Positions 1 through 64,000 of a stretch of DNA of 64,000 bases are shown here, one piece after another. The notes beneath the pieces were generated by a model. It ran no database searches. It worked only from the letters and a program-made list of their open reading frames with translations, and was not told where the DNA came from. A program made the position numbers and the translations under genes. The DNA comes from Prochlorococcus sp. AG-418-C09. Its GTDB lineage: Bacteria; Cyanobacteriota; Cyanobacteriia; PCC-6307; Cyanobiaceae. Numbering within the stretch: the stretch's first letter is position 1; every line of letters starts with the position of its first letter. The stretch spans positions 221,039 through 285,038 of the forward strand of contig QCLS01000001.1 of assembly GCA_003214355.1 (NCBI GenBank), written 5' to 3'.

Positions 1-2
1 GC

Positions 3-1574
3 AAAGAGATTGCAACTATAGCTGATATGCCTATGCCTCATCAATTGTGTGATCCTGAGGTAATAAGTCAAATTTATCCTGGTTTAGCAGGTGGTGTAGG
101 TAATTTCTTTAGCTTAAATTGGTTGGCTTTTTCTGATTTCCTTACCTTTAATGGAGGGCTTAATCCTACAACAGGAAGCCTATGGATGACTGATGTATCT
201 CACCATCATTTAGCTTTTGGTGTTATTGCTATTATTGGCGGTCATATGTACAGAACAAACTACGGAATTGGTCATAGTATGAAGCAAATCCTAGAAGCTC
301 ATCAAGGTGACCCTATTTTGTTCCCAGCGCCTAAAGGCCATCAAGGTTTATTTGAATTTATGGCTGAGAGCAGACATGCTCAACTTTCTGTCAATTTAGC
401 CGCACTAGGATCATTAAGCATTCTGATAGCTCACCATATGTATGCGATGCCACCGTACCCATATATTGCTACAGATTATATGACTGTACTCGGATTATTT
501 ACTCACCACATGTGGATAGGAGGACTATTTATAGTTGGAGCTGGGGCCCATGCAGGAATAGCGATGGTCAGAGATTATGATCCTGCTAAGCATATAGATA
601 ATGTTTTAGACAGAATATTAAAAGCAAGAGATGCAATCATAAGTCACCTTAATTGGGTTTGTATGTGGTTAGGATTTCATAGTTTTGGATTGTATATTCA
701 CAACGATACTATGAGAGCCTTAGGAAGACCTCAAGATATGTTTAGTGATACAGCAATACAACTGCAGCCATTTTTCGCTCAATGGGTTCAGAATATTCAA
801 GCATCAGCTGTTGGTACTTCAATATTGGCAGGAACCAGTGAAGCATTACCTCATAAGGCTTTAAGTGAAGTCTTCAATGGGAATTTAGTTGAAGTTGGAG
901 GAAAAGTTGCAATAGCACCTATTCAGCTTGGAACTGCAGATTTAATGATTCATCATATTCATGCTTTCCAGATTCATGTAACCGTTTTAATACTATTGAA
1001 GGGTGTTCTTTACGCAAGAAGTTCCAGGCTAATTCCTGATAAAGCATCTCTTGGTTTCAGATTTCCTTGTGATGGACCTGGTAGAGGTGGTACATGTCAG
1101 GTATCTTCATGGGACCATGTATTCCTTGCACTATTTTGGATGTATAACTGTTTATCAATTGTTATCTTCCACTTCTCATGGAAAATGCAAAGTGATGTTT
1201 GGGGTTTAACAGGAGGTAACTTTGCACAAAGTGCAATCACAATAAATGGTTGGCTCAGAGACTTCTTGTGGGCACAAGCAGCACAAGTTCTTACAAGTTA
1301 TGGTCAATCCATAAGTATGTATGGCCTCATGTTCTTGGGAGCACACTTTATTTGGGCATTTAGTCTAATGTTCTTATTTAGTGGTAGAGGTTATTGGCAA
1401 GAACTTTTTGAATCAATTGTTTGGGCACACAATAAATTAAAAGTTGCTCCCACCATACAACCAAGAGCCCTATCTATTACTCAAGGTAGAGCAGTTGGTG
1501 TTACTCACTTCCTAGTAGGTGGGATTGCAACAACCTGGGCATTCTTCCATGCTCGTCTTTTTGGCCTAGGCTAA
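3..1574 (+). CDS. psaA: Photosystem I P700 apoprotein A1, 5'-truncated by the window edge
   Basis: FX motif [12 protein letters not shown] and [22 protein letters not shown]. The frame is open upstream of ATG 27 to the window edge, so ATG 27 is internal. Confidence 0.99.
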
Positions 1575-1602
1575 TCAACCTGAACTTTTCCTTAATAATC
1601 TA

Positions 1603-3831
1603 ATGGCAACTAAATTTCCATCATTTAACCAGGGTCTAGCTCAGGACCCAACAACTAGAAGAATATGGTACGGAATAGCTACCGCTCATGATTTTGAAAG
1701 TCATGATGGTATGACTGAAGAAAAACTTTATCAAAAGCTATTTTCAACACATTTCGGACACTTAGCGATAATCGCTTTATGGGTTGCAGGCAATCTGTTT
1801 CATATCGCTTGGCAAGGTAATTTTGAGCAATGGGTTCTTGACCCACTTCATGTGCGTCCAATAGCACACGCAATATGGGATCCTCATTTTGGCACTGGTA
1901 TAACTGAAGCCATGACACAAGCTGGGGCTACCGGACCAGTTAACATAGCTTATTCCGGCTTGTATCATTGGTGGTACACCATAGGAATGAGAACAAATGA
2001 ACAATTATTCCAATCTTCAATATTTATGAGCATTCTTGCTTGTTGGAGTTTATTTGCGGGTTGGCTACATTTGCAACCAAAATTCAGACCTTCTCTAGCA
2101 TGGTTTAAAAATGCTGAAGCAAGATTAAATCATCACCTAGCTGTTCTTTTTGGGTTTAGTAGCATTGCATGGACTGGTCATCTCGTTCATGTTGCTATTC
2201 CTGAATCAAGGGGTCAGCATGTAGGCTGGGATAACTGGTTAACTGTCCTCCCTCATCCTGCTGGTTTAGCACCTTTCTTTACACTCAATTGGGGTGCTTA
2301 TGCCCAAAACCCTGATTCACTAGATGCAGTTTTTGGAACTACTCAAGGAGCTGGAACAGCTATTTTTACATTCTTGGGGGGTCTTCATCCACAAAGTGAA
2401 GCTATATGGTTAACTGATATTGCTCATCACCATATTGCAATAGGAACAGTGTTTATAATCGCTGGCCACATGTATAGAAATACTTTTGGCATAGGACATA
2501 GTTTAAAAGAAATTACAGAAGCTCATAACACTAGACATCCTAACGATCCTCACAAAGGTAGTTTTGGCATAAATCATGATGGTATTTATGAAACTGTTAA
2601 CAACTCACTTCATTTCCAACTTGGATTAGCCCTTGCCTCCTTGGGAGTTGCAACTTCTTTGGTTGCTCAACATATGGGAGCATTACCCTCATATGCCTTT
2701 ATAGCCAGAGATTACACTACTCAATCTGCACTTTATACTCATCATCAGTACATTGCGATGTTTTTGATGGTTGGGGCATTTGCTCATGGTGCAATATTCT
2801 TTGTTAGAGATTATGATCCTGAACTAAATAAAGATAATGTTTTAGCACGAGTACTAGGAACTAAAGAAGCACTTATTAGCCATTTAAGTTGGGTAACAAT
2901 GCTTTTAGGATTCCATACATTGGGTATTTATGTTCATAACGACGTTGTTGTTGCTTTTGGTAATCCAGAAAAACAAATTCTAATAGAACCTGTTTTTGCA
3001 CAATTTGTACAAGCAGCACAAGGAAAAATGATGTATGGCTTTAATGCCTTACTATCAGACCCAGCAAGTTCTGCCTCAATAGCAGCTAATTCGCTTCCAG
3101 GTAATCATTATTGGATGGATCTCATCAATAGACAAGATGCTTTAAGTGCGTTTCTGCCTATTGGACCTGCCGACTTCTTAGTGCACCATGCTATTGCGTT
3201 AGGTTTACATACAACAGCCCTAATTCTTATTAAAGGTGCTTTAGATGCAAGAGGAACTAAGTTAATTCCTGATAAAAAAGATCTAGGTTATGCATTCCCC
3301 TGTGATGGTCCTGGAAGAGGCGGTACCTGTGATAGTTCATCATGGGATGCAATGTATCTAGCAATGTTCTGGGCACTTAACTTAATAGCATGGGTAACTT
3401 TCTACTGGCACTGGAAGCATCTTGCAATTTGGCAAGGTAATGTTGCTCAATTCAATGAGTCAGGAACCTATTTAATGGGTTGGTTTAGAGACTATCTATG
3501 GTTAAATTCTGCCCAACTTATCAATGGATATAATCCATTTGGTGTCAATTCCTTATCTCCATGGGCCTGGATGTTCTTATTTGGTCATTTAGTATGGGCC
3601 ACAGGATTTATGTTCCTTATTTCTTGGAGAGGTTACTGGCAAGAGTTAATAGAAACTCTAGTTTGGGCTCATCAAAGAACACCCATAGCTAATCTTGTCG
3701 GTTGGAGAGACAAACCTGTTGCTCTCTCAATTGTTCAAGCTAGATTAGTAGGATTAGCTCACTTCACTATTGGAAACATACTGACCTTTGGTGCATTCGT
3801 TATTGCATCAACATCAGGAAAATTTGGATAA
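1603..3831 (+). CDS. psaB: Photosystem I P700 apoprotein A2
   Basis: [23 protein letters not shown]-terminus, [23 protein letters not shown]; 742 aa; follows psaA. Confidence 0.99.
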
Positions 3832-3844
3832 AACTTCCTGAAAT

Positions 3845-3879
3845 AAAAAAAATCACCATTAATGTGGTGATTTTTTTTT
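3845..3879. terminator. Rho-independent terminator after psaB, bidirectional-looking
   Basis: A8-TCACCA / loop TTAATG / TGGTGA-T9, starting 14 nt after the psaB stop. Confidence 0.9.
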
Positions 3880-3936
3880 GCTTATTTGATCAATGTGAAT
3901 AGGTTAAAATTAAATAAATCAATGTCAGGTATCTAA

Positions 3937-4896
3937 ATGTTTGATATAAATCGTAAAATATCTATTGTTATTCCTGTCTATAACGAAAGTGAAAGTATTA
4001 GGTTTTTAATAGAGGAAATAATTGGAGTTATGCATTCCAATAATTATCTTTTTGAAGTAATTGTTGTTAATGATGGTTCTAATGACTTAACATTTCAGAC
4101 ATTAGAGGATTTATCTTTAGAAATTGATGAATTATTAGCAATACATCTTCGAAAGAACTATGGCCAAACAGCTGCTATGTCAGCAGGATTTGACAATACA
4201 TCTGGCGAAATCATCATCTGTTTAGATGGAGACTTACAAAATGATCCAAGAGATATACCAAAGTTAATATCAAATATAAATGAAGGCTTTGATTTGATAT
4301 GCGGTTGGAGGTATGAAAGAAAAGATAAATTAATCAATAGAAAAATACCTTCAAAAATAGCAAATCAATTAATTGGTTTAGTAACGGGGATAAAATTACA
4401 TGATTATGGATGTTCTCTTAAAGCCTTTAAAAAAGAAATTATTGATGACATAAAACTATATGGAGAACTTCACAGATTCCTCCCTGTTCTTGCAAATATT
4501 GAAGGCGCAAAAATTAAAGAGATTAAAGTTAATCATAGAAGTAGAAAGTACGGCTCAAGCAAATATGGAATAGATAGAACGTTTCGTGTATTAATGGATT
4601 TGCTAACCGTTTGGTTCATGAATAAATTCCTGACTAGGCCAATGTATGTTTTCGGATTTATTGGGATTGTAAGTATTTTAAGTAGTTTCTTAATTAGCTC
4701 ATACTTAATTGTCATAAAATTTCTAGGTGAAGATATTGGTGCCAGACCATTATTAATTTTTGCTTTAATACTGGGAATTGCAGGGGTTCAATTATTTAGT
4801 TTTGGTTTATTAGGTGAACTATTAATGAGAACATATCATGAAAGCCAAAATAGACCAATATATAGAATAAGAAAAGTTAGTCAGAGTAAAAAATAG
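3937..4896 (+). CDS. GT2 glycosyltransferase (ArnC/DPM1-like polyprenol-phosphate glycosyltransferase)
   Basis: IVIPVYNE, VNDGS, RKNYGQTAA, DGDLQNDP, DYGCSLKA motifs; two C-terminal TM helices. Confidence 0.93.
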   Translation: MFDINRKISIVIPVYNESESIRFLIEEIIGVMHSNNYLFEVIVVNDGSNDLTFQTLEDLSLEIDELLAIHLRKNYGQTAAMSAGFDNTSGEIIICLDGDLQNDPRDIPKLISNINEGFDLICGWRYERKDKLINRKIPSKIANQLIGLVTGIKLHDYGCSLKAFKKEIIDDIKLYGELHRFLPVLANIEGAKIKEIKVNHRSRKYGSSKYGIDRTFRVLMDLLTVWFMNKFLTRPMYVFGFIGIVSILSSFLISSYLIVIKFLGEDIGARPLLIFALILGIAGVQLFSFGLLGELLMRTYHESQNRPIYRIRKVSQSKK

Positions 4897-4919
4897 AAAT
4901 TACGACTTATAGAATTGAT

Positions 4920-5315
4920 TTATTTGAACTTACTTATTAGTTTTGCTGATATTTTTACAATATCGGAATCCATATCTTTTAAACCTATTTTCAAAAGTTT
5001 TAATGTAGATTTGTCGGATAATTCTGCTGCTATTTGTAAAGACCTTATTTTATCTTTTTTATTACCTTTGAAAAGAGTAAACATTTCTTTTCTTAAGTTA
5101 AGTTTGTTAAAAGATTGATCAATCTGAGAATGATTCTTATATTTGTTTTTACTGATTAGATTTATGCTTGAATTAGTTTTATCATGAACATTCTGAGATT
5201 CTATTAATAGATCATTTCTTGTATTTATAAATTTTCTAATTATTGATTTTCTTTTAAAAATCAATACAAAAATTAGAATTATGGCTATTAGAATTATGCT
5301 GAAAAAATTTAACAT
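4920..5315 (-). CDS. Conserved membrane-anchored protein with C-terminal HEAT-like helices
   Basis: N-terminal TM helix; C-terminal LKIGLKDMDSDIVKISA resembles a HEAT repeat. Confidence 0.7.
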   Translation of the reverse strand: MLNFFSIILIAIILIFVLIFKRKSIIRKFINTRNDLLIESQNVHDKTNSSINLISKNKYKNHSQIDQSFNKLNLRKEMFTLFKGNKKDKIRSLQIAAELSDKSTLKLLKIGLKDMDSDIVKISAKLISKFK

Positions 5316-5407
5316 ATAAAGAGTTGATAATTTTTATATCATCCAGTAATAAAATTAACATTATTTGTACAATTTTAACTAAAGTGTTTAAAGATGTTTA
5401 TTGAACT

Positions 5408-5524
5408 ATGTCATCTGAATTTGCTTCAACCTGGATACCTTCCGTCTTCGTACCTTTAATAGGTATTGCTACACCCGCTGTATTTATTGTACTAGTAGGT
5501 AGATTTATTACAGCTACTGAATAA
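5408..5524 (+). CDS. psaI: Photosystem I subunit VIII (not in the ORF track)
   Basis: Manual translation MSSEFASTWIPSVFVPLIGIATPAVFIVLVGRFITATE (38 aa); single TM helix with the PSVFVPL motif; directly upstream of psaL. Confidence 0.95.
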   Translation: MSSEFASTWIPSVFVPLIGIATPAVFIVLVGRFITATE

Positions 5525-5555
5525 AAACAATTAAAACTTACATCCAATATTTAAA

Positions 5556-6167
5556 ATGAGCGACTCTCAAAACCCAACATCAGATTCTACAGAATTACTT
5601 GGAGCTTCTCCAAAATTCTCAGAGAAATATATAGACCAATCTGTGCAACCAACAGATATTGGTATCGCAGAGCAATGGGCCGTTAAAACAGTTTCAGATC
5701 CTTGTGTAGGTAATTTAATGACCCCAGTCAATAGTGGATACTTTACTAAAGCATTCATTAACAACCTCCCTTTCTATAGAGAGGGAATATCGCCAAATTT
5801 CAGAGGTCTTGAAACTGGAGCAGCATTTGGTTATCTTCTTTATGGTCCTTTTACAATGACTGGGCCTTTACGTAATTCTGATTTTGCTCTAACTGCTGGA
5901 CTGCTTGCTGCTATTGGAGCAGTACATATATTAACAGCCCTTTTGGTTTTATATAATGCACCTGGAAAGTCGCCAAATGTTCAACCTCCAGACTGCACAG
6001 TAAATAATCCTCCATCAGATCTATTTACTAGATCAGGATGGGCTGATTTTACTAGCGGATTTTGGCTAGGTGGTTGCGGAGGAGCTGTATTCGCTTGGCT
6101 ACTGTGTGGTACTTTGCATCTTGATACTATAATGCCAATAATCAAGAATATCTGGACTGCAGGTTAA
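5556..6167 (+). CDS. psaL: Photosystem I subunit XI
   Basis: [38 protein letters not shown] motifs. Confidence 0.97.
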
Positions 6168-6193
6168 AAATATAAAAACCATAGGATAATTAA

Positions 6194-6982
6194 TTATCTT
6201 ATGGTTTTATTCCATTTGTATGACCTAGTTACTCTTCCTGCAGAAATTAATTGAGAAGAATAGTGAGATGATATTGGATCATTTATATCATTTAAGCTAT
6301 CCAGAGCAATTCCATTTCTACCATAATCCTTACCTGAAGAATGGAAATATAATCCATCCTTAAAATAGATTGCCACGTGATTACATTTCGAGTGAGTGCC
6401 AAAGAACAATAAGTCACCCATTTTTAAATTTTTGATATTTCCAGGGAAGTCAAATAAATGCTTGCAAAAATTCTTCATCTGATAAGAATCTCTTGGTATG
6501 AAGATTTTATGTCTAAGAAAGGCAGTCTGTATTAAACCAGAACAGTCATAATCAGGTCCTAGAGTACCTCCCCACAAATATCTATTTCTATTCATTGATT
6601 GATTTCTAATCCAGTCTAAGATCAAGGGTATTTGATGGTAGATATATTCTTCATTACAAACGAATAATTTTTCGCTAGCAATATCAAATTCTACAACATC
6701 TAAATCATATGTATTAAACCAGCAAATATAACCATCCTCAAAAAGTTGAACTAAAACTCTTGATTTATCCAACCAATTCTTTTTCTGATAGGGTCTCTCT
6801 ATAACTCTAAAGATTCTTTCTTTATCAACTTCAGTAATTAAATTGTTACCAAACTCTTGTTGAAAGCCTTTAATCCTTTTTTTTAACTTCCACCAAGAAT
6901 TACACAAAACATTATTGTTACTAGACAATATAATAGAATTCACAATAATTGTTCTCCTTAGATGTCTTTCTATTATTTTCAA
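6194..6982 (-). CDS. NlpC/P60 (C40) cell-wall peptidase; true start probably downstream of 6982
   Basis: YLWGG...DCSGL (catalytic Cys), GDLLFF, HVAIY (catalytic His). Confidence 0.88.
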   Translation of the reverse strand: MKIIERHLRRTIIVNSIILSSNNNVLCNSWWKLKKRIKGFQQEFGNNLITEVDKERIFRVIERPYQKKNWLDKSRVLVQLFEDGYICWFNTYDLDVVEFDIASEKLFVCNEEYIYHQIPLILDWIRNQSMNRNRYLWGGTLGPDYDCSGLIQTAFLRHKIFIPRDSYQMKNFCKHLFDFPGNIKNLKMGDLLFFGTHSKCNHVAIYFKDGLYFHSSGKDYGRNGIALDSLNDINDPISSHYSSQLISAGRVTRSYKWNKTIR

Positions 6983-6988
6983 GAAAAT

Positions 6989-7855
6989 ATGGGGATATTC
7001 TTGGAAAATACTCTACATAGATTAATAAATAACAAACGGGAATCTTTATTGCAAGACATATCAGTTACTTGGGTTAATTATCAAAGTAATGGGTTCTATC
7101 AAAAAGGATTTGGATGTGGCTTCAACAAAAATAAATCTATCTATCCTGCCAGCATAGTTAAATTAGTTTACGGCTTAGCTATCTATAAATGGATAGCTCA
7201 AGATAAATTAATTTTTAATCAGCAAATAGATAATGCGGTATATAAAATGTTACAGCATTCAAGCAACGATGCGACTAGTTTCGTTGTAGATATTTTAACT
7301 GGGACATCAAGCGGAACATCACTTGAAGGAGGAATCTGGGAGAACTGGAAATATCAAAGACAAATAATTAATGATTGGCTAAGAAGTACTAATTGGAATG
7401 AATTAAAAGGATTCAACTGCTGTCAAAAGACTTGGGAGGATGAGCCATATGGAAGAGAAAAGGACTTTTATGGTAATGGGAATGAGAATAGAAATATCAT
7501 GACAACTGAGGGGACCGGGAGATTATTTGAAGAAATTATGAAAAATATAAATTACGTTAAAGAAAACGTTAATTTAAAAAAGCATTTATCAAGAAATTTA
7601 AAAAAAGAATTTTATACCTCAGATCCAAATAATCAAGTGGAAGGTTTTCTAGGGGCAGGCCTGCCAGATTATGTACCTTTTTGGAGTAAAGCTGGATTAA
7701 TGTCTAAGGTTAGACATGACGCAGCATGGTGGACTAATAATGACTCTAGCCAAACCTTGTTAATTGTTTTTGGAAATAATACAGAATTCGTTCACGACAA
7801 CTCAATATTCCCAATTATTTCAAAAACTATATATGAATATACTCAAAATATTTAA
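6989..7855 (+). CDS. Class A beta-lactamase-like serine hydrolase (PBP-like)
   Basis: SxxK (ASIVK), SxN (SSND), KAG. ATG 6989 preferred over 6962, which overlaps the divergent NlpC frame. Confidence 0.85.
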   Translation: MGIFLENTLHRLINNKRESLLQDISVTWVNYQSNGFYQKGFGCGFNKNKSIYPASIVKLVYGLAIYKWIAQDKLIFNQQIDNAVYKMLQHSSNDATSFVVDILTGTSSGTSLEGGIWENWKYQRQIINDWLRSTNWNELKGFNCCQKTWEDEPYGREKDFYGNGNENRNIMTTEGTGRLFEEIMKNINYVKENVNLKKHLSRNLKKEFYTSDPNNQVEGFLGAGLPDYVPFWSKAGLMSKVRHDAAWWTNNDSSQTLLIVFGNNTEFVHDNSIFPIISKTIYEYTQNI

Positions 7856-7862
7856 ACAAATT

Positions 7863-8078
7863 TTAATTTAATTCTTCTTGATTTGTTTCTTCTATTGAAT
7901 CGTTAGTATATGCCTCGTAAGGTAGCATCATTATCTCATTTGAAATTGGTTCTTTGATGATCCACTCTTTGTATTCTGCTAAAAGACTATTTCTATCCTT
8001 GTGATTCATCTCATAAATACGTAAAGCAATATCTTTTAGAGTCTCTTTTATTAATATCTTTATATTGTTATGTTCCAT
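7863..8078 (-). CDS. Hypothetical protein, 71 aa
   Basis: ATG-started ORF filling the gap, 3 nt downstream of the recombinase-like gene on the same strand. Confidence 0.65.
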   Translation of the reverse strand: MEHNNIKILIKETLKDIALRIYEMNHKDRNSLLAEYKEWIIKEPISNEIMMLPYEAYTNDSIEETNQEELN

Positions 8079-8081
8079 AAT

Positions 8082-8702
8082 TTATTTAACTTCAGAATCT
8101 AAAATAACTCTCCTAATGGTTGACAAAGCAAGTCCTGTCTGAGATCTAATGGATCTATATGAATAACCCTCATTTCTGAGACGAAGTACTAGTTTCTCCT
8201 TAAGATCACTAATTTTTGGACGGCCGCCCAAATTATCACCGCTAATAAATCGATTGATATTAATTATTTTTCTTTTTTCATCAGAATTCTTTCTTTCTAA
8301 ACAATCTATCTCATTAAGAATATTAAGAACACAACTGATAATTTCTGATGAACTAGAGATTGAGAAAAAACCCGATAATGTTTTGATAGAAATACCCTTT
8401 TTCAAAAATTCGTTCATTTTAGTAATAAATTCATTTCTTGAACGAAATACAATATCTAATGAACTGATTACAAATTGATCTCCTGCAGATAAAGCATTCA
8501 ACGCCTTATTTAATTCCGGTTTAATTTCCTCATTAATACTTAAAGTTTCAGAAAAGATCATTTTACATCCATAATGTTTCAAGGCTTGAATCTGGGTATT
8601 TAATTCATCAATCTCTGTTTTTATTGATCTTGCATAGCCAATGATTATACCTTTAGATACTTTTTCAGAAAGTAATAATTTTCTTTTTATTTTTCTCTTC
8701 AT
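8082..8702 (-). CDS. Serine recombinase (resolvase/invertase) family protein with degenerate catalytic motif
   Basis: GYAR...Q...L...GC..IF.E, GD...LD..R and C-terminal GGRPK + HTH (GYSYRSIRSQTGLALSTIRR). Confidence 0.88.
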   Translation of the reverse strand: MKRKIKRKLLLSEKVSKGIIIGYARSIKTEIDELNTQIQALKHYGCKMIFSETLSINEEIKPELNKALNALSAGDQFVISSLDIVFRSRNEFITKMNEFLKKGISIKTLSGFFSISSSSEIISCVLNILNEIDCLERKNSDEKRKIININRFISGDNLGGRPKISDLKEKLVLRLRNEGYSYRSIRSQTGLALSTIRRVILDSEVK

Positions 8703-8992
8703 TATTTTTTCTATATGTTTTTAACTGTATCAAAGATATAAAAAAAGTACAGTTAATGAAACAATAAATACAAGTAATAAGTTATTTCTTAAAATTTTAA
8801 CTAGTTCTAATTACTTATATTTTAATAACGTTAGTTTAAGTGTTCTTATTTAATTATAAGAACACTAATAATACGCTCATAGTTTGACGAACTTTAATAT
8901 GAATATCGTTTATACAAAAGACTTTATTTAATAGAAGTTTTTTTCTTTTCTTTTCATCACTAATATAATTATTTAATACCGCAAATAAGACA

Positions 8993-9784
8993 ATGCACTT
9001 CTTAGGATTAATTTTGTTTGATATTGATGGAGTCATAAGGGACGTTGGGAATAGTTATAGACTTGCAGTCAAGAAAACAGTGTTGCATTTTTGTGGAGAA
9101 GAACCTTCCTATCAAGAAATTGATAACCTAAAAAATGAAGGGATATGGAATAATGATTGGGATTTAAGTCTTGAACTAATAAAAAGAAAAATAAATTCAA
9201 ACACTAATGACTTTAAAGTACCTAAAAAGCTTGAAATAGTAGAACTATTCGAAAGTCTATATTTTGGATGCCCATCAGATGAGGATTGTTCAAATTGGTC
9301 GGGTTTTATTAATAATGAGGAACTATTAGTAGATAGTGACCTTTTTAAAGAATTAAGCTCTAATCAAATTGGATGGGGATTTGTGAGTGGAGCAGAACTT
9401 CCATCTGCAAGATTTGTCTTAGAGAAGAGATTAAATCTCCATAAACCCCCGCTGATAGCAATGGGTGACGCTCCAGACAAACCTGATCCAGAAGGCTTGA
9501 TAATATTATCTGAAAGAATCCTACAAGAGAAGTTAGGTCCAAATACTCCAACCATTGCATACATTGGCGATACAGTTGCAGATGTAAATACAATTGTAAA
9601 TGCACGCAAAAAGATTAAGGATCAAAGATTTCTTAGTCTTGGAATTGCCCCACCCCACCTACACTTAAATTCAAGATCTAATGAGCGAGATTTATATGAA
9701 TCAAACCTCAAAGAGGCCGGAGCCGATTATATTATCCAATCAATTAACGATCTGAAATTACAATACAAAAAATTACTATCATAA
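8993..9784 (+). CDS. HAD-superfamily hydrolase (TIGR01548-like)
   Basis: FDIDGV motif I, KPDPEG, YIGDTVAD motif IV. Confidence 0.9.
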   Translation: MHFLGLILFDIDGVIRDVGNSYRLAVKKTVLHFCGEEPSYQEIDNLKNEGIWNNDWDLSLELIKRKINSNTNDFKVPKKLEIVELFESLYFGCPSDEDCSNWSGFINNEELLVDSDLFKELSSNQIGWGFVSGAELPSARFVLEKRLNLHKPPLIAMGDAPDKPDPEGLIILSERILQEKLGPNTPTIAYIGDTVADVNTIVNARKKIKDQRFLSLGIAPPHLHLNSRSNERDLYESNLKEAGADYIIQSINDLKLQYKKLLS

Positions 9785-9833
9785 TCAAATTTTATTATTG
9801 CTATTTTATAAATAAGGCGAAGAACTCATTGTA

Positions 9834-10223
9834 ATGATCAATATCTGGAAAAATTTATTTTGTATATTATTTATTTTACTAATAAATTTATATACTTTCG
9901 ATATTAATGCAATGACCAATACTAAATGGATTGAAGTGCCAAGAAGTGAATTTGGACAACAGTTTTGGGATAAGAACAGCATTCAAAATAATGTAGATGG
10001 GTCAATAAGGATTCAGAGTAAATTTATTGCTAATAGCGGAGATGTTGAAATTCAAGAAATTCTTTATACTATGGAAATAAATTGTAAAGAGAATACATAT
10101 CGAGATATTTCTACAGGATCAAAGAAATTATACGAATTGAAAAACAAAAATTCCAAATGGAATAATCCTAAAGGAGATAAATTAATAAATGGCGTAATTT
10201 ATCAGGTTTGTAGAGATAGATAA
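9834..10223 (+). CDS. Secreted hypothetical protein
   Basis: Signal-peptide-like N-terminus followed by a polar domain with two Cys. Confidence 0.7.
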   Translation: MINIWKNLFCILFILLINLYTFDINAMTNTKWIEVPRSEFGQQFWDKNSIQNNVDGSIRIQSKFIANSGDVEIQEILYTMEINCKENTYRDISTGSKKLYELKNKNSKWNNPKGDKLINGVIYQVCRDR

Positions 10224-10277
10224 ATAAATACATTACTAGATATCTTAAAATTCTCTAACGATACCAAATTTATAAAA

Positions 10278-10676
10278 TCAAGAATCAAGACCGAAGAATT
10301 GATTTCTAAGCAAATTTAATCTTTTTTGATTTACTCCAAAATCACCATCACCAACTCTGGACTCAGATCTTATTATGATTTTATTTTGATCTTCCAAATA
10401 AGTAACTTCTAAATCATCAATAAATTTTAGAAGCCTGCTCTCTACCTCAGCATGAATATAATCACCATCCATTTCAACGATATTAGTTCTTGGATTGTTT
10501 TCTATTATTGATTGGATATCTAATAAAGGCTCTTTAATATTTTTGACATCCCACTTCTCTAAAGCGCAATGAGAAGATACTTTACAGGGTGTGAGATCTA
10601 TATGAGAAGAATAAGAAGCTAATGGATTAAAAAAACCTAAGATGAAAATAAAAGTTGATAAAATTAAAATGTTCAT
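10278..10676 (-). CDS. DUF1499 family protein
   Basis: LTPC...HC, FIDDLE, IRSESRVGDGDFGVNQKR motifs. Confidence 0.85.
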   Translation of the reverse strand: MNILILSTFIFILGFFNPLASYSSHIDLTPCKVSSHCALEKWDVKNIKEPLLDIQSIIENNPRTNIVEMDGDYIHAEVESRLLKFIDDLEVTYLEDQNKIIIRSESRVGDGDFGVNQKRLNLLRNQFFGLDS

Positions 10677-10697
10677 AATCTAAAAATATCAATTCAA

Positions 10698-10786
10698 CGG
10701 AGAGGGAGGGATTCGAACCCTCGACAAAAGTTACCTCCTGTAACTCCTTAGCAGGGAGCCGCTTTCAACCACTCAGCCACCTCTCC
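10698..10786 (-). tRNA. tRNA-Ser(GCT)
   Basis: Reverse complement GGAGAGGTGGCTGAGTGGTTGAAAGCGGCTCC-CT GCT AA-GGAGT...GGTTCGAATCCCTCCCTCTCCG; long variable arm. Confidence 0.97.
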
Positions 10787-10847
10787 AGTAAATATAGATT
10801 ATCAAGTTTTGTGCAAACCTACAAAAGTTTTTATTTTTTCGAAATGT

Positions 10848-12047
10848 CTACTGCACTTGAACCCTTGGTAATCTGTTTTTAAACCCACAGAGAACCTCCC
10901 AGGCAATACTTGAAGACTTTTCTGCCCAATCCATTGGTGAGACTGAAAGATCTCCATCAGAACCAAGTAATAATACTGGATCTCCCACTTTTATATCTTG
11001 ATCATTCTTAATATCAATCATCAATTGATCCATAGTTATAGAACCAACTTGAGGATAAAATTTCTTATTGCATATTAAAGAAATTTTATTTGAGAGTTGT
11101 CTACTAATTCCGTCAGCATACCCAATACTTACAACAGCTAATTTTGTTTTCTTATCACTTATAAATTTACTTCCATAACTTACTCCTACATTCTTATCTA
11201 TTGATCGTATGAAAGAAATCTTTGATTTTAGCAATAACGCAGGCTGCAAAACTATATTTGCTTCTGATCTAGAAGTTGGTTTATATCCATACATGGAAAG
11301 ACCAACTCTGACCATATCGAAGTGCATTTCTTTTGATAGAAGAGTTGCCGCAGAATTTGCAATATGATTGCGGATAAAGGGATACTTATCTACATTAATG
11401 CGCTTCAAAACTGATTGAAATTTTCTTTTCTGAACCTGGGTAAAGCTATTTATATCAAGCGCATTAGCCTCATCAGCTGAAGCAAAATGGCTATAAATAC
11501 CCTCAACTAAAACATATTCACAGGAAATAATCTGATCAAATTTGTCAACAAAATCATTAAGTTCAAAACCTAGTCTTGACATTCCAGTATCTACTTTTAA
11601 ATGTAAACGAAATTTTTTATGAAACTTTTTTCCTATGTTATTACAAAGCAAACAATCTCTGATAGTACTAATAGTAGGCATCAAATCATGTTTAAAACAA
11701 ACAATCAAGTCATCATTATTATAGATATTCCCTAAAACAAGAATAGGGACTTTGATTCCTGATTTACGTAAATTAATCCCTTCCTGCAGTGTGGCCACTC
11801 CTAGTTCATCAGCCCCACCTTTTAGTGCATATTTGGAAACAAGCTTTGCATCATGCCCGTATCCGTCTGCCTTAACAACTGCCATGAATTTGCACCCTTC
11901 TTTCAAAGACTCTTTAATCCGAGAAACATTATTCTTTATTGAAGAGCCACTAATCTCTATCCAAGCTCTTTGAGTTGGATCTAGCATAATTCCATAATCT
12001 GAGAACTGATTAGACGATTCTTTTATGTTTTGTAAATCTATTTGCAT
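10848..12047 (-). CDS. alr: Alanine racemase
   Basis: VVKADGYGH PLP-lysine motif, HLKVDTGMSRLG, GYADG, MDQ. Confidence 0.97.
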   Translation of the reverse strand: MQIDLQNIKESSNQFSDYGIMLDPTQRAWIEISGSSIKNNVSRIKESLKEGCKFMAVVKADGYGHDAKLVSKYALKGGADELGVATLQEGINLRKSGIKVPILVLGNIYNNDDLIVCFKHDLMPTISTIRDCLLCNNIGKKFHKKFRLHLKVDTGMSRLGFELNDFVDKFDQIISCEYVLVEGIYSHFASADEANALDINSFTQVQKRKFQSVLKRINVDKYPFIRNHIANSAATLLSKEMHFDMVRVGLSMYGYKPTSRSEANIVLQPALLLKSKISFIRSIDKNVGVSYGSKFISDKKTKLAVVSIGYADGISRQLSNKISLICNKKFYPQVGSITMDQLMIDIKNDQDIKVGDPVLLLGSDGDLSVSPMDWAEKSSSIAWEVLCGFKNRLPRVQVQ

Positions 12048-12116
12048 TAAAAAATAGCAATTTAGATGCTTTTATATAAATATACAGTTAGCATGACATG
12101 TAATTTGGGAATTGGC

Positions 12117-12623
12117 ATGGGCCAGACTCTTGTTTTAAACGCATCTTATGAACCTCTAAACATTACGAGCTGGCGAAGAGCTATTATTTTGATGTTAAAA
12201 GGTAAAGCTGAAAGTGTAGAAGAAGATAATTCTCACACTATACATTCAGGAAAGAAATTACCTACAGTCATTAGACTTCGTTACTATGTCAAAGTCCCCT
12301 ATAGAGAAGTTGCTTTAACAAGAAAAAATATCCTTTTAAGAGATAATAATACGTGCCAGTACTGTAATCATAAAGGGAGTGATTTATCAATTGATCATGT
12401 TCTACCAAGAAGTAGAGGAGGAACTGATAATTGGGAAAATGTCACCACAGCTTGTTTGACGTGCAATATTCAAAAAAGCAATAGAACTCCAGAAGAAGCG
12501 AAAATGCCATTAAAAAGAAAACCTTATAGGCCATTGAGTAATCTTAACTTTGAAGCCACGAAGCAAATAGATTCAGGTAAACATAAAGAATGGGGGAAAT
12601 ATGTAATAGGAATGGCAGCTTAA
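12117..12623 (+). CDS. HNH endonuclease (McrA-like); start likely ATG 12117
   Basis: LVLNASYEPL, CQYC, IDHVLPRSRGG, WENVTTACLTCN. Confidence 0.9.
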   Translation: MGQTLVLNASYEPLNITSWRRAIILMLKGKAESVEEDNSHTIHSGKKLPTVIRLRYYVKVPYREVALTRKNILLRDNNTCQYCNHKGSDLSIDHVLPRSRGGTDNWENVTTACLTCNIQKSNRTPEEAKMPLKRKPYRPLSNLNFEATKQIDSGKHKEWGKYVIGMAA

Positions 12624-12632
12624 TGTCAAAAC

Positions 12633-13724
12633 CTAATCTTCACTATTAAATGCCTCCATCTGTCTTTTTTGTTCTTGAGCTATGCATGCATCAATTACCT
12701 CATCTAATTGACCAGCTAGCACGGGCTCTAAAGAAAAGTTACATCCTAATCTATGATCAGTTGTCCTATTATCTTTAAAATTATAAGTTCTAATCTTTTC
12801 ACTTCGATCACCAGTTCCTACTTGCAAAAGTCTTTTAGATCTCTCCTCTTCATTAGCCTCTTCAAGTTGAATCTCATAAAGTTTTGCGCGTAAAATCTCC
12901 ATAGCTCTCTCTCTATTCTGCAATTGTGACCTTTCCTGTGTACAAAATACTCTGATTCCTGTTGGTTTGTGTAAGAGATCAATTGCAGTTTCTACTTTAT
13001 TAACATTTTGTCCTCCAGCACCTCCTGAGCGTGCTGTACCAACTTCTAAATCGGAAGGATCAATTTTAACTTCAACAGGATCAACCTCTGGCATAACTGC
13101 AACAGTTGCAGTAGAGGTATGTACTCTTCCTTGGGATTCCGTCGCTGGGACTCTCTGCACTCTATGAACCCCGGCTTCAAATTTCAATTGACTATAAACA
13201 GATTCACCTCTAACTGATATAACTAATTCTTTGAATCCGCCTAAATCTGATTCTGATGCACTTATCGGTTTAACTGACCAACCGACTCTTTGACCATATC
13301 TTTCATACATTCTTGCTAAATCACCCGCCCAGATACAAGCCTCATTTCCTCCAGCACCTGCTCTTATCTCAAGCATTACACTTCTTTCATCACGTGGATC
13401 TTTAGGTAATAATGCAATTTCTATTTTATGAATAAGATTTTCCCTATTTTCTTGTAAAGATGCTAATTCCTCATTTATTAATAATTCCATTTCTTTATCA
13501 TCTTTAGTATCCTTTAGAAGCTTTTTAGACTCTTCAATTTCCCTATCAATGTTAAGCAATTGATGATAATCAGTTACCAAAGGTTCTAGCTTAGATCTCT
13601 CCCTTGCTATGGATTCCAATTTTTTAGGATTATTCGATATGTCAGGATCTGCAAGTTGAACTTCTAAATTTGTAAAACTTTCAGATACGGTTCTCAATCG
13701 TGAAAGTAATATGGTGTATTCCAA
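12633..13724 (-). CDS. prfA: Peptide chain release factor 1
   Basis: [15 protein letters not shown] motif, RSQLQN, RTYNF. Confidence 0.98.
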
Positions 13725-13752
13725 TTAAATTTTGATTAACTTGAATGATTTA

Positions 13753-14007
13753 TTATTTCTTAGATTCTTTCTTGTTGTCTGAATCTTCAGTAGGATTTGC
13801 AGAACCCATTCCATATTTCTTCATGAATCTATCAACTCTTCCTTCAGTATCAAGTATTTTCTGGGTGCCTGTAAAGAAAGGATGATTTCCACTCCATACA
13901 TCCACATGTAATTCAGGTTGGGTAGATCCTGTGGTCATAACAACTTCACCATTGCAAATTACTTTTGCATCTGGATACCATTTAGGATGAATTTCTGATT
14001 TAGGCAT
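13753..14007 (-). CDS. rpmE: 50S ribosomal protein L31
   Basis: IHPKWY...VWSGNHPFFTG...EGRVDRF. Confidence 0.97.
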   Translation of the reverse strand: MPKSEIHPKWYPDAKVICNGEVVMTTGSTQPELHVDVWSGNHPFFTGTQKILDTEGRVDRFMKKYGMGSANPTEDSDNKKESKK

Positions 14008-14013
14008 AGTAAA

Positions 14014-14424
14014 TTAACGTTTTGAGAATTGAGGAGCCTTTCTAGCCTTTTTGAGACCATACTTTCTTCGCTCCTTGGCACGTGGATCCCTGCTTAAGTG
14101 ACCCTCAGTCTTTAAGGGCTTTCTATTGTCCGGAGATAGCTCACAAAGAGCTCGAGCAGCGCCTTGCTTAATTGCATCAGCCTGACCTGTTAAACCTCCT
14201 CCATATACATTGACGAATATATCATATGAATTCTCCAAACCTAATGTTTGAAGCGGTGCCTTTACTGAATTGAGATGTAAAGGATTGAAATTTAGATAAT
14301 CATCACCTTTTCTACCATTAATTTTAATTTGACCATTACCAGGAATTAATCTTACTCTAGCTACGGAAGTTTTTCTTCTCCCTGTTCCCCAATAAACGGC
14401 TTTGTTTTTTATTTGACTATTCAT
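14014..14424 (-). CDS. rpsI: 30S ribosomal protein S9
   Basis: [31 protein letters not shown]. Confidence 0.98.
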
Positions 14425-14433
14425 TTTTAAAAA

Positions 14434-14865
14434 TTAACTCTTTAATAATACAGGATTTTGTGCAGCATGAGGATGATCGGCACCTTTATAAACTTTTAGC
14501 TTCGTAAATTGCTGTCTTCCTAATGAATTATGAGGAAGCATACCCTTTACAGCTTGTTCGATTATTCTTTCTGGAATTCTATCTTGTAAAGTTTCAAATT
14601 TTTCTACTTTCATACCTCCGGGTCTACCAGAGTGTCTCCTATATAATTTTTGTGATGCTTTCTTACCTGAAACTTCAACCTTTTCAGCGTTCACAACAAT
14701 AACAAAATCTCCAGTATCCATGTGAGGAGTAAAAGTTGGTTTATTTTTACCTCTTAATATATTGGCAATTTGAGTCGCAAGTCTTCCAAGAGTTTTTTGC
14801 TTTGCATCAACCACAAACCAATTTCGGTCTATAGAAGTAATTGAAGGTGTAGTTGTTTTATTCAT
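14434..14865 (-). CDS. rplM: 50S ribosomal protein L13
   Basis: [33 protein letters not shown]. Confidence 0.98.
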
Positions 14866-14899
14866 TAATTGAATTTCTACTTAAGATCAAATAGATATT

Positions 14900-14914
14900 T
14901 ATTCTACATTACAA
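14900..14914 (-). promoter_or_regulatory. Candidate -10 element (ATG-TAGAAT) for rplM-rpsI-rpmE
   Basis: Minus strand TTGTAATGTAGAATA, about 35 nt upstream of rplM; matches the 3' 10 nt of the motif at 18157 and 28938 at 9/10 positions. Confidence 0.5.
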
Positions 14915-14980
14915 AAGTATATTTAAACAATCTTAAATTATCCAAAAGTCTTATCTTCAAAGTAATAAGTAAGTTTTATC

Positions 14981-15787
14981 TTAAGAAAAGCCAAATATTT
15001 TAAATTTCGGAAAAAGATCATTGTTATCAAATTTTGTAAACACATTTTCTTTATAAATGGCATTAACAAAACAAAGCCCTTTGGCCGGAGCTGATTCTAA
15101 TACTTCATTTTTCTTCTTTTTAGTCCATCTCTCATAAAAAATATCAGGAGTTATTTTATTTTCCCCAACTAAAACTAATTGACCTACTATGGAACGAACC
15201 ATTCCATATAAAAAACCGGTTGCTTTAATATCTACAGAAATCAAATCATTCGTTCTAATAATTTCAATATCTTTAATTGTTGTGATAGATGAAAGCCTTT
15301 TGCTTCCACTTTTTTGAAAAGCAAAAAAATCATGTTCACCTTTAATACCATTTAATGCTCTTCGCATATTCGAATCATCAAGTGATTTTTGATATCTATG
15401 CCAAGACCACTTGTTCATAAATAAATTTGGCATTTTATTATTATTTATAAGATATCTATAGTGTCTATAAATTGCCGAGTGACATGCATGCCATTCACTT
15501 GAAACTCGAACCGATTCCAATACTCTTATTGATTCTGGTAATTTACCATTTAAAGCTGCAGCCCACTTAACATCTGGAATCACGAAATCAATATCAAAAT
15601 GTACTACTTGCCCAGCTGCATGTACTCCAGCATCAGTTCTTCCAGCAGCATAAGTTTTAGTTTTCTTTGAAGAGAGTTCATAAATAGCATTCTCCAAAGT
15701 CTCCTGCACGCTTATTACTTTCGGTTGTCTTTGCCAACCGGAATACAAAGAACCATCATACTGGATAATTAGAGCTACCCTAGTCAA
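14981..15787 (-). CDS. truA: tRNA pseudouridine(38-40) synthase
   Basis: YDGS..GWQ, GRTDAGVHA catalytic Asp, FLYGMVR. Confidence 0.97.
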   Translation of the reverse strand: MTRVALIIQYDGSLYSGWQRQPKVISVQETLENAIYELSSKKTKTYAAGRTDAGVHAAGQVVHFDIDFVIPDVKWAAALNGKLPESIRVLESVRVSSEWHACHSAIYRHYRYLINNNKMPNLFMNKWSWHRYQKSLDDSNMRRALNGIKGEHDFFAFQKSGSKRLSSITTIKDIEIIRTNDLISVDIKATGFLYGMVRSIVGQLVLVGENKITPDIFYERWTKKKKNEVLESAPAKGLCFVNAIYKENVFTKFDNNDLFPKFKIFGFS

Positions 15788-15802
15788 TCCAAAATATACA
15801 AA

Positions 15803-16153
15803 TCAAACTAATTCAATAATTGCCATTTGAGCATTATCGCCTTTTCTAGCTACTGTACGAACGATTCTTGTATATCCCCCTTCTCTATCTCCATATCTTT
15901 CTTTTGCTTTTTCAAATAGAGAGTGCACTAATTTCTTATCATAAATATATCCCAAGGCTCTTCTCCTTGAAGATAATGAGCCTTCTTTAGCCAAAGTAAT
16001 CATTCTTTCAGCTTCATTCCTTAAAGCTTTAGCACGAGCTTTGGTAGTCGTTACCCTGCCTTCCCTAATTAATTGAGTCGTTAAACCCCTAAGTAGTGCT
16101 TTTCTTTGATCAGCAGGTTTACTTAATAATGGAATCCTTAATTGATGTCTCAT
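15803..16153 (-). CDS. rplQ: 50S ribosomal protein L17
   Basis: MRHQ, TTKARAK, GGYTRI, GDNAQMA. Confidence 0.98.
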
Positions 16154-16164
16154 AATCTAAAATG

Positions 16165-17103
16165 TTAAACAGAAGTTCTACTTTGTGGAATCGAAATTCC
16201 TATACGTTCAAGAGCTTCAATAACTTCATCAGCTGATTTAGAACCAAAATTCTTGATTTCTAAAAGGTCTTCATAACTAAAGCCCATCAAATCAGAAACA
16301 GAATTAACTTGTGCTCTCTTTAAACAATTATAGGCTCTAACGGACAAGTTTAGTTCCTCAAGGGGGATTTGAGCTTCTGGAGATGGTTCTGGTTCTTCAG
16401 GTATTTCTTCAACCATCGTAACTGTAGCTAAAGGCTGGAAGAGTTCAATTAATTGGTTAGCAGCTTCAGCAATTGCATCATCAGGGCTTGTAGAGCCATC
16501 TGTCACAACCTCCATCTTTAATCTCTCTCTGCCAGTGGCTCCCTCTGCTACTGCAGTCTCATCTATCGTGAAATTAACTCTCTTTACTGGCATGAAAACG
16601 GCATCAATTTGAAGCAAGTCAATTGATGTTGTTTCCTCATTCCTGCGATCAACTGGCCTGTAACCTGTTCCACGCTCAACATGAATTTCTAATTCTAAAT
16701 TATGTCCGTCTTGTATTGTAGCTATGGGTTTATCGCCATCTACAACTTCCACTTGGGAAGAAAATTGAATATCGTTAGCTTTAACCTCCATTGGACCATT
16801 AGCTACTAATCTTCCAATTTCAACTTCATTGCTACTGGAATTAATTGATAGCTGTTTACAGTTCAATAAAATATCCAGAACATCTTCTCTTACACCAGGG
16901 ATAGTGGCATATTCATGATTAACGCCGGCTATTCTTACAGCAGTTACAGCACTTCCTTCAAGGCCTCCCATCAAGACTCGTCTCAATGAATTCCCCAAGG
17001 TAGTAGCTTGCCCCCTCTCTAAGGGTCCTATGAGAAAGGTTCCTGTTTGTGAATGATCATCGGAAATTTGATGGTCAATTCTATCGATCTGGTATTGCAA
17101 CAC
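16165..17103 (-). CDS. rpoA: RNA polymerase alpha subunit
   Basis: [30 protein letters not shown]. Confidence 0.99.
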
Positions 17104-17145
17104 GGAAATAAAAAATAAAGGAATAGGATAAATAGATATTAAGGT

Positions 17146-17538
17146 CTAAACGCGTCTGCGTTTAGGTCTTCTACATCCATTATGAGGCAATGGAGTTACA
17201 TCTCTTATTAGAGTTATTTCTAATCCGGCCACTTGTAAAGCTCTTATGGCGGTTTCCCTACCTGAGCCTGGCCCTCTCACTAGAACTTCTATCTGTCTCA
17301 TCCCCTGATCTAAAGCTCTTCTAGCTGCAGCCTCTGCAGCTGTCTGAGCCGCAAATGGAGTACCTTTACGAGCACCCTTAAAGCCACTAGCGCCTGCAGA
17401 GGACCAGGAAATTACTTGTCCTGAGGTATCAGTAATCGAAACAATTGTATTATTGAAAGTACTTTGGATGTGAACGACTCCATTAGGTACATTTTTTTTG
17501 GATTTCTTAGAACCAGTTTTTTTTACTTGAGCTGCCAT
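17146..17538 (-). CDS. rpsK: 30S ribosomal protein S11
   Basis: [24 protein letters not shown]. Confidence 0.99.
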
Positions 17539-17576
17539 ACTATTTTAGAAATGAATTGAGAAGTAGAATTTAAACA

Positions 17577-17942
17577 TTATTTCTTCCTTCCAGCAACAGT
17601 CTTTCGGGCACCACGTCTTGTTCTAGCATTGGTTCTAGTTCTCTGACCTCTAACAGGAAGGCTCATTCTGTGCCTTCTTCCTCTCAAACAGCCAATGTCT
17701 TGCAATCTTTTTAAGGCCATTCCTTCTTGTCTTCGTAGGTCGCCTTCAACAGTAAAACCTTCTGTTGCTCCACGTAATTTTTGAACGTCAGCATCTGCAA
17801 GATCTTTAACCCTAGTATCAGGATTAACTCCTGTATTAGCTAATATAGCTTGAGATCTAGTTAGACCTATACCATAGATGTAAGTAAGGGCAATCTCAAC
17901 TCGCTTTTCGCGTGGTATGTCAATGCCTGCAATCCTAGCCAC
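17577..17942 (-). CDS. rpsM: 30S ribosomal protein S13
   Basis: [27 protein letters not shown]; GTG start. Confidence 0.99.
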
Positions 17943-18010
17943 TTGTTTTCAATGAATAAAAGTTTCTTATGAAATTAAAAATTTAATTTTAATTAATATT
18001 GTCAAGGATT

Positions 18011-18127
18011 TCAACCTTGACGTTGTTTGTGCCTAGGGCTTGCGGTACAAATTACCATTACCCTGCCATGACGACGAATCACCCGGCACTTGTCACACAT
18101 TTTTTTTACTGAGGCTCTAACCTTCAT
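18011..18127 (-). CDS. rpmJ: 50S ribosomal protein L36 (not in the ORF track)
   Basis: Manual translation [38 protein letters not shown] (38 aa). Confidence 0.98.
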
Positions 18128-18156
18128 TAGGTTTTCTCACTAAAATATTAATTCTA

Positions 18157-18172
18157 TATTGTACATCATCAA
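18157..18172 (-). promoter_or_regulatory. Candidate internal promoter (-10 TACAAT) for rpmJ-rpsM-rpsK-rpoA-rplQ
   Basis: Minus strand TTGATGATGTACAATA, identical to 28938..28953; overlaps the adk stop; 30 nt upstream of rpmJ. Confidence 0.6.
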
Positions 18173-18720
18173 CTAGCCATTTTTTGTTTTATTTCCTTAG
18201 AAATTGTTTTTAAATCCCTATCACCCTGAATATCATCCAAAATATTCATACCTTTAAAATAATTTATTAAAGGTGCAGTTGTTTCTTTATAAATTTTTAA
18301 TCTTGTTCGAATAGTTTGCTCATTATCATCTTTTCTACCTCTATTGAGTAATCTACTGACTAAAATATCGTCTTCTACACTTAAATTGAAAACTATTTCC
18401 AAGGGTTGATTAATACTTTGGAGGACTTCATCTAAGGAATTAGCTTGCGATAGATTTCTAGGATAACCATCTAATATCCAGCCATTATTGGTCAAAGATA
18501 AATTCTTCTTAACAATTTCGAGAACAAGTGCGTCGTTAACAAGTTGACCACTATTCATAATATCTACTACTTGAGCTCCTAAATTTGTTTTATTTTCAAC
18601 TTCTTGTCTTAATAATTCACCAGTAGATAAGTGCAGATAAGAAAAACACTCACTAATAATTGATGCTTGTGTCCCCTTACCCGCTCCAGGAGGTCCTAAA
18701 AAGAGAATATTTTTCTTCAT
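18169..18720 (-). CDS. adk: Adenylate kinase
   Basis: [30 protein letters not shown]; start overlaps the secY stop (TAATG). Confidence 0.98.
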
Positions 18721-20039
18721 TAGTTATTAACTAAACCCTCATACCTTTGAGAAATAACATAAGTTTGAATTTGTTTTGCAGTATCTATTGCCACTCCGAC
18801 AAGTATTAACAAAGATGTAGCACCTAAGCCTTGAAAAGTTTGCACATTTGTTGCTCTCTCCACTGCAGCAGGGATGATTGCAACAGATCCCAAAAAAAGT
18901 CCTCCTAATAAAGTCAATCTATTTTGAATTCCTGATAAGTAGTTAGCAGTTCTTGAACCGGGCCTCACACCTGGTATGGCGACACCTCCCTTTTTTAGAT
19001 TTGAGGCGACATCGATAGGATTGATTGTTAGAGATGCATAGAAATAAGAAAATCCTAGAATTAAGGCAAAGAAAGTTAACGCATAAGGCCAAGGATTAGT
19101 AGCACTAGGATTTAGCGCATTAGCAAAATTAATTAATATTGAATTACCAGTAACATTAGCAATTGTGATGGGTAGAAAAATTAAAGCAGAAGCAAATATT
19201 ATTGGCATGACACCACCTGCATTTAATTTCAATGGTAAATAACTTTGCCTCGTGGGTAATAAAGTAGAACTGCCAATTTGCCTTTTTGCACTTACTATCG
19301 GAATACGTCTTGCTCCTTCTTGAACAAAAATTATTCCTACGATAGTAAACAAAAATACAGCTAGTAATACAAGAATACCCAACACATCTCCTCTATCTCC
19401 AGTTTGGGCTTTTTCAATAGTAGAAGTAAGAGCTTTGGGTAAAGTGGCTACAATATTCAAGAAGATCACTAAAGAAGCTCCTTGACCAATTCCTTTCTCA
19501 GTAATTATCTCACTGAACCACATCACTATCATTGATCCAGTCACAAGGGCAATCGCAGTTTGAAAAACAAAAACTGTTTCACTTATCCCCTCTATTGCAT
19601 ATTGTCGGAGAATCAAAGAAAATATAACGCTTTGAAGCAGCCCCCAACCAAGAGAAACATATCTTGTTATTTGCGCTATCTTTCTTCTACCTGCTTCACC
19701 CTCATTCTTCTGAAGGTCTTCTAGGACTGGTAGTGCAGCTGTTAAGAGTTGAATGATTATTGACGCATTAATAAACGGTAAAATTCCTAAGGCAAAAATT
19801 CCTAAGGTTGAAATTCCTCCGCCTGTAAAGATATCTAAGAAACCTATTAATTGTCCTCCTTGATCTATAAAACTTTTAAACGCCTCTCTGTCAATTCCAG
19901 GGACCGGAATGTAAATACCTAATCTTACTAAAAGTAATAAACCCAAAGTAGTTAAGACTCTATTTCTTAATTCCTTGTTAGTAAATAACTGAGTAAGTAT
20001 TTCAGATGCACTTGGATTTCTACTTTTTTTGACTAGCAT
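18720..20039 (-). CDS. secY: Preprotein translocase subunit SecY
   Basis: [37 protein letters not shown]. Confidence 0.99.
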
Positions 20040-20071
20040 AATATTGATTTAACCCTGTTGAATAAACATTT

Positions 20072-20524
20072 TTAAGTAATGATTTCGCATGATCCACCTG
20101 CTGCTTCAATCTTATCCTTTGCTGTGTTCGTAAAAGCCTGAGCCTCAACTTTTAATTTTACTTTGATATCTCCCTTGCCTAAAATCTTCAAAGGGAATTT
20201 TGGCTTAAACAGCAAGCCTTTTTTTACTAAAGAATCCAAATTAACTGTTTCACCTTCTTTGAACTTATTTAAAGCATCCAAGTTAATGACAGAAAAAGAC
20301 CTTTTATTAATAATTTCAAAATGCTTCAATTTGGGAACTCTTCTATATAAAGGCATTTGTCCACCTTCAAAGCCTGGTCTTGTAGGTCTACCAGAACGTG
20401 ATTTCTGCCCCCGCATACCAAAACCGCAGGAAGCTCCTTGACCAGCAGCAATCCCTCTGCCTTTTCTCATTTTTTTCTTACGAGAACCAGAATTTGGTTT
20501 AAGTGAATTTAATAAAGTAGTCAT
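20072..20524 (-). CDS. rplO: 50S ribosomal protein L15
   Basis: [21 protein letters not shown]. Confidence 0.98.
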
Positions 20525-20528
20525 GATT

Positions 20529-21140
20529 TTAAGAATAAAGCTGTTCTAGTGATATGCCCCTTTCTCGAGAGACAGATTTATGAGTCCTCAATTGAGACAA
20601 AGCAACCATTGCTGCCCGAGCATTGTTTAAAGGCGTTTTACTTCCGAGCCTTTTGGCTAAAACATTCTTTATACCTGCCAATTCCAATACAGTCCTTATA
20701 GAACCTCCAGCAATAACTCCAGTTCCTGGAGCGGCAGGCCTAATTAGAACATTAGCAGCACCATTTCTACCAAGAGATAAAGTCGGAATTGAATTATTTG
20801 GTGTTAAAGGGACTCGAACTAAGTTCTTTTTACCATCAGCAACGCCCTTTCTTACTGCCCCAATAACATCACCTGCTTTTCCGACTCCAACACCAACTTG
20901 TCCTTTCTCATTACCCACTACAACAATTGCCCTAAAACTCATTTTTTTTCCACCTTTTACAGTTTTTGAAACTCTTCTAATTTGCACCACCCTTTCTTGC
21001 CAATCAGAATCTCTTTCCATATTCTTGGAATCCCCCCTTCTACTTCGCTTACGATTATTTTTTCTTGGTTCATCTTGATTTACTGAAGTGATATTTTCAG
21101 GTTTAGGTTGATTGTCTTGTTTAGTTGGTGTGTTTGTCAT
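20529..21140 (-). CDS. rpsE: 30S ribosomal protein S5
   Basis: [21 protein letters not shown]. Confidence 0.98.
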
Positions 21141-21157
21141 GATAAAAAAAATTAATA

Positions 21158-21526
21158 TTAAAATTTTAAGCCAGCTTCTCTAGCAGCTTCGGCTAAAGCT
21201 TTAACTCGTCCATGATATATATTACCTCCTCGATCAAAAATTACTTCTGTAATTCCTTTGTTTATTGCTCTTTTAGCAACTAAAGCTCCAACAGAAATGG
21301 AAGAATCACAATTGGCCGTTGATTTATTTGGATTATCTTTTAATTCTTTATCAATTGTAGATGCAGAACAAATAGTTGTTTGAGCTTGATCATCAATAAC
21401 TTGCGCATAAATATGATTATTAGAACGAAACACGGATAGTCTTGGCCTAGAGTTTGTGCCACTTAAAAATCTCCTGAGTCTTTTGTGGCGCTTTTGAGTT
21501 TGTTTTTTTCTTGAAATAGAAGTCAT
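21158..21526 (-). CDS. rplR: 50S ribosomal protein L18
   Basis: [27 protein letters not shown]. Confidence 0.98.
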
Positions 21527-21543
21527 AATGAATTTAAAGGGAC

Positions 21544-22083
21544 TTATTTTTTGCCGGACTTACCAGCTTTTCTGATTATTCTTTCATCAGTGTACTTTAT
21601 TCCCTTTCCTTTATAAGGCTCGGGGGGGCGAATTGACCTGATTTTAGCTGCCTCATTACCAACAACTTCTTTGTCAATTCCAGATACAATGACGTTTGTA
21701 TTACTTTCAACTTTGTATGTTATACCATCAGGGGGGATCATTTCTACAGGGTGACTATAACCAGCACTAACAACGAGATTTTTACCCTTAACTTGAGCAC
21801 GAGAACCGACTCCAACAATTTCAAGTTTCTTGGTAAATCCTTGACTTACTCCCTCAACCATATTTGCTATTAATGTTCTACATAATCCGTGCCTTTGCCT
21901 GGAGTACCTTTTAGTTGTTGATGGGCTTACTAAAACCTCGTTATCTTTTTTATCAAACTTTACCCCTTCAGGCATTAAACGTTTGAGTTCACCTTTTGGA
22001 CCAGTAACTGTAATTGTTGAGCCTTCAATTACGATAGTTACCTTTTCGGGGATTAATACAGGTGCCTTTCCAATTCTTGACAT
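21544..22083 (-). CDS. rplF: 50S ribosomal protein L6
   Basis: [20 protein letters not shown]. Confidence 0.98.
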
Positions 22084-22095
22084 AATTAATTCTCC

Positions 22096-22497
22096 TTAAT
22101 AAACATAACAAAGAACTTCCCCGCCAATTCCCTGTTTCCTGGCATCGCGGTCACTCATAACTCCTTTAGAAGTTGATATTATCGCAACTCCTAAACCTCC
22201 TAATACTTTAGGCAGGCCTTTAGTATTTTTATAGATCCTTAAACCAGGCTTACTGACACGTTGCATTGATCTTATAGTAGGAAATCTATTTTTACCACTA
22301 TATTTTAGGCCAAGAATTATTTGAGATGTATAACCCTCTCCTTCTTCATTTATGTCACTAATAAATCCTTCCTTCTGAAGGACTTTAGCTATACTTCTAG
22401 ACATGTTAGAAGCAGGAATAGATGTTGTTGAGTGCTTTTTTTGACTCGCATTTCTTATACGAGTAAGCATATCTGAGATTGGATCGTGATTTGACAT
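22096..22497 (-). CDS. rpsH: 30S ribosomal protein S8
   Basis: [30 protein letters not shown]. Confidence 0.98.
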
Positions 22498-22508
22498 AAT
22501 ACTTAAGT

Positions 22509-23048
22509 TTAATTACTACTAAAAGGCATTCCTAACTCTTTTAGAAGAGCTTTACCCTCTCCATCAGTTTCTGCGCTTGTGACTATTGTTATGTCCATCC
22601 CTCTTATTGAATCAATTTTATCAAATGAGATTTCTGGAAATATTAATTGTTCCTTAACTCCAATAGTATAGTTACCTCTACCATCAAAGCTTTTTGGATT
22701 AACTCCTCTGAAATCACGTATTCTTGGCAATGCAAGATTAATAAATCTTTCTAGGAATGAATACATTCTATCTCCTCTAAGAGTAACAGAACAACCTATT
22801 GGCATCCCTTCCCTGATCTTGAAACCAGCGATTGCTTTTTTTGCTCTTGTTACTAAGGCTTTTTGTCCAGTGATAGTTGCCATTTCGTTTAAGGAGGCCT
22901 CAAGAGCCTTTGAATTTTGAGCAGCTTCTCCAAGTCCTCGATTAATGTTTACTTTAACAACCTTGGGGACTTGATGAATATTCTTCAGACCAAGATCACT
23001 TAGGAGTTTTGGCCTTATTGCTTCTTTGTAGCGATTTTTAAGAGTCAT
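22509..23048 (-). CDS. rplE: 50S ribosomal protein L5
   Basis: [27 protein letters not shown]. Confidence 0.98.
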
Positions 23049-23127
23049 AATTTTTTTGGGGTAATAATTCTGGTCTTTGTCAGAATTGTGAAATTAAGAA
23101 AAATTTAAATCTCATTTTGATGATTAA

Positions 23128-23484
23128 TCAATCAATTAATTCACCAGTTTTCTTCAATCTCCTTTTTTTCATTCCTTCTTTATCAACAAAATATTCAATT
23201 TTACTTGTGATCTCTTTATCTTTTGAGAAGAACATTACGTTGGAGGCATGAATTGAGGCTTCTTCAGTAACTATTCTTCCATTTTCTCCTTCTTGAGTTG
23301 GCTTTACATGTTTTGTCCTAAAATTTATACCTTTAACAATTACACGATTCTCTAAAGGCATAGTTTTTAAGATTTCACCTGTCTTCCCCTTCTCTTTACC
23401 ATTAATTACTTTAACTAAATCACCGATTTTGAGTCTCATTTTAATCCTTTTTGTATTTGGACTTTTTTTCATAGAATCCATCAT
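23128..23484 (-). CDS. rplX: 50S ribosomal protein L24
   Basis: [17 protein letters not shown] motif, EASIHASNV; exact start Met ambiguous. Confidence 0.97.
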
Positions 23485-23850
23485 TTAAATTACCTCCGGT
23501 GCAAGTGAAACAATTTTTGTAAAGTTTTTATCTCTTAATTCTCGTGCAACAGGACCAAATACCCTTGTTCCTTTTGGATTTTTATCTTCATTTATAAGGA
23601 CAGCTGCATTATCATCAAATCTAATTGAATTACCTGTATTGCGTCTCAATGTTGCTTTAGTTCTTACTATTACTGCCTTTACGACATCAGATTTCTTTAC
23701 ACCCATATTTGGTAGAGCATCTTTAACCGATGCAACAACTACATCGCCAACATGAGCGTATCTTCTGTTTGACCCTAATACTCTTATACATTGGAGTCTT
23801 TTAGCTCCACTGTTATCAGCCACTGTTAAATAAGTTTCTTGTTGAATCAT
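23485..23850 (-). CDS. rplN: 50S ribosomal protein L14
   Basis: [27 protein letters not shown]. Confidence 0.99.
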
Positions 23851-24113
23851 TTCACCACCTCCTTTTCGTTATTTGACTTATTCAGAATTTCTTCGATTGC
23901 CCATCTTTTGTGAGCACTTAAAGGTCTTGTTTCCTTAATACGAACTCTATCACCAGTTACACACGTATTTTCTGGATCATGTGCTTTATATCGTGTAGTT
24001 CTACTTACAATTTTCTTGTAAGTTGGGTGTGGATATCTATTAACAACAGCGACTACAACTGTTTTATCCATTTTGTCACTTACTACAATACCGACTCTTT
24101 CTTTTAATGCCAT
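23847..24113 (-). CDS. rpsQ: 30S ribosomal protein S17
   Basis: [20 protein letters not shown]. Confidence 0.98.
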
Positions 24114-24121
24114 AATTTTAC

Positions 24122-24340
24122 TTAATCAGTTAATTTTTGAGTATTAGATTGACTTTTTGAGATAGTCAATAATTGTGCGATTTGTTTCTTAATGAGTTTA
24201 AATCTATGCGTATCATTAAGCTGCCTTGTGGCTTGTTTAAATCTTAAATCGAATAGTTCTTTCCTTAATTCTTCAATCTTTGCTTGAAGTTGGGAAGAAT
24301 TTAGTTTTTTAAACTCTTTAATTGCTTCTGCAGTTTTCAT
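24122..24340 (-). CDS. rpmC: 50S ribosomal protein L29
   Basis: [11 protein letters not shown]...IAQLLT; position between rplP and rpsQ. Confidence 0.96.
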
Positions 24341-24819
24341 GCTTTTACCTCCTTAGATTCAACTCCTGCAGGGTTTGATTTACTTAAATTGGATGAAGAG
24401 TTTTTTGAATCGCTAATAATAAATTTGGTCTTAACTGGAAGTTTATATTGAGCGAGTCGCATAGCTTCCTTCGCAATATCTTCTGTAATTTCATCTCCAC
24501 CCATTTCAAATAATATTCTTCCTGGTTTAACAACTGCAACCCAAAATTCAGGATTACCTTTACCGGAACCCATTCTGGTTTCGGCAGGTCTCATAGTGAC
24601 TGGTTTATCTGGAAAAATTCTTATCCAAATTTGTCCACCTCTTTTTACATATCTTGTCATTGCTCTTCTACTAGCCTCAATCTGGCGAGAGGTGATCCAA
24701 CCACATTCTTGGGCTTGAAGAGCAAATTGACCAAAAGCAATAGTATTACCTCTAGAAGCAATACCCTTCATTCTGCCTCTATGCTGTTTACGAAATTTAG
24801 TTCTTTTAGGACTTAGCAT
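24337..24819 (-). CDS. rplP: 50S ribosomal protein L16
   Basis: [18 protein letters not shown]; C-terminal low-complexity extension. Confidence 0.98.
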
Positions 24820-24830
24820 TGTTAAACCTC

Positions 24831-25562
24831 CTATGAATTCTCATTAGAACGATCCTCAAATTGCTGAGGCATTCTTCCACCTTTTCTCTTTGGGTTTGTC
24901 CCAACTGGAATAGATTGTTCTTCCTTAGAAAGGACTTCGCCTTTAAAGACCCAGACTTTGATTCCTAAAACACCATAAGTGGTATTAGCTTCTTTGGTGG
25001 CATAATCAATTTCTGCTCTAAGGGTATGGAGCGGCACTCTACCCTCTCTAGTCCATTCAGTTCTAGCAATTTCTGCTCCATTCAATCTTCCTCCAACTTG
25101 AATTTTCAGTCCTAAAACTCCAGCTCGTTGTGCTCTTTGTAAAGCCATGCGGATTGTTCTTCTAAATGCAACTCTTTTTTCGAGTTGCTGCGCAATATAT
25201 TCAGCGAGTAAAAAAGCATCCGCATCAACTCTTTCTACTTCAACAACATTAATTCTGACTTGTCTTGTTCTATCACCTATCGTTTTCTGAATGCCGGATC
25301 TTAACTCTTCAATTCCACTTCCTTGTCTACCAACAATAACGCCTGGCCTGGCAGTTTTTAATTCAAGTTCCAATTGATCAGCCTTTCTTGCTATTAATAC
25401 ATCACTAATTCCAGCAGCACTATATTTCTTTTGAATAAAAGTTCTAATTTTATGATCCTCTTGAAGAAGAGTTGGATAAGTTCTAGATGATGCGTACCAT
25501 TTAGAGCGATGTTCTTGTGTGATACCTAATCTTAATCCTGTTGGATTTATTTTATGTCCCAT
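24831..25562 (-). CDS. rpsC: 30S ribosomal protein S3
   Basis: [33 protein letters not shown]. Confidence 0.99.
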
Positions 25563-25948
25563 TAGCTTTTTACCTCCGAGGTGATATTTGAAATGTTAGA
25601 TCTAACTGCAATACTGATATGACATGTTTGTTTTTTGATTGCGAAAGCCCTACCTTGAGCCCTGGGTCTATATCTTTTCATGACTGGGCCACTATTAGCT
25701 GATGCAGATGAAATAATCAAGGTTGAAGGATCCATACCTAAATTATGTTCAGCATTTGCAACCGCTGATCGTAATACTTTTGTGATTGGTTCTGTTGATC
25801 TGTATGGCATAAATTCAAGCATTATCAGAGCATCCCTGTAAGATTGACCACGAATTTGATCCAGAACTCTTCTTACTTTTGATGCTGAACCACGTACAAA
25901 ATTACCGTGAGCAGTGGCTGTTTTGATGATTTCAGGTGCTTGTGTCAT
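25562..25948 (-). CDS. rplV: 50S ribosomal protein L22
   Basis: [25 protein letters not shown]. Confidence 0.98.
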
Positions 25949-26223
25949 TACTTACCTCCTTTCTTATCGCGCACATGACCTCTGTAGATCCTGGTTGGAG
26001 CAAATTCACCAAGTTTGTGCCCTACCATTTGTTCAGTAATGAACACAGGAATATGAGACTTACCATTGTGCACTGCAATAGTATGTCCAATCATAAGAGG
26101 TAAAATCGTTGATGACCTAGACCATGTTTTAATGACTGATTTGTCATTATCATTATTCTGTTTTTCAACCTTTTTGAGCAAGCTATCAGCGATAAAAGGT
26201 CCTTTTTTAAGTGAACGTCCCAT
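25948..26223 (-). CDS. rpsS: 30S ribosomal protein S19
   Basis: [23 protein letters not shown]. Confidence 0.99.
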
Positions 26224-26254
26224 AATTAAAAAATGAAAATTAATAGAAAAGTAA

Positions 26255-27118
26255 TCATGAATCTCTTCCTCCTCTACTTCTCTTAGAAACCTTACGTCTT
26301 TTACGAAGAACTAATTTATTACTTGGTTTGTTCTTTTTGCGTGTCTTTAGTCCTAAGGCGGGTTTACCCCAAGGTGTAACTGGTCCAGCTCTTCCAATAG
26401 GGGCTTTACCTTCACCTCCACCATGTGGATGATCACATGGATTCATTACACTTCCTCTTACTTGGGGTCTTCTTCCAAGCCATCGTCTTCTTCCTGCTTT
26501 ACCAAGACTAGTATTGCGAATTTCCGAATTTCCAACTTCACCAAGAGTTGCATAACATTCCTTCCTAACTAATCTAACCTCTGTGGATGGAAGTTTTAAA
26601 GCCACATAATCACCCTCTTTTGCCATAACCTGTGCACTTGCACCTGCAGATCTAACCATCTGCGCGCCTCTTCCTGCATAAAGCTCGACACAATGAACAC
26701 TAGAACCTAATGGCATAACTGCTAGTGGCATAGCATTACCTATTTCAATAGGGACTGAGTCACCAGCAATTAAATTTTGGCCAACTTTGATACCAGCAGG
26801 AGCAATGATATATTTTTTTTCTCCATCTTCATAAAACAATAAAGCAAGTCTTGCATTTCTATGAGGATCGTAATGAATGGCAGCTACCTTAGCTTTAATA
26901 TTTCTTTTGTCCCTTCTAAAGTCAACAATTCTATATTGTCTCTTATGGCCTCCTCCACGATGCCTACATGTTATTACTCCTCTATTATTTCTGCCTTTAA
27001 GCCTATGCTTTGTAATTATTAATGATTTCTCAGGCTTATTGCCTGTGATCTCACTGAAATCAGTTACGACTCTTTGACGTGTGCCTGGTGTATAAGGTCT
27101 AAATTTACGAATTGCCAT
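26255..27118 (-). CDS. rplB: 50S ribosomal protein L2
   Basis: [30 protein letters not shown]. Confidence 0.99.
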
Positions 27119-27129
27119 AATAAAACTCC

Positions 27130-27432
27130 TTAAGATTCAGGGAATAACTGAATTTTGTCCCCTTCAGCAAGACGGACTATTGCCTTCTTTACCTGCGAGC
27201 GCTTACCTGAAAACTTGCCGACCCTTCTAGTTCTACGCGGAGGATTCATAGTATTAACACTAATTACTTTAACATCAAACAATGACTCAATTGCAGATTT
27301 AATATCTGGTTTTTCTGCTCTCGGGTCAACTTCAAAAGTATATTGATTCAGTTCAAGTGAATTTGTTGCTTTTTCTGTAATAATTGGCTTTCTAATAACA
27401 TCTGCCAAACGTGAATTAAAAAGTCTACTCAT
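27130..27432 (-). CDS. rplW: 50S ribosomal protein L23
   Basis: PIITEKA, YTFEVD, KKAIVRL. Confidence 0.98.
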
Positions 27433-28061
27433 GATCCATATACCTCCTGAATTTTCTGAATAGCAGAATTACCAATCACTAATTTATTTGCATTTAAAAT
27501 ATCAAACACATTCAATTGATCTGCCTTGATTAGCTTTACGTTTTGTATGTTATTGATTGATTTCTTTATATTAATTGATGGGTCCTCCAAAATTACAAGC
27601 ACTTTTTGATTCTTCTCTATACCTAGTCGAAGAAGTCCTTCAATAATCTCTTTGGTTTTTGGTGCATTTAGATTGGATGCAAAGTCTTCAACAGGGGTTA
27701 AATCAGATATCCTAGACATTAAAGCAGTTCTCAAAGCTAATCTTCTTTCTTTACGATTCATTTCGAGATTATAGGAACGTGGTTTAGGGCCAAAGATAAT
27801 TCCACCACCAGGCCTCAAAGGTGTTCTTATGGAACCCTGCCTTGCTCTACCTGTCCCTTTCTGCTTATAAGGCTTCCTTCCTCCACCTCTTACTTCTGAA
27901 CGAGTAAGAGTTGATGCAGTTCCTTGTCTTTTATTCGCCAGCTGCCTTAACACAGCCCTGTGAATCAAATCAGAGGCCGAGGATTCTTTAGCAACTTTTA
28001 AATCTAATGAAACTTTACTTCCTTTTTTACCGTCCCATTTTAATGATTCGATTGATTTCAT
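27429..28061 (-). CDS. rplD: 50S ribosomal protein L4
   Basis: [30 protein letters not shown]. Confidence 0.99.
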
Positions 28062-28711
28062 GACTTATCACCTCCTTTATTGCCAACAATATTATTAGGC
28101 CTAATATTCACTAAAGATCCTGGTTTACCAGGTACTGAACCTTTAACAACAATAAGATTCTTTTGATCATCCACTTTTAATACGAGTAAACCTTTAGTTG
28201 TTATTTTCTTCCCTCCATATCTTCCAGCCATTCTTTTACCTGGATAAATTCTTCCAGGTGTTGTTCCTGCTCCAGTTGAACCCGGCTGACGATGATTCTT
28301 GGAACCATGACTCATAGGTCCTCTACTAAAACCGTGCCTTTTCTGGTAGCCTGCGAAACCACGACCCATTGATTTTCCACTAATATCAACTTTTTGACCT
28401 ACCTCAAAATTGTTGACGGTAATTTGAGAGCCTACTTGATAGCTAGAAGTTTCATCCACTCTATATTCCTTCAAATATTTTAGTAGCTCCTCGCCAGATT
28501 TAGATAAATGTCCCTTCGAAGGTTTGTTGACAAGTTTATCTTTTGACAATCCAAATCCAATTTGCACAGCAGAATAACCATCCAAAGCTGGGGTTTTAAG
28601 CTGGGTAACTCTACAGGGTCCTGCCTGAATTAGAGTTACTGGGACAGCATTTCCTTTTTCATCAAATAATTGGGACATTCCCAATTTCTTTCCTAAAATT
28701 CCAATAGACAT
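28058..28711 (-). CDS. rplC: 50S ribosomal protein L3
   Basis: [29 protein letters not shown]. Confidence 0.99.
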
Positions 28712-28932
28712 TTGATTTAGTGTTACTAGCTATATTCTTAATTTTTAAGTATGTAATGCCTTTTTACAAAGGAACTAGCAAAGGATAAAAACTAATATTT
28801 ATGGCTGAGACTTTTCTAAAAATTTAGAAAGTTTCTCATCAGATAAGACTGACCAAGTTTTTTAACGCAAACGCTAAAAAGGTAACTTTTAAAAGAGGCT
28901 CGGCTAGTGTGCGAGCTTATCAAAACCACCAA
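28712..28932 (-). promoter_or_regulatory. Structured 5' leader of the rplC operon, about 220 nt
   Basis: Helices GATAAG/CTTATC, GCTCG/CGAGC, TTTTTAGCG/CGTTAAAAA and a long imperfect hairpin at 28806-28838, between the candidate -10 box and the rplC ATG. Confidence 0.6.
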
Positions 28933-28937
28933 TTTTT

Positions 28938-28953
28938 TATTGTACATCATCAA
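28938..28953 (-). promoter_or_regulatory. Candidate promoter (-10 TACAAT) of the ribosomal superoperon
   Basis: Minus strand TTGATGATGTACAATA, identical to 18157..18172, just upstream of the structured leader. Confidence 0.6.
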
Positions 28954-28998
28954 GTTACAGAAAATGAAATATCATATAAATATATTTGAAACACATTT

Positions 28999-29469
28999 AT
29001 GCCAATAATCCTATCTGGACAAAAATTTGATCAAGATCTAAATAACCATGGATCTCTAGCTGTTCTTGCTCCATTAGAAGGTGGTTTCGAAACTCGCCTA
29101 TTGAGAAGGATGAGATCGAAAGGATATCAAACATTAATTATCTCTGCGAGAGGCCTAGGTGATCCTGAAGTTTTTTTATTCAAACTTCATGGGATAAGGC
29201 CTCCTCACCTTGGTCACCAAGATATTGGGAGAAACGGCGCACTTGGTGAGGTTCAACAAGTCATTCCTCAAGCTGCTGAAATTTTTAATGATAAAAATCA
29301 AAAAAAATTAATTTGGATACTAGAAGGACAAGTATTATCTCAATCAGAGTTAGAAAGACTATTAGAAATATCTAAATCTGAAGAGAGTCTTTATATAGCA
29401 ATTGAGATGGGTGGATCTAGAAAACTTACATGGAAACCATTAAAAACCCATATCAATAATGATTTATAA
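28999..29469 (+). CDS. ndhN: NAD(P)H-quinone oxidoreductase (NDH-1) subunit N
   Basis: [30 protein letters not shown]; divergent from rplC as in picocyanobacteria. Confidence 0.95.
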
Positions 29470-29471
29470 AA

Positions 29472-30470
29472 TTGAAGAATCTAACTGAGAGGAAGACCGT
29501 ACAAAATAAATGGGTAAAACTAATCTGCGGAGCCAGTAACGAAGACATTGCATCCATTGAAGATTTATGCGCTATCTATGCTGCTGCAGGTGTTGATTAT
29601 ATTGACATTGCTGCCGATCCCTCTGTAGCCAGAGCCGCCAGAAATGGTATTAATTGGTCAAGAAAATTTTTTGGGAATCGACCCGGATTAATGATAAGCA
29701 TTAGTGATGGGAAAGATATTCATTTCCGTAAGGCAAAATTTGATCCCAACAAATGTCCTGCAGATTGCTCTAGACCATGCGAAAAAATATGTCCAACTTC
29801 TGCTATTGATATAAATGGTGTTAATGAAAGTAGATGCTACGGTTGCGGGAGATGTTTAACTGGCTGTCCCTTAAATTTAATCACTGAATATGAATATGGA
29901 ATACCAAATAAATTTTTAAAAGATATTCTGGTTGAGATAAAGCCAGACGCAGTTGAAATACATACTGAGATTGACCGACAAGATAGCTTCAAAGAAATTT
30001 GTAAAATCATTAAAGATTCAGATGTTGAATTACAAAAGATTTCAGTAAGTTGTGGATTAACACAATCTAATGCGCAACCTATTGATCTAGCAAAAGTCTT
30101 CTGGAAGCGATACGAAATCTTAGAAGAACATAGAGCAAAGCTGATATGGCAGCTAGATGGGAGACCTATGTCTGGAGATCTGGCATCAACAACAGCAAAA
30201 GCAGCCATAAATTTACTAGAAAAAATGAGTGGATTACTTCCTCCAGGTTTAATTCAAGTAGCAGGAGGTACTAATGAAAATACCTACAAATTGATCAAAG
30301 ATCAAAATATTCCCGATGGAATTGCATTTGGAAGTGTGGCCAGAAAACTAGTGAAACCTTTTATTGATGATGCTTACAAATTAAATAAAAAAATTTATGA
30401 AATTCCTGAGAAAATGACTTTAGCCGTAAACAAGGCAAAGAGTTTGATAAAGCCTTGGAAGATTAATTAA
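29472..30470 (+). CDS. ldpA: Light-dependent period protein LdpA (two [4Fe-4S] clusters)
   Basis: WVKLICGAS, CPADCSRPCEKICP, CYGCGRCLTGCP, QLDGRPMSGD, AGGTN; TTG start. Confidence 0.93.
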   Translation: MKNLTERKTVQNKWVKLICGASNEDIASIEDLCAIYAAAGVDYIDIAADPSVARAARNGINWSRKFFGNRPGLMISISDGKDIHFRKAKFDPNKCPADCSRPCEKICPTSAIDINGVNESRCYGCGRCLTGCPLNLITEYEYGIPNKFLKDILVEIKPDAVEIHTEIDRQDSFKEICKIIKDSDVELQKISVSCGLTQSNAQPIDLAKVFWKRYEILEEHRAKLIWQLDGRPMSGDLASTTAKAAINLLEKMSGLLPPGLIQVAGGTNENTYKLIKDQNIPDGIAFGSVARKLVKPFIDDAYKLNKKIYEIPEKMTLAVNKAKSLIKPWKIN

Positions 30471-30530
30471 CAAATTCAACAATTTTTATATAGAAAAATA
30501 TCTATCAATGTATTAATATGGAATTCTTGA

Positions 30531-30602
30531 TGGGCCGTCGCCAAGTGGTAAGGCAGCGGGTTTTGGTCTCGCCATTCCTAGGTTCGAATCCTAGCGGCCC
30601 AG
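30531..30602 (+). tRNA. tRNA-Gln(TTG)
   Basis: TGGGCCGTCGCCAAGTGGTAAGGCAGCGGG-TT TTG GT-CTCGC...GGTTCGAATCCTAGCGGCCCAG cloverleaf. Confidence 0.97.
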
Positions 30603-30622
30603 TTTAATTTTCACCATAGATA

Positions 30623-31405
30623 GTGCAGAAGCAAAAAATAATTTTATTTGATTTTGACGGTGTGATAGTTGATGGAATTGATGAATATTGGCATAGCTCG
30701 GTTTTAGCATGCAAAGGATATCTGCTGTCTAAAGAATTATCGAGTAACCAAGATTATAATCTAGATGTATCTGAAATCTTCTCATACATAAGACCATGGG
30801 TAAAATATGGTTGGGAAATGGTTTTAATAACTCATGAAATAATAAAAAAAACTAATCCATTAAATAATAAAAATAAAAAAAACTTTCTTAAAAACTACAC
30901 TATTTCTTGTCAAAAGATCTTAGAGAAAAATTCTTGGGAGTCGACTAATTTACAAACATGTCTTGATAATGCAAGACAATATCAAATATCTAATGACTTT
31001 GATAAATGGATCAATCTTCATCGCCCATATACAGATGTCATTAATTTCATAAGAAAAGCGGAAAGATCTGGTTTTAAAATAGGAATCATCACAACCAAAA
31101 AGAAAATATTCACATCAAAAATACTAGAAAAATTTCATATCTTTCCTGAATTGATTTATGGATATGAATCGGGAACAAAAGTTGAAATTCTTACGAATCT
31201 TGTGACTAAATATGAAATCAAATGTTTTATAGAAGATAGAAGGAAAACATTAATTGAAATAGTAAGAAATCCCCAGACTAAAGATATTAAATGCTTTCTC
31301 GCAGATTGGGGTTACCTAAAAGATACTGACAGATTAGAGCTACCTAAAAAAGTAAAACTTATAAAATTAAAGGATTTAAGAAATTTACTTGCTAATTCGA
31401 TTTAA
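30623..31405 (+). CDS. HAD-family hydrolase
   Basis: FDFDGVIVD, ITTK, FIEDR, ADWGY; GTG start. Confidence 0.9.
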   Translation: MQKQKIILFDFDGVIVDGIDEYWHSSVLACKGYLLSKELSSNQDYNLDVSEIFSYIRPWVKYGWEMVLITHEIIKKTNPLNNKNKKNFLKNYTISCQKILEKNSWESTNLQTCLDNARQYQISNDFDKWINLHRPYTDVINFIRKAERSGFKIGIITTKKKIFTSKILEKFHIFPELIYGYESGTKVEILTNLVTKYEIKCFIEDRRKTLIEIVRNPQTKDIKCFLADWGYLKDTDRLELPKKVKLIKLKDLRNLLANSI

Positions 31406-31413
31406 TCGGCTAG

Positions 31414-31427
31414 GGTACGTCTGTACT
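31414..31427 (+). promoter_or_regulatory. Cyanobacterial LexA (SOS) box upstream of recA
   Basis: GGTAC-GTC-TGTACT fits the cyanobacterial consensus RGTAC-N3-DGTWCB; 87 nt upstream of the recA ATG. Confidence 0.8.
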
Positions 31428-31514
31428 ATTAATTATTTATAAATCAAGATTAATTACTTAATCTTTTTGATTTCTAAAATTAATTATAAAAAACTATTTA
31501 TAAATTAAGAGATT

Positions 31515-32627
31515 ATGACATCTGAAGTAAAGAGAAACGGAGCAAACAATGATTTGCAATCAAAAGAGAAAGATAAAGCCTTAAGTCTTGTATTAGGTCA
31601 AATCGAAAGAAACTTTGGTAAAGGCTCAATAATGCGTCTAGGAGATGCTTCAAGAATGAGAGTAGAGACAATCTCTACAGGGGCATTAACTTTAGACTTA
31701 GCTTTAGGAGGTGGGTATCCCAAGGGTAGAGTCGTAGAGGTTTATGGACCTGAAAGTTCTGGTAAAACTACATTAACACTTCATGCAATTGCTGAGGTAC
31801 AAAAAAATGGAGGAGTTGCTGCATTTGTAGATGCGGAACATGCTTTAGATCCTGTATACGCTGCTTCTCTTGGAGTAGATGTTGAGAATTTACTTGTTTC
31901 TCAACCGGATACAGGTGAAATGGCTTTAGAAATAGTTGATCAACTAATCAGATCTGCCGCAGTAGACTTAGTTGTCGTTGATTCAGTGGCTGCACTAACA
32001 CCTAGATCGGAAATCGAAGGTGAAATGGGGGACCATGTTGTCGGTAGCCAAGCAAGGCTTATGAGCCAAGCCATGAGAAAAATCACAGGGAATATCGGTA
32101 AGTCAGGATGTACTGTTATTTTCCTCAATCAATTAAGACTGAAAATAGGAGTTACATACGGAAATCCTGAAACTACCACTGGAGGAAATGCTTTAAAATT
32201 TTATGCATCAGTTAGATTAGATATCCGAAGAATCCAAACCCTCAAAAGAGGTACCGAAGAATATGGTATAAGAGCAAAAGTAAAAGTTGCGAAGAATAAA
32301 GTTGCACCTCCTTTCAGAATCGCTGAATTTGATATTCTATTTGGTCAAGGGATTAGCACTACAGGATGCTTATTAGATTTAGCAGAAGAAACGAATATAG
32401 TCATTCGACGAGGAGCCTGGTATAGTTACGAAGGTGAGAATATTGGCCAAGGAAGAGATAATACTATTATTTGGTTAGATCAGAATCCAGAAATAAGGAA
32501 AACTATAGAATCACTTGTCAAACAAAAACTTACTGAAGGTACAGAAGTTAGCTCGAATTCGATGAAGCAACTAAATCCTAGAGAAACTAATATATCAGCC
32601 TCCAATAACATAAAAGATGTGGCTTAA
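31515..32627 (+). CDS. recA: Recombinase A
   Basis: [40 protein letters not shown]. Confidence 0.99.
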
Positions 32628-32873
32628 TTATAAGCTATCTGCCGGAGTCCACCAACCTAATGATGGGCCTATGAACCTTACAATAATCCATAAAAAAACT
32701 AATAAACCTATACCTACCCAACTAGTCTTAATACTTAACTGAATAAATTTATCTTTTTGTTTTTCTGTAATTGGAAGCCAGTTTATCAATCTTGGGGAAT
32801 TATCAACAATCTTATTTAGATCACTTTTCTTAGGCTTCAGTCCTAAATCTTTTCTTCTTTTTGCTTCACCCAT
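32628..32873 (-). CDS. DUF2839 family membrane protein
   Basis: MGEAKRRK N-terminus, WLPIT, one TM helix, RFIGP..GWW. Confidence 0.85.
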   Translation of the reverse strand: MGEAKRRKDLGLKPKKSDLNKIVDNSPRLINWLPITEKQKDKFIQLSIKTSWVGIGLLVFLWIIVRFIGPSLGWWTPADSL

Positions 32874-32902
32874 AGTTAAAATTATGATGGATTTATAATA
32901 GT

Positions 32903-34351
32903 TTACTCAAAAGGAAACTTATAGTGAATGACCTTAGAAGGTTTTATCATTTGCAATAATTCTCTACCCCACTGCCTATTATTAATTCTTCCATCAAGAA
33001 TGACAAGCTTACCAGAATTCCTTCTGAGAGGCGCAACAGACCTATCCAAAAATTGAAAAGCTTCAACTAACAAAAATTCGCGGAACCAATCTCTAGATTG
33101 CCTCTTTATGTGTGAAACAGTTATTGCATTAATTGGTTTAGATATACTTGGAATTGGAAGTAATGGAACAATAATTTGTTGAGGATATGAAATCAGATTC
33201 ATGTTCTTTATCCACCAAGAGAAACTAGCACAAATAATATTTTCATCATGTTCTGGGAGACTCTCTAACAAAACTTTCTGACCATAATAAGAAGCCAATC
33301 TAGTTGCTAAATCTCTTTTCAAATGATTGTCATTAGTCAAAACAACATTTAAACCTTTTCTAAGAAAAATCAATTTTTTACACTTCTTCAATATTAAACT
33401 TGGAAAAATTGGATTATTTGGCAAGATTTGCCTTGAAGGTACATAAATTAAAATATTTTTTTCTAAGTAGTTACTCTTGAAATTAAGTGATAAATCAACT
33501 TCAACACTATGGGCTTTAAAATATTTCATTAGAAAATGATCTTTCCTTGAGCACGATAAAAAAATAAAATGGTTTCTCCTAAATAAATCTATTATTTCAG
33601 TCAATTCATCTATGGGTTCAAGATTAAGAATCCACTCAAAATTTTCATAATCCAAACTTACCCAACAAGCCCAGTCTGAACTTAAGGCATTATTAACTTT
33701 AGAGAATTTTTCAGAAAAGAATGAGTTTGTACTAAAAAAATTTTTCAAGAATTTTATCTCATTCTCTTCTAGATATATATAATTCTTATCTGGAATTGCT
33801 CTCGAGAAAAACTTTTGTTTTAGGTTATTATAAATTTTAATCAATTGATCTGTTCTAATCGCTGCAAGATAAGATGTACCAAACCAATCTTCCTTTAACA
33901 AAGAAATTTTAAAGAATTCTTTGAGATTTTCTTTTATATTTTGACTTTCAGTAAAGATAATTCTTTGATTAAGAAACTCTAAATCGCGATATTCATGAAT
34001 GAGTTTATCCAACGTTAAAAAACGAATCTCATGACTAGGAAAGATTATTTTGTCATTATTTAATTGAAAACTAAATCCCAGATCTTTTAAAAAAGGTAAA
34101 TTATTTTTTACTAATAGCTCAAATTGATTTCTAGATAAAATAAATATCGAATCTTGATCATATAAAAAAAGAGAAACTAACAATGCCGGATACCATTCTG
34201 AAGTAGAAAATATTTCAGAATTAATTAAATAATTATCTTTTGATTGCAGGCATTTTGATAATATTCGCCCAAAGGAATAAATATGTTCCCAGTTTAGATC
34301 TTGAGATTTAACAAGTTTTTTTAGATATTTATGACTGACTATCTCAAGCAT
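32903..34351 (-). CDS. DinG-family helicase-like protein (only the C-terminal helicase domain is recognisable)
   Basis: C-terminal IIVPLLP...FREF...APLRR..GKLVILDGR..WG resembles Helicase_C_2; no Walker A/B seen. Confidence 0.75.
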   Translation of the reverse strand: MLEIVSHKYLKKLVKSQDLNWEHIYSFGRILSKCLQSKDNYLINSEIFSTSEWYPALLVSLFLYDQDSIFILSRNQFELLVKNNLPFLKDLGFSFQLNNDKIIFPSHEIRFLTLDKLIHEYRDLEFLNQRIIFTESQNIKENLKEFFKISLLKEDWFGTSYLAAIRTDQLIKIYNNLKQKFFSRAIPDKNYIYLEENEIKFLKNFFSTNSFFSEKFSKVNNALSSDWACWVSLDYENFEWILNLEPIDELTEIIDLFRRNHFIFLSCSRKDHFLMKYFKAHSVEVDLSLNFKSNYLEKNILIYVPSRQILPNNPIFPSLILKKCKKLIFLRKGLNVVLTNDNHLKRDLATRLASYYGQKVLLESLPEHDENIICASFSWWIKNMNLISYPQQIIVPLLPIPSISKPINAITVSHIKRQSRDWFREFLLVEAFQFLDRSVAPLRRNSGKLVILDGRINNRQWGRELLQMIKPSKVIHYKFPFE

Positions 34352-34441
34352 TTATAAATTTTCAATTCTAATTTTACAAAATATGATTCTAAGTATACAA
34401 AAAATTGTTATGAATAGAAAAAACCTCAATTTATAACTCAA

Positions 34442-35281
34442 ATGAATATTGGCATAGTTGGACTAGGACTAATTGGAGGCTCTATTGGTTTAAAACTACA
34501 AAAATATAATCATATAGTTTATGGACTTGCTAATAATGAAACAAATAAGCAAAAAGCTCTAGAGAGAAAATTAGCAAATCATGTAAGTTGCGATCCAGGT
34601 ATCTTGAATGAATGTAATTTAATAATACTTGCTTTACCAATTAGGGACTTAACAAATCCATCTGAGGAAATAATTAAAGCAATTCCTAAAGATTCTATTT
34701 TAACTGATGTGGGATCCATTAAAGAACCTATAATTAGTATTTGGGAGAAATTACATCCTTTATTCATTGGATCGCATCCAATGGCTGGTACGGAAGAAAA
34801 AGGAGTGAATGCAGGGTATGAAGAACTACTTAAAGATGCAAAGTGGATAATCACACCAACTGCTAAAACTAACAAAAATGCAATTTCAGAATTATCTAAA
34901 TTAATTAATTCAATTGGCTGCGAGGTATGCATTACATCTCCCAAAGAACATGACCAGGTATTATCATTAATTTCGCACTTACCGATTTTTCTAGCCGCCT
35001 GTTTAATTGAAACAGCTGATATAAAAGAGAATCCGTCTTTATTAAATTTAGCTCATCAATTAGCCTCATCTGGATTTGCCGATACATCAAGGGTAGGCGG
35101 AGGTAACCCCCAGTTAGGCTTGGATTTAGCAATAAACAATCAAATATATTTACTACAAGCAATACAATCCTTTAGACAAAATATAACTTCTATAGAAAAT
35201 CTAATCATTAAAAAAGATTGGGATGGCCTTCTGAAGAAACTAAACAATAGCAAAGAATCTAGAATAGATTTCTGTAATTAA
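34442..35281 (+). CDS. tyrA: Prephenate/arogenate dehydrogenase
   Basis: GLGLIGGS, TDVGSIK, HPMAGTE, HD...SHLP, GFADTSRVGG. Confidence 0.95.
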   Translation: MNIGIVGLGLIGGSIGLKLQKYNHIVYGLANNETNKQKALERKLANHVSCDPGILNECNLIILALPIRDLTNPSEEIIKAIPKDSILTDVGSIKEPIISIWEKLHPLFIGSHPMAGTEEKGVNAGYEELLKDAKWIITPTAKTNKNAISELSKLINSIGCEVCITSPKEHDQVLSLISHLPIFLAACLIETADIKENPSLLNLAHQLASSGFADTSRVGGGNPQLGLDLAINNQIYLLQAIQSFRQNITSIENLIIKKDWDGLLKKLNNSKESRIDFCN

Positions 35282-35285
35282 TTTC

Positions 35286-36791
35286 CTATATTGTGAAATT
35301 ATTCAAACCATTTGCAGAGGCTATCTGTCGAGATACCATCAAAGCAGATTGACTTACTCCGGCTGTACCTTCTCCAGGATATATTGAGTCGCCACACAAC
35401 CATAATCCTTGCATTGGGGTTCTACTAGCTATGCCAAATAACCCAAATATCTTCGGATTTTGTCCTAATCCCCCAACTATTCCATTAGGTCGATTAGTCC
35501 ACCGCTGAAACCCTAGTGGAGTAGCAAGTTCTCTATGAAGCCAATCATCCGATGAAATTGCAAATTGAATTTCTATTGCTTTGGAAATCTTTAGAAGAAA
35601 TTCTTCCTTTTTCTTAAGATAACTACTTTTATCTAGATCAATCCAATCATTGGTCTGTGTAAAAATGCTAGCAATTAAAGTAACTTGTCCTAGAGGGGCT
35701 CTTCCATCGCCATTATTGCTTATTGATATAAAAAGCGAGCCTAATTCTTGGTGTGAGAACTGATAATGATTTGCTGTGAATTGGTTAATCTTTTTCCTTT
35801 CAATAGCAGAATATAATACCAATGCTCCATTGGGCTTAGGAAGACTCTTTATTTGAGATTTATATTGTTTTATGGTCTCAGAATTCTCATCTAAATGTTG
35901 CAATAGACTTTGGGGAGGAAGTGTATAAACAATCTCTTTAGTAAGGTATTCATTTGTCTTTTTATTTGAGGATGCAGATACTTTCCAATACTTTTTTAAA
36001 TTATCAAATTTTATAGATTGAACTTTTTGTCCAAACACTATTTCTGCTTCTGTCTGTTTTAATGAATCTTCCAATGCATTACTTAATGCTTGCATAGAGT
36101 GTTGCAAATGGAAAAGTCCTCTAGGATGCTGGCCCATATGTAATACAGTGCTGCCATATAGCGCTGCCGTATTATAAATATCTTCTTGCGAATAAAGTTT
36201 TAATTGCAAATTAAGAAATTTTATTAATCTTTTATCCTTATGACACCCACATAATTTTAAAAGATCAAACATACTCGATTTGATTAATAAACCTGATAAA
36301 AAATTGATAGGGGTTAATGCCTTGACTAATTGCGAAAAATCCCAAAGATTTCTGATTGGCATCACAGGATTATTGTTGGCAAATTTCCAATTACTTTTAT
36401 GAATAAATGCGCATAATTGCCAGAATTTCTGACTTCCTGGGAACTGCAAATCTCTTTCTTTAATCCAACTTTCTTCTTCATACCAAATATGTATTGCTCT
36501 TGAGCCATCGTTTAGATCAACAACACAAGCAGGATCAAGTATTGATGCATCTGGAACAGGAATTTCAAGAAAATCAAAAATCTTACGATGAATCCCTTCC
36601 ACCTCTAGTCCTGCGACTTGTGTCGCACCTACATCAAAAATATATTTCTGCCTTTTAAAAGTTCCTGCACATCCTCCAGATTGATAATGTGATTCAATTA
36701 TCGTTACGGAAAATCCAAGTTTTGATAAAATTGCTGCTGATGTTAAACCTGCTATACCAGCACCAACAACAACAATTTCTCTTTTCTTCAT
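35286..36791 (-). CDS. crtD: Carotenoid C-3',4' desaturase CrtD-like FAD oxidoreductase
   Basis: GAGIAGL Rossmann fold, GGCAGTF, FDVGATQVAG, ATPLGF, CGDSIYPGEGTAGV. Confidence 0.8.
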   Translation of the reverse strand: MKKREIVVVGAGIAGLTSAAILSKLGFSVTIIESHYQSGGCAGTFKRQKYIFDVGATQVAGLEVEGIHRKIFDFLEIPVPDASILDPACVVDLNDGSRAIHIWYEEESWIKERDLQFPGSQKFWQLCAFIHKSNWKFANNNPVMPIRNLWDFSQLVKALTPINFLSGLLIKSSMFDLLKLCGCHKDKRLIKFLNLQLKLYSQEDIYNTAALYGSTVLHMGQHPRGLFHLQHSMQALSNALEDSLKQTEAEIVFGQKVQSIKFDNLKKYWKVSASSNKKTNEYLTKEIVYTLPPQSLLQHLDENSETIKQYKSQIKSLPKPNGALVLYSAIERKKINQFTANHYQFSHQELGSLFISISNNGDGRAPLGQVTLIASIFTQTNDWIDLDKSSYLKKKEEFLLKISKAIEIQFAISSDDWLHRELATPLGFQRWTNRPNGIVGGLGQNPKIFGLFGIASRTPMQGLWLCGDSIYPGEGTAGVSQSALMVSRQIASANGLNNFTI

Positions 36792-36795
36792 AACA

Positions 36796-37665
36796 ATGGT
36801 TGATTTATCTCAAACTGAACTTAGCGAAATTTGCAATCATTTAAGAGAAGAATTTCCTAAGAATATTACCAGAATATATGGAGGTAATATTCATACTGCA
36901 TGGAAAATAGATTTTCTTGAGTATTCTATCTTTGTAAAAAAAAATATGAGGCAAAAAAGATTACTGGAATTTGAAGCACATTGTTTAAATAATTTAATCA
37001 AATTCATAAATCCCAAAAATCTTATTTCACCAAAAGTCTTAGGCTATCTATTAATTAATAATAATGAACTCCTATTACTCGAATGGATTGATTTTAAAAA
37101 TAATAATCAGAAAAAGTTAGGTCAAGGATTAGCAGAAATGCATTTAAGATCGCACAAAGACAATCCAACAAGGTACGGATATTCCATTCAAGGTTTCATT
37201 GGTGAATCAAATCAAATCAATGGGTGGGATTCCAAATGGTCTAATTGTTATATAAAATTGAGATTAGAACCTCAGCTGAATAGTTTGAAAATTAATTATA
37301 TTGATTTCAACAAATTGAAAAAAAAGATCGAAAAAGTACTATTAGATCATCAACCTATGAATTCGCTTGTTCATGGTGATTTATGGGCTGGCAATGTGGC
37401 AACAGGAGATCTAGGCAAAGGGGTCATTTTCGATCCTGCATGTTGGTGGGCAGACTGCGAAGTCGACATTGCTATGACAAGATTATTTGGTGGTTTTAAT
37501 GATGAATTTTACGAAGAATATTATAAAGTCTTACCCATAAAAGAAGGTTTTGAAGAGAGATGTACTATTTACAACCTTTACCACGTAGTTAATCATGCAA
37601 ATATGTTTGGTGGATTATATTTAAATCAAGTCAATGAATATATTCAAAGAATAATGGATTTTTAA
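36796..37665 (-). CDS. placeholder-free note: see plus-strand call
   Basis: Not a minus-strand gene; retained only on plus strand below. Confidence 0.01.
36796..37665 (+). CDS. Fructosamine-3-kinase family protein
   Basis: FVKKN, LVHGDLWAGN, FDPA, EVDIAMTRLFGGF, YNLYH..NH. Confidence 0.92.
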   Translation: MVDLSQTELSEICNHLREEFPKNITRIYGGNIHTAWKIDFLEYSIFVKKNMRQKRLLEFEAHCLNNLIKFINPKNLISPKVLGYLLINNNELLLLEWIDFKNNNQKKLGQGLAEMHLRSHKDNPTRYGYSIQGFIGESNQINGWDSKWSNCYIKLRLEPQLNSLKINYIDFNKLKKKIEKVLLDHQPMNSLVHGDLWAGNVATGDLGKGVIFDPACWWADCEVDIAMTRLFGGFNDEFYEEYYKVLPIKEGFEERCTIYNLYHVVNHANMFGGLYLNQVNEYIQRIMDF

Positions 37666-37672
37666 ATAATAA

Positions 37673-38038
37673 CTAACCTAAATATGTTTTTTTCAGATTC
37701 TGCAACTTATCCAAAACCGCATCACGATTTTCACTGGTACGAAGATTTTGCCAGCTCCATTGACCAACAACTATTACGCCTAAAAGCTCAAGAAGACCTG
37801 GGAGAATAGGGAAAAAGTTAATAGTGTCAATCACAACTTTAATAATAATTTGAGCAAGTACCACTACAGCAATGATGCCTGCAGCTTTTCCGTATTTACC
37901 CATTTGGGTCCAATCAACGTTTCCTAGCGTCTCATTAACTTTCCCCATAACGTCTGAGTACTTCTCTGAAAAACTTTTATTTTCAGAATTAATATCGGAG
38001 CCAGAGTCTTGATTTGGCTCAGGAGCGTTATCACTCAT
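37673..38038 (-). CDS. CAAD-domain (CurT / CURVATURE THYLAKOID1-like) protein
   Basis: IDTINFFPILPGLLELLG..WQNL..SENR; two TM helices. Confidence 0.85.
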   Translation of the reverse strand: MSDNAPEPNQDSGSDINSENKSFSEKYSDVMGKVNETLGNVDWTQMGKYGKAAGIIAVVVLAQIIIKVVIDTINFFPILPGLLELLGVIVVGQWSWQNLRTSENRDAVLDKLQNLKKTYLG

Positions 38039-38386
38039 GAATTCAGTTGATCATGTTATATGAACCAGACAGTATCGGAAAAAGTGTCTGTTGACTACCT
38101 ATTTGTTGTATGTAAATCCGAACCGAAACATTTGAAATATTTGTAAACGATTAATATAACTGGTTTATTAGAGATTTAACTAATAAAAATGATTTACAAA
38201 AACTTCACATTTCCATCATCTTTTCAAAATAAAAGTCCTTAAATTAAACATATATCCTTAAGAATTATGAAAACCTTCTTAAATTAAATATTTAACATAT
38301 CTCTCAACATGGTTACTGTTAAGAAAAGGTTCTTGATTTAATTATCTAACTAAGATAATTCTAAAACTTAATAAATTTTCAAAGGC

Positions 38387-39547
38387 ATGGAAATATTTAG
38401 TAATGAGTTCAACAATTCTTTCAGTCCAGACGAACTAGAAAGATATAAAAGGCATTTCTCATTAGCAGATATTGATTTCAAAGGACAACAAAGATTAAAA
38501 AAAAGCTCTGTCCTTTTCATTGGAGCTGGAGGTCTAGGATCCTCTGCAATACTTTATATCGCTGCTGCAGGGGTGGGCGAAATAGGAATAGTTGATAATG
38601 ACAAAGTTGAAAAATCAAACCTGCAAAGACAAATAATTCATGACACTTCAGAAATAGGTAATTACAAAATAGACTCTGCAAATAAAAAAATTCATAAACT
38701 CAATCCAAATTGTCAAATAAAAACTTTCAAAAAAAGAATATGCCAAAAAAATGCTTTAGAAATTATTCAAGATTTTGACATTGTATGTGACTGTTCTGAT
38801 AATTTTCCTACTAGATACTTAATTAATGATTCTTGCCTAATCCTCCAGAAGCCAATGATTTTCGGATCAGTTCAAGGCTTTGAAGGTCAAGTTAGTGTTT
38901 TTAATCTAAATCCAGACAGTCCAAATCTAAGGGATTTACTGCCAGAATCGCCTCAAAGAAATAATATTCCAAGTTGTGAACAATTTGGCGTAATGGGAGT
39001 TTCGACAGGATTAATTGGGATTCTACAAGCAAATGAGATTATAAAAATCATTACAAAAAAAGGAACTATTCTTGATGGAAAAATTTTAATTTTTAATCTC
39101 CTTTCAATATCGATGAAGAAATTAAATTTAAAAGCAAGCAATAAATATAAAAAGGTACATAATCTTCAAAAATTTAAAGATTTCTATGAACAATTTGATT
39201 GTGAAAAAATCCATCAAGATATAGAGACAATTTCTGTCGAGAAATTTAAGAAACTATACAAAAAGAATCCGACTAAGATTCTCATTATTGATGTCAGGAC
39301 AGATGAGGAATTTGCAAATTTCTCAATTAAAGGATCAATTTCAATTCCACTAAATATTATTGTCAAAAAATCTTCTCTTAAATTAATTCATAATCTTTCA
39401 AATGGGAAAATAATCTTTACTCTCTGTAAAAAAGGAATCAGCTCAAACAATGCATCAGAACTGCTTTTAAAAGAAAGAATTAAATCATTTTCAATAGAAG
39501 GAGGTATACAAAATCTATCCAAAGATCCGTACTTCAATGATCAGTAA
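38387..39547 (+). CDS. moeB: MoeB/MoeZ-type sulfur-carrier adenylyltransferase with C-terminal rhodanese domain
   Basis: ERYKRH, GAGGLGS, SNLQRQ, DNFPTRYLIND; rhodanese IDVR...CKKG. Confidence 0.92.
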   Translation: MEIFSNEFNNSFSPDELERYKRHFSLADIDFKGQQRLKKSSVLFIGAGGLGSSAILYIAAAGVGEIGIVDNDKVEKSNLQRQIIHDTSEIGNYKIDSANKKIHKLNPNCQIKTFKKRICQKNALEIIQDFDIVCDCSDNFPTRYLINDSCLILQKPMIFGSVQGFEGQVSVFNLNPDSPNLRDLLPESPQRNNIPSCEQFGVMGVSTGLIGILQANEIIKIITKKGTILDGKILIFNLLSISMKKLNLKASNKYKKVHNLQKFKDFYEQFDCEKIHQDIETISVEKFKKLYKKNPTKILIIDVRTDEEFANFSIKGSISIPLNIIVKKSSLKLIHNLSNGKIIFTLCKKGISSNNASELLLKERIKSFSIEGGIQNLSKDPYFNDQ

Positions 39548-39549
39548 AG

Positions 39550-40707
39550 TCAGTAATCAACACCTCTCTTTAAGTCAACTCCAACATTTGCATAATGTTT
39601 ATGACAAACCATTTCTGAATACACATTAGCCAATTGGAAATATGATGGCTCATTTTTACATCTACCTGTCAAAATCACTTCTGTTTCTTTTGGTTTCTTT
39701 AAAAGTGTTTCGTGTATGGATTCAACAGGTAATAATTCTAGATCAACAGTGGGATTAACTTCATCCAAAATAATAGTTTTGTATAAACCACTAAGTATTG
39801 CTGCTTTGGCTATTTCCCATGCTCTTTCAGCTTCAACATAATCAATTGGCTGCTGCTGACCTCTCCAAACTATTGCATCACGTCCAGATCTTAAATGATC
39901 AACTAAGTGAGGATAACTTTCTCTTAATGCTTCTATTGCTGCATCCTCAGTATAACCCGAACCTCCTTTAAGCCATTGCAATATAAGGACCCTATGGCTT
40001 TTATCTTGAGAAATACCTTTACCAATAGCTTGTAACGCTTTACCTAAAGCGCTAGTTGACTTACCTTTACCCTCTCCTGTATAAACTTCGATACCTCCAA
40101 AGTTATCTTTATTACTATCAGTTTTAATTTCCAATCGAGCACGGGGGCGCATTTCCGAATGCAGTTGAGAAATTCTTATTAAAGATGATGGTGCACCCCT
40201 TCCAGTTACAATAATCTCTAAACCATTAGGTCGAGCTTCTATAGTTTTGACAACTTCATCAATATTAAGCAATCCCAAGGCTAAAACTGGACTTAATTCA
40301 TCAAGTACTACAACAGAATAAAGAGAGCTAGCAATAGCACCCTTAGCTATATTCCATCCTCTTTCAGCCTCAGACTTATCGAATTTCGTCACTTCTTTCT
40401 CATTAAAGAATTCAGAACGTCCAGTCCTTACGTGATCGATTAAATGTGGAAAACCTCGTTGCAAAGCCTCAATTGCCGAATCTTCATCATAATCTCTTCC
40501 AGGTCCTTTAAGAAAACGCAATAATAAAACTCTAGTGGGTTTTCTTTCGCAAATACCCAAACCTATAGTTCTCAGTACAACGCCTAAAGCAGCCTGACTT
40601 TTACCTTTACCATCTCCATCATAAATATGTAATTGACCCTTTGATCTTTCTTGACTACCACTAGCGGTAACAATACCTATTCCAGAATTTCTATTAGAAT
40701 TTGACAA
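39550..40707 (-). CDS. cobO: Cob(I)yrinic acid a,c-diamide adenosyltransferase with tandem CobO domains
   Basis: Two P-loops (YDGDGKGKS, YTGEGKGKS), two LDE and TGR motifs; TTG start. Confidence 0.9.
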   Translation of the reverse strand: MSNSNRNSGIGIVTASGSQERSKGQLHIYDGDGKGKSQAALGVVLRTIGLGICERKPTRVLLLRFLKGPGRDYDEDSAIEALQRGFPHLIDHVRTGRSEFFNEKEVTKFDKSEAERGWNIAKGAIASSLYSVVVLDELSPVLALGLLNIDEVVKTIEARPNGLEIIVTGRGAPSSLIRISQLHSEMRPRARLEIKTDSNKDNFGGIEVYTGEGKGKSTSALGKALQAIGKGISQDKSHRVLILQWLKGGSGYTEDAAIEALRESYPHLVDHLRSGRDAIVWRGQQQPIDYVEAERAWEIAKAAILSGLYKTIILDEVNPTVDLELLPVESIHETLLKKPKETEVILTGRCKNEPSYFQLANVYSEMVCHKHYANVGVDLKRGVDY

Positions 40708-40806
40708 TTAAAATTTACTAGTTGATTTTAATTTAAGCTATAGTTGAACAAATTATTAAAAAATTTAATAATAAATTCAACCTAGCGAGTTAAAAATTTA
40801 TTAAAT

Positions 40807-41631
40807 ATGTTTCAGCAAATTGAGGATATTTCAAATGAACAATCGGAAAAGCTAATAGGGCTAAGAGAGTATTTAAGAAGTCTGCATCATGCTTGCATTG
40901 CTTACTCTGGTGGGGTGGATAGCGCATTATTAGCCTCACTAGCGTATGAACAGCTGGGTAAAAATTCGCTAGCAGTAACTGGCGTATCAGATGCTTTGGC
41001 CAATCAACTTCTTAAAGAAGCAAGATATCAGGCTAAGTGGATAGGAATCAAACATATTGAAGTAAATACCTCAGAAATTAATAATGAAGAATATAGTAAG
41101 AATCCCCTAAACAGATGTTTTGCGTGTAAGAAAGAATTACATAAACATACCAAAGATATTTCAAAGAAACTCAATATACCCAATGTTCTTGATGGAGTGA
41201 ATATTGATGACCTTAAAGATTATAGACCTGGTATTAAGGCATCAAAAGAAGCCGGTGTTCTTTCCCCCTTAGCGATCTTAAAGTTCTCTAAACAAGATAT
41301 TAGAGACATCTCTAAAGCAATTGGCTTGCCTTGGTGGGATAAGCCAGCTCAGCCTTGTTTATCATCAAGATTCCCATACGGTTATGAAATTACTAGTAAG
41401 AGATTAAAAATGGTAGAACAAGCCGAAGATTACATTAGAAAACTAGGATTTAAAGAAGTGAGAGTAAGATGTCAGGGTAATTCAGCTAGAATTGAGATCC
41501 CATCAGATCAAATTCATAGATTCATAAATTCTTACAGAAGAGATGAATTTATTAAATTCTTTTTAAAACTTGGATTCAAAAGTACAAGTTTAGATCTTGA
41601 AGGTTTAGTTAGTGGCAAACTAAACAGATAA
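40807..41631 (+). CDS. LarE-like ATP-dependent sulfur transferase (TIGR00268)
   Basis: PP-loop AYSGGVDS, RCFACK, DYRPG, KPAQPCLSSRFPYG. Confidence 0.9.
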   Translation: MFQQIEDISNEQSEKLIGLREYLRSLHHACIAYSGGVDSALLASLAYEQLGKNSLAVTGVSDALANQLLKEARYQAKWIGIKHIEVNTSEINNEEYSKNPLNRCFACKKELHKHTKDISKKLNIPNVLDGVNIDDLKDYRPGIKASKEAGVLSPLAILKFSKQDIRDISKAIGLPWWDKPAQPCLSSRFPYGYEITSKRLKMVEQAEDYIRKLGFKEVRVRCQGNSARIEIPSDQIHRFINSYRRDEFIKFFLKLGFKSTSLDLEGLVSGKLNR

Positions 41632-41634
41632 AAT

Positions 41635-42069
41635 CTAATAAGAATTCTTTACATGATCTTGAATTTCAAGAGGAGATTTTCTTCTTAAGATTCTCAAATA
41701 ATGCTTTGCCGAATCTAAACTATCAATCAGATATTCACAAGCTAATTCTGGTTTCATATTCTTTCCACATGTAAAAATATCTACTGCAGCATAGCCTGAT
41801 TCAGGCCATGTATGAATTGATAGGTGAGATTCTGCTAGGAGGGCAATAGCTGTTAATCCCTGAGGTTGAAATTTATGACTAACCAAGTTGATTACGGTAG
41901 CATTTGCGAATTTTGAGGCATGATCTATTACACATCTAATATAAGATTCATCGTTCAACTTAAGAGAATCACAATTATATAGCTCAAGTAATAAGTGCTT
42001 TCCTTCAAATTCTATTATTTCATTATTGGAGACTATGTTTATTTCTTCATTTTGATTAGATACTTTCAT
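41635..42069 (-). CDS. speD: S-adenosylmethionine decarboxylase proenzyme
   Basis: GKHLLLELY, LAESH cleavage motif, HTWPE, DIFTCG. Confidence 0.93.
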   Translation of the reverse strand: MKVSNQNEEINIVSNNEIIEFEGKHLLLELYNCDSLKLNDESYIRCVIDHASKFANATVINLVSHKFQPQGLTAIALLAESHLSIHTWPESGYAAVDIFTCGKNMKPELACEYLIDSLDSAKHYLRILRRKSPLEIQDHVKNSY

Positions 42070-42131
42070 TGATTTTAGGTAAACAATAATCTGAATACTA
42101 CATTAGCTAAATATGAGTCATTTTTGAAATT

Positions 42132-43223
42132 TTAAAGATGAATGATTTGAGAGTTAATTAGAAAACTTTTATTAAATTTATCCAGATGTGTTGCACTTAT
42201 TAAGCATTGACCATCACTTCCAACAGCTTCGAGTAAAAGATTTTGCCTAACAATATCAAGTTCGGCTAACACATCATCCAAAATCAGTATAGGTTCAACA
42301 GCTATTAATTTCCTTAATAAGTCCAGTTCAGCCATTTTGAGGGCTAAAATCATAGTTCGTTGTTGGCCTGAAGAACCAAATTTCCTAACTAAATTTTTAT
42401 TTATGAGGAAGTTAATATCATCTCTATGAGGACCTACAGAACACTTTCCTGTTATTGACTCTATATTCCTTTGATTTTGTAATTTTTCAAGAAAGTTATT
42501 ATTTATTATCTTCTCTTCATCTTCCTCTACAGGAATAGAAGAGCAATAGTCGATATCCACAATTTCTCTATCTTTACTAAGGTATTTATGCCAATACTGG
42601 ACAAATGGTTTTAATCTAGTAATTGCTCTTCTTCTTCTTCGAAAGATTCTAGTTCCGATCAAAGCAATTTGAGCATCAAAACTATCTATCAACGCATCTG
42701 ATCCTTGCTTATTAGATAGACCCGTTCTCCAAAAATAGCTTCTTTGTTTAAGTAATTTAGTAAATCTTGCTAAAAGTTCAATATATACTGGTTCCATTTG
42801 AGTAACAACTTTATCCAACCATATTCTTCGTAAACCAGGTTCACCTTTGACAATATTTATATCATTAGAACTAAAAGCAACACTTCTTATATATTTTTTT
42901 ATATCGCTCTGCTTTTTTAATAATGAATCATTAACAAATATTTTCTTACCAGATTTTCGCAGTAAGTTAATCTGCAGATTTTCTTTAAAGTCAACTTGTG
43001 CCTTAATAATTGCTAGTTCAGAATCATAATTAATTAAATCCTTTTCATTAACAGCTCTACTTGATCTAAGTTGACTTAAGAATTCAACAGACTCAAGTAG
43101 ATTGGATTTACCAATTCCATTTGATCCAAGGATAATAGTCCTCTGATCTTGAATATTAAGATCAAAGGTTTTATGATTCCGAAAATCTTTAATTGTTAAA
43201 TGATTGAGGAAAATTTTTCTGAC
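42132..43223 (-). CDS. recF: DNA replication/repair protein RecF; the open frame runs to 43223 but has no ATG/GTG/TTG before 42818
   Basis: Manual translation gives one continuous frame: FFLNHLTIKDFRNH...GSNGIGKS (Walker A)...GEPGLRRIWLD...GSSGQQR...LDDVLAELD. The ORF track shows only the last 228 aa. Confidence 0.93.
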   Translation of the reverse strand, partial: VRKIFLNHLTIKDFRNHKTFDLNIQDQRTIILGSNGIGKSNLLESVEFLSQLRSSRAVNEKDLINYDSELAIIKAQVDFKENLQINLLRKSGKKIFVNDSLLKKQSDIKKYIRSVAFSSNDINIVKGEPGLRRIWLDKVVTQMEPVYIELLARFTKLLKQRSYFWRTGLSNKQGSDALIDSFDAQIALIGTRIFRRRRRAITRLKPFVQYWHKYLSKDREIVDIDYCSSIPVEEDEEKIINNNFLEKLQNQRNIESITGKCSVGPHRDDINFLINKNLVRKFGSSGQQRTMILALKMAELDLLRKLIAVEPILILDDVLAELDIVRQNLLLEAVGSDGQCLISATHLDKFNKSFLINSQIIHL

Positions 43224-43294
43224 TAGTTACATAATTAAATTAGCTTGATTATCAAGCTTTAGATTATTCTTAATATAAGAATTTAAAAAATCAA

Positions 43295-43368
43295 GGGCAT
43301 GTAGCTCAGTTGGATAGAGCATCAGATTCCGGTTCTGATAGTCGGGGGTTCAAGTCCCTCCATGCTCG
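43295..43368 (+). tRNA. tRNA-Arg(CCG)
   Basis: GGGCATGTAGCTCAGTTGGATAGAGCATCAGA-TT CCG GT-TCTGA...GGTTCAAGTCCCTCCATGCTCG. Confidence 0.97.
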
Positions 43369-43373
43369 TAAAT

Positions 43374-43820
43374 TTACAGCTTGTATCCCATAACCCTAAT
43401 TCCATTAGGATCTAAAATAAATCCGCTTTCCTCTAAAGACTTAAAAGATGAAGGTGGGGCTTGAACTGAAATGCTGCAACCAGGCATCTCCCTATTAATT
43501 CTTTCTAATGTTGCTTGAAGTAAAACCAAATAGAATAATGATTGGTTCTCTCCAGGTTCAGCACATAGATTCCATAAATTTGCATTTAAACCCCTATCTG
43601 ATGTAACCCTCACAAAACCATGAGTTTTACTCTTAATTTGACTAGAAATACTAAAAAAAAAGTTGCTTGCTTGAATTGCTATGGATAACTTTTGCATAGG
43701 GAAAGAATCACTTCCACAATTTATCAATAACCTATTTACAAATTTTGCAGAAGGTATTTCTGAAGAATTAAGAAAAAACCCTTCTGGTAAAACTAATTTC
43801 TTTTTGGGAAAGTATATCAA
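43374..43820 (-). CDS. Conserved GNAT-like (N-acetyltransferase fold) protein
   Basis: GFVRVTSDRGLNANLWNL, GFILDPNG; TTG start. The fold assignment is tentative. Confidence 0.7.
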   Translation of the reverse strand: MIYFPKKKLVLPEGFFLNSSEIPSAKFVNRLLINCGSDSFPMQKLSIAIQASNFFFSISSQIKSKTHGFVRVTSDRGLNANLWNLCAEPGENQSLFYLVLLQATLERINREMPGCSISVQAPPSSFKSLEESGFILDPNGIRVMGYKL

Positions 43821-43823
43821 TTA

Positions 43824-46790
43824 TTAACCCGTATTCCTCATTCCTGCAGCAATACCATTGATGGTTAATAATGCTCCTCTTAGTAATTCACTACGGCTAT
43901 AAGTTCTCTTAGAAATCGCATTCTCCTGAAAAAACTCACTGATTGGAGGTTGTCTTTTTTCATCTCTTAATCTTCTAAGAAGAGATACTTGTAAAAAACC
44001 TAAAGGAATAATTGTTTTATTTCTCATTTCTACTGAATCCCTCAAATCTTTATCAGTTTCAAGAAGTTTATTTTTTCCAGTAATATCAAGTATTAATTTT
44101 TTAGTTAATTTATATTCTTCAGCAATTGTATTAAAGATTTCATTAAAAGATTGACTATTCTCATTACTTCCCAAAGTATCTACATAATATTTAGCAACTT
44201 CTAGATCCACTTTAGACAAAGTCATTTCAACTTTTGATATCAACATACGGAAAAAAGGCCATCTTTGATGAAGCACTCTCAACAAATCTATTTGCTGAGG
44301 ATCGGATTCTAATTCAGTGGACAAAGCAGTCCCCACGCCAAACCAACTTGGCAGAAGAAATCTGCTTTGAGTCCAACCAAAAACCCATGGGATGGCTCTC
44401 AAACTAGATAAATCTTTTGCTCCTTTTTTTCTCCTGGCAGGCCTACTAGAAATTTGCAGTTTGCTTATTTCCTCTATTGGAGTAACCTCCTGAAAAAAAG
44501 TTAATAAATTAGGATTCTCATGCACTAATGCTCTGTAATGAGTTCTAGATGTCTCAGCTAATCTAGTCATAAGAGAATTCCATTCGGGTGTTGCATCCAA
44601 CCTGTTGTTTACCAAGCTATTTTGTATAACGGCAGTCGTAACGGTCTCCAAATTGTATAAAGCAAGTTCTGGCAAACTATATTTAGAAGCTAATACTTCT
44701 CCTTGTTCGGTTATCTTTATCCTCCCAAGCAAAGTGCCACTTGGTTGAGCAAGTATGGCTTGATAGGCAGGTCCTCCTCCTCTTCCTACTGAACCCCCTC
44801 TACCATGAAATAATCTCAGAACTATCCCATTTTTACTTGAGAGATTCTGAAGAGCAATTTGTGCTCTGTGAATCTCCCAATTACTGGAGAGAAAACCAGA
44901 GTCTTTATTACTATCTGAGTAGCCAAGCATTAATTCTTGAAGAGGTTTACCATTCTCCCCTACCTTTGGTAAATATGATCTATAAAAATCCAACTTAAAC
45001 AACTCATTCATTACTTTTGGAGCTCTTTTTAAATCTTCAACAGTTTCAAAAAGAGGAACAACTAAAAGTTGAGATTTATTAGAACCCTGATCAATAAGTC
45101 CCATCTCTTTTGCTAAAAGTAATACCTCTAATAAATCTGAAACACTATGACTCATAGAAATAACATATGAATGACATATCCGACTTCCAAATTCTTCTTG
45201 TAATCTTTTAACCATTTTAAAAACAGCAAATGTTTCATTAGTGCTGTGAGTCCAATTACTGGAGCTAGGAATAAGGGGCCTTTTAGTATTCAATTCATTA
45301 ATTAACCAATCAGTCTTTTGAGATTCAGTCATATTTTCATAAGAAGTAGGTAAAGCAAGATAATTTGTAAGTTCTTCTAGTGCATCACTATGTCTTGTAC
45401 TTTCTTGACGAATATCAAGACTTGCTAAAGAAAATCCGAAGATATGAACTTGAGTCAAAAGTTTATTTAATGGCTCAGAACTTAAATCAGTATTATTTAA
45501 ACTATTTTTAATGAGTTCAAGATCAGTTGTAAACTCATCAACTGATCTATAATATTTGTCATCATGCAAGTCTTTATCCTGGATTGCCGGATCAGGTTCT
45601 AAAGAGACTTTCCAACCAGCCTCAGACAAAAGATTATTTCTCTCCTGAGTGAGTCTAAGTTTCTCCAAAATATAACTTAATTTCAATCTATACGGTTCAG
45701 ATCTATAGCGAGTCGCTCTCAATTCATAAATTGCAGGAAACTTAACTCTATCTGTTTCTAATGATTCTAATAATGATGAACTCACTTGACTCCACTGCAT
45801 TGAAACACTTAACTGATCACGCAGATTTGAGGTAGCTATTATGTACCTTTCCAACATTAATTGTCTTTGATAGCAGGCAGTTCTCCATGTTATTTCAGGA
45901 GTAACAGAGGGATTACCATCTCTATCTGAGCCAACCCAAGAACCAAATGTACAGAATGACTCTGTTGGTATCTGCACATCAGGATAATTCTCATTTAAAG
46001 CAGAAGAAATTCTCCCTCTAAGTTGAGGCATTGCATTAAAAAGTACTTGCTGAAAGTAATGCAATGCATAATCAACTTCATCTAAAACTGATGGCTTAAA
46101 TTGATGGAGTTCATCAGTCCTCCACCATAATCTAATTTCTTCTTTTAATTGAATTTTCAAAGAATTCTCCTCTTCTTTTGTAAATTGTTTATTTGATTGT
46201 ATTTTTTGTAATAAATTAGCTACTGTGCGTTGCTTATGTCTTATTGTTTGTCTGACTATTTCTGTAGGATGAGCGGTAAAAACCAGTCTAATATCCATCT
46301 CCTGCAATAACTCCTCTAATTTACCAGGAGGAACATTAAGCTTTCTAAGCCTAGAAAAAAGCTCTTTAAAAGTTACAGGGGCATTTTGGCGAGCTAGAGG
46401 GGGTGCAAATGGATCTAAGTTATTATGGGTTTTATCATCTTGATTAGAGAAACTTTCAATATATCGATCTTCTTCTACTCTTTGTTCTAATATATTTACT
46501 AATTGAAAATAAAGGGAGAATGCTCTCGCTGCAGATATTGATTCAGCTAAATCCATATCATTAATAATTTCTACAATCTGGTCTTTAATAGTCCTTGATT
46601 TATCGTCAATCTCTTGGTTGGCGTGACTTAAATGCTTTAACTTTATGAGTCGATTAGCTTGTTCCTGAGGACATTCCTGTTTTAATACTGATTCCCATAA
46701 TTCTTCTATCAAGACACGATTCATCTTTTTAGGATCATTGTTACTAATAAGATCCATTTTATTATTTGTTAGCTTCTGAAAAGATTCCAT
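43824..46790 (-). CDS. ppc: Phosphoenolpyruvate carboxylase
   Basis: [55 protein letters not shown]. Confidence 0.99.
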
Positions 46791-46842
46791 ATATTTAATA
46801 TCTTACACACAAAGAAAGCGTGGATCATATTTTGTATTGATT

Positions 46843-47967
46843 TCAGCCCTTAAGAATATCTTGTTCAATTTTCTGCATATTATTGATCTGTTCGTTCATT
46901 ATCTCTTCAATGGTATCTCCTCCATTATATTTTTTTATCCATTGCATAGATTGATTACCTTCTATGAGTACCTTTTGAATAGGCTGTAATTGGTCTTTCA
47001 TACCCAACTCTTCAGCCAGTGGAGATAATTGATTTAACATATTTTTTATCCAATCTGCACAAATTATTTTTTTTCCATTTTTCCAATCTATCAACTCCGC
47101 ATTTAAACTACTTTTTGCTACTTTCATTTCATTGAGATCACATATTTCACTGAGTTCATTCATTTTAAATTTACTAGAAATCATTGGATCAGTTTCTAAA
47201 ATATTCTCAAAAAGAAAGATCACTCTTAGTTCTAATAATGCAGTAATAGCTAGCAACAATTTTATATCTGGGACAAAATCACAAATCCTCAATTCCAGAC
47301 GATCTAATTTGTATGGTCTTTGAGGACCATTGGGTCTTATTGAAGACCAGAAATGTCTTACATTTTGCATTATCCCAATATTAATTTTATCCTCTATCCA
47401 ATCTATATATTCAGTATGATTTTCAAAAAAAGGGACCGAAAGAGGGGTCTTTGGAAACTGGACCCATCTCTGAGAGTGATTACCTGAAAATTTACCATTT
47501 ATAAATGGAGAACTCGCACTCAAAGCCAGGTACAAGCTGGCTTCGCATCGGACTAATCTAATTGCCGCAAAAAGTCTCTCAAGATTATCAATCCCTAAAT
47601 TAATGTGAACACTAGAAGTAGCTATTGATGTGCCATAACTTTCCTCTATGAATTCGTGGTAACTGTTTTCTAGATCAGATCTCTGAAAGTTATTGTCATA
47701 CTCAAAACAAAGCGTAGATGATGGGATTATTGTTAAACCTCTTTCTTTTAGCCATTTACGTAATCTTATTCTAGGATTTAATAAGGACTTAGATAAAATT
47801 TCATAATCTTTACTGGGCTTTGTAATATATTCAACGTTTCTATTATCTGGTTCTTTTACAAAATCAGAAAACACTTGTTCAATTTCATGCGAAATCCCAA
47901 TATGAGTATGATTAGTTCCAGTGAAAAGCTCAACCTCAAAACCTTTTAATAATTTTCTTTTATCCAT
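46843..47967 (-). CDS. gshA: Glutamate-cysteine ligase
   Basis: GFEVELFTG, RNVEY, SVHINLG, HFWSSIRPNG, RLELRICD. Confidence 0.92.
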   Translation of the reverse strand: MDKRKLLKGFEVELFTGTNHTHIGISHEIEQVFSDFVKEPDNRNVEYITKPSKDYEILSKSLLNPRIRLRKWLKERGLTIIPSSTLCFEYDNNFQRSDLENSYHEFIEESYGTSIATSSVHINLGIDNLERLFAAIRLVRCEASLYLALSASSPFINGKFSGNHSQRWVQFPKTPLSVPFFENHTEYIDWIEDKINIGIMQNVRHFWSSIRPNGPQRPYKLDRLELRICDFVPDIKLLLAITALLELRVIFLFENILETDPMISSKFKMNELSEICDLNEMKVAKSSLNAELIDWKNGKKIICADWIKNMLNQLSPLAEELGMKDQLQPIQKVLIEGNQSMQWIKKYNGGDTIEEIMNEQINNMQKIEQDILKG

Positions 47968-47971
47968 TTAT

Positions 47972-49495
47972 CTAAGTTAATGAGGATATTGCCATCAATA
48001 TACCTTTTGCCTTATTAATTGTTTCTTGATATTCATTAAGGGGCGATGAATCTGCAACGACTCCTGCACCAGCCTGCACAGATACATTGAATTTTCCATC
48101 TGTTGTCGGAGTAACAATCATAGATCTTATTGTTATCGCTGTATTTAACGAGCCATTTATATCAATCGAGCCATATACTCCTGCATAAGGACCTCGTGCT
48201 TCCTTTTCGAAGGAATTTATTAATTGCATCGCTCTTATCTTTGGAGCTCCCGTCACTGTGCCTGCAGGGAATGAGGCTTTAAGTAAATCCCAAATATCAT
48301 TATCCTTTTTTAATATTCCTTCCACATCACTCACTATGTGCATTACATGAGAGTATTTCTCAATTATCATTAAGTCTTTAACATTAACTGATCCAACTTC
48401 GCATACTTTACCCAAATCATTTCTACCTAAATCAACAAGCATTACATGTTCGGAAATTTCTTTAGGATCATTTAAGAGATCTTTTTCTAATTGAGAATCC
48501 TCTTCAACATTTTGTCCACGAGGTCTTGTACCAGCTATTGGTCTTAAACTAGCCACAATGTGCTTATTTTGTATTTTTTCTGCTTTAACCATTACTTCAG
48601 GACTGGAGCCAATTAAATACCAAGATCCAAAATCAAAAAAAGACATGTATGGAGAAGGATTGATCATGCGTAAACTTCTGTACAAATCAAAAGGTTTACT
48701 ATTTATCTCGGTTTGAAACCTTTGACTGATAACAATTTGAAAGATATCGCCCTTTTTAATAAATTCCTTTGCTTGAACAACTGCCTCCTGGAAATCTTCC
48801 TTTAACCAATTACTTTTCATATTAATATTCAAATCTTTTTTTTCTTTCCAATTAAGAATATCGACTTCTTTTAATGGGATCCTCATCATGGTTTTAATTT
48901 GATCTATTTTTTCAAGAGATTCACTGTAAATTTCTTCTATTGATAAATCAGCCAATTGTGTTAAATCTGCATATACAATAGCCGTAATACATCTTTTCAT
49001 TTGATCATAAATTATGATCTGATCAAAAAACATCCAGGCACCATATGGTATTTGATTGTGATTTAATTTATGAACTGGTACAGTAGGCTCTATGCAATTT
49101 ATTAATTCATAACCCCAAGAGCCATAGAGTTGCCCTAAAAATGGAAATTCCTTTAAACTGTGAGACTTATACTGATTTGTCCAATTTCTTAAAAGATTAA
49201 ATATATCTCCATCTTCAACTTCCTTTTTGCCATTCCTAAATTTTCTTGTTGTTTCTCTACCTGTACAGACTGCTTCCCATAAAGGTTTATTAGCAACTAC
49301 GCTCCATCTCCCAACATTCTCTCCACCCTCTACTGATTCTAAAAACACACCATGTGTATTTTCATTTGATAATTTCAGCCAAGTTGTTAGCGGGGTTTCT
49401 AGATCAGCAGGCCAAGTTTCATAAATAGGTATAAAATTCTTACCTTCTTTATATGCCTGAAAAAAGCTATTTTTTTTTGAACTGATCATATTCAT
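47972..49495 (-). CDS. trpE: Anthranilate synthase component I
   Basis: FLESVEG, NPSPYM, GSSPE, PIAGTRPRG, EHVMLVDLGRND, AITIR, QAGAG. Confidence 0.96.
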   Translation of the reverse strand: MNMISSKKNSFFQAYKEGKNFIPIYETWPADLETPLTTWLKLSNENTHGVFLESVEGGENVGRWSVVANKPLWEAVCTGRETTRKFRNGKKEVEDGDIFNLLRNWTNQYKSHSLKEFPFLGQLYGSWGYELINCIEPTVPVHKLNHNQIPYGAWMFFDQIIIYDQMKRCITAIVYADLTQLADLSIEEIYSESLEKIDQIKTMMRIPLKEVDILNWKEKKDLNINMKSNWLKEDFQEAVVQAKEFIKKGDIFQIVISQRFQTEINSKPFDLYRSLRMINPSPYMSFFDFGSWYLIGSSPEVMVKAEKIQNKHIVASLRPIAGTRPRGQNVEEDSQLEKDLLNDPKEISEHVMLVDLGRNDLGKVCEVGSVNVKDLMIIEKYSHVMHIVSDVEGILKKDNDIWDLLKASFPAGTVTGAPKIRAMQLINSFEKEARGPYAGVYGSIDINGSLNTAITIRSMIVTPTTDGKFNVSVQAGAGVVADSSPLNEYQETINKAKGILMAISSLT

Positions 49496-49547
49496 AAAGT
49501 CAGTCCAAATTATAGTTTTAATTCTGTTTTATATCAACTTCTCAGAT

Positions 49548-49970
49548 TCAATCAAAAGTATTCTGATTGGTAAATTTTAATCCAGCAGGGTTAGGATTCT
49601 CACCTATCCTTCTTGGATTATGTCCAACTTTTTCTCTGCCTTCGTTAACTTTTTCAGGAAAAACTCCATCTTTTGGATGTAAAAACTCAATATCCCCTCC
49701 TGGGAAAATTCTATAAATTTTGAAATTTTCAATTCTTGGTTTAAATCCTCTTAATTGAGTTCCCAGAGCTAAACATTGTTCTTTGCGAGCGAAATACATT
49801 AAGTTATCTCCCTCATTCATCAACGCAGCTCCACCTGTTGGCAGTTCGAAGGCCTGTTCCTTGGAGCTATTCCAGGATATTGCATATTTTTCCTCAGTTT
49901 CTGCAGAGTTTAATAATCCCCCAGTACTGCCTATATGCTTTGGAAATTGACCCACTAAAGTTTCAGTCAT
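49548..49970 (-). CDS. psaD: Photosystem I subunit II
   Basis: [37 protein letters not shown]. Confidence 0.99.
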
Positions 49971-50088
49971 CCTAATTAAAAAGTTATTTTATATATAAAA
50001 AATTAGCACTAAGATTTTATTATTTTAATTTTTTTAAAAGATTTTCTACATTATTTAATATTATGAACAAGAATTAAATTGATTTTTA

Positions 50089-51462
50089 CTAACGATTCTC
50101 TGAAATAGGAAAGAAAACTGTTAATCCTGTATCTCTTCTATTTGTAACATGGCCACCAAGACTGGCTAATAACTTTTGAGTAGCGGATTGGCTTATTTGA
50201 AGACTTCCAGTTTGCGGATTCCAATTAAGAACGGGACTAATATCTGAACCTTTTTGCTTTAAATTAATTTCTTTATTTTCCTTTTGAATTCCTTTTTTAT
50301 GAACAATTAGCTGAAGCTTTAATTTTTGACCGGCCGGTCTTAGTTCTAAAATTAGTGTACTGCCTTCTTTTAAACCTCTAGTATTTTTATCAATTAATCC
50401 CCCTAACATTAATTCTAATTTTGCCGAGTCACTTAAAACCTCTGGTAATCCCTCTGGTACATCAAGTTTCAACGAAATACCTCTTCTATCTAATTGACTA
50501 ATCCAGTAAGGAGATAATTTATTTAATATCTCTCCTAAATTTATACTAGTTAAAATTTCTGCAGAAGGTATTTGCCCGCTTACTAACTCAGCGGCATTAA
50601 ATATTAAACCAAATCTATCTATTTGCTCAGTACATTCATTATCAATTTGAATTAACCTACTTCTCATGGATTCATCCATTTTATATTTTTTAAGGGTTGA
50701 GCTAATTAGAGTTTTTATAGTAGCCAAAGGAGTTCTTACCTCATGAGAAATGGCTTCTAAAAGCTTTGCCTCTGTTATTTGTTCACTCTTATGATTATCA
50801 GCAGCAAAAGATGATTGTAAATTAAAGCTTGGAATTAGGCTGGCTAATTTAATTGATAGTGCTGGCCAAAAATTTCTTACAAAGCTCTCATTAATTTGTA
50901 ATTTACCTAAACTTCTTATACTATCGACGAATTTTGAGGCCTCTTCTTGATCTTCTTGCATTAATTTAATATTTAATAATTCAATAACCTTTTGAATACT
51001 TTTTTCATCGCTTCTCATTATTAAATTCTTTTTATCTTTTGCACCTGCAATACTTAAGACACATTGGAAAGTTGGTGAGATAATCATGAGAAATGGTTCA
51101 AAACCATCTTCTTCATTAATACTCAATATTTTATAATGATTGAAATATTGAGCTCTTTCATCCTCATACTTTTCACTTTTAACAGGTAGATAGCCAGCAT
51201 ATTCATTTTTAAAATCTGGGAAACCTTTTGGAGCCCATAACCACCCTTTGAACTTATTTAAATATTTTTTTTCGTTAATTGCGGGCAGTGGCGAAGCGGC
51301 CCACACACCTCCCTCTTGATAATGACTTAATAAAAAATCTTTTTGAATTACTTCTAAAGCACACCACCACATTCTTCTTGATGTTTGATCATCTACAAAT
51401 GAATCCGAGTATTCTTCTGTAAGGAAATCTTGGATTAATTTAATCGTTATATTTTCATTCAT
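50089..51462 (-). CDS. Sensor histidine kinase (Hik2-like) with degenerate HATPase domain
   Basis: H-box AISHEVRTPLATI intact; N/G1/G2 boxes not recognisable; next to psaD and rodA as in picocyanobacteria. Confidence 0.8.
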   Translation of the reverse strand: MNENITIKLIQDFLTEEYSDSFVDDQTSRRMWWCALEVIQKDFLLSHYQEGGVWAASPLPAINEKKYLNKFKGWLWAPKGFPDFKNEYAGYLPVKSEKYEDERAQYFNHYKILSINEEDGFEPFLMIISPTFQCVLSIAGAKDKKNLIMRSDEKSIQKVIELLNIKLMQEDQEEASKFVDSIRSLGKLQINESFVRNFWPALSIKLASLIPSFNLQSSFAADNHKSEQITEAKLLEAISHEVRTPLATIKTLISSTLKKYKMDESMRSRLIQIDNECTEQIDRFGLIFNAAELVSGQIPSAEILTSINLGEILNKLSPYWISQLDRRGISLKLDVPEGLPEVLSDSAKLELMLGGLIDKNTRGLKEGSTLILELRPAGQKLKLQLIVHKKGIQKENKEINLKQKGSDISPVLNWNPQTGSLQISQSATQKLLASLGGHVTNRRDTGLTVFFPISENR

Positions 51463-52730
51463 ATTTTCTTTAATGATCTACATCTTTTTAAGGTTGATAA
51501 AGCAAAGCCAATAAATACAAAATTAATTAATAATGCTGTTCTTCCATAACTCATAAATGGCAATGGAATTCCTGTTACTGGTCCTAATCCTATAGTCATA
51601 TATATATTAATTATTATTTGAAATAAGAAAATAGATACTACTCCAATTACAACTAAAGATTCAAAATCAGTTCTAGCTTTCTTAGAAATTCTAATTAATT
51701 TGATAATTAATATCAATAAAATGATAGTTACAAAAAATGACCCTAATAAGCCAAGTTCCTCCCCAAGCGCACTAAATACGAAATCCGTATGTTGTTCAGG
51801 TATGAATTGTAACTTAGTCAATTTGCCATTTAATAAACCTGTGCCAAATATTCCACCTGAACCTATTGCAATCTTACTCTGTAATAAATGATAGCCTCCT
51901 CCAAGAGGGTCTTGTCCTGGATCTAAAAATAATATTAATCTATCCTTTTGATAATCTTTTAAACCTATATTCCATAAATAAGGAGTTAACTTTGCAATAG
52001 AAGTATGAAATAATATTGTTAAAGAAGAAAAAAATACTTTCTGATTAAAAGATTTGTAAGCCAAGAAACCCATCAAGGGAATCCATAAATAAAGAATTCC
52101 AGGGGAAACAAAGGAAATTAAAGATGTCAGAAGAGATAAAACAATTATTAGTATCCACTCAACTGGCATCTGAGCCCAATAAAGCATGATAAAGAACAAA
52201 AAAATTAAAACTAAAGAAGTCCCCAAGTCAGGCTGAAAAAATATCAATGTCCACGGAATACTTACCACAAATAAAGGAATTAATAAATCCTTAATAGAAG
52301 TAATAGTTTTTCTATCTAGTACAAAGGCCATAGCCAAAAGAGTTGCTAATTTTGCAACTTCTGATGGTTGAAAAGTTATCAAGCCAAGGCTGAGCCACCT
52401 TTGAGCTCCTGATATAGAAATGCCAAAGAAAAAAAGGGCTATTAAGGTAATAATTGATATCAAATATAATGGTATGACTAAGTTCTTTATTCTTTCAAGA
52501 GGGATATAAGAAACTATTATTGCAAGACAATAGCCAATCAAACCAGTCATCAAATGATTTATTGAATCTGATCCAAGAGATTGTCTCTGAACACTATGAA
52601 TTAAAACACTTGAAATCAATACCAATACTAAAGGTATTAACAATACTGGGGATAAAAAGAGATCATTAACAAATTTAGATTGTGTGCGAAAAAACTTTCT
52701 ATTGTTTAAAAAAGATATTTTTTCAATCAT
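51459..52730 (-). CDS. rodA: Rod shape-determining protein RodA (SEDS family)
   Basis: GAQRW, FQPSE, QPDLGT, YQKDR, GYHLLQS, PEQHTDF, GPVTGIPLPFMSYG. Confidence 0.95.
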   Translation of the reverse strand: MIEKISFLNNRKFFRTQSKFVNDLFLSPVLLIPLVLVLISSVLIHSVQRQSLGSDSINHLMTGLIGYCLAIIVSYIPLERIKNLVIPLYLISIITLIALFFFGISISGAQRWLSLGLITFQPSEVAKLATLLAMAFVLDRKTITSIKDLLIPLFVVSIPWTLIFFQPDLGTSLVLIFLFFIMLYWAQMPVEWILIIVLSLLTSLISFVSPGILYLWIPLMGFLAYKSFNQKVFFSSLTILFHTSIAKLTPYLWNIGLKDYQKDRLILFLDPGQDPLGGGYHLLQSKIAIGSGGIFGTGLLNGKLTKLQFIPEQHTDFVFSALGEELGLLGSFFVTIILLILIIKLIRISKKARTDFESLVVIGVVSIFLFQIIINIYMTIGLGPVTGIPLPFMSYGRTALLINFVFIGFALSTLKRCRSLKKI

Positions 52731-53794
52731 TAAATCTGATATTTATTCTTAATTAAAATTGCTAATTCTTTAAAAAGAACTGAACTAATAGTATCTGGAT
52801 CACTAATTGAAATAGGTACTCCTTTATTATTATCAAAAACAACTGGGATTTCTAGTGGTATTTGGGCTAAAAGAGGAATTTGATTTTCATCTGCTAAAGT
52901 TTTACCTCCTCCTTTTCCAAATATCTCATATTTCTTTTCAGGTTGATCCGGAGGGATAAAAGCTGACATATTCTCAACTACACCCAACAGAGGTACACCT
53001 AACTGTTTAAACATAGCTAATCCTCTTCTAGAATCTTGCAATGAAACTTTTTGAGGGGTTGTTACAATAATTGCTCCAGCAATTGGAACAGATTGAGCCA
53101 AGGAAATCTGTGCATCTCCAGTACCTGGAGGTAAATCAATAACCAGAACATCCAAATCATTCCATTCAACTTGATACAAGAATTGCCTGATAATAGTATT
53201 TAACATTGGACCTCGCCATATAACAGGCTGACCTTCCTCAATCAGAAAACCCATTGAAACAATAGATATTCCATGTTGAGAAATTGGAATTAGTCTTTGA
53301 TCATTGCCACTTCCATAAACTTTTGGAGTTTGCTCAGATACTCCCAACATAGAGGGTGTGTTGGGACCATAAATATCAGCATCCAGCAAACCTGTCTTAA
53401 GTCCAACCTTTGATAATGAGCATGCAATATTAACTGCTACTGTACTTTTTCCAACACCACCTTTACCGCTACTGACAGCAATAATCTTTTTAATACCTTG
53501 AATTGCTTGGAGTTTGGGTACGCTCTCTTCATTTACATTATTAGATTGGTTTGGAGTATTATCTAACTCAATTTGAATATCTTCTATATCAGAAAAGTTA
53601 AGTAATGTATTTCTTATTTCTTTAACTATTCTGTCCCTCTGAGTATTGGCATATGATGGTATAGCTAAAGTAATAATTGATCTTGGAGATGACACTCTTA
53701 CATTTTTAATCCACCCCAACTCGATTAAGTCTTTTTTGGATCCAGCATCTATTATTTTTGATAAAGCATCAGATGCTTCTTCAACTGTAGTCAT
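52730..53794 (-). CDS. mrp: Mrp/NBP35 Fe-S cluster carrier ATPase
   Basis: SGKGGVGKST, DADIYGP, WRGPM, DLPPGTGD, VTTPQ, ENMS. Confidence 0.96.
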   Translation of the reverse strand: MTTVEEASDALSKIIDAGSKKDLIELGWIKNVRVSSPRSIITLAIPSYANTQRDRIVKEIRNTLLNFSDIEDIQIELDNTPNQSNNVNEESVPKLQAIQGIKKIIAVSSGKGGVGKSTVAVNIACSLSKVGLKTGLLDADIYGPNTPSMLGVSEQTPKVYGSGNDQRLIPISQHGISIVSMGFLIEEGQPVIWRGPMLNTIIRQFLYQVEWNDLDVLVIDLPPGTGDAQISLAQSVPIAGAIIVTTPQKVSLQDSRRGLAMFKQLGVPLLGVVENMSAFIPPDQPEKKYEIFGKGGGKTLADENQIPLLAQIPLEIPVVFDNNKGVPISISDPDTISSVLFKELAILIKNKYQI

Positions 53795-53951
53795 TAAAAT
53801 TTTTAAATACTTTTATAAGCTAGCCGACTTTTAAAAATTAAAAATTATGTCGAACCATCAAATAATTAGAAAAAATACCCCCTTAAAGGAAATTATAAAG
53901 GCAAAGTCTTCATTGTTCAAAAAATTGGTTTTAAATCATCAAGCTTTATAA

Positions 53952-54980
53952 ATGTTAAATGCACCCCCAAAAGAATCTAGATCTAAAGCAAAAAGTCTCT
54001 TAATGAATTTGCAAGAGAAGATTTGTAATAAGTTAGAAATTTTAGATGGCAAAGAACTCTTCAAGGAAGAATCTTGGATCAGACCAGAAGGAGGTGGAGG
54101 GAGATCAAGAGTTCTCAAAAATGGTCAAATATTCGAACAAGCAGGTGTTAATTTTTCTGAAGTTTATGGCAGTGAACTACCGCAATCAATTATTTCTCAA
54201 CGACCTGAAGCAAAAGGACATAAATGGTTTGCGACAGGAACATCTTTAGTATTACACCCAAGAAATCCCTTTATTCCAACAGTTCACTTAAATTATCGAT
54301 ATTTTGAAGCAGGCCCTGTTTGGTGGTTTGGAGGCGGAGCGGATCTTACCCCTTATTATCCTTATCTGAGTGATGTAAGGCATTTTCATAAATCTCACCT
54401 CCAAGCTTGCGAAAAGATTAACCCCAATTTACATAAAGTTTTCAAACCATGGTGTGATGAATATTTTTATCTAAAACATAGAAAAGAATCCAGAGGGATA
54501 GGAGGAATATTTTATGATTATCAAGATGGATCTGGTTTTCTTTATAAAGGTAAAAACCAAAAAGGGTTAGCTCATAAGATTTCCAATGAAATAGGTGAAT
54601 TAGAATTCAGTTGGGATAATTTATATTCACTTGCTGAGAATTGTGGAAATGCTTTTTTACCAGCATATGAACTAATAGTAAAAAAAAGAAGCAGCCACGA
54701 ATACTCTAACAAGGAGCGTGATTTTCAACTTTATAGAAGAGGTAGATATGTTGAATTTAATCTTGTATGGGATAGAGGCACAATATTTGGACTACAAACG
54801 AATGGAAGAACAGAGTCCATTTTAATGTCACTACCACCAATGGCGCGTTGGGAATATGGCTACGCTCCAGAAGAAAACTCTAGAGAACATTATCTCACCC
54901 AAATTTTTACCAAACCACAAGATTGGCAGAATGACAAGAATTTAGAGAGGTTCTGCATTGAAAATGGTATTTTCGATTAA
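53952..54980 (+). CDS. hemF: Oxygen-dependent coproporphyrinogen III oxidase
   Basis: [48 protein letters not shown]. Confidence 0.98.
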
Positions 54981-54994
54981 ATAATATAAATATT

Positions 54995-55552
54995 TTAAAT
55001 AGGTGTTTTATATAGAGAACCGTCACTTACTAAGTCTAATTTATCTTTAAGTTCTGCTTCTAGAGATATTAACTCATCGCGGTGTGCTCTTATTCTTAAA
55101 GACGTAGGATTTTCTTTGCTTGGATCAATTAACCTCATTTCAAATGATTCCTCCCTACTAGATTTTTTAAAATAAATCCAGCCTGAAAGAGGTCCACCGA
55201 TAAGTCCAAGTAATATAGGCCACCAACCAAATGCAGGATAAAGCTGAACTATCACCAAACCAAGGCAGCAAGATCCTAATCCCCCTAGAATGGATAAAAA
55301 GACTGTCAAAAATTTACTTGAAATAACTTCCCCTTTAAACTCTAATTTCTTCTCATTTAAATCTCCTCCAACCTGTTTCCACCCTCTCACTGTAAGCCAA
55401 TTACATATAAGATCTAGCACTTCTATAGGCATCTTAGAGGATTTAATATCTATTGTTGTGGTTCTATCCTTACTTGATGCTCGCAGGAAAAAAAATAAAC
55501 CTATAGATAAAAGTATGGTTAAAAGTAAAGTTGAATTTAAATAATATTCCAT
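54995..55552 (-). CDS. ccb1: Cofactor assembly of complex C subunit B (Ccb1/DUF3529); start trimmed to ATG 55552
   Basis: STLLLTILLSIGLFFFLRASSKDRT, CCLGLV, AHRDEL. The first 41 codons of the tracked ORF are AT-rich intergenic read-through. Confidence 0.85.
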   Translation of the reverse strand: MEYYLNSTLLLTILLSIGLFFFLRASSKDRTTTIDIKSSKMPIEVLDLICNWLTVRGWKQVGGDLNEKKLEFKGEVISSKFLTVFLSILGGLGSCCLGLVIVQLYPAFGWWPILLGLIGGPLSGWIYFKKSSREESFEMRLIDPSKENPTSLRIRAHRDELISLEAELKDKLDLVSDGSLYKTPI

Positions 55553-55692
55553 AAAAATATTGATTGATAAATTAGAGTTAAAATTATCATAATTGAAAAA
55601 TTTTAATCTAATAAAATTAAATTTACTGAGATTCTCTCTAAATTTACAGAATAATGTAAAGTAAAAATAAAACAATCTTCATCTAAATACTT

Positions 55693-56334
55693 ATGGGATC
55701 TAATAAAATCAATAAAGAGGTCAATTATTTTACTAATGATTTAAATAATAATTTATTTAAGATTTACGACCAATCCTCACTATTAGCTGTAGATACAGAA
55801 GCGATGGGGTTAATACATGGAAGAGATAGATTATGCCTAATCCAAATATGTAATGAAAATAATATTACAACTTGTATTAGAATTAATAAAGAACAAACAT
55901 CGTCAAAACAAATTCAAAAATTATTTGAGGATAAAAGAATAACTAAAGTCTTTCATTTTGCAAGGTTTGATATAGCAGCTCTAAAATGCAATTTAGGAAT
56001 TAATACACAAAACATTTTTTGCACAAAGATTGCTAGTAAATTAGCAAGAACATATACTAATAAGCATGGCCTAAAAGATCTAATCAATGAACTAGTTGGT
56101 GTTGAATTAGATAAAACTTCTCAAAGCAGTGATTGGGGTAAAAAAGAGGATTTCTCTGCAGAACAAATAAATTATGCTGCAAATGATGTTAAATATTTAA
56201 TTAGTGCAATGAGAGAATTAGTAATCATATTAAAAAGAGAGGGTAGGTATGAATTGGCTGAGAAATGCTTTAATGCAATTCCAATTCATGCAGAATTAGA
56301 TATTCAAAAGTTTACCAATATATTTGAGCATTAA
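55693..56334 (+). CDS. rnd: Ribonuclease D (DEDDy 3'-5' exonuclease)
   Basis: AVDTEAMGL, RLCLIQ, FHFARFD, CTKIASKL, SDW, YAANDV. Confidence 0.92.
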   Translation: MGSNKINKEVNYFTNDLNNNLFKIYDQSSLLAVDTEAMGLIHGRDRLCLIQICNENNITTCIRINKEQTSSKQIQKLFEDKRITKVFHFARFDIAALKCNLGINTQNIFCTKIASKLARTYTNKHGLKDLINELVGVELDKTSQSSDWGKKEDFSAEQINYAANDVKYLISAMRELVIILKREGRYELAEKCFNAIPIHAELDIQKFTNIFEH

Positions 56335-56337
56335 TCT

Positions 56338-56604
56338 TTAATCCTCAACCATAAAATTATCATCAGTGCCTAGAGATTCCATTAATTCATTAAAAATCTC
56401 GACCGAATCAACACCACTATTCTTTTCATTTTTGCAAAATTCCAAAACCTTAGCAGCAACTGCTTTTTTCTCTAATATTGTTTTTGATCCTTTTTTTGCA
56501 ATTTGTATCTCTACTTTTTTCTTTGCGGCAGATAAACTAATACTCATCAAACTCGCTATTTCCGAGCATATCTTCAAGTAATCTCGATCATTAATGGGAT
56601 ACAT
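56338..56604 (-). CDS. Conserved hypothetical protein, 88 aa
   Basis: ATG ORF with the picocyanobacterial-type C-terminus DDNFMVED; fits between rnd and the next gene. Confidence 0.75.
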   Translation of the reverse strand: MYPINDRDYLKICSEIASLMSISLSAAKKKVEIQIAKKGSKTILEKKAVAAKVLEFCKNEKNSGVDSVEIFNELMESLGTDDNFMVED

Positions 56605-56633
56605 AATACCTCTTCTTCATATGACACTTTACT

Positions 56634-57905
56634 TTACTCGAATAACAATTTTAAATTTAAATGATTAACAATTCTCTCACTTCCTCCTTTTGGACCCATT
56701 CTTTTCACTCCCAATTTAGACTGTTCCTTTCTTAAAGATTTATTATTTAATAATTTATTTAATCTTTTTAAAACATCTTCCTCTCTATCACAAACATTTA
56801 CGGAACCTCCTAATAATCTTTGTTGTCTTTGCGCAAAAGATTTTGTGAATTGTGGTCCTACTCCAGGAATAGACAAAGAAGGTATACCTAATCCTGAAAT
56901 CTGCTCTGTTGCTGTTCCTGCATTTGATAATCCCACCTCGGCAAGATTGGCCCAATTGTTAAAAGTTCCTAATCCAACTACAATAAATTGATTATTTTTT
57001 CTCCAAATTGACTCCTCACCAATTAAGAGTTCAAAATTATCAAGCTTGTAATCATATTTCATTAATATCGCCTCTATTTGATCTAATTCAGAATTACGAC
57101 TTAAAGGGAAAAGGATTAAAACTTTTTTTTCTGGATTGAAAGGATTTAAACATGACAAAAAATTTGTGAGATTGTTAAAAGCCTCTGGATAGCGACTTCC
57201 TATTAAAAGAATAACTTTCATATAATCATCTAAGACATAATTCTTTTCAAGATTAGACTCAACAAAATCCATCATTGGATTACCAAGAAAACTTGCATTG
57301 ACTCTCTTTTTCATAAGATTATTTGCAGTGATTTCATCTCTAACAATTACTGTTTTACAGTTTGAGTGTCGCATAAGATTTATTTCCCAGGGGTCCCATT
57401 CAGAACCTTTGAATTTATGATAGAAATCGCTAATATTCCAGCCTGGTCCACTAGTCCAAGTATGATCACTTTTAGGAGTCCCAATAAAAGCAAATTGACA
57501 TCTAGAAGTCCAAGCAAAAAACAATGGGAGTAAATCCCCAATAGCAAGAATCCTAAATCCTTTATTTGATTTTTTTAAAACAAATAACCAATTTTTTAAT
57601 AAGTTTAGAGGCATTCCTGCGCAAATATCTAAAACTAAACCTTTTAAACTTTGATTGCTAAAGCCACCACTTGGTAGGACTTTAGGATTTCCCACAAGAG
57701 TCACATTATCCCCTTTGACTGAATCAAAGATATATCCATTTCCTACTAAAGGTAATACTTCTATTTTTAATGATTTTCGGATAACTGAAATTCTTTTTAT
57801 AATTTCTAAAGCAATAATATCTTCTCCATGACCATTGCATATAATTAATAGAGATTGAATCGTTTTACTGTTAAGATTAGTAATTGATTGATTAACTTCA
57901 TTCAT
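56634..57905 (-). CDS. Lipid-A-disaccharide synthase-related protein (GT-B); start uncertain, at most ATG 57905
   Basis: CNGHGED, LPLVG.G, PSGGF, GTPKSD, GNPMMD, LLIGSR, AGTATEQ. The tracked extension to 58124 is antisense to tRNA-Cys. Confidence 0.85.
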   Translation of the reverse strand: MNEVNQSITNLNSKTIQSLLIICNGHGEDIIALEIIKRISVIRKSLKIEVLPLVGNGYIFDSVKGDNVTLVGNPKVLPSGGFSNQSLKGLVLDICAGMPLNLLKNWLFVLKKSNKGFRILAIGDLLPLFFAWTSRCQFAFIGTPKSDHTWTSGPGWNISDFYHKFKGSEWDPWEINLMRHSNCKTVIVRDEITANNLMKKRVNASFLGNPMMDFVESNLEKNYVLDDYMKVILLIGSRYPEAFNNLTNFLSCLNPFNPEKKVLILFPLSRNSELDQIEAILMKYDYKLDNFELLIGEESIWRKNNQFIVVGLGTFNNWANLAEVGLSNAGTATEQISGLGIPSLSIPGVGPQFTKSFAQRQQRLLGGSVNVCDREEDVLKRLNKLLNNKSLRKEQSKLGVKRMGPKGGSERIVNHLNLKLLFE

Positions 57906-57976
57906 GGCGGCATGGCCAAGCGGTAAGGCAGAGGATTGCAAATCCTTTATCCCCAGTTCGAATCTGGGTGCCGCCT
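57906..57976 (+). tRNA. tRNA-Cys(GCA)
   Basis: GGCGGCATGGCCAAGCGGTAAGGCAGAGGA-TT GCA AA-TCCTT...CCCAGTTCGAATCTGGGTGCCGCCT. Confidence 0.97.
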
Positions 57977-57977
57977 T
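57955..57977 (+). repeat. att core copy 1 (tRNA-Cys T-arm and acceptor 3' strand)
   Basis: AGTTCGAATCTGGGTGCCGCCTT, identical at 59183..59205. Confidence 0.95.
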
Positions 57978-58064
57978 CTTTATATTAGTGACAATATTCG
58001 CTGTAAACCGTTCCAAGAAAAGGAGTTTTGAGTAACGGTTCGAAGATTTCAAGGAGTTATTAAT

Positions 58065-58097
58065 GGTAGGAAAGTGGTAGGAAAGTGGTAGGAAAGT
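58065..58097 (+). repeat. Three perfect tandem copies of GGTAGGAAAGT
   Basis: Units at 58065, 58076 and 58087. Confidence 0.95.
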
Positions 58098-58389
58098 CAA
58101 GACAAAACTTTCTTTAACCCACACGAAACTATTATCGCAAAATAAAAACCAAGGAACAAATTATTAAATAACTTTAAATTAATTGCAATTCCGACTCGTT
58201 TAATTGAAAATCTTACTTTTATAAAAAGCACATTATTGAAAGGTAAAGCACGCATTTAGATAATTTAAATTAAATATCTCAACGACTTAGTGAATAATAA
58301 TATTTCTAGATCTTGCCCTTAATAACAATAGTTAAATTTCTTTGTTCTTTAGTACCTCTTTTATAAAATAAAAAGAATACCTACATAGT

Positions 58390-58830
58390 GAGAATTTACA
58401 GATTTTGCTTAAAGTTTTAATTATTTTTCTTTTATGTACCCCCTTTTTGTTCCTAATAAAAAAGGAGTTCGATGGAGTATCTAAAAAGAGTAAAAAAATT
58501 ACTTATATATCAATCGGAATAACTTCTTTCATGTTTGTACTGTATAGATTGGCGCTGATTTATGAGAATTTACAGATACTGTTTAATATTTTATTAAGTG
58601 TTCTTTTATTTAGCGCATGTTTCTTCTTATTAAAAAAAGTTTTCGATGGATTATCTAAAAAGAATAAAAAAATAACTTATATATCAATCGGAATAATTTC
58701 TTACATGTTTGTACTGTATAGATTGGCGCTGATTTATGAAAATTTACAGATGTTGTTTACATTATTTTTAGTAATTCTTGTAGTTAGCGCATTTTTCTTC
58801 TTATTAAGAAAAGTTCTGGATGAATTTTCT
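58390..58830 (+). repeat. 174-bp (58-codon) tandem repeat, about 2.5 units, inside the cargo gene
   Basis: GAGAATTTACAGAT at 58390 and 58564, GAAAATTTACAGAT at 58738; TTCGATGGA at 58468 and 58642. Confidence 0.93.
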
Positions 58831-59001
58831 AAATGTCCGCGATGCGGTACACCTAACAGTTCTGAACTTGTAGACCAACAATGGCATGGAACATTTGAAA
58901 TGGGTACACAACGTGAAACAAGAAATATTTATAAAAATACCTATAGATGTTCAAAGTGTGGACATCAGTATTGGAAAACAGAACGAAGTTGGTTTAACTA
59001 A
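58405..59001 (+). CDS. Cargo membrane protein with 58-aa tandem repeats and a C-terminal zinc ribbon
   Basis: Hydrophobic helices alternate with Lys-rich loops; CPRC...CSKC; TTG start; the only long ORF in the cassette. Confidence 0.7.
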   Translation: MLKVLIIFLLCTPFLFLIKKEFDGVSKKSKKITYISIGITSFMFVLYRLALIYENLQILFNILLSVLLFSACFFLLKKVFDGLSKKNKKITYISIGIISYMFVLYRLALIYENLQMLFTLFLVILVVSAFFFLLRKVLDEFSKCPRCGTPNSSELVDQQWHGTFEMGTQRETRNIYKNTYRCSKCGHQYWKTERSWFN

Positions 59002-59104
59002 AAAAATTATTTAATTAATCAAATAAATTGATTCTAAAAGTAATTTAATTTCCTACCTTAAAAATAAATAAATAGATTGAAAGTAAATATTCCACACTTT
59101 TAAT

Positions 59105-59126
59105 GGTAGGAAAGTGGTAGGAAAGT
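59105..59126 (+). repeat. Two perfect tandem copies of GGTAGGAAAGT
   Basis: 59100..59126 is identical to 58060..58086 (27 bp). Confidence 0.95.
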
Positions 59127-59182
59127 TTAGATTTTGATCTCAAAAACTGCAGTTATAGATTGATTTTTAGAATACAAAACCT

Positions 59183-59205
59183 AGTTCGAATCTGGGTGCC
59201 GCCTT
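59183..59205 (+). repeat. att core copy 2 (duplicated tRNA-Cys 3' fragment)
   Basis: Exact 23-bp match to 57955..57977; 25/26 when extended to 59180. Confidence 0.95.
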
Positions 59206-59297
59206 TTTCAAATTAGTAAATAATTTCGCTGTAAAGCGTTCCAAAAAAAGGATTTTATTATAGCGATTCTTAATACTCAAGATGTTCAGTAATGGGC

Positions 59298-59331
59298 GGT
59301 AGGTTATCGGTAAGTTGACTGATAAGTTACC
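59298..59331 (+). repeat. Variant three-unit array (GGTAGGTTATC, GGTAAGTTGAC, GATAAGTTACC)
   Basis: About 11-bp period, shared G-R-T-A-R-G-T-T core; at nearly the same distance from att copy 2 as the first array is from att copy 1. Confidence 0.6.
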
Positions 59332-59469
59332 AGATTTTTTTATATTATTTCATCATCTCACTAATTGTAAAAACAGGAAAGAAGTAACTGTTTTCAAGTT
59401 AATTTCAACATATAAATAATAATATTGATCAAAATATGATTATTTTCAAGAAAATAAATAAAAATTATT

Positions 59470-59778
59470 ATGAATATTAATGCCTTCTTTAAGCTTTCTT
59501 TAATTTGATTCGCGGGTCTGAAATGAGTCGCTTGTGGAGGTAAACTTAAAGTGACCTCTTGTGAGGGATACGAATTATACGAAAGTCCAGTTAGTTAAAT
59601 AATTGATTAAGAATCAGAAATAGTAACAGTTAATTTTTTTGGAGATGATTTTTCATATGAAATAGATGGTAGGGAAACTTCTATAGACGGTTCAAACCTA
59701 AAAGTACAGCGTGATTTAGTGCCTCTTAATAATTGTCCTAATGAATTACCTGATGCTATTTTGCATTTAATTCCATAA
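59470..59778 (+). pseudogene. Possible decayed ORF (103 codons, four in-frame stops)
   Basis: ATG 59470 to TAA 59778 in one frame with TGA, TGA, TAA, TAA. The last 55 codons are open and protein-like (ESEIVTVNFFGDDFSYEIDGRETSIDG...). Confidence 0.3.
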
Positions 59779-59837
59779 AATTAAATTGATTTAATGAAAT
59801 TCTTCTTTTAATATAAAAAAAAATAACCTAATAATTT

Positions 59838-61385
59838 TTGCATAAAAAGTTATCTAATATATTTAGAATAGTAATTTTTCTTCCTCTTTTTAGCTATTTG
59901 GGAGAAAGAAGCTTTATTGCTTATGACGAAGGATTTTATATACTCCAGGCAAAATGGATTTTAGCGAAAGGCAATTGGATAGCGCCTATGTGGTTTGATA
60001 ATATTTCTCTTGATAGAACTATTGGAATTCAATTTCTAATTGCCTTATCACAAAAATTTCTTGGGAGTAGCGATTTTGTAATTTATATACCGACAACAAT
60101 TTGTGCAATATATATGGCTTATTTAACCTATCAAATCCATAAAGAACTGATAGGTGAGTCCTATGCATTAATTTCGCCTCTAATCTTATCAACAACCCTT
60201 TTGTGGATAAATCATGCGAATATGGCAACTCAAGACATTGTTTTTTCAACTATTGTCACTTTAGGGATTTATTCAACGATTAAGGCAAGTAAGTCTTCTG
60301 AAAATATTTTTTTAATATTTTCAGGCATATGGATAGGATTAGCAATAATGTTCAAAACTTTTTTAACGATCATTCCAATATTAGGAATATTACCTTTTTT
60401 AATTTACAAAAAAATCGCCCAAAAGAGATCCTTTTTGTTGGGTTTATTCATTGGTTTAATACCATTTCTGGTATGGAGTTTTCTGATCATAAAAAATTAT
60501 GGTTATTCTACTTATGATGATTTATTTTCAAAATTATTATCTTTATCAAAAAATAATACCTTTACTAATCCTTTTTATTATTATTTGTGGAATATTCCAA
60601 TTAATACATTTCCATGGTCATTGTTTTTATTGATGGGCTTAGCTGAATCTTCAAAACTTAGGAATCAAACATCAAAGTATTTCTTATTTATTTATCCACT
60701 AATAGTAATTGGTTTGTTAAGTATTTTTTCTACTAAGACCCAATATTATCCATTGCAAATTACTGCAATATTTTCTGTGAATTGCTATCTAGGCATTTCA
60801 TTAATAATCAAGCACAAAAGTAGTTTGATCAATATTGTAAGATTTATTAATTTTATTTTTGTTCCAATTACTTTATTAACATTATTAATATTAGTGAATT
60901 TCAACTATTTACCTATTGATATTGAATTAAGCGAAAAACAATACATAACTATTGGAGTATTATTATTCTCTATTTGTTGGTTATCTTACAATTTTTTAAA
61001 AACAAATAAAGCAAAACTACTATGCATCATATTAGGTCCATATTTTTTATTTTCTACAGTCTTACAATCAGGATTAATTACTGATAGATCAAAGGATCTA
61101 AGAATAGCTACTGAAGATATCATAAGATCAGAAAAACTTAATAATATCGCAATCCATACAGTAATCACAGACATTGATAATGAATTAGCACAGTCAAAAA
61201 TTATTAAAATTCTTGCCCTCATGCCTAGATTAGGCGACGGAATTTCATCATTAAATGATTTAGATCTGAAAGAATATGCATGGACAACTATAAGCAAAGA
61301 AGAAATTATAGATGAAAATCAGCTGAAAATTATAAACCAATCAAAGACTTTTTCTCCATGGAATTTAGTTAAGAAGGAAAGATGA
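59838..61385 (+). CDS. ArnT/PMT-family (GT-C, GT39-like) glycosyltransferase
   Basis: AYDEGFY, WIAPM, ATQD, GLAIMFK, PFYYYLW, KTQYY; multiple TM helices; TTG start uncertain. Confidence 0.9.
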   Translation: MHKKLSNIFRIVIFLPLFSYLGERSFIAYDEGFYILQAKWILAKGNWIAPMWFDNISLDRTIGIQFLIALSQKFLGSSDFVIYIPTTICAIYMAYLTYQIHKELIGESYALISPLILSTTLLWINHANMATQDIVFSTIVTLGIYSTIKASKSSENIFLIFSGIWIGLAIMFKTFLTIIPILGILPFLIYKKIAQKRSFLLGLFIGLIPFLVWSFLIIKNYGYSTYDDLFSKLLSLSKNNTFTNPFYYYLWNIPINTFPWSLFLLMGLAESSKLRNQTSKYFLFIYPLIVIGLLSIFSTKTQYYPLQITAIFSVNCYLGISLIIKHKSSLINIVRFINFIFVPITLLTLLILVNFNYLPIDIELSEKQYITIGVLLFSICWLSYNFLKTNKAKLLCIILGPYFLFSTVLQSGLITDRSKDLRIATEDIIRSEKLNNIAIHTVITDIDNELAQSKIIKILALMPRLGDGISSLNDLDLKEYAWTTISKEEIIDENQLKIINQSKTFSPWNLVKKER

Positions 61386-61391
61386 TTATTT

Positions 61392-61553
61392 CTAATATTC
61401 ATTATCTGCTACACAAATACCCATACATCTAACACCATTTGATGCAGTTCGTTTACAATGGATACAAAGTATTCGATCTTTTTTATTTTGCAGTAAATTT
61501 ATCTTTTCTTTTTCATATTGATCTAAATCAAGATTATTATCACAGATTTCCAT
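61392..61553 (-). CDS. Small Cys-rich hypothetical protein (53 aa); start trimmed to ATG 61553
   Basis: MEICDN...CIHC...CMGICVADNEY; the start overlaps the stop of the upstream gene by 14 nt. Confidence 0.7.
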   Translation of the reverse strand: MEICDNNLDLDQYEKEKINLLQNKKDRILCIHCKRTASNGVRCMGICVADNEY

Positions 61554-62184
61554 TATTTTGATGACTTTCTGAACTGATATTAACAACTAATGATGTATTT
61601 GTGTTTGATGAAGGTATATCCATTATTTTAACTGTTTCTTGAGTTTTCTCTCTTACTATATTATCTTCCTCTGTTTCTTCTACAGAGCATGCTTCTAATG
61701 CCTCTCTTAATAATGAATCAAATGTTGCCCCTGGTAATCTATGCCTTGCTACCTCTAGAAAAGTTCTTGGCAATGATTCAGAGGCTGCATCTCGTAATGC
61801 AGGATTATTTCTTCTATGTTCTTGTTCTTCTTCAATTGACTTAATAAATCTTAAAGTCACATCGCGCTTTGTTGAAGCTTTTATTAACGTATCACTTTCC
61901 TGATTATCATTATTTGAATCATTTTCAAGATCAAATAATCTTTTCTCAAGACTACTTAAAACCTCATTGGCCTCTTTACTTATATGAGCTAGTTGGCCAT
62001 CAGATAAATTAGGCAGATCTGCAACAAATACTTTGCCATGATCTCTTAAAGTTAAGAAAGTCGGCCTTGGACCTTGATTCTGACGACTATTAAAATCTGA
62101 AGCGTTCGAAGATGGTCTTCTAGGAGGAGTAGGTCCAGCTGAGCTGCGTCTACGAGTAATTCTTTGATTATTTTCAGAAGGCAT
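61540..62184 (-). CDS. Conserved picocyanobacterial hypothetical protein
   Basis: RITRRRSSAGPTPP, PRPTFLTLRDHGKVFVADLP, FLEVARHRLPGATFDSLL; function not assignable from motifs. Confidence 0.85.
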   Translation of the reverse strand: MPSENNQRITRRRSSAGPTPPRRPSSNASDFNSRQNQGPRPTFLTLRDHGKVFVADLPNLSDGQLAHISKEANEVLSSLEKRLFDLENDSNNDNQESDTLIKASTKRDVTLRFIKSIEEEQEHRRNNPALRDAASESLPRTFLEVARHRLPGATFDSLLREALEACSVEETEEDNIVREKTQETVKIMDIPSSNTNTSLVVNISSESHQNNGNL

Positions 62185-62324
62185 AAGAATAATTAAATCT
62201 ATTTAATCAAGCTTCCCGATATTAAGCGGAGCATAGTCTTACTATTTTACATGTAAGTTTTTAATTTGGGTATATAAAATCTATTTGTTATTACCTAATT
62301 ACAAAAGAATTAATAATCTATTTA

Positions 62325-63368
62325 CTATAAACCTGCAATGATTTGGCTCTGATTTAAATCATTCTTCGAAATAACATGTCCTATTTCCCAAGCAGACATA
62401 TCTTCATTACTGCAGATTTTTATAATATTACTTACATTTTCTTTGTCGCATATCAGACAAAAACCTACTCCTAAATTAAATGTATTCCAATAGTCTTTAT
62501 CTGGAATTTTTCCAATATCCTTTAAGAATTTAAACATAAAAGGTATCTCCCAAGATTTCTTATCAATATAGGGTATTAAGCCAGAAGGAATAGCTCTAGG
62601 TAGATTCTCAGGTAAGCCTCCACCAGTTATGTGAGCCATGCCTTTTATTTCAATATTGGCTAAACAAATCTTTCTTACTAATTCAGCATAAATCCGAGTA
62701 GGTTTCATCAACTCATCATAAAAGTTTAAATTTGTAATTGATTTAAATCTTTGCTCTATATCTTCATTTTTCTCTATAATTTTTCTTACTAAACTAAATC
62801 CATTGCTATGCATACCATTACTTTTTAGGGCAATAATAGAATTATCTTCACATATATTTTGACCATTTATTAATTTCGATTCCTCAACAATTCCAACACA
62901 AAAGCCAGCCAAATCATACTTATTTATTGCATAAAAACCTGGCATTTCTGCTGTTTCACCACCTAAAAGTGAACAATTATTATCTTTACATGCTGTTGAA
63001 ATCCCGTTTACAACTTCCATTAATTGATTCTCTTCCAACTTACCTGTTGCTATATAGTCAAGAAAAAAAAGAGGTACTGCACCAGTAGTAACTATGTCAT
63101 TTATGCACATAGCTACTAGATCTATTCCTACCTCGAAATGAAATCGCTTTTCTTGTGCTATTTCTAATTTGGTACCTACTCCATCAGTACCTGAGACTAA
63201 TATTGGATTTGAATACTCTCCAACAGGTAATTTAAACAAACCACCAAATCCCCCTAGACCTCCAATAACATTCTTACTATGAGTAGCCTCCACAGTTTTC
63301 TTAATCTGTGAAACGAATTTCCTACCAGCTTCAATATCTACTCCTGATGTTTTGTAATCCATAATCAA
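62325..63368 (-). CDS. purM: Phosphoribosylformylglycinamidine cyclo-ligase (AIR synthetase)
   Basis: YKTSGVDI, GTDGVGTK, LGGETAEMPG, HSNGFSL, HITGGG, TFNLG. Confidence 0.98.
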   Translation of the reverse strand: MIMDYKTSGVDIEAGRKFVSQIKKTVEATHSKNVIGGLGGFGGLFKLPVGEYSNPILVSGTDGVGTKLEIAQEKRFHFEVGIDLVAMCINDIVTTGAVPLFFLDYIATGKLEENQLMEVVNGISTACKDNNCSLLGGETAEMPGFYAINKYDLAGFCVGIVEESKLINGQNICEDNSIIALKSNGMHSNGFSLVRKIIEKNEDIEQRFKSITNLNFYDELMKPTRIYAELVRKICLANIEIKGMAHITGGGLPENLPRAIPSGLIPYIDKKSWEIPFMFKFLKDIGKIPDKDYWNTFNLGVGFCLICDKENVSNIIKICSNEDMSAWEIGHVISKNDLNQSQIIAGL

Positions 63369-63460
63369 AAAATGATAAACTTCCTCTATATAGATCTTCC
63401 TCTTAAGATTGATTTTGTCCAGTAATTTTAAGTTAAATAGATTTTTTTGTAAAACTCAAA

Positions 63461-64000
63461 GTGCCTAAAATCATATTAGAAACAATTGAAGAGCTTTCAA
63501 AATGGAGAAATCATCATAATGATGATATAAATTTTGTTCCCACTATGGGGGATCTTCATAGTGGGCATGAGAAATTAATTCAATCAGCTAAGAATTCTTA
63601 TTTTGGAAGCACTTTAGTAAGTATTTTTGTGAATCCATTACAATTCAATAATAAAGAAGATCTAAAAAGTTATCCCCCAAAAAGTATAAAAGACCATGAG
63701 ATAGCATTTCAATCTGGGGCAGACGTAATTTTCATCCCAAGAGAAGAAGAACTTCTTGATAAAAACTGCCAAGACTTAAACTTCATAAGAGCATCAAAAG
63801 AATTGAATTCAACATTATGTGGTTTAAATAGAATTGGACATTTTGATGGAGTTTGTACAGTAGTTTATAGATTACTAAAGCTTGTCCAGCCTCAATTATT
63901 GTTTTTGGGAGAGAAGGATTGGCAGCAATTATTAATTATAAAAAATATGCTCAAAGAAATGAAATTGAATATAAAAATAAAATCAATTCCCACTCAAAGA
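63461..64000 (+). CDS. panC: Pantoate-beta-alanine ligase (usually the PanC-Cmk fusion in cyanobacteria), 3'-truncated; not in the ORF track
   Basis: Manual translation from GTG 63461: FVPTMGDLHSGH, SIFVNPLQF, GHFDGVCTVV, GEKDWQQ; open to the window end. Confidence 0.95.
   Translation, partial: MPKIILETIEELSKWRNHHNDDINFVPTMGDLHSGHEKLIQSAKNSYFGSTLVSIFVNPLQFNNKEDLKSYPPKSIKDHEIAFQSGADVIFIPREEELLDKNCQDLNFIRASKELNSTLCGLNRIGHFDGVCTVVYRLLKLVQPQLLFLGEKDWQQLLIIKNMLKEMKLNIKIKSIPTQR

What the first reader, a model, noticed from the sequence alone, without database searches (positions are those of the whole stretch)
57955..59205. Integrase-less single-gene mini-cassette integrated at tRNA-Cys with apparently complete att architecture
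Seen: the last 23 bp of tRNA-Cys (T-loop to discriminator, plus one base) recur exactly 1,228 bp later. The second copy still forms the T stem-loop (CCTAG-TTCGAAT-CTGGG). Between the copies are identical 11-bp tandem arrays near both ends and one cargo gene, but no integrase, excisionase or replication gene. Established: tyrosine integrases commonly recombine within the symmetric T-loop of tRNA genes and duplicate the tRNA 3' end, and Prochlorococcus tycheposons integrate at tRNAs. Inference: this is a minimal satellite cassette moved in trans by an integrase encoded elsewhere, i.e. a MITE- or integron-cassette-like unit of the tRNA-targeting system. It is far smaller than typical described islands. 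The alternative is a deletion remnant that kept both ends.
Basis: partly seen in the sequence, partly recalled or inferred. Interest (0 to 1): 0.8.

Follow-up and report, generated by a model that had tools for sequence, protein, structure and literature searches.

The report
Integrase-less gene cassette at tRNA-Cys
A 1.2-kb, one-gene cassette sits at the end of the cysteine-tRNA gene of a Prochlorococcus-type marine cyanobacterium, carrying complete docking sites but no enzyme of its own; it belongs to a widespread family of such mini-cassettes that share their docking sites with rare larger elements, which carry an integrase no standard database recognises.

Summary
The last 23 bp of tRNA-Cys recur exactly 1,228 bp downstream, with GGTAGGAAAGT arrays inside both ends, one cargo gene and no recombinase.

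The reading is largely right.
- About 30 of 222 same-genus genomes that have the site carry 0.2-2.3 kb cassettes of the same build. At least 11 have an empty site.
- Each cassette has its own 11-mer "code", matched between its two ends.
- Rare 6-9.5 kb elements at the same tRNA use the same codes. They also carry a 460-480 aa protein that matches nothing in Pfam, PHROGs, NCBIfam or PDB sequences but folds as a tyrosine recombinase.
- Integrases whose arms carry the window's code (GGTAGGAAAGT) were found in ocean metagenome contigs, not in this genome.
- The cassette keeps about six decayed codons of the integrase start (ATG to ATT). Its right arm is 92-95% identical to cassettes in hosts whose flanking gene is about 71% identical, one with unrelated cargo.

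It is therefore a non-autonomous, deletion-derived cassette lineage of the cis-mobilizable (CIME) kind, probably moved by a helper. A second, truncated element carrying a glycosyltransferase follows it.

Earlier runs of this scan reported similar integrase-less cassette arrays at tRNA and tmRNA genes in other genomes.

The parts
57906..57976 (+). tRNA-Cys(GCA), intact. Its 3' end is the integration target.
   Evidence: ARAGORN; Rfam RF00005, 65.5 bits
57955..57977 (+). attL core: 23 bp, from the T-loop to the discriminator plus one base
   Evidence: Exact copy of 59183-59205
57978..58064 (+). Core-proximal part of the left (P') arm, about 87 bp. It has a hairpin (AACCGTT/AACGGTT) where the native flank also has one.
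   Evidence: Alignment of 23 post-tRNA sequences; folds (weak, z = -0.7). Only 71% identical to the sister cassette in G058.
58065..58097 (+). Three tandem GGTAGGAAAGT units: putative arm-type integrase sites of the P' arm
   Evidence: The array starts 86-98 bp after the core in most of the 29 elements measured.
58098..58230 (+). Left-hand 'chassis' sequence shared at about 98% with the G058 cassette
   Evidence: Pairwise alignment
58405..59001 (+). Cargo gene: a membrane protein of 58-aa repeats (174-nt tandem repeat, 58389-58833, 2.6 copies) with a C-terminal CxxC...CxxC zinc ribbon. Function unknown.
   Evidence: Only 5 related clusters among 5.8 billion proteins. Homologues sit in cassettes with the same arms in G058 and L084.
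59029..59049 (-). Decayed remnant of the first ~6 codons of the integrase gene (ATG changed to ATT)
   Evidence: Alignment with integrase-bearing contigs L072, L074, L065 and L071, where CAT (ATG on the minus strand) abuts the inverted 11-mer
59047..59057 (-). Inverted 11-mer (GGTAGGAAATT). In autonomous elements this copy overlaps the integrase ribosome-binding site and start codon.
59105..59126 (+). Two tandem GGTAGGAAAGT units: putative arm-type sites of the right (P) arm
   Evidence: The array ends 56-62 bp before the core in most of the 29 elements measured.
59183..59205 (+). attR core of cassette 1, which is also the attL core of element 2
59206..59340 (+). Left arm of a second, older element with a different, decayed code (GGGCGGTAGGT TATCGGTAAGT at 59294-59315; GGGCGGTAAGT type)
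   Evidence: It closely resembles the left arms in G008, the MED4-sized genome G015, G068, G074 and G122.
59838..61385 (+). Cargo of element 2: a PMT_2 / ArnT-like membrane glycosyltransferase (515 aa), single copy in this genome
   Evidence: Pfam PF13231, 1.8e-18; NCBIfam PRK13279; single copy. It lies between the att site and the native orf214, which in 18 relatives follows the tRNA within a few hundred bp.
61391..61540 (.). Native flank resumes here (conserved block CATTATCTGCTACACA...ATCTAACACCATTTGATGCAGT). The right arm and core of element 2 are missing.
   Evidence: One search compared with the flanks in L024, L037 and L050

Best explanation
Bases 57977-59205 are a non-autonomous integrative cassette, a cis-mobilizable (CIME) type element. 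It was inserted by site-specific recombination into the 3' end of tRNA-Cys.

Its two ends together make a lambda-like attP: inverted 11-mer, about 47 bp, two direct 11-mers, about 59 bp, a 23-bp core, about 88 bp, then three direct 11-mers.

The 11-mers are most likely arm-type sites for the N-terminal domain of a divergent 460-480 aa tyrosine integrase. That integrase is carried only by rare 6-9.5 kb sister elements at the same tRNA. The 11-mer sequence is a lineage-specific code that pairs cassettes with helpers.

The cassette lineage arose by deletion of the integrase and other genes; a decayed start codon remains. It then spread among species as a conserved chassis holding different single-gene cargo. 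A helper element of the same code could move it in two ways: by supplying integrase in trans, or by integrating next to it and excising with it (accretion and cis-mobilisation).

In this genome no helper is present, so the cassette is currently stranded. It sits in front of a second, truncated element that brought a glycosyltransferase.

Shown: the anatomy, the family, the presence/absence polymorphism, the shared ends with and without integrase, and the recombinase fold. Inferred: 11-mer binding by the integrase, mobilisation in trans or in cis, and the vehicle between cells.
For: (1) Exact 23-bp core duplication, with an intact tRNA.

(2) Empty sites and variable occupancy. Of 20 relatives, 11 have the native flank straight after the tRNA. 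In G006, G003, G058 and others, the second core is followed by that same native flank.

(3) Genus scan. Of 285 genomes, 222 have the core and about 30 have 2-3 copies, spaced 190 bp to 9.5 kb.

(4) Constant architecture in 29 elements. Left and right 11-mers of one element differ by 1.2 positions on average, against 3.6 when partners are shuffled (0 of 10,000 shuffles reach the observed value).

(5) Integrase-bearing elements at tRNA-Cys in G122, G189, G271 and Synechococcus UW179B, and next to a tRNA-Cys core copy in G091 (its tRNA is off the contig), each with its own 11-mer. Integrases with at least 57% identity share GGTAGGAAA-type arms.

(6) Metagenome contigs carry a 467-468 aa integrase abutting GGTAGGAAAGT x2 plus the Cys core.

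(7) The integrase model (pLDDT 85.5) matches XerH, Tn1549 Int, Cre and full-length lambda Int. The RHTxFR and GHTS...Y motifs are invariant in 32 homologues.

(8) The integrase ATG abuts the inverted 11-mer in autonomous elements. The window cassette, G058, L067 and L084 share the decayed version.

(9) The right arm is 92-95% identical among the window cassette, G058, L067 and L084, while the host flank is 71% identical (window vs G058).

(10) L077 and L078 are circular permutations of a 6,025-bp integrase element, with the P-core-P' junction inside.
Against: No cognate integrase is in the assembly, so activity in this cell is unlikely.

Binding of the integrase to the 11-mers is inferred from position and covariation only. 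The element also carries a serine resolvase and unknown genes that covary with the 11-mers just as well.

Outside the 11-mers, the arms of the integrase-bearing contigs are only about 47-52% identical (ungapped) to the mini-cassette arm. The direct parent has therefore not been found.

The circularly permuted contigs could be tandem copies rather than circles.

Genomes compared are one per species and related to each other, so counts are not independent.
Confidence: 0.78

Rival explanations
1. Dead remnant. The cassette is an in-situ deletion product of a once complete element and has never moved as a small unit. Similar cassettes elsewhere arose by independent decay.
For: A decayed integrase start is retained. 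No integrase is present in the genome. Clearly decayed examples exist: the MIT9312-sized genome G057 has single, degenerate 11-mers, and element 2 of the window has lost its right end.
Against: The same decayed chassis (ATG to ATT, right arm 92-95% identical) occurs in hosts whose flanking gene is 71% identical, and in one case (L067) with unrelated cargo. Independent decay would not give the same breakpoints. Non-coding arms are better conserved than the cargo gene itself.
Confidence: 0.1
2. Exchange is by homologous recombination. Cassettes are swapped between cells by ordinary recombination in the conserved tRNA and flank, or in the 11-mer arrays. The att-like ends are only relics.
For: Mosaic structure. 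Identity between the window cassette and G058 jumps from 71% to about 98% exactly at the 11-mer array. 'Empty' 190-197 bp cassettes have the left array fused to the right array (G096; second unit of G043). L084 has a right-arm array fused directly to cargo.
Against: Recombination in the flanks does not explain why every unit is bounded by an exact tRNA-end copy at fixed distances from the arrays, nor the tandem stacks. It probably acts in addition to site-specific integration, not instead of it.
Confidence: 0.08
3. The 11-mers are iterons of a replication origin, or sites for the serine resolvase or another element protein, rather than integrase arm sites.
For: Tandem 11-bp repeats (one helical turn) are typical of iterons. 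Autonomous elements carry a resolvase and unassigned proteins, some with an HxH-like motif seen by eye and not tested. An unrelated low-GC contig (L062) has the same 11-mers without a Cys core.
Against: The arrays sit on both sides of the core at fixed distances (86-98 and 56-62 bp in most of 29 elements). One copy overlaps the integrase start. The integrase model has a small beta-rich N-terminal domain and aligns with full-length lambda Int. The layout mirrors the P1/P2 and P'1-3 sites of lambda attP (my knowledge).
Confidence: 0.08
4. The repeat comes from a local duplication or an assembly artefact of the tRNA 3' region.
For: None beyond the repeat itself.
Against: Only the 23-bp core is exact, and the inner sequence is unrelated to the tRNA. 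The same structure is found in more than 20 independent genomes and in metagenome contigs.
Confidence: 0.01

Closest known systems
CIMEs (cis-mobilizable elements) of the ICESt1/ICESt3 type in streptococci
   Same: These are defined as elements that have lost their integration and transfer genes but kept attL and attR. They arise by decay of an autonomous element and lie in tandem with related elements at the 3' end of a target gene (PMC5704250). All of this is seen here.
   Different: The units here are far smaller (0.2-2.3 kb, usually one gene). They form a conserved chassis lineage with exchanged cargo and outnumber their helpers about 8 to 1. The helpers are not conjugative. Accretion and mobilisation have not been demonstrated here.
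Tycheposons and their remnants in Prochlorococcus genomic islands (Hackl et al., bioRxiv 10.1101/2020.12.28.424599)
   Same: Same host group, integration at tRNA 3' ends, partial tRNA copies between stacked elements, an inward-facing tyrosine integrase at one end, a small serine recombinase as a hallmark gene, and degenerate remnants.
   Different: tRNA-Cys is not among the seven listed sites, and Cys does not appear in the text or in the supplements held. That screen started from integrases, so integrase-less minis were outside it. No replication module was recognised in the tRNA-Cys elements. Whether their integrase lies in the tycheposon clade could not be tested.
Phage lambda attP/Int (arm-type and core-type sites)
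   Same: A core flanked by arms that carry tandem short repeats, two on one side and three on the other. The integrase has an extra N-terminal domain, and the model aligns with full-length lambda Int.
   Different: No sequence similarity. No excisionase was identified. An additional inverted site lies over the integrase start. Binding is untested.
Integron gene cassettes
   Same: Promoter-poor, mostly single-gene units stacked at one site and moved by a tyrosine recombinase encoded outside the cassette.
   Different: There is no attC hairpin site, and no adjacent intI, attI or Pc platform. Each unit carries a full double-stranded attP-like site of about 330 bp and duplicates a tRNA end.
MITEs (miniature inverted-repeat transposable elements)
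   Same: Deletion-derived non-autonomous copies that outnumber the autonomous parent and depend on its enzyme.
   Different: These units are site-specific, not transposing. They have no terminal inverted repeats or target-site duplication, and they carry a gene.

Membership tests
CIME (cis-mobilizable element) | Retains both attL and attR | tested here: met
   Exact 23-bp cores at both ends, each with an arm carrying 11-mer arrays
CIME (cis-mobilizable element) | Lacks integration and transfer genes | tested here: met
   One ORF with no recombinase domain. No homologue of the family's integrase in the cassette or the genome.
CIME (cis-mobilizable element) | Derived from an autonomous element by deletion | tested here: met
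   About six decayed integrase codons, with ATG changed to ATT, next to the inverted 11-mer. They align with intact integrase starts in L072, L074, L065 and L071.
CIME (cis-mobilizable element) | Mobilised when a related autonomous element integrates beside it and the composite excises | not testable with these tools
   Tandem stacks exist (the window; G043, G061, G108, G144, G152), but no excision data.
Tycheposon | Encodes a site-specific integrase, inward-facing at one end | tested here: not met
   The cassette has none. Sister elements in G122, G189 and G271 do have one, inward-facing at the right end.
Tycheposon | Shares the hallmark gene set (replication module, small serine recombinase and others) | tested here: inconclusive
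   Sister elements carry a small serine resolvase (PF00239), but no primase, helicase or polymerase was recognised. The cassette has none of these.
Tycheposon | Integrates at one of the seven island tRNA/tmRNA genes listed | tested here: not met
   The site is tRNA-Cys. The preprint lists Pro, Ser, Ala, Thr, Arg, Met and tmRNA.
Tycheposon | Integrase belongs to the tycheposon-specific tyrosine recombinase clade | not testable with these tools
   The authors' profiles and tree are not available here.
Tyrosine recombinase (for the helper protein) | Catalytic-domain fold of Cre, Xer and lambda Int | tested here: met
   AF2 model with pLDDT 85.5. The listed Foldseek matches (the best 50 of 83) are all tyrosine recombinases, with TM up to 0.66 on the target.
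Tyrosine recombinase (for the helper protein) | Conserved catalytic residues (R, K, H/x-x-R, H/W, Y) | tested here: met
   Invariant R287, R393-H394-T395, R398 and Y431, and a near-invariant G-H-T-S, in 32 homologues. Assignment to catalytic roles is by motif, not by structure superposition.
Tyrosine recombinase (for the helper protein) | Match to Pfam PF00589 or to a solved integrase by sequence | tested here: not met
   No hit in Pfam, PHROGs, NCBIfam, PADLOC or PDB sequences. All 120 listed homologous clusters (of 179 found) lack a precomputed Pfam hit, and the few that carry a source name are called hypothetical.
Integron cassette | attC recombination site (imperfect inverted repeats) and an intI/attI platform | tested here: not met
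   The ends are direct repeats of a tRNA end plus direct 11-mers. No integrase lies next to the array.

The most novel reading that the evidence does not exclude
Marine picocyanobacteria run a cassette-exchange system at tRNA-Cys. A population of single-gene, integrase-less cassettes persists and spreads as a conserved attP chassis. It is sorted into mobilisation groups by an 11-bp arm code read by the N-domain of rare helper integrases from a previously unannotated tyrosine recombinase family. Functionally this would be an integron-like gene pool, built from whole double-stranded att sites, that mostly trades cell-surface genes.
Probability: 0.35. Interest if true: 0.75.

Novelty: new variant of a known kind. 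Interest (0 to 1): 0.6.

Why it matters
How Prochlorococcus, which lacks plasmids, conjugation and known competence, shuffles its flexible genes is an open question. Tycheposons gave a first answer for large islands.

This locus shows a second, miniature tier. One-gene cassettes at a tRNA not listed for tycheposons are present in roughly one in seven species representatives. They outnumber their integrase-bearing helpers about eightfold, and they carry surface-related cargo: polysaccharide export proteins, TPR proteins, glycosyltransferase and membrane proteins.

The locus also exposes an abundant ocean integrase family (at least 179 clusters at 90% identity) that standard profile libraries miss. 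Integrase-based screens for mobile elements will therefore overlook both the helpers and the cassettes.

The matched 11-mer codes give a directly testable model of helper and cassette specificity.

Tried and rejected
- The fetch from genomes and the genome search closed later. As a result the native context of the glycosyltransferase in relatives, and the seven unexamined two-core genomes, were not inspected.
- Scan of viral contigs for the double 11-mer: 0 hits.
- tblastn of the integrase against 50,697 phage records: no match. A phage-borne helper is therefore not supported.
- Pfam, PHROGs, NCBIfam, PADLOC and PDB-sequence searches of the integrase: nothing. Only the fold search identified it.
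- Exact look-up of the cargo protein: not on record.
- The three PF00589 integrases of the genome (contigs C7, C10, C4) were considered as helpers and set aside. They are unrelated to the tRNA-Cys family by BLAST. ORFs of similar length (390-398 aa) are the PF00589 hits in four of five relatives checked, which suggests the C10 one is a housekeeping gene.
- Rfam: only the tRNA.
- Hairpin in the left arm as a tRNA terminator: present, but not better than shuffles for cassette 1, so left as a remark.
- Four of the 15 metagenome hits to the double 11-mer are unrelated high-GC DNA.
Full report
**Observation**

tRNA-Cys(GCA) lies at 57906-57976. Its last 22 bases plus one more (57955-57977) recur exactly at 59183-59205, 1,228 bp downstream. 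The 22-mer is found twice in the window, never in 100 shuffles, and nowhere else in the 1.6-Mb assembly.

GGTAGGAAAGT stands three times in tandem at 58065-58097 and twice at 59105-59126. A single inverted copy lies at 59047-59057.

The only credible gene between the cores is 58405-59001. It encodes a membrane protein built from 58-aa repeats, with a C-terminal zinc ribbon. It has no recombinase, excisionase or replication domain.

Two additions matter. First, the similarity after the second core runs on for 107-190 bp at 76-80%. Second, the inserted DNA does not end at 59205.

**The whole locus**

In 18 same-genus relatives the order is: lpxB-related gene, tRNA-Cys, a few hundred bp, a conserved 214-aa gene, purM.

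In the window, two units lie between the tRNA and that 214-aa gene (61540-62184):
- cassette 1 (57977-59205);
- a second unit that starts with another element-type left arm (59206-59340; decayed 11-mers GGGCGGTAGGT/TATCGGTAAGT). It carries a PMT_2/ArnT-like glycosyltransferase (59838-61385), which is single copy in this genome.

The conserved native block resumes at about 61391, directly after the glycosyltransferase stop codon (one search compared). Element 2 has therefore lost its right arm and core. The locus is a stack of one complete and one truncated element.

**The site is polymorphic**

After tRNA-Cys, 11 of 20 relatives have one conserved 'native' flank. Nine have element-type left arms.

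A scan of 285 genomes of the genus found the tRNA-end core in 222. About 30 of these have two or three copies. I read 24 of them.

Core-to-core distances are 190 bp to 2.3 kb in 21 integrase-less cases, and 7.1-9.5 kb in three. In many of them (G006, G003, G058, G074, G139, G163 and others) the last core is followed by the native flank. These are clean insertions.

The complete genomes in this genus have the exact lengths I remember for Prochlorococcus MED4, MIT9312 and MIT9515. Homologues of the integrase are named from Synechococcus and 'Cyanobacteria bacterium'. The host is therefore a high-light Prochlorococcus-type organism, by inference.

**Architecture**

Most units share the same build:
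- core;
- 86-98 bp;
- two or three direct 11-mers;
- cargo;
- often one inverted 11-mer;
- about 47 bp;
- two direct 11-mers;
- 56-62 bp;
- core.

The 11-mers differ between elements: GGTAGGAAAGT, GGGCGGTAAGT, GGTCGGCAAGT, GGACAGCAAGT, GGATGGTAAGT, GGACGGTCAGT and GGTAGGTGAGT. Within one element the two ends match: 1.2 mismatches on average against 3.6 for shuffled partners, with 0 of 10,000 shuffles reaching the observed value. Related genomes are not independent, so this number overstates the significance.

Joined head to tail, the ends form an attP of about 330 bp with repeats on both sides of the core. This is the layout of lambda attP with its arm-type sites (my knowledge).

**The helpers**

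G122, G189 and G271 carry 7.1-9.5 kb elements at tRNA-Cys. G091 carries one next to a tRNA-Cys core copy, with its tRNA off the contig. All have the same build.

At the right end of each sits an inward-facing 459-481 aa protein. Each also carries a small serine resolvase.

The 459-481 aa protein has no hit in Pfam, PHROGs, NCBIfam, PADLOC or PDB sequences. It does have invariant RHTxFR and GHTS...Y motifs. An AlphaFold model from 32 homologues (pLDDT 85.5) matches XerH, Tn1549 Int, Cre and full-length lambda Int. It is a divergent tyrosine recombinase with a small beta-rich N-terminal domain.

Each integrase lineage goes with its own 11-mer:

| Source | Identity to L072 integrase | 11-mer |
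|---|---|---|
| G122 | 37% | GGGCGGTAAGT |
| G189 | 39% | GGATGGTAAGT |
| G271 | 40% | GGACGGTAAGT |
| G091 | 32% | GGTAGGACAGT |
| Synechococcus UW179B (same locus) | 43% | GGTGTAGCGGA |
| P0004 and P0034 | 76% and 57% | GGTAGGAAA-type |

The family is common in ocean metagenomes, with at least 179 clusters. None of the 120 listed has a precomputed Pfam hit, and the few that carry a source name are called hypothetical. It is absent from the phage collection.

**The window's own code**

A metagenome scan for GGTAGGAAAGTGGTAGGAAAGT gave 15 contigs. Ten are picocyanobacterial tRNA-Cys contexts.
- L071, L072, L074 and L065 have a 467-468 aa integrase (37% identical to that of G122). It directly abuts the right arm with exactly this double 11-mer and, except in L071, which ends inside the arm, the Cys core.
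- L067 is a mini-cassette with the same arms and other cargo; L084 (found through a cargo homologue) has the same arms and homologous cargo; L066 holds a further cassette of another code behind an arm with this double 11-mer.

The assembly of the window's genome (95.5% complete) has no homologue of this integrase (best tblastn E about 7).

**Origin and spread**

In the autonomous contigs the integrase ATG lies directly against the inverted 11-mer. GGTAGGAAATG reads as a ribosome-binding site plus start codon.

The window cassette, G058, L067 and L084 all keep the same decayed version (ATT AAA TTA CTT TTA GAA...). About 70 bp of shared sequence continues up to the cargo boundary.

| Comparison | Identity |
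|---|---|
| Right arm (160 nt), window vs G058 | 95% |
| Right arm (160 nt), window vs L067 | 92% |
| Right arm (160 nt), window vs L084 | 92% |
| 130 bp inward of the left 11-mers, window vs G058 | about 98% |
| Host gene next to the tRNA, window vs G058 | 71% |
| Middle of the cargo gene, window vs G058 | highly diverged, with large gaps |

This fits one deletion-derived chassis that has moved between species and exchanged cargo. It does not fit independent decay in place.

Homologous recombination at the 11-mer arrays also shapes these units:
- Identity between the window cassette and G058 jumps from 71% to about 98% exactly at the array.
- 'Empty' 190-197 bp units have the left array fused to the right array.
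- L084 has a right-arm array fused to cargo.

**Excised form**

Contigs L077 and L078 carry an integrase 76% identical to that of L072, with arms GGTAGGAAAAC/T. They are circular permutations of one 6,025-bp unit. The P-core-P' junction is internal and neither contig has a chromosomal flank. This means a circle or a head-to-tail multimer. It concerns a helper relative, not the window cassette.

**Comparison with what is known**

The cassette meets the definition of a CIME: att sites kept, integration and transfer genes lost, derived by deletion (PMC5704250).

The helpers resemble tycheposons: an inward-facing tyrosine integrase at one end, a small serine recombinase, and a tRNA target. However, tRNA-Cys is not among the seven listed sites, Cys is not mentioned in the preprint or its held supplements, and no replication module was recognised.

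It is not an integron cassette (no attC, no intI platform). It is not a MITE.

Earlier runs of this scan reported similar integrase-less cassette stacks at tRNA and tmRNA genes in SAR11, CPR bacteria and others. The general phenomenon is therefore recurrent. I did not check those reports.

**Verdict**

The finding is real and the reading is supported. It is a known kind of element (a non-autonomous att-flanked derivative) in a new, miniature and unusually successful variant. It sits at an undescribed site and depends on an unannotated integrase family.

The main gap is the lack of any direct evidence of excision or of integrase binding to the 11-mers.

Noticed in passing
window 59206-61390: A second, truncated element sits behind the cassette. 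Its left arm has a decayed GGGCGGTAAGT-type code, and it carries an ArnT/PMT_2-like glycosyltransferase as cargo. That gene is single copy in this genome, whereas relatives have a 64-65% identical (DNA) homologue 80-200 kb away from tRNA-Cys.
   Followed up: partly
window 58389-58833: A 174-nt tandem repeat (2.6 copies, 84% matches) lies inside the cargo gene and encodes 58-aa transmembrane repeats. The sister gene in G058 lacks the expansion and has an extra N-terminal zinc ribbon instead.
   Followed up: partly
window 61391-61470: A conserved non-coding block (CATTATCTGCTACACA...ATCTAACACCATTTGATGCAGT) lies just beyond the 3' end of the 214-aa gene and is present in several relatives. It has no Rfam match.
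   Followed up: no
L058 (G023), L059 (G098), L061 (G167): Integrases 29-35% identical to the tRNA-Cys family lie on stretches that hold a tRNA-Phe(GAA) gene. This suggests a second target tRNA that is also not in the tycheposon list.
   Followed up: no
own genome contig C7, about 74181-75700 (outside the window): A PF00589 integrase (423-aa ORF) lies directly downstream of tRNA-Ser(CGA). It is a candidate integrative element of another family.
   Followed up: no
L045 (G096) and L036 1495-1703 (G043): 'Empty' cassettes of 190-197 bp consist only of a left arm fused to a right arm at the 11-mer array, between two tRNA-end cores.
   Followed up: partly
L062 (metagenome contig, 30% GC): Arrays of GGTAGGAAAGT and GGTAGACG-type repeats occur in both orientations, with no tRNA-Cys core nearby. 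The same 11-mer is used in some other context.
   Followed up: no
L055 2664-3488, L056 (reverse complement) 4543-5244, L057 (reverse complement) 2018-2713: Proteins of 231-274 aa in the autonomous elements contain HxH-hydrophobic motifs (HLHILLE, SHFLVYN, THLVLTLY) that recall HUH replication initiators. This was seen by eye only, and Pfam gives no hit.
   Followed up: no
L037 (G057, 1,709,204-bp genome) and L014 (G015, 1,657,990-bp genome): Genomes with the sizes of MIT9312 and MED4 carry, respectively, a decayed 942-bp cassette and a left-arm remnant only at tRNA-Cys. The site is thus occupied even in the classic reference strains.
   Followed up: partly
cassettes in G073, G087, G163 and G003 (L042, L044, L054, L027): Four cassettes with GGACAGCAAGT-type arms carry homologous 416-577 aa Wza-like proteins. 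Poly_export and SLBB domains were confirmed by Pfam for the G073 member. Other cargo includes TPR proteins, an esterase-like hydrolase and a T5orf172/MUG113-domain protein.
   Followed up: partly

Follow-up and report, generated by a model that had tools for sequence, protein, structure and literature searches.

The tandem GGTAGGAAAGT units at the two ends of a small cassette beside a Prochlorococcus tRNA-Cys gene are probably, at an estimated three chances in four, the arm-type sites of small (6–7 kb) integrative elements that encode a divergent tyrosine integrase of ~470 aa, and the cassette itself would be an integrase-less derivative of such an element. The arm-site reading was supported by comparing the locus with its relatives in other genomes and in metagenomes. 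The catalytic and core-binding domains of the integrase would bind the core, and the arm units, we infer, would be bound by its N-terminal domain of ~75 aa; the bound arms and the core would then be bridged into an intasome, and strand exchange would take place inside the 3′ end of the tRNA gene, with an intact tRNA being restored. Integration would divide six sites between the two ends, attL receiving the P′ sites and attR the P sites.

The window, i.e., the whole stretch of DNA that was analysed, comprises 64,000 nt of Prochlorococcus sp. AG-418-C09 (GCA_003214355.1, contig QCLS01000001.1, positions 221,039–285,038 of the forward strand), which is a high-light-type Prochlorococcus. The features of its tRNA-Cys locus are collected in Table 1. 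Between attL, at the tRNA-Cys gene, and attR, at a partial copy of that gene, lies a 1.2-kb cassette with a single gene. The core, i.e., the short segment that is identical in element and target, is the 23-nt 3′ end of the tRNA-Cys gene, and it is likewise present in all relatives and in the contigs with an attP configuration. Past the end of the tRNA, the att repeat extends for ~82 nt at 76% identity (57952–58058 versus 59180–59286), an extension that was overlooked in the preliminary description. The spacer between the attL core and the first array also resembles the native downstream flank of tRNA-Cys in other genomes, and between near-identical cassettes it is more variable than the arrays. 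The cargo ORF contains an internal repeat of 174 nt in 2.6 copies; it encodes a membrane/zinc-ribbon protein and is not a recombination gene. An integron gene cassette was also considered and rejected, because the cassette ends in tRNA-derived cores and arm repeats and has no attC-like imperfect palindromes as its boundaries, and because the integrase family is a different one.

Table 1. Features of the tRNA-Cys locus and its cassette in the window (positions are those of the window).
Feature	Positions	Strand	Basis or remark
tRNA-Cys(GCA), intact; 3′ part is the integration target	57906..57976	+	ARAGORN
att copy 1 (attL core), AGTTCGAATCTGGGTGCCGCCTT	57955..57977	+	exact 23-nt repeat with 59183-59205
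Core-proximal P′ spacer, ~88 nt	57978..58064	+	76% identity to the sequence after att copy 2
P′ arm array, three direct GGTAGGAAAGT units (two in relatives)	58065..58097	+	TRF; same core offset in relatives
Sole cargo ORF, 198 aa	58405..59001	+	repeated membrane segments, then a C-terminal zinc ribbon
P arm inverted unit, GGTAGGAAATT	59047..59057	-	55 nt upstream of the right array; position kept in all relatives
P arm array, two direct GGTAGGAAAGT units	59105..59126	+	TRF; same core offset in relatives
CAGTTATAG motif, ~35 nt before the core	59150..59158	+	by eye in aligned P arms
att copy 2 (attR core); partial tRNA-Cys 3′ end	59183..59205	+	exact 23-nt repeat AGTTCGAATCTGGGTGCCGCCTT
P′ arm remnant of an older element distinct from that of the cassette	59206..59331	+	spacer homologous to 57978-58064, then decayed units

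Exact copies of GGTAGGAAAGT start at 58065, 58076, 58087, 59105 and 59116, all on the + strand. The preliminary description, which had placed three perfect units 88 bp to the right of att copy 1 and two perfect units ending 57 bp to the left of att copy 2, was correct in both positions and spacings, and also in stating that the arrays have the same orientation and share an identical 27-bp block, since TTAATGGTAGGAAAGTGGTAGGAAAGT stands without a mismatch at 58060–58086 and at 59100–59126. TRF gave a period of 11 and 100% identity for both arrays. With up to one mismatch allowed, GGTAGGAAAGT has 9 matches in the window versus 0.94 expected, a number that was reached in 0 of 100 shuffles, and within the 1.6-Mb genome the double unit is confined to the tRNA-Cys locus. 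A sixth unit, the inverted GGTAGGAAATT at 59047–59057, had escaped the first reading of the sequence. The word stands at set distances from the core on either arm, with 3 + 3 sites in the window. The unequal arms of two and three units that had originally been proposed did not hold up, as the canonical layout consists of one inverted and two direct units per arm, i.e., six sites. Aligned with the near-identical cassette of MIT 9302, which has two units on the left, the third left unit of the window corresponds to an indel of exactly one unit, and is a lineage-specific gain. The P′ inverted site is absent from the window's cassette.

Arrays of this kind were found at fixed offsets from tRNA-Cys cores in 7/7 array-carrying Prochlorococcus genomes (that of the window and six others), the left array starting ~108 nt after the start of the core and the right array standing 80–82 nt before the second core; the +108 offset of the P′ array was seen in L012, L013, L022, L026, L028 and L039. 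The six other genomes have unrelated cargo between the arrays, and in all relatives the inverted P unit lies 53–56 nt upstream of the right array. On a further set of marine metagenome contigs, the arrays adjoin tRNA-Cys or tRNA-Phe cores. Within picocyanobacterial DNA the arrays were tied to tRNA-Cys/Phe cores and not scattered over random loci, and integrase-bearing tRNA-Cys elements did carry them (AG-363-B04 and many metagenomic contigs), these being the two points on which the preliminary description had let its proposal depend. Its suggestion that the 11-mer might serve as a barcode for the cognate integrase was borne out as well, in that use of the 11-mer led to this integrase. Outside the picocyanobacteria the 20-mer is not exclusive: ~40 of its 71 metagenome matches and 10 matches in the genome collection were unrelated, mostly in high-GC, non-cyanobacterial DNA. 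Neither the array nor the integrase family was found among the viral contigs of IMG/VR. The same word was also found in tandem in 10 further cyanobacterial genomes, ~122 nt after tRNA-Pro(CGG) and directly at the start of an integrase gene whose product has the Pfam Arm DNA-binding domain PF12167.

The non-coding arms of the window's cassette are 95–100% identical to those of MIT 9302, with the N-terminal part of the cargo ORF being ~50% and the host flanks ~70% identical, and this better conservation of the arms than of cargo or flanks supports the view that they are under selection. In every integrase-less mini-cassette examined, one word was common to both arms. That the units are functionless products of neutral slippage or duplication, a reading in whose favour the third unit of the window can be cited, being simply one unit added to the two of MIT 9302, was rejected as the least probable of the explanations considered, since position, period, copy number and orientation are kept across integrase lineages that are 31–39% identical to P0001, a change of word affects all the sites of one element together, and the arms exceed cargo and flanks by far in conservation.

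A complete element of 6.6 kb was found in AG-363-B04 (L039). It has the two arrays and the two inverted units, and beside its P arm lies a gene (L039:6942-8363) that faces inward and encodes a 473-aa protein; the P array likewise adjoins the integrase in metagenome contigs. In elements of 6.2–6.9 kb, the 8-mer GTAGGAAA occurs exactly 6 times versus ~0.2 expected by chance, the copies being limited to the att region and always placed in the same way, at −137(−), −80(+), −69(+), +109(+), +120(+) and +167(−) relative to the core. The attP of the free element reads inverted, two direct, core, two direct, inverted: on its P side, the inverted unit, which overlaps the integrase start, is followed by ~45 nt, two direct units, ~57 nt and the core, i.e., the tRNA-Cys 3′ end, and on its P′ side the core is followed by ~88 nt, two direct units, ~36 nt and the other inverted unit. 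As the direct units are 11 bp apart, they would lie on the same face of the helix. The order integrase, P units, partial tRNA core, P′ units was found as such in L097, L100, L135, L118 and L153–L158; the prediction that excision would yield an attP with arms on either side of a core thus stood, but the count of two plus three arm sites that came with it did not. Head-to-tail terminal overlaps were detected on four contigs (L107, with 99 nt, exact; L143; L146; L147), and the elements therefore appear, as far as the assembled sequences tell, to exist as ~6-kb circles, although such overlaps could also come from tandem copies.

Repeats that are short and helically phased (11 bp), in elements that appear as 6-kb circles, could also be iterons of a replication origin for the circular form. 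This was rejected as very improbable, because each cluster has only two adjacent copies, which are symmetric about a recombination core and have inverted partners, because no replication initiator common to all elements with the word was found, and because the units are kept in chromosomal cassettes that need no origin.

The position of some units next to the integrase gene suggested yet another function. In integrase-bearing relatives the inverted unit (GGTAGGAAAGTcaaTTG in L039, GGTAGGAAATG in L097) either touches the start codon of the integrase or overlaps it, and in other cyanobacteria it is the tandem pair that directly adjoins the start of the integrase, so that the units might mainly be operators by which the integrase regulates its own expression through occlusion of the promoter or start codon, those in cassettes being relics. 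It is nevertheless distinctly unlikely that this is their main role, considering that 4 of the 6 sites lie 50–300 nt from the integrase start, that the P′ sites are beyond the core, and that the integrase-less cassettes hold their arms at 95–100% identity while the coding part diverges. Autoregulation would, moreover, be compatible with arm-site function, given that regulation of int is among the functions that arm sites can have in known integrase systems.

The 473-aa protein of AG-363-B04 had no match in a Pfam scan, which also showed no arm-binding domain, a PHROGs scan gave nothing useful, and a profile search against the sequences of the PDB returned no match. Its AlphaFold (AF2) model had a pLDDT of 87.7, and the top 50 PDB fold matches of this model were all tyrosine recombinases (Cre, lambda Int, Tn1549 Int, XerA and XerH), with a best E of 6e-5. 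Residues R290, K318, R396, H397 and Y434 are invariant in 35 homologues, and the cognate family, encoded outside the window, has both the catalytic fold and the R-K-(H)-R-H/W-Y residues. By fold and catalytic residues, the gene is that of a tyrosine recombinase; it was the fold comparison alone that gave the protein this identity. An additional N-terminal module of ~75 aa was confidently predicted, with beta strands and a long helix. When this domain was modelled separately and compared with the PDB using Foldseek, nothing significant was found (best E 0.6; the match to an AP2 DNA-binding repeat had an E of only ~3). Profile–profile comparison with the PF12167-bearing tRNA-Pro integrases gave a probability of 7%, and the catalytic part alone was aligned, the N-termini not.

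The logic of a further comparison was that an arm word read by the integrase should be specific to the integrase lineage. The metagenome GGTAGGAAA loci had been found via the word itself, and only loci selected by protein offer an unbiased test. Selection by nothing but integrase homology gave 13 loci; in 12 of them an adjacent pair of 11-mers, matching at 9–11 of 11 positions, lies 79–112 nt before the core, and in 9 a matching inverted 8-mer lies 133–168 nt before it. The words differ by lineage (GGATGGTAAGT, GGACGGTAAGC, GGGCGGTAAGT, GGTAGGACAGT, GGTAGGTGAGT, GGAAGGTGAGT and GGTAGGGGAGC), with at least 8 different words occupying the same positions in the protein-selected loci. Integrases of the GGTAGGAAA type form one clade, which unites those that target tRNA-Cys and those that target tRNA-Phe, and the integrase tree follows the word; the word is thus lineage-specific and co-varies with the integrase.

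By itself, such covariation would also be compatible with another DNA-binding protein encoded by the element, because the elements are inherited whole. The units might then be bound not by the N-terminal domain of the integrase but by an excisionase (directionality factor) or a ribbon-helix-helix (RHH) regulator. Tandem direct repeats next to the core are typical of Xis-type and RHH-type binders; in many elements, the gene for an RHH-like protein of 136 aa (RHH136) comes right after that of the integrase, and more distant elements encode an AlpA-like protein; and the fold search with the N-terminal domain was without a significant match. Binding by such a protein is still rather unlikely, given that RHH136 has no match at E 1e-4 in the complete AG-363-B04 element with all six GGTAGGAAA sites and is present in L041, whose word differs. 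It is only the integrase that always adjoins the sites, and it is the integrase phylogeny that tracks the word. The sites are, furthermore, located on both arms and far from the core, one of them overlapping the integrase start, and the tRNA-Pro(CGG) integrases with the same word have a recognised arm-binding domain. Arm-type sites bound by the integrase itself thus remained the preferred reading.

Heterobivalent tyrosine integrases are exemplified by lambda Int, the attP of which has the arm sites P1, P2 and P′1–P′3, and by those of HP1, L5 and Tn916-type elements. As with arm sites of the lambda type, the units described here are short words unlike the core, present on both arms of attP at tens to >100 bp from the crossover, with some of them adjacent in tandem and spaced by one helical turn; insertion into a tRNA 3′ end that regenerates the tRNA, and a tyrosine-recombinase fold with an extra N-terminal domain, are common to both. 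Unlike the lambda-type systems, the layout here is symmetric (inverted, two direct, core, two direct, inverted), and the sequence of the integrase shows no detectable resemblance to Pfam models of integrases or of arm-binding domains. Its N-terminal domain could be matched neither to lambda Int nor to an AP2-like fold, the start codon of the integrase is overlapped by one of the sites, and no IHF or Xis sites were identified.

In the work of Flamholz et al. (PMC10187409), a picocyanobacterial family of tyrosine integrases, “cluster158946”, was described beside tRNA-Phe or tRNA-Cys; the Cys/Phe integrases were placed outside the tycheposon clade, and phylogenetic groups were found to correlate with the tRNA, with no mention of att sites, arm repeats, attP, circular forms or integrase-less cassettes. 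The P0001 family resembles this cluster in its Prochlorococcus/Synechococcus hosts, in being without standard annotation and having atypical domains with the catalytic residues kept, and in its location in variable islands, beside tRNA-Cys/Phe and frequently close to a small serine recombinase. Unlike in that study, the tRNA-Phe group nests here inside the tRNA-Cys GGTAGGAAA clade. The P0001 family, with its preference for tRNA-Cys/Phe, thus appears to have been published already, the match being one of description only, and the published reference accession for cluster158946 was not among the cluster members examined. This recently reported family would now gain its DNA side, i.e., an attP with six predicted arm sites, a tRNA-Cys/Phe core and apparent circles, and the at least 8 pairs of integrase and 11-mer, which share the same geometry, are useful for studying the evolution of arm recognition and could supply orthogonal recombination tools for cyanobacteria.

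Tycheposons, for which Hackl et al. (bioRxiv 10.1101/2020.12.28.424599) gave seven targets (Pro, Ser, Ala, Thr, Arg, Met and tmRNA) in a preprint where arm-type sites are not discussed, are likewise small, integrate at tRNA genes and give rise to variable islands. Like the present elements, they encode at one end a tyrosine recombinase that faces inward, often accompanied by a small serine recombinase, and show stacked integrations with partial-tRNA scars. Among the relatives of the window's cassette, an inward-facing integrase and a small serine recombinase were present and no primase or helicase module was seen; the cassette itself has none of these. The elements described here differ from them in their targets, tRNA-Cys and tRNA-Phe, and in an integrase that has been reported as a separate lineage; membership in the tycheposons was rejected on this basis, Cys and Phe being outside the seven targets.

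What became of the cassette in the window can be deduced in part from its genome. Searches with the P0001 protein, with the A1 and A2 profiles and with PF12167 revealed no cognate integrase there, and the three PF00589 matches in the genome belong to other families; as the genome is without a cognate integrase, the cassette is non-autonomous. Judged by its sequence, it would have lost the integrase and every other element gene while five canonical sites were kept and one direct unit was gained, and it is most likely a stripped-down passenger that retained its docking sites.

CIMEs, i.e., att-flanked, integrase-less derivatives of integrative elements, occur in streptococci. The cassette is CIME-like in having attL and attR of one integrase type, the GGTAGGAAA word on both arms and no recombinase inside. 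It resembles CIMEs further in that a short cargo without recombination genes of its own lies between functional-looking att sites, and in being stacked beside remnants of other elements, but it is much smaller, with a single gene, and one of its six sites is missing. Its excision or movement could be brought about only by a GGTAGGAAA-type integrase acting in trans. The cassette may still be mobilisable, and the different downstream context in which the near-identical cassette of MIT 9302 is found may be taken as an indirect hint of movement. Alternatively, it may be recombinationally dead, because the P′ inverted site is missing and a third direct unit is present.

No phototroph on Earth is more abundant than Prochlorococcus, the gene exchange of which is only partly understood. 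Many island genes at the tRNA-Cys site are in single-gene cassettes that keep recombination signals, which suggests a route for gene-by-gene exchange. Mini-cassettes were found in 6 of 30 good genomes and integrases in 9 of 285 genomes, i.e., the cassettes are commoner. Because of this, and because the arms are more constrained than the genes, the tentative idea may be put forward that the tRNA-Cys (and tRNA-Phe) sites are cassette-collecting platforms, at which visiting circular elements of 6 kb would collect, stack and exchange in trans integrase-less one-gene cassettes that keep a complete set of arm sites, the 11-mer “arm codes” acting as orthogonal addresses that tie a cassette to one integrase lineage.

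The older element that left its P′ arm to the right of att copy 2 used a different word, three decayed GGGCGGTAAGT-type units (GGGCGGTAGGT, TATCGGTAAGT and TGACTGATAAGT) being found at 59294–59327. Intact GGGCGGTAAGT x2 arrays adjoin the integrase in L042 and in L052/L077. A third att copy, which would mark the right end of the older element, was searched for downstream of 59300 and none was found. The CAGTTATAG motif, with the consensus A(G/A)TTATA(G/A), is kept in the P arms of elements that have different 11-mer words, and may be the site of an accessory or bending protein.

Exact search and tandem repeat finding recovered, in the window, the two arrays that the preliminary description had reported, i.e., three and two perfect units of an 11-mer on the same strand, and a repeat comparison bore out the identical 27-nt block (TTAATGGTAGGAAAGTGGTAGGAAAGT) shared by the left and right array regions. 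Allowing up to one mismatch gives 9 matches to the 11-mer in the window versus 0.94 expected, a count reached by no shuffle, and the double unit occurs at a single locus of the whole 1.6-Mb assembly, namely this cassette. Read from the left, tRNA-Cys with its core is followed by an 88-nt spacer, three direct units, the cargo ORF, an inverted unit, two direct units, a 57-nt spacer and the partial tRNA-Cys core, to the right of which lie a further spacer, which is homologous to the 88-nt one, and three decayed units. Two features are additions to the preliminary description, namely the inverted unit and an extension of the att repeat, at 76% identity, for ~82 nt beyond the tRNA end. No third att copy was found downstream of att copy 2. 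The ORF is the sole gene, no recombinase gene being present inside the cassette, and a search of its own genome for a homologue of the 473-aa integrase described below found none, so that the cassette is at best mobilisable in trans.

Features of the tRNA-Cys cassette in the window
Feature	Position	Strand	Remark
tRNA-Cys(GCA)	57906-57976		
GGTAGGAAAGT x3, perfect tandem	58065-58097	+	exact search and tandem repeat finding
Cargo ORF, 198 aa	58405-59001		repeated membrane segments and zinc ribbon
Inverted unit GGTAGGAAATT	59047-59057	minus	55 nt upstream of right array; sixth unit
GGTAGGAAAGT x2, perfect tandem	59105-59126	+	exact search and tandem repeat finding
CAGTTATAG motif	59150-59158		inside 57-nt spacer
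Exact repeat of tRNA-Cys 3' end (23 nt)	59183-59205		includes first base past tRNA
Decayed units of another word: GGGCGGTAGGT, TATCGGTAAGT, TGACTGATAAGT	59294-59327		

The motif in the 57-nt spacer, A(G/A)TTATA(G/A), lies ~35-45 nt before the core at the same offset in other loci (L012, L013, L022, L039-L045) and is conserved in the P arms (attR side) of elements with differing 11-mer words; it may be a host bending protein site or a core-proximal integrase contact. The ~88 nt past the tRNA-Cys end (57978-58064 versus 59206-59290) are homologous in P' arms (attL side), older remnants and "empty-site" flanks (L050-L079), and therefore the elements, judged by this homology, seem to carry a copy of the host tRNA downstream region beyond the tRNA 3' end alone.

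When one genome per prokaryote species was scanned, the double unit was present in six other Prochlorococcus genomes, all with a left array starting 108 nt past the start of the tRNA-Cys core, a right array starting 80-82 nt ahead of a second, partial core, and an inverted unit 53-56 nt ahead of the right array. The cargo between the arms is unrelated among these genomes (e.g., AG-335-I21 has a secreted repeat protein there, and AH-287-E16 three other genes), and some loci carry tandem double cassettes. In AG-363-B04, the two ends lie 6.6 kb apart; between them are a small serine recombinase, several small ORFs and, facing inward, a 473-aa ORF whose TTG start is 3 nt from the inverted unit. 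Of 30 high-quality genomes of the genus surveyed for their tRNA-Cys flank, about half show a plain one (empty site), and the remainder have arrays of one of the lineage words at the same offset from tRNA-Cys. A second core at most 1.5 kb away marks a mini-cassette, too small for an integrase, in six of the 30, and both arms of each carry the same word. Some chromosomal cassettes retain just the first 25-50 integrase codons beside the inverted unit (L101 1257-1331, and the 44-50-aa cluster members of P0050 on 77-kb and 519-kb contigs); such remnants show how internal deletion can give rise to integrase-less cassettes.

The 473-aa protein had no match among Pfam, PHROGs and PDB sequence profiles, and its more than 200 homologues in marine metagenomes are all unannotated. 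An alignment of 35 homologues revealed invariant R290, K318, R396, H397 and Y434, and the PDB fold matches of its AlphaFold model (pLDDT 87.7) were tyrosine recombinases only (Cre, lambda Int, Tn1549 Int, XerA, XerH), with E down to 6e-5. On the model, the protein is thus identified as a tyrosine integrase. Ahead of the core-binding and catalytic domains an additional N-terminal module is predicted, ~75 residues long and made up of beta strands followed by a long helix; folded alone (pLDDT 72.8), the module had no significant PDB fold match. Many 6-kb elements (L107, accession MDTA01123704.1, and L146, L147, L156, L158, L041) have in common a gene module that encodes an RHH-like protein of 136 aa, a protein of 420 aa whose weak match (phrog_19197) is DruA-like, and a small serine recombinase; the complete AG-363-B04 element has neither of the first two.

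A metagenome scan for the double unit, suggested earlier as a search for the tandem word beside tRNA-Cys fragments and integrase genes, yielded 71 contigs, 23 of which hold a tRNA-Cys core or the integrase; a few more belong to the tRNA-Phe or the tRNA-Pro type, and the remainder is unrelated DNA of high GC. Several contigs (L097, L100, L118, L135) run from the integrase through an inverted unit and two units to a partial tRNA-Cys core and, 88 nt further on, through two more units to another inverted unit; the attP form exists. The attP junction expected from excision was thus seen, but with direct units 2+2 and inverted outer units, not the 2+3 of the preliminary description. Head-to-tail overlaps of the termini occur in four contigs of 6.3-6.6 kb (99 nt, exact, in L107; 167 nt at 96% in L143; 106 nt at 96% in L147; 124 nt at 94% in L146), as expected of circular molecules, though tandem copies would fit too. 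The 8-mer GTAGGAAA occurs exactly six times per complete element, always in the att region (~0.2 expected by chance), and every complete element has the layout -137(-), -80(+), -69(+), core, +109(+), +120(+), +167(-). The window cassette has kept five of these canonical sites, with one extra direct unit and without the P' inverted site. A sub-group (L107, L117, L143) has the same word, an integrase 55% identical and a core from tRNA-Phe(GAA), which differs from the tRNA-Cys core at 2 of the first 17 positions. In the genome of the window itself, at G000:C2:87100-87320 (L151 1448-1665), the last 22 nt of tRNA-Phe(GAA) recur unchanged 142 nt downstream of that gene, and one unit-like GTGGTATGTAAGT stands in the gap; this looks like a tiny scar of the sister tRNA-Phe integration system.

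Because the GGTAGGAAA loci had been found through the word itself, covariation was assessed at loci selected purely by integrase homology, which come from nine genomes of the genus and from six metagenomic homologues (44-87% identity). Twelve of 13 such loci have an adjacent 11-mer pair matching at 9-11 positions, 79-112 nt before the core, and nine of 13 a matching inverted 8-mer 133-168 nt before it, scores almost never reached in random windows of the same loci. The words differ between lineages (GGATGGTAAGT, GGACGGTAAGC, GGGCGGTAAGT, GGTAGGACAGT, GGTAGGTGAGT, GGAAGGTGAGT, GGTAGGGGAGC, GGAATGTTAGT, CAGTATGGAAC). In a maximum-likelihood tree the GGTAGGAAA integrases, tRNA-Phe targeters included, form one clade and the GG(A/G)(T/C)GGTAA group another; the GGTAGGACA integrase is sister to the former, a placement made uncertain by its very long branch (2.64). 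The strands of the N-terminal module differ among these groups. Covariation alone is compatible with another element-encoded protein as the binder, e.g., the 136-aa RHH-like one, but this is unlikely, as a search of the complete AG-363-B04 element at E 1e-4 does not detect the gene of that protein, which is present in L041, whose word differs. Readings of the units as nothing but operators for integrase autoregulation (very unlikely), as iterons (highly improbable) or as neutral repeats (the least probable of all) agree poorly with the layout of the sites and with their conservation in cassettes that lack an integrase. The arm-site interpretation is supported, with the corrections given.

To the observed position, number, orientation, exclusivity, covariation and conservation of the sites, and to the attP junction, we add a mechanism inferred throughout from general knowledge of arm-binding tyrosine integrases. 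The C-terminal domains of the integrase would bind the tRNA-derived core and its putative arm-binding N-terminal module the 11-mers; the 11-bp spacing would place paired units on one helix face, and the outer units, being inverted, would allow the arms to bend back to the core. Exchange inside the tRNA 3' end would then distribute the six sites over attL and attR. Self-regulation of the integrase gene is probable too, through the unit that overlaps its start.

A novel picocyanobacterial tyrosine integrase family that adjoins tRNA-Cys or tRNA-Phe, in many cases with a small serine recombinase nearby, and that is distinct from tycheposon integrases, was described by protein-language-model annotation (PMC10187409). 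It agrees with the 473-aa family in every stated property, and the element and its integrase therefore appear to be already known, the family being matched by description. That paper is silent on att sites, arm repeats, circular forms and cassettes; the tycheposon preprint (10.1101/2020.12.28.424599) lists seven target tRNAs, Cys and Phe not among them, and does not discuss arm sites. The present analysis adds the architecture of the att region, the diversification of the arm words and the cassettes with a single gene.

Half of the 20 non-Prochlorococcus genome matches of the double unit are other cyanobacteria (L010, L016, L018, L019, L025, L027, L031-L034; Xenococcaceae, Leptolyngbya, Phormidesmis, Chroococcus, Chroococcopsis and others). 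In all ten, GGTAGGAAA(T/A)T x2 lies ~122 nt past a complete tRNA-Pro(CGG) and abuts the start of a conventional ~385-aa integrase (PF12167, arm DNA-binding; SAM-like; PF00589), which supports the view that the word is a site associated with integrases; the 8-kb loci examined contain no second copy of tRNA-Pro. The arm-reading modules of both integrase types may be related, but a profile-profile comparison gave a probability of 7% and aligned the catalytic part alone. Two lactobacilli (L009, L024; Lactiplantibacillus) have the same double unit with an inverted copy ~20 nt upstream, and an Opitutales MAG (L017) has it inside a long GGTAGGGAACT-type tandem array; both look unrelated to the cyanobacterial sites.

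A near-identical cassette is found in MIT 9302, with non-coding arms 95-100% identical to those of the window versus ~50% for the N-terminal part of the cargo ORF and ~70% for the flanking host genes, and left arrays that differ by exactly one 11-nt unit. Beyond att copy 2, MIT 9302 continues with plain flank and the window with an older P' arm; the cassette thus sits in two different contexts. The window ORF contains a 174-nt repeat (2.6 copies, 84-86% identity), each copy encoding a membrane segment, and ends in a CxxC...CxxC zinc ribbon; the 121-aa counterpart in MIT 9302 has this zinc-ribbon end alone in common with it, and the cargo gene is therefore mosaic.
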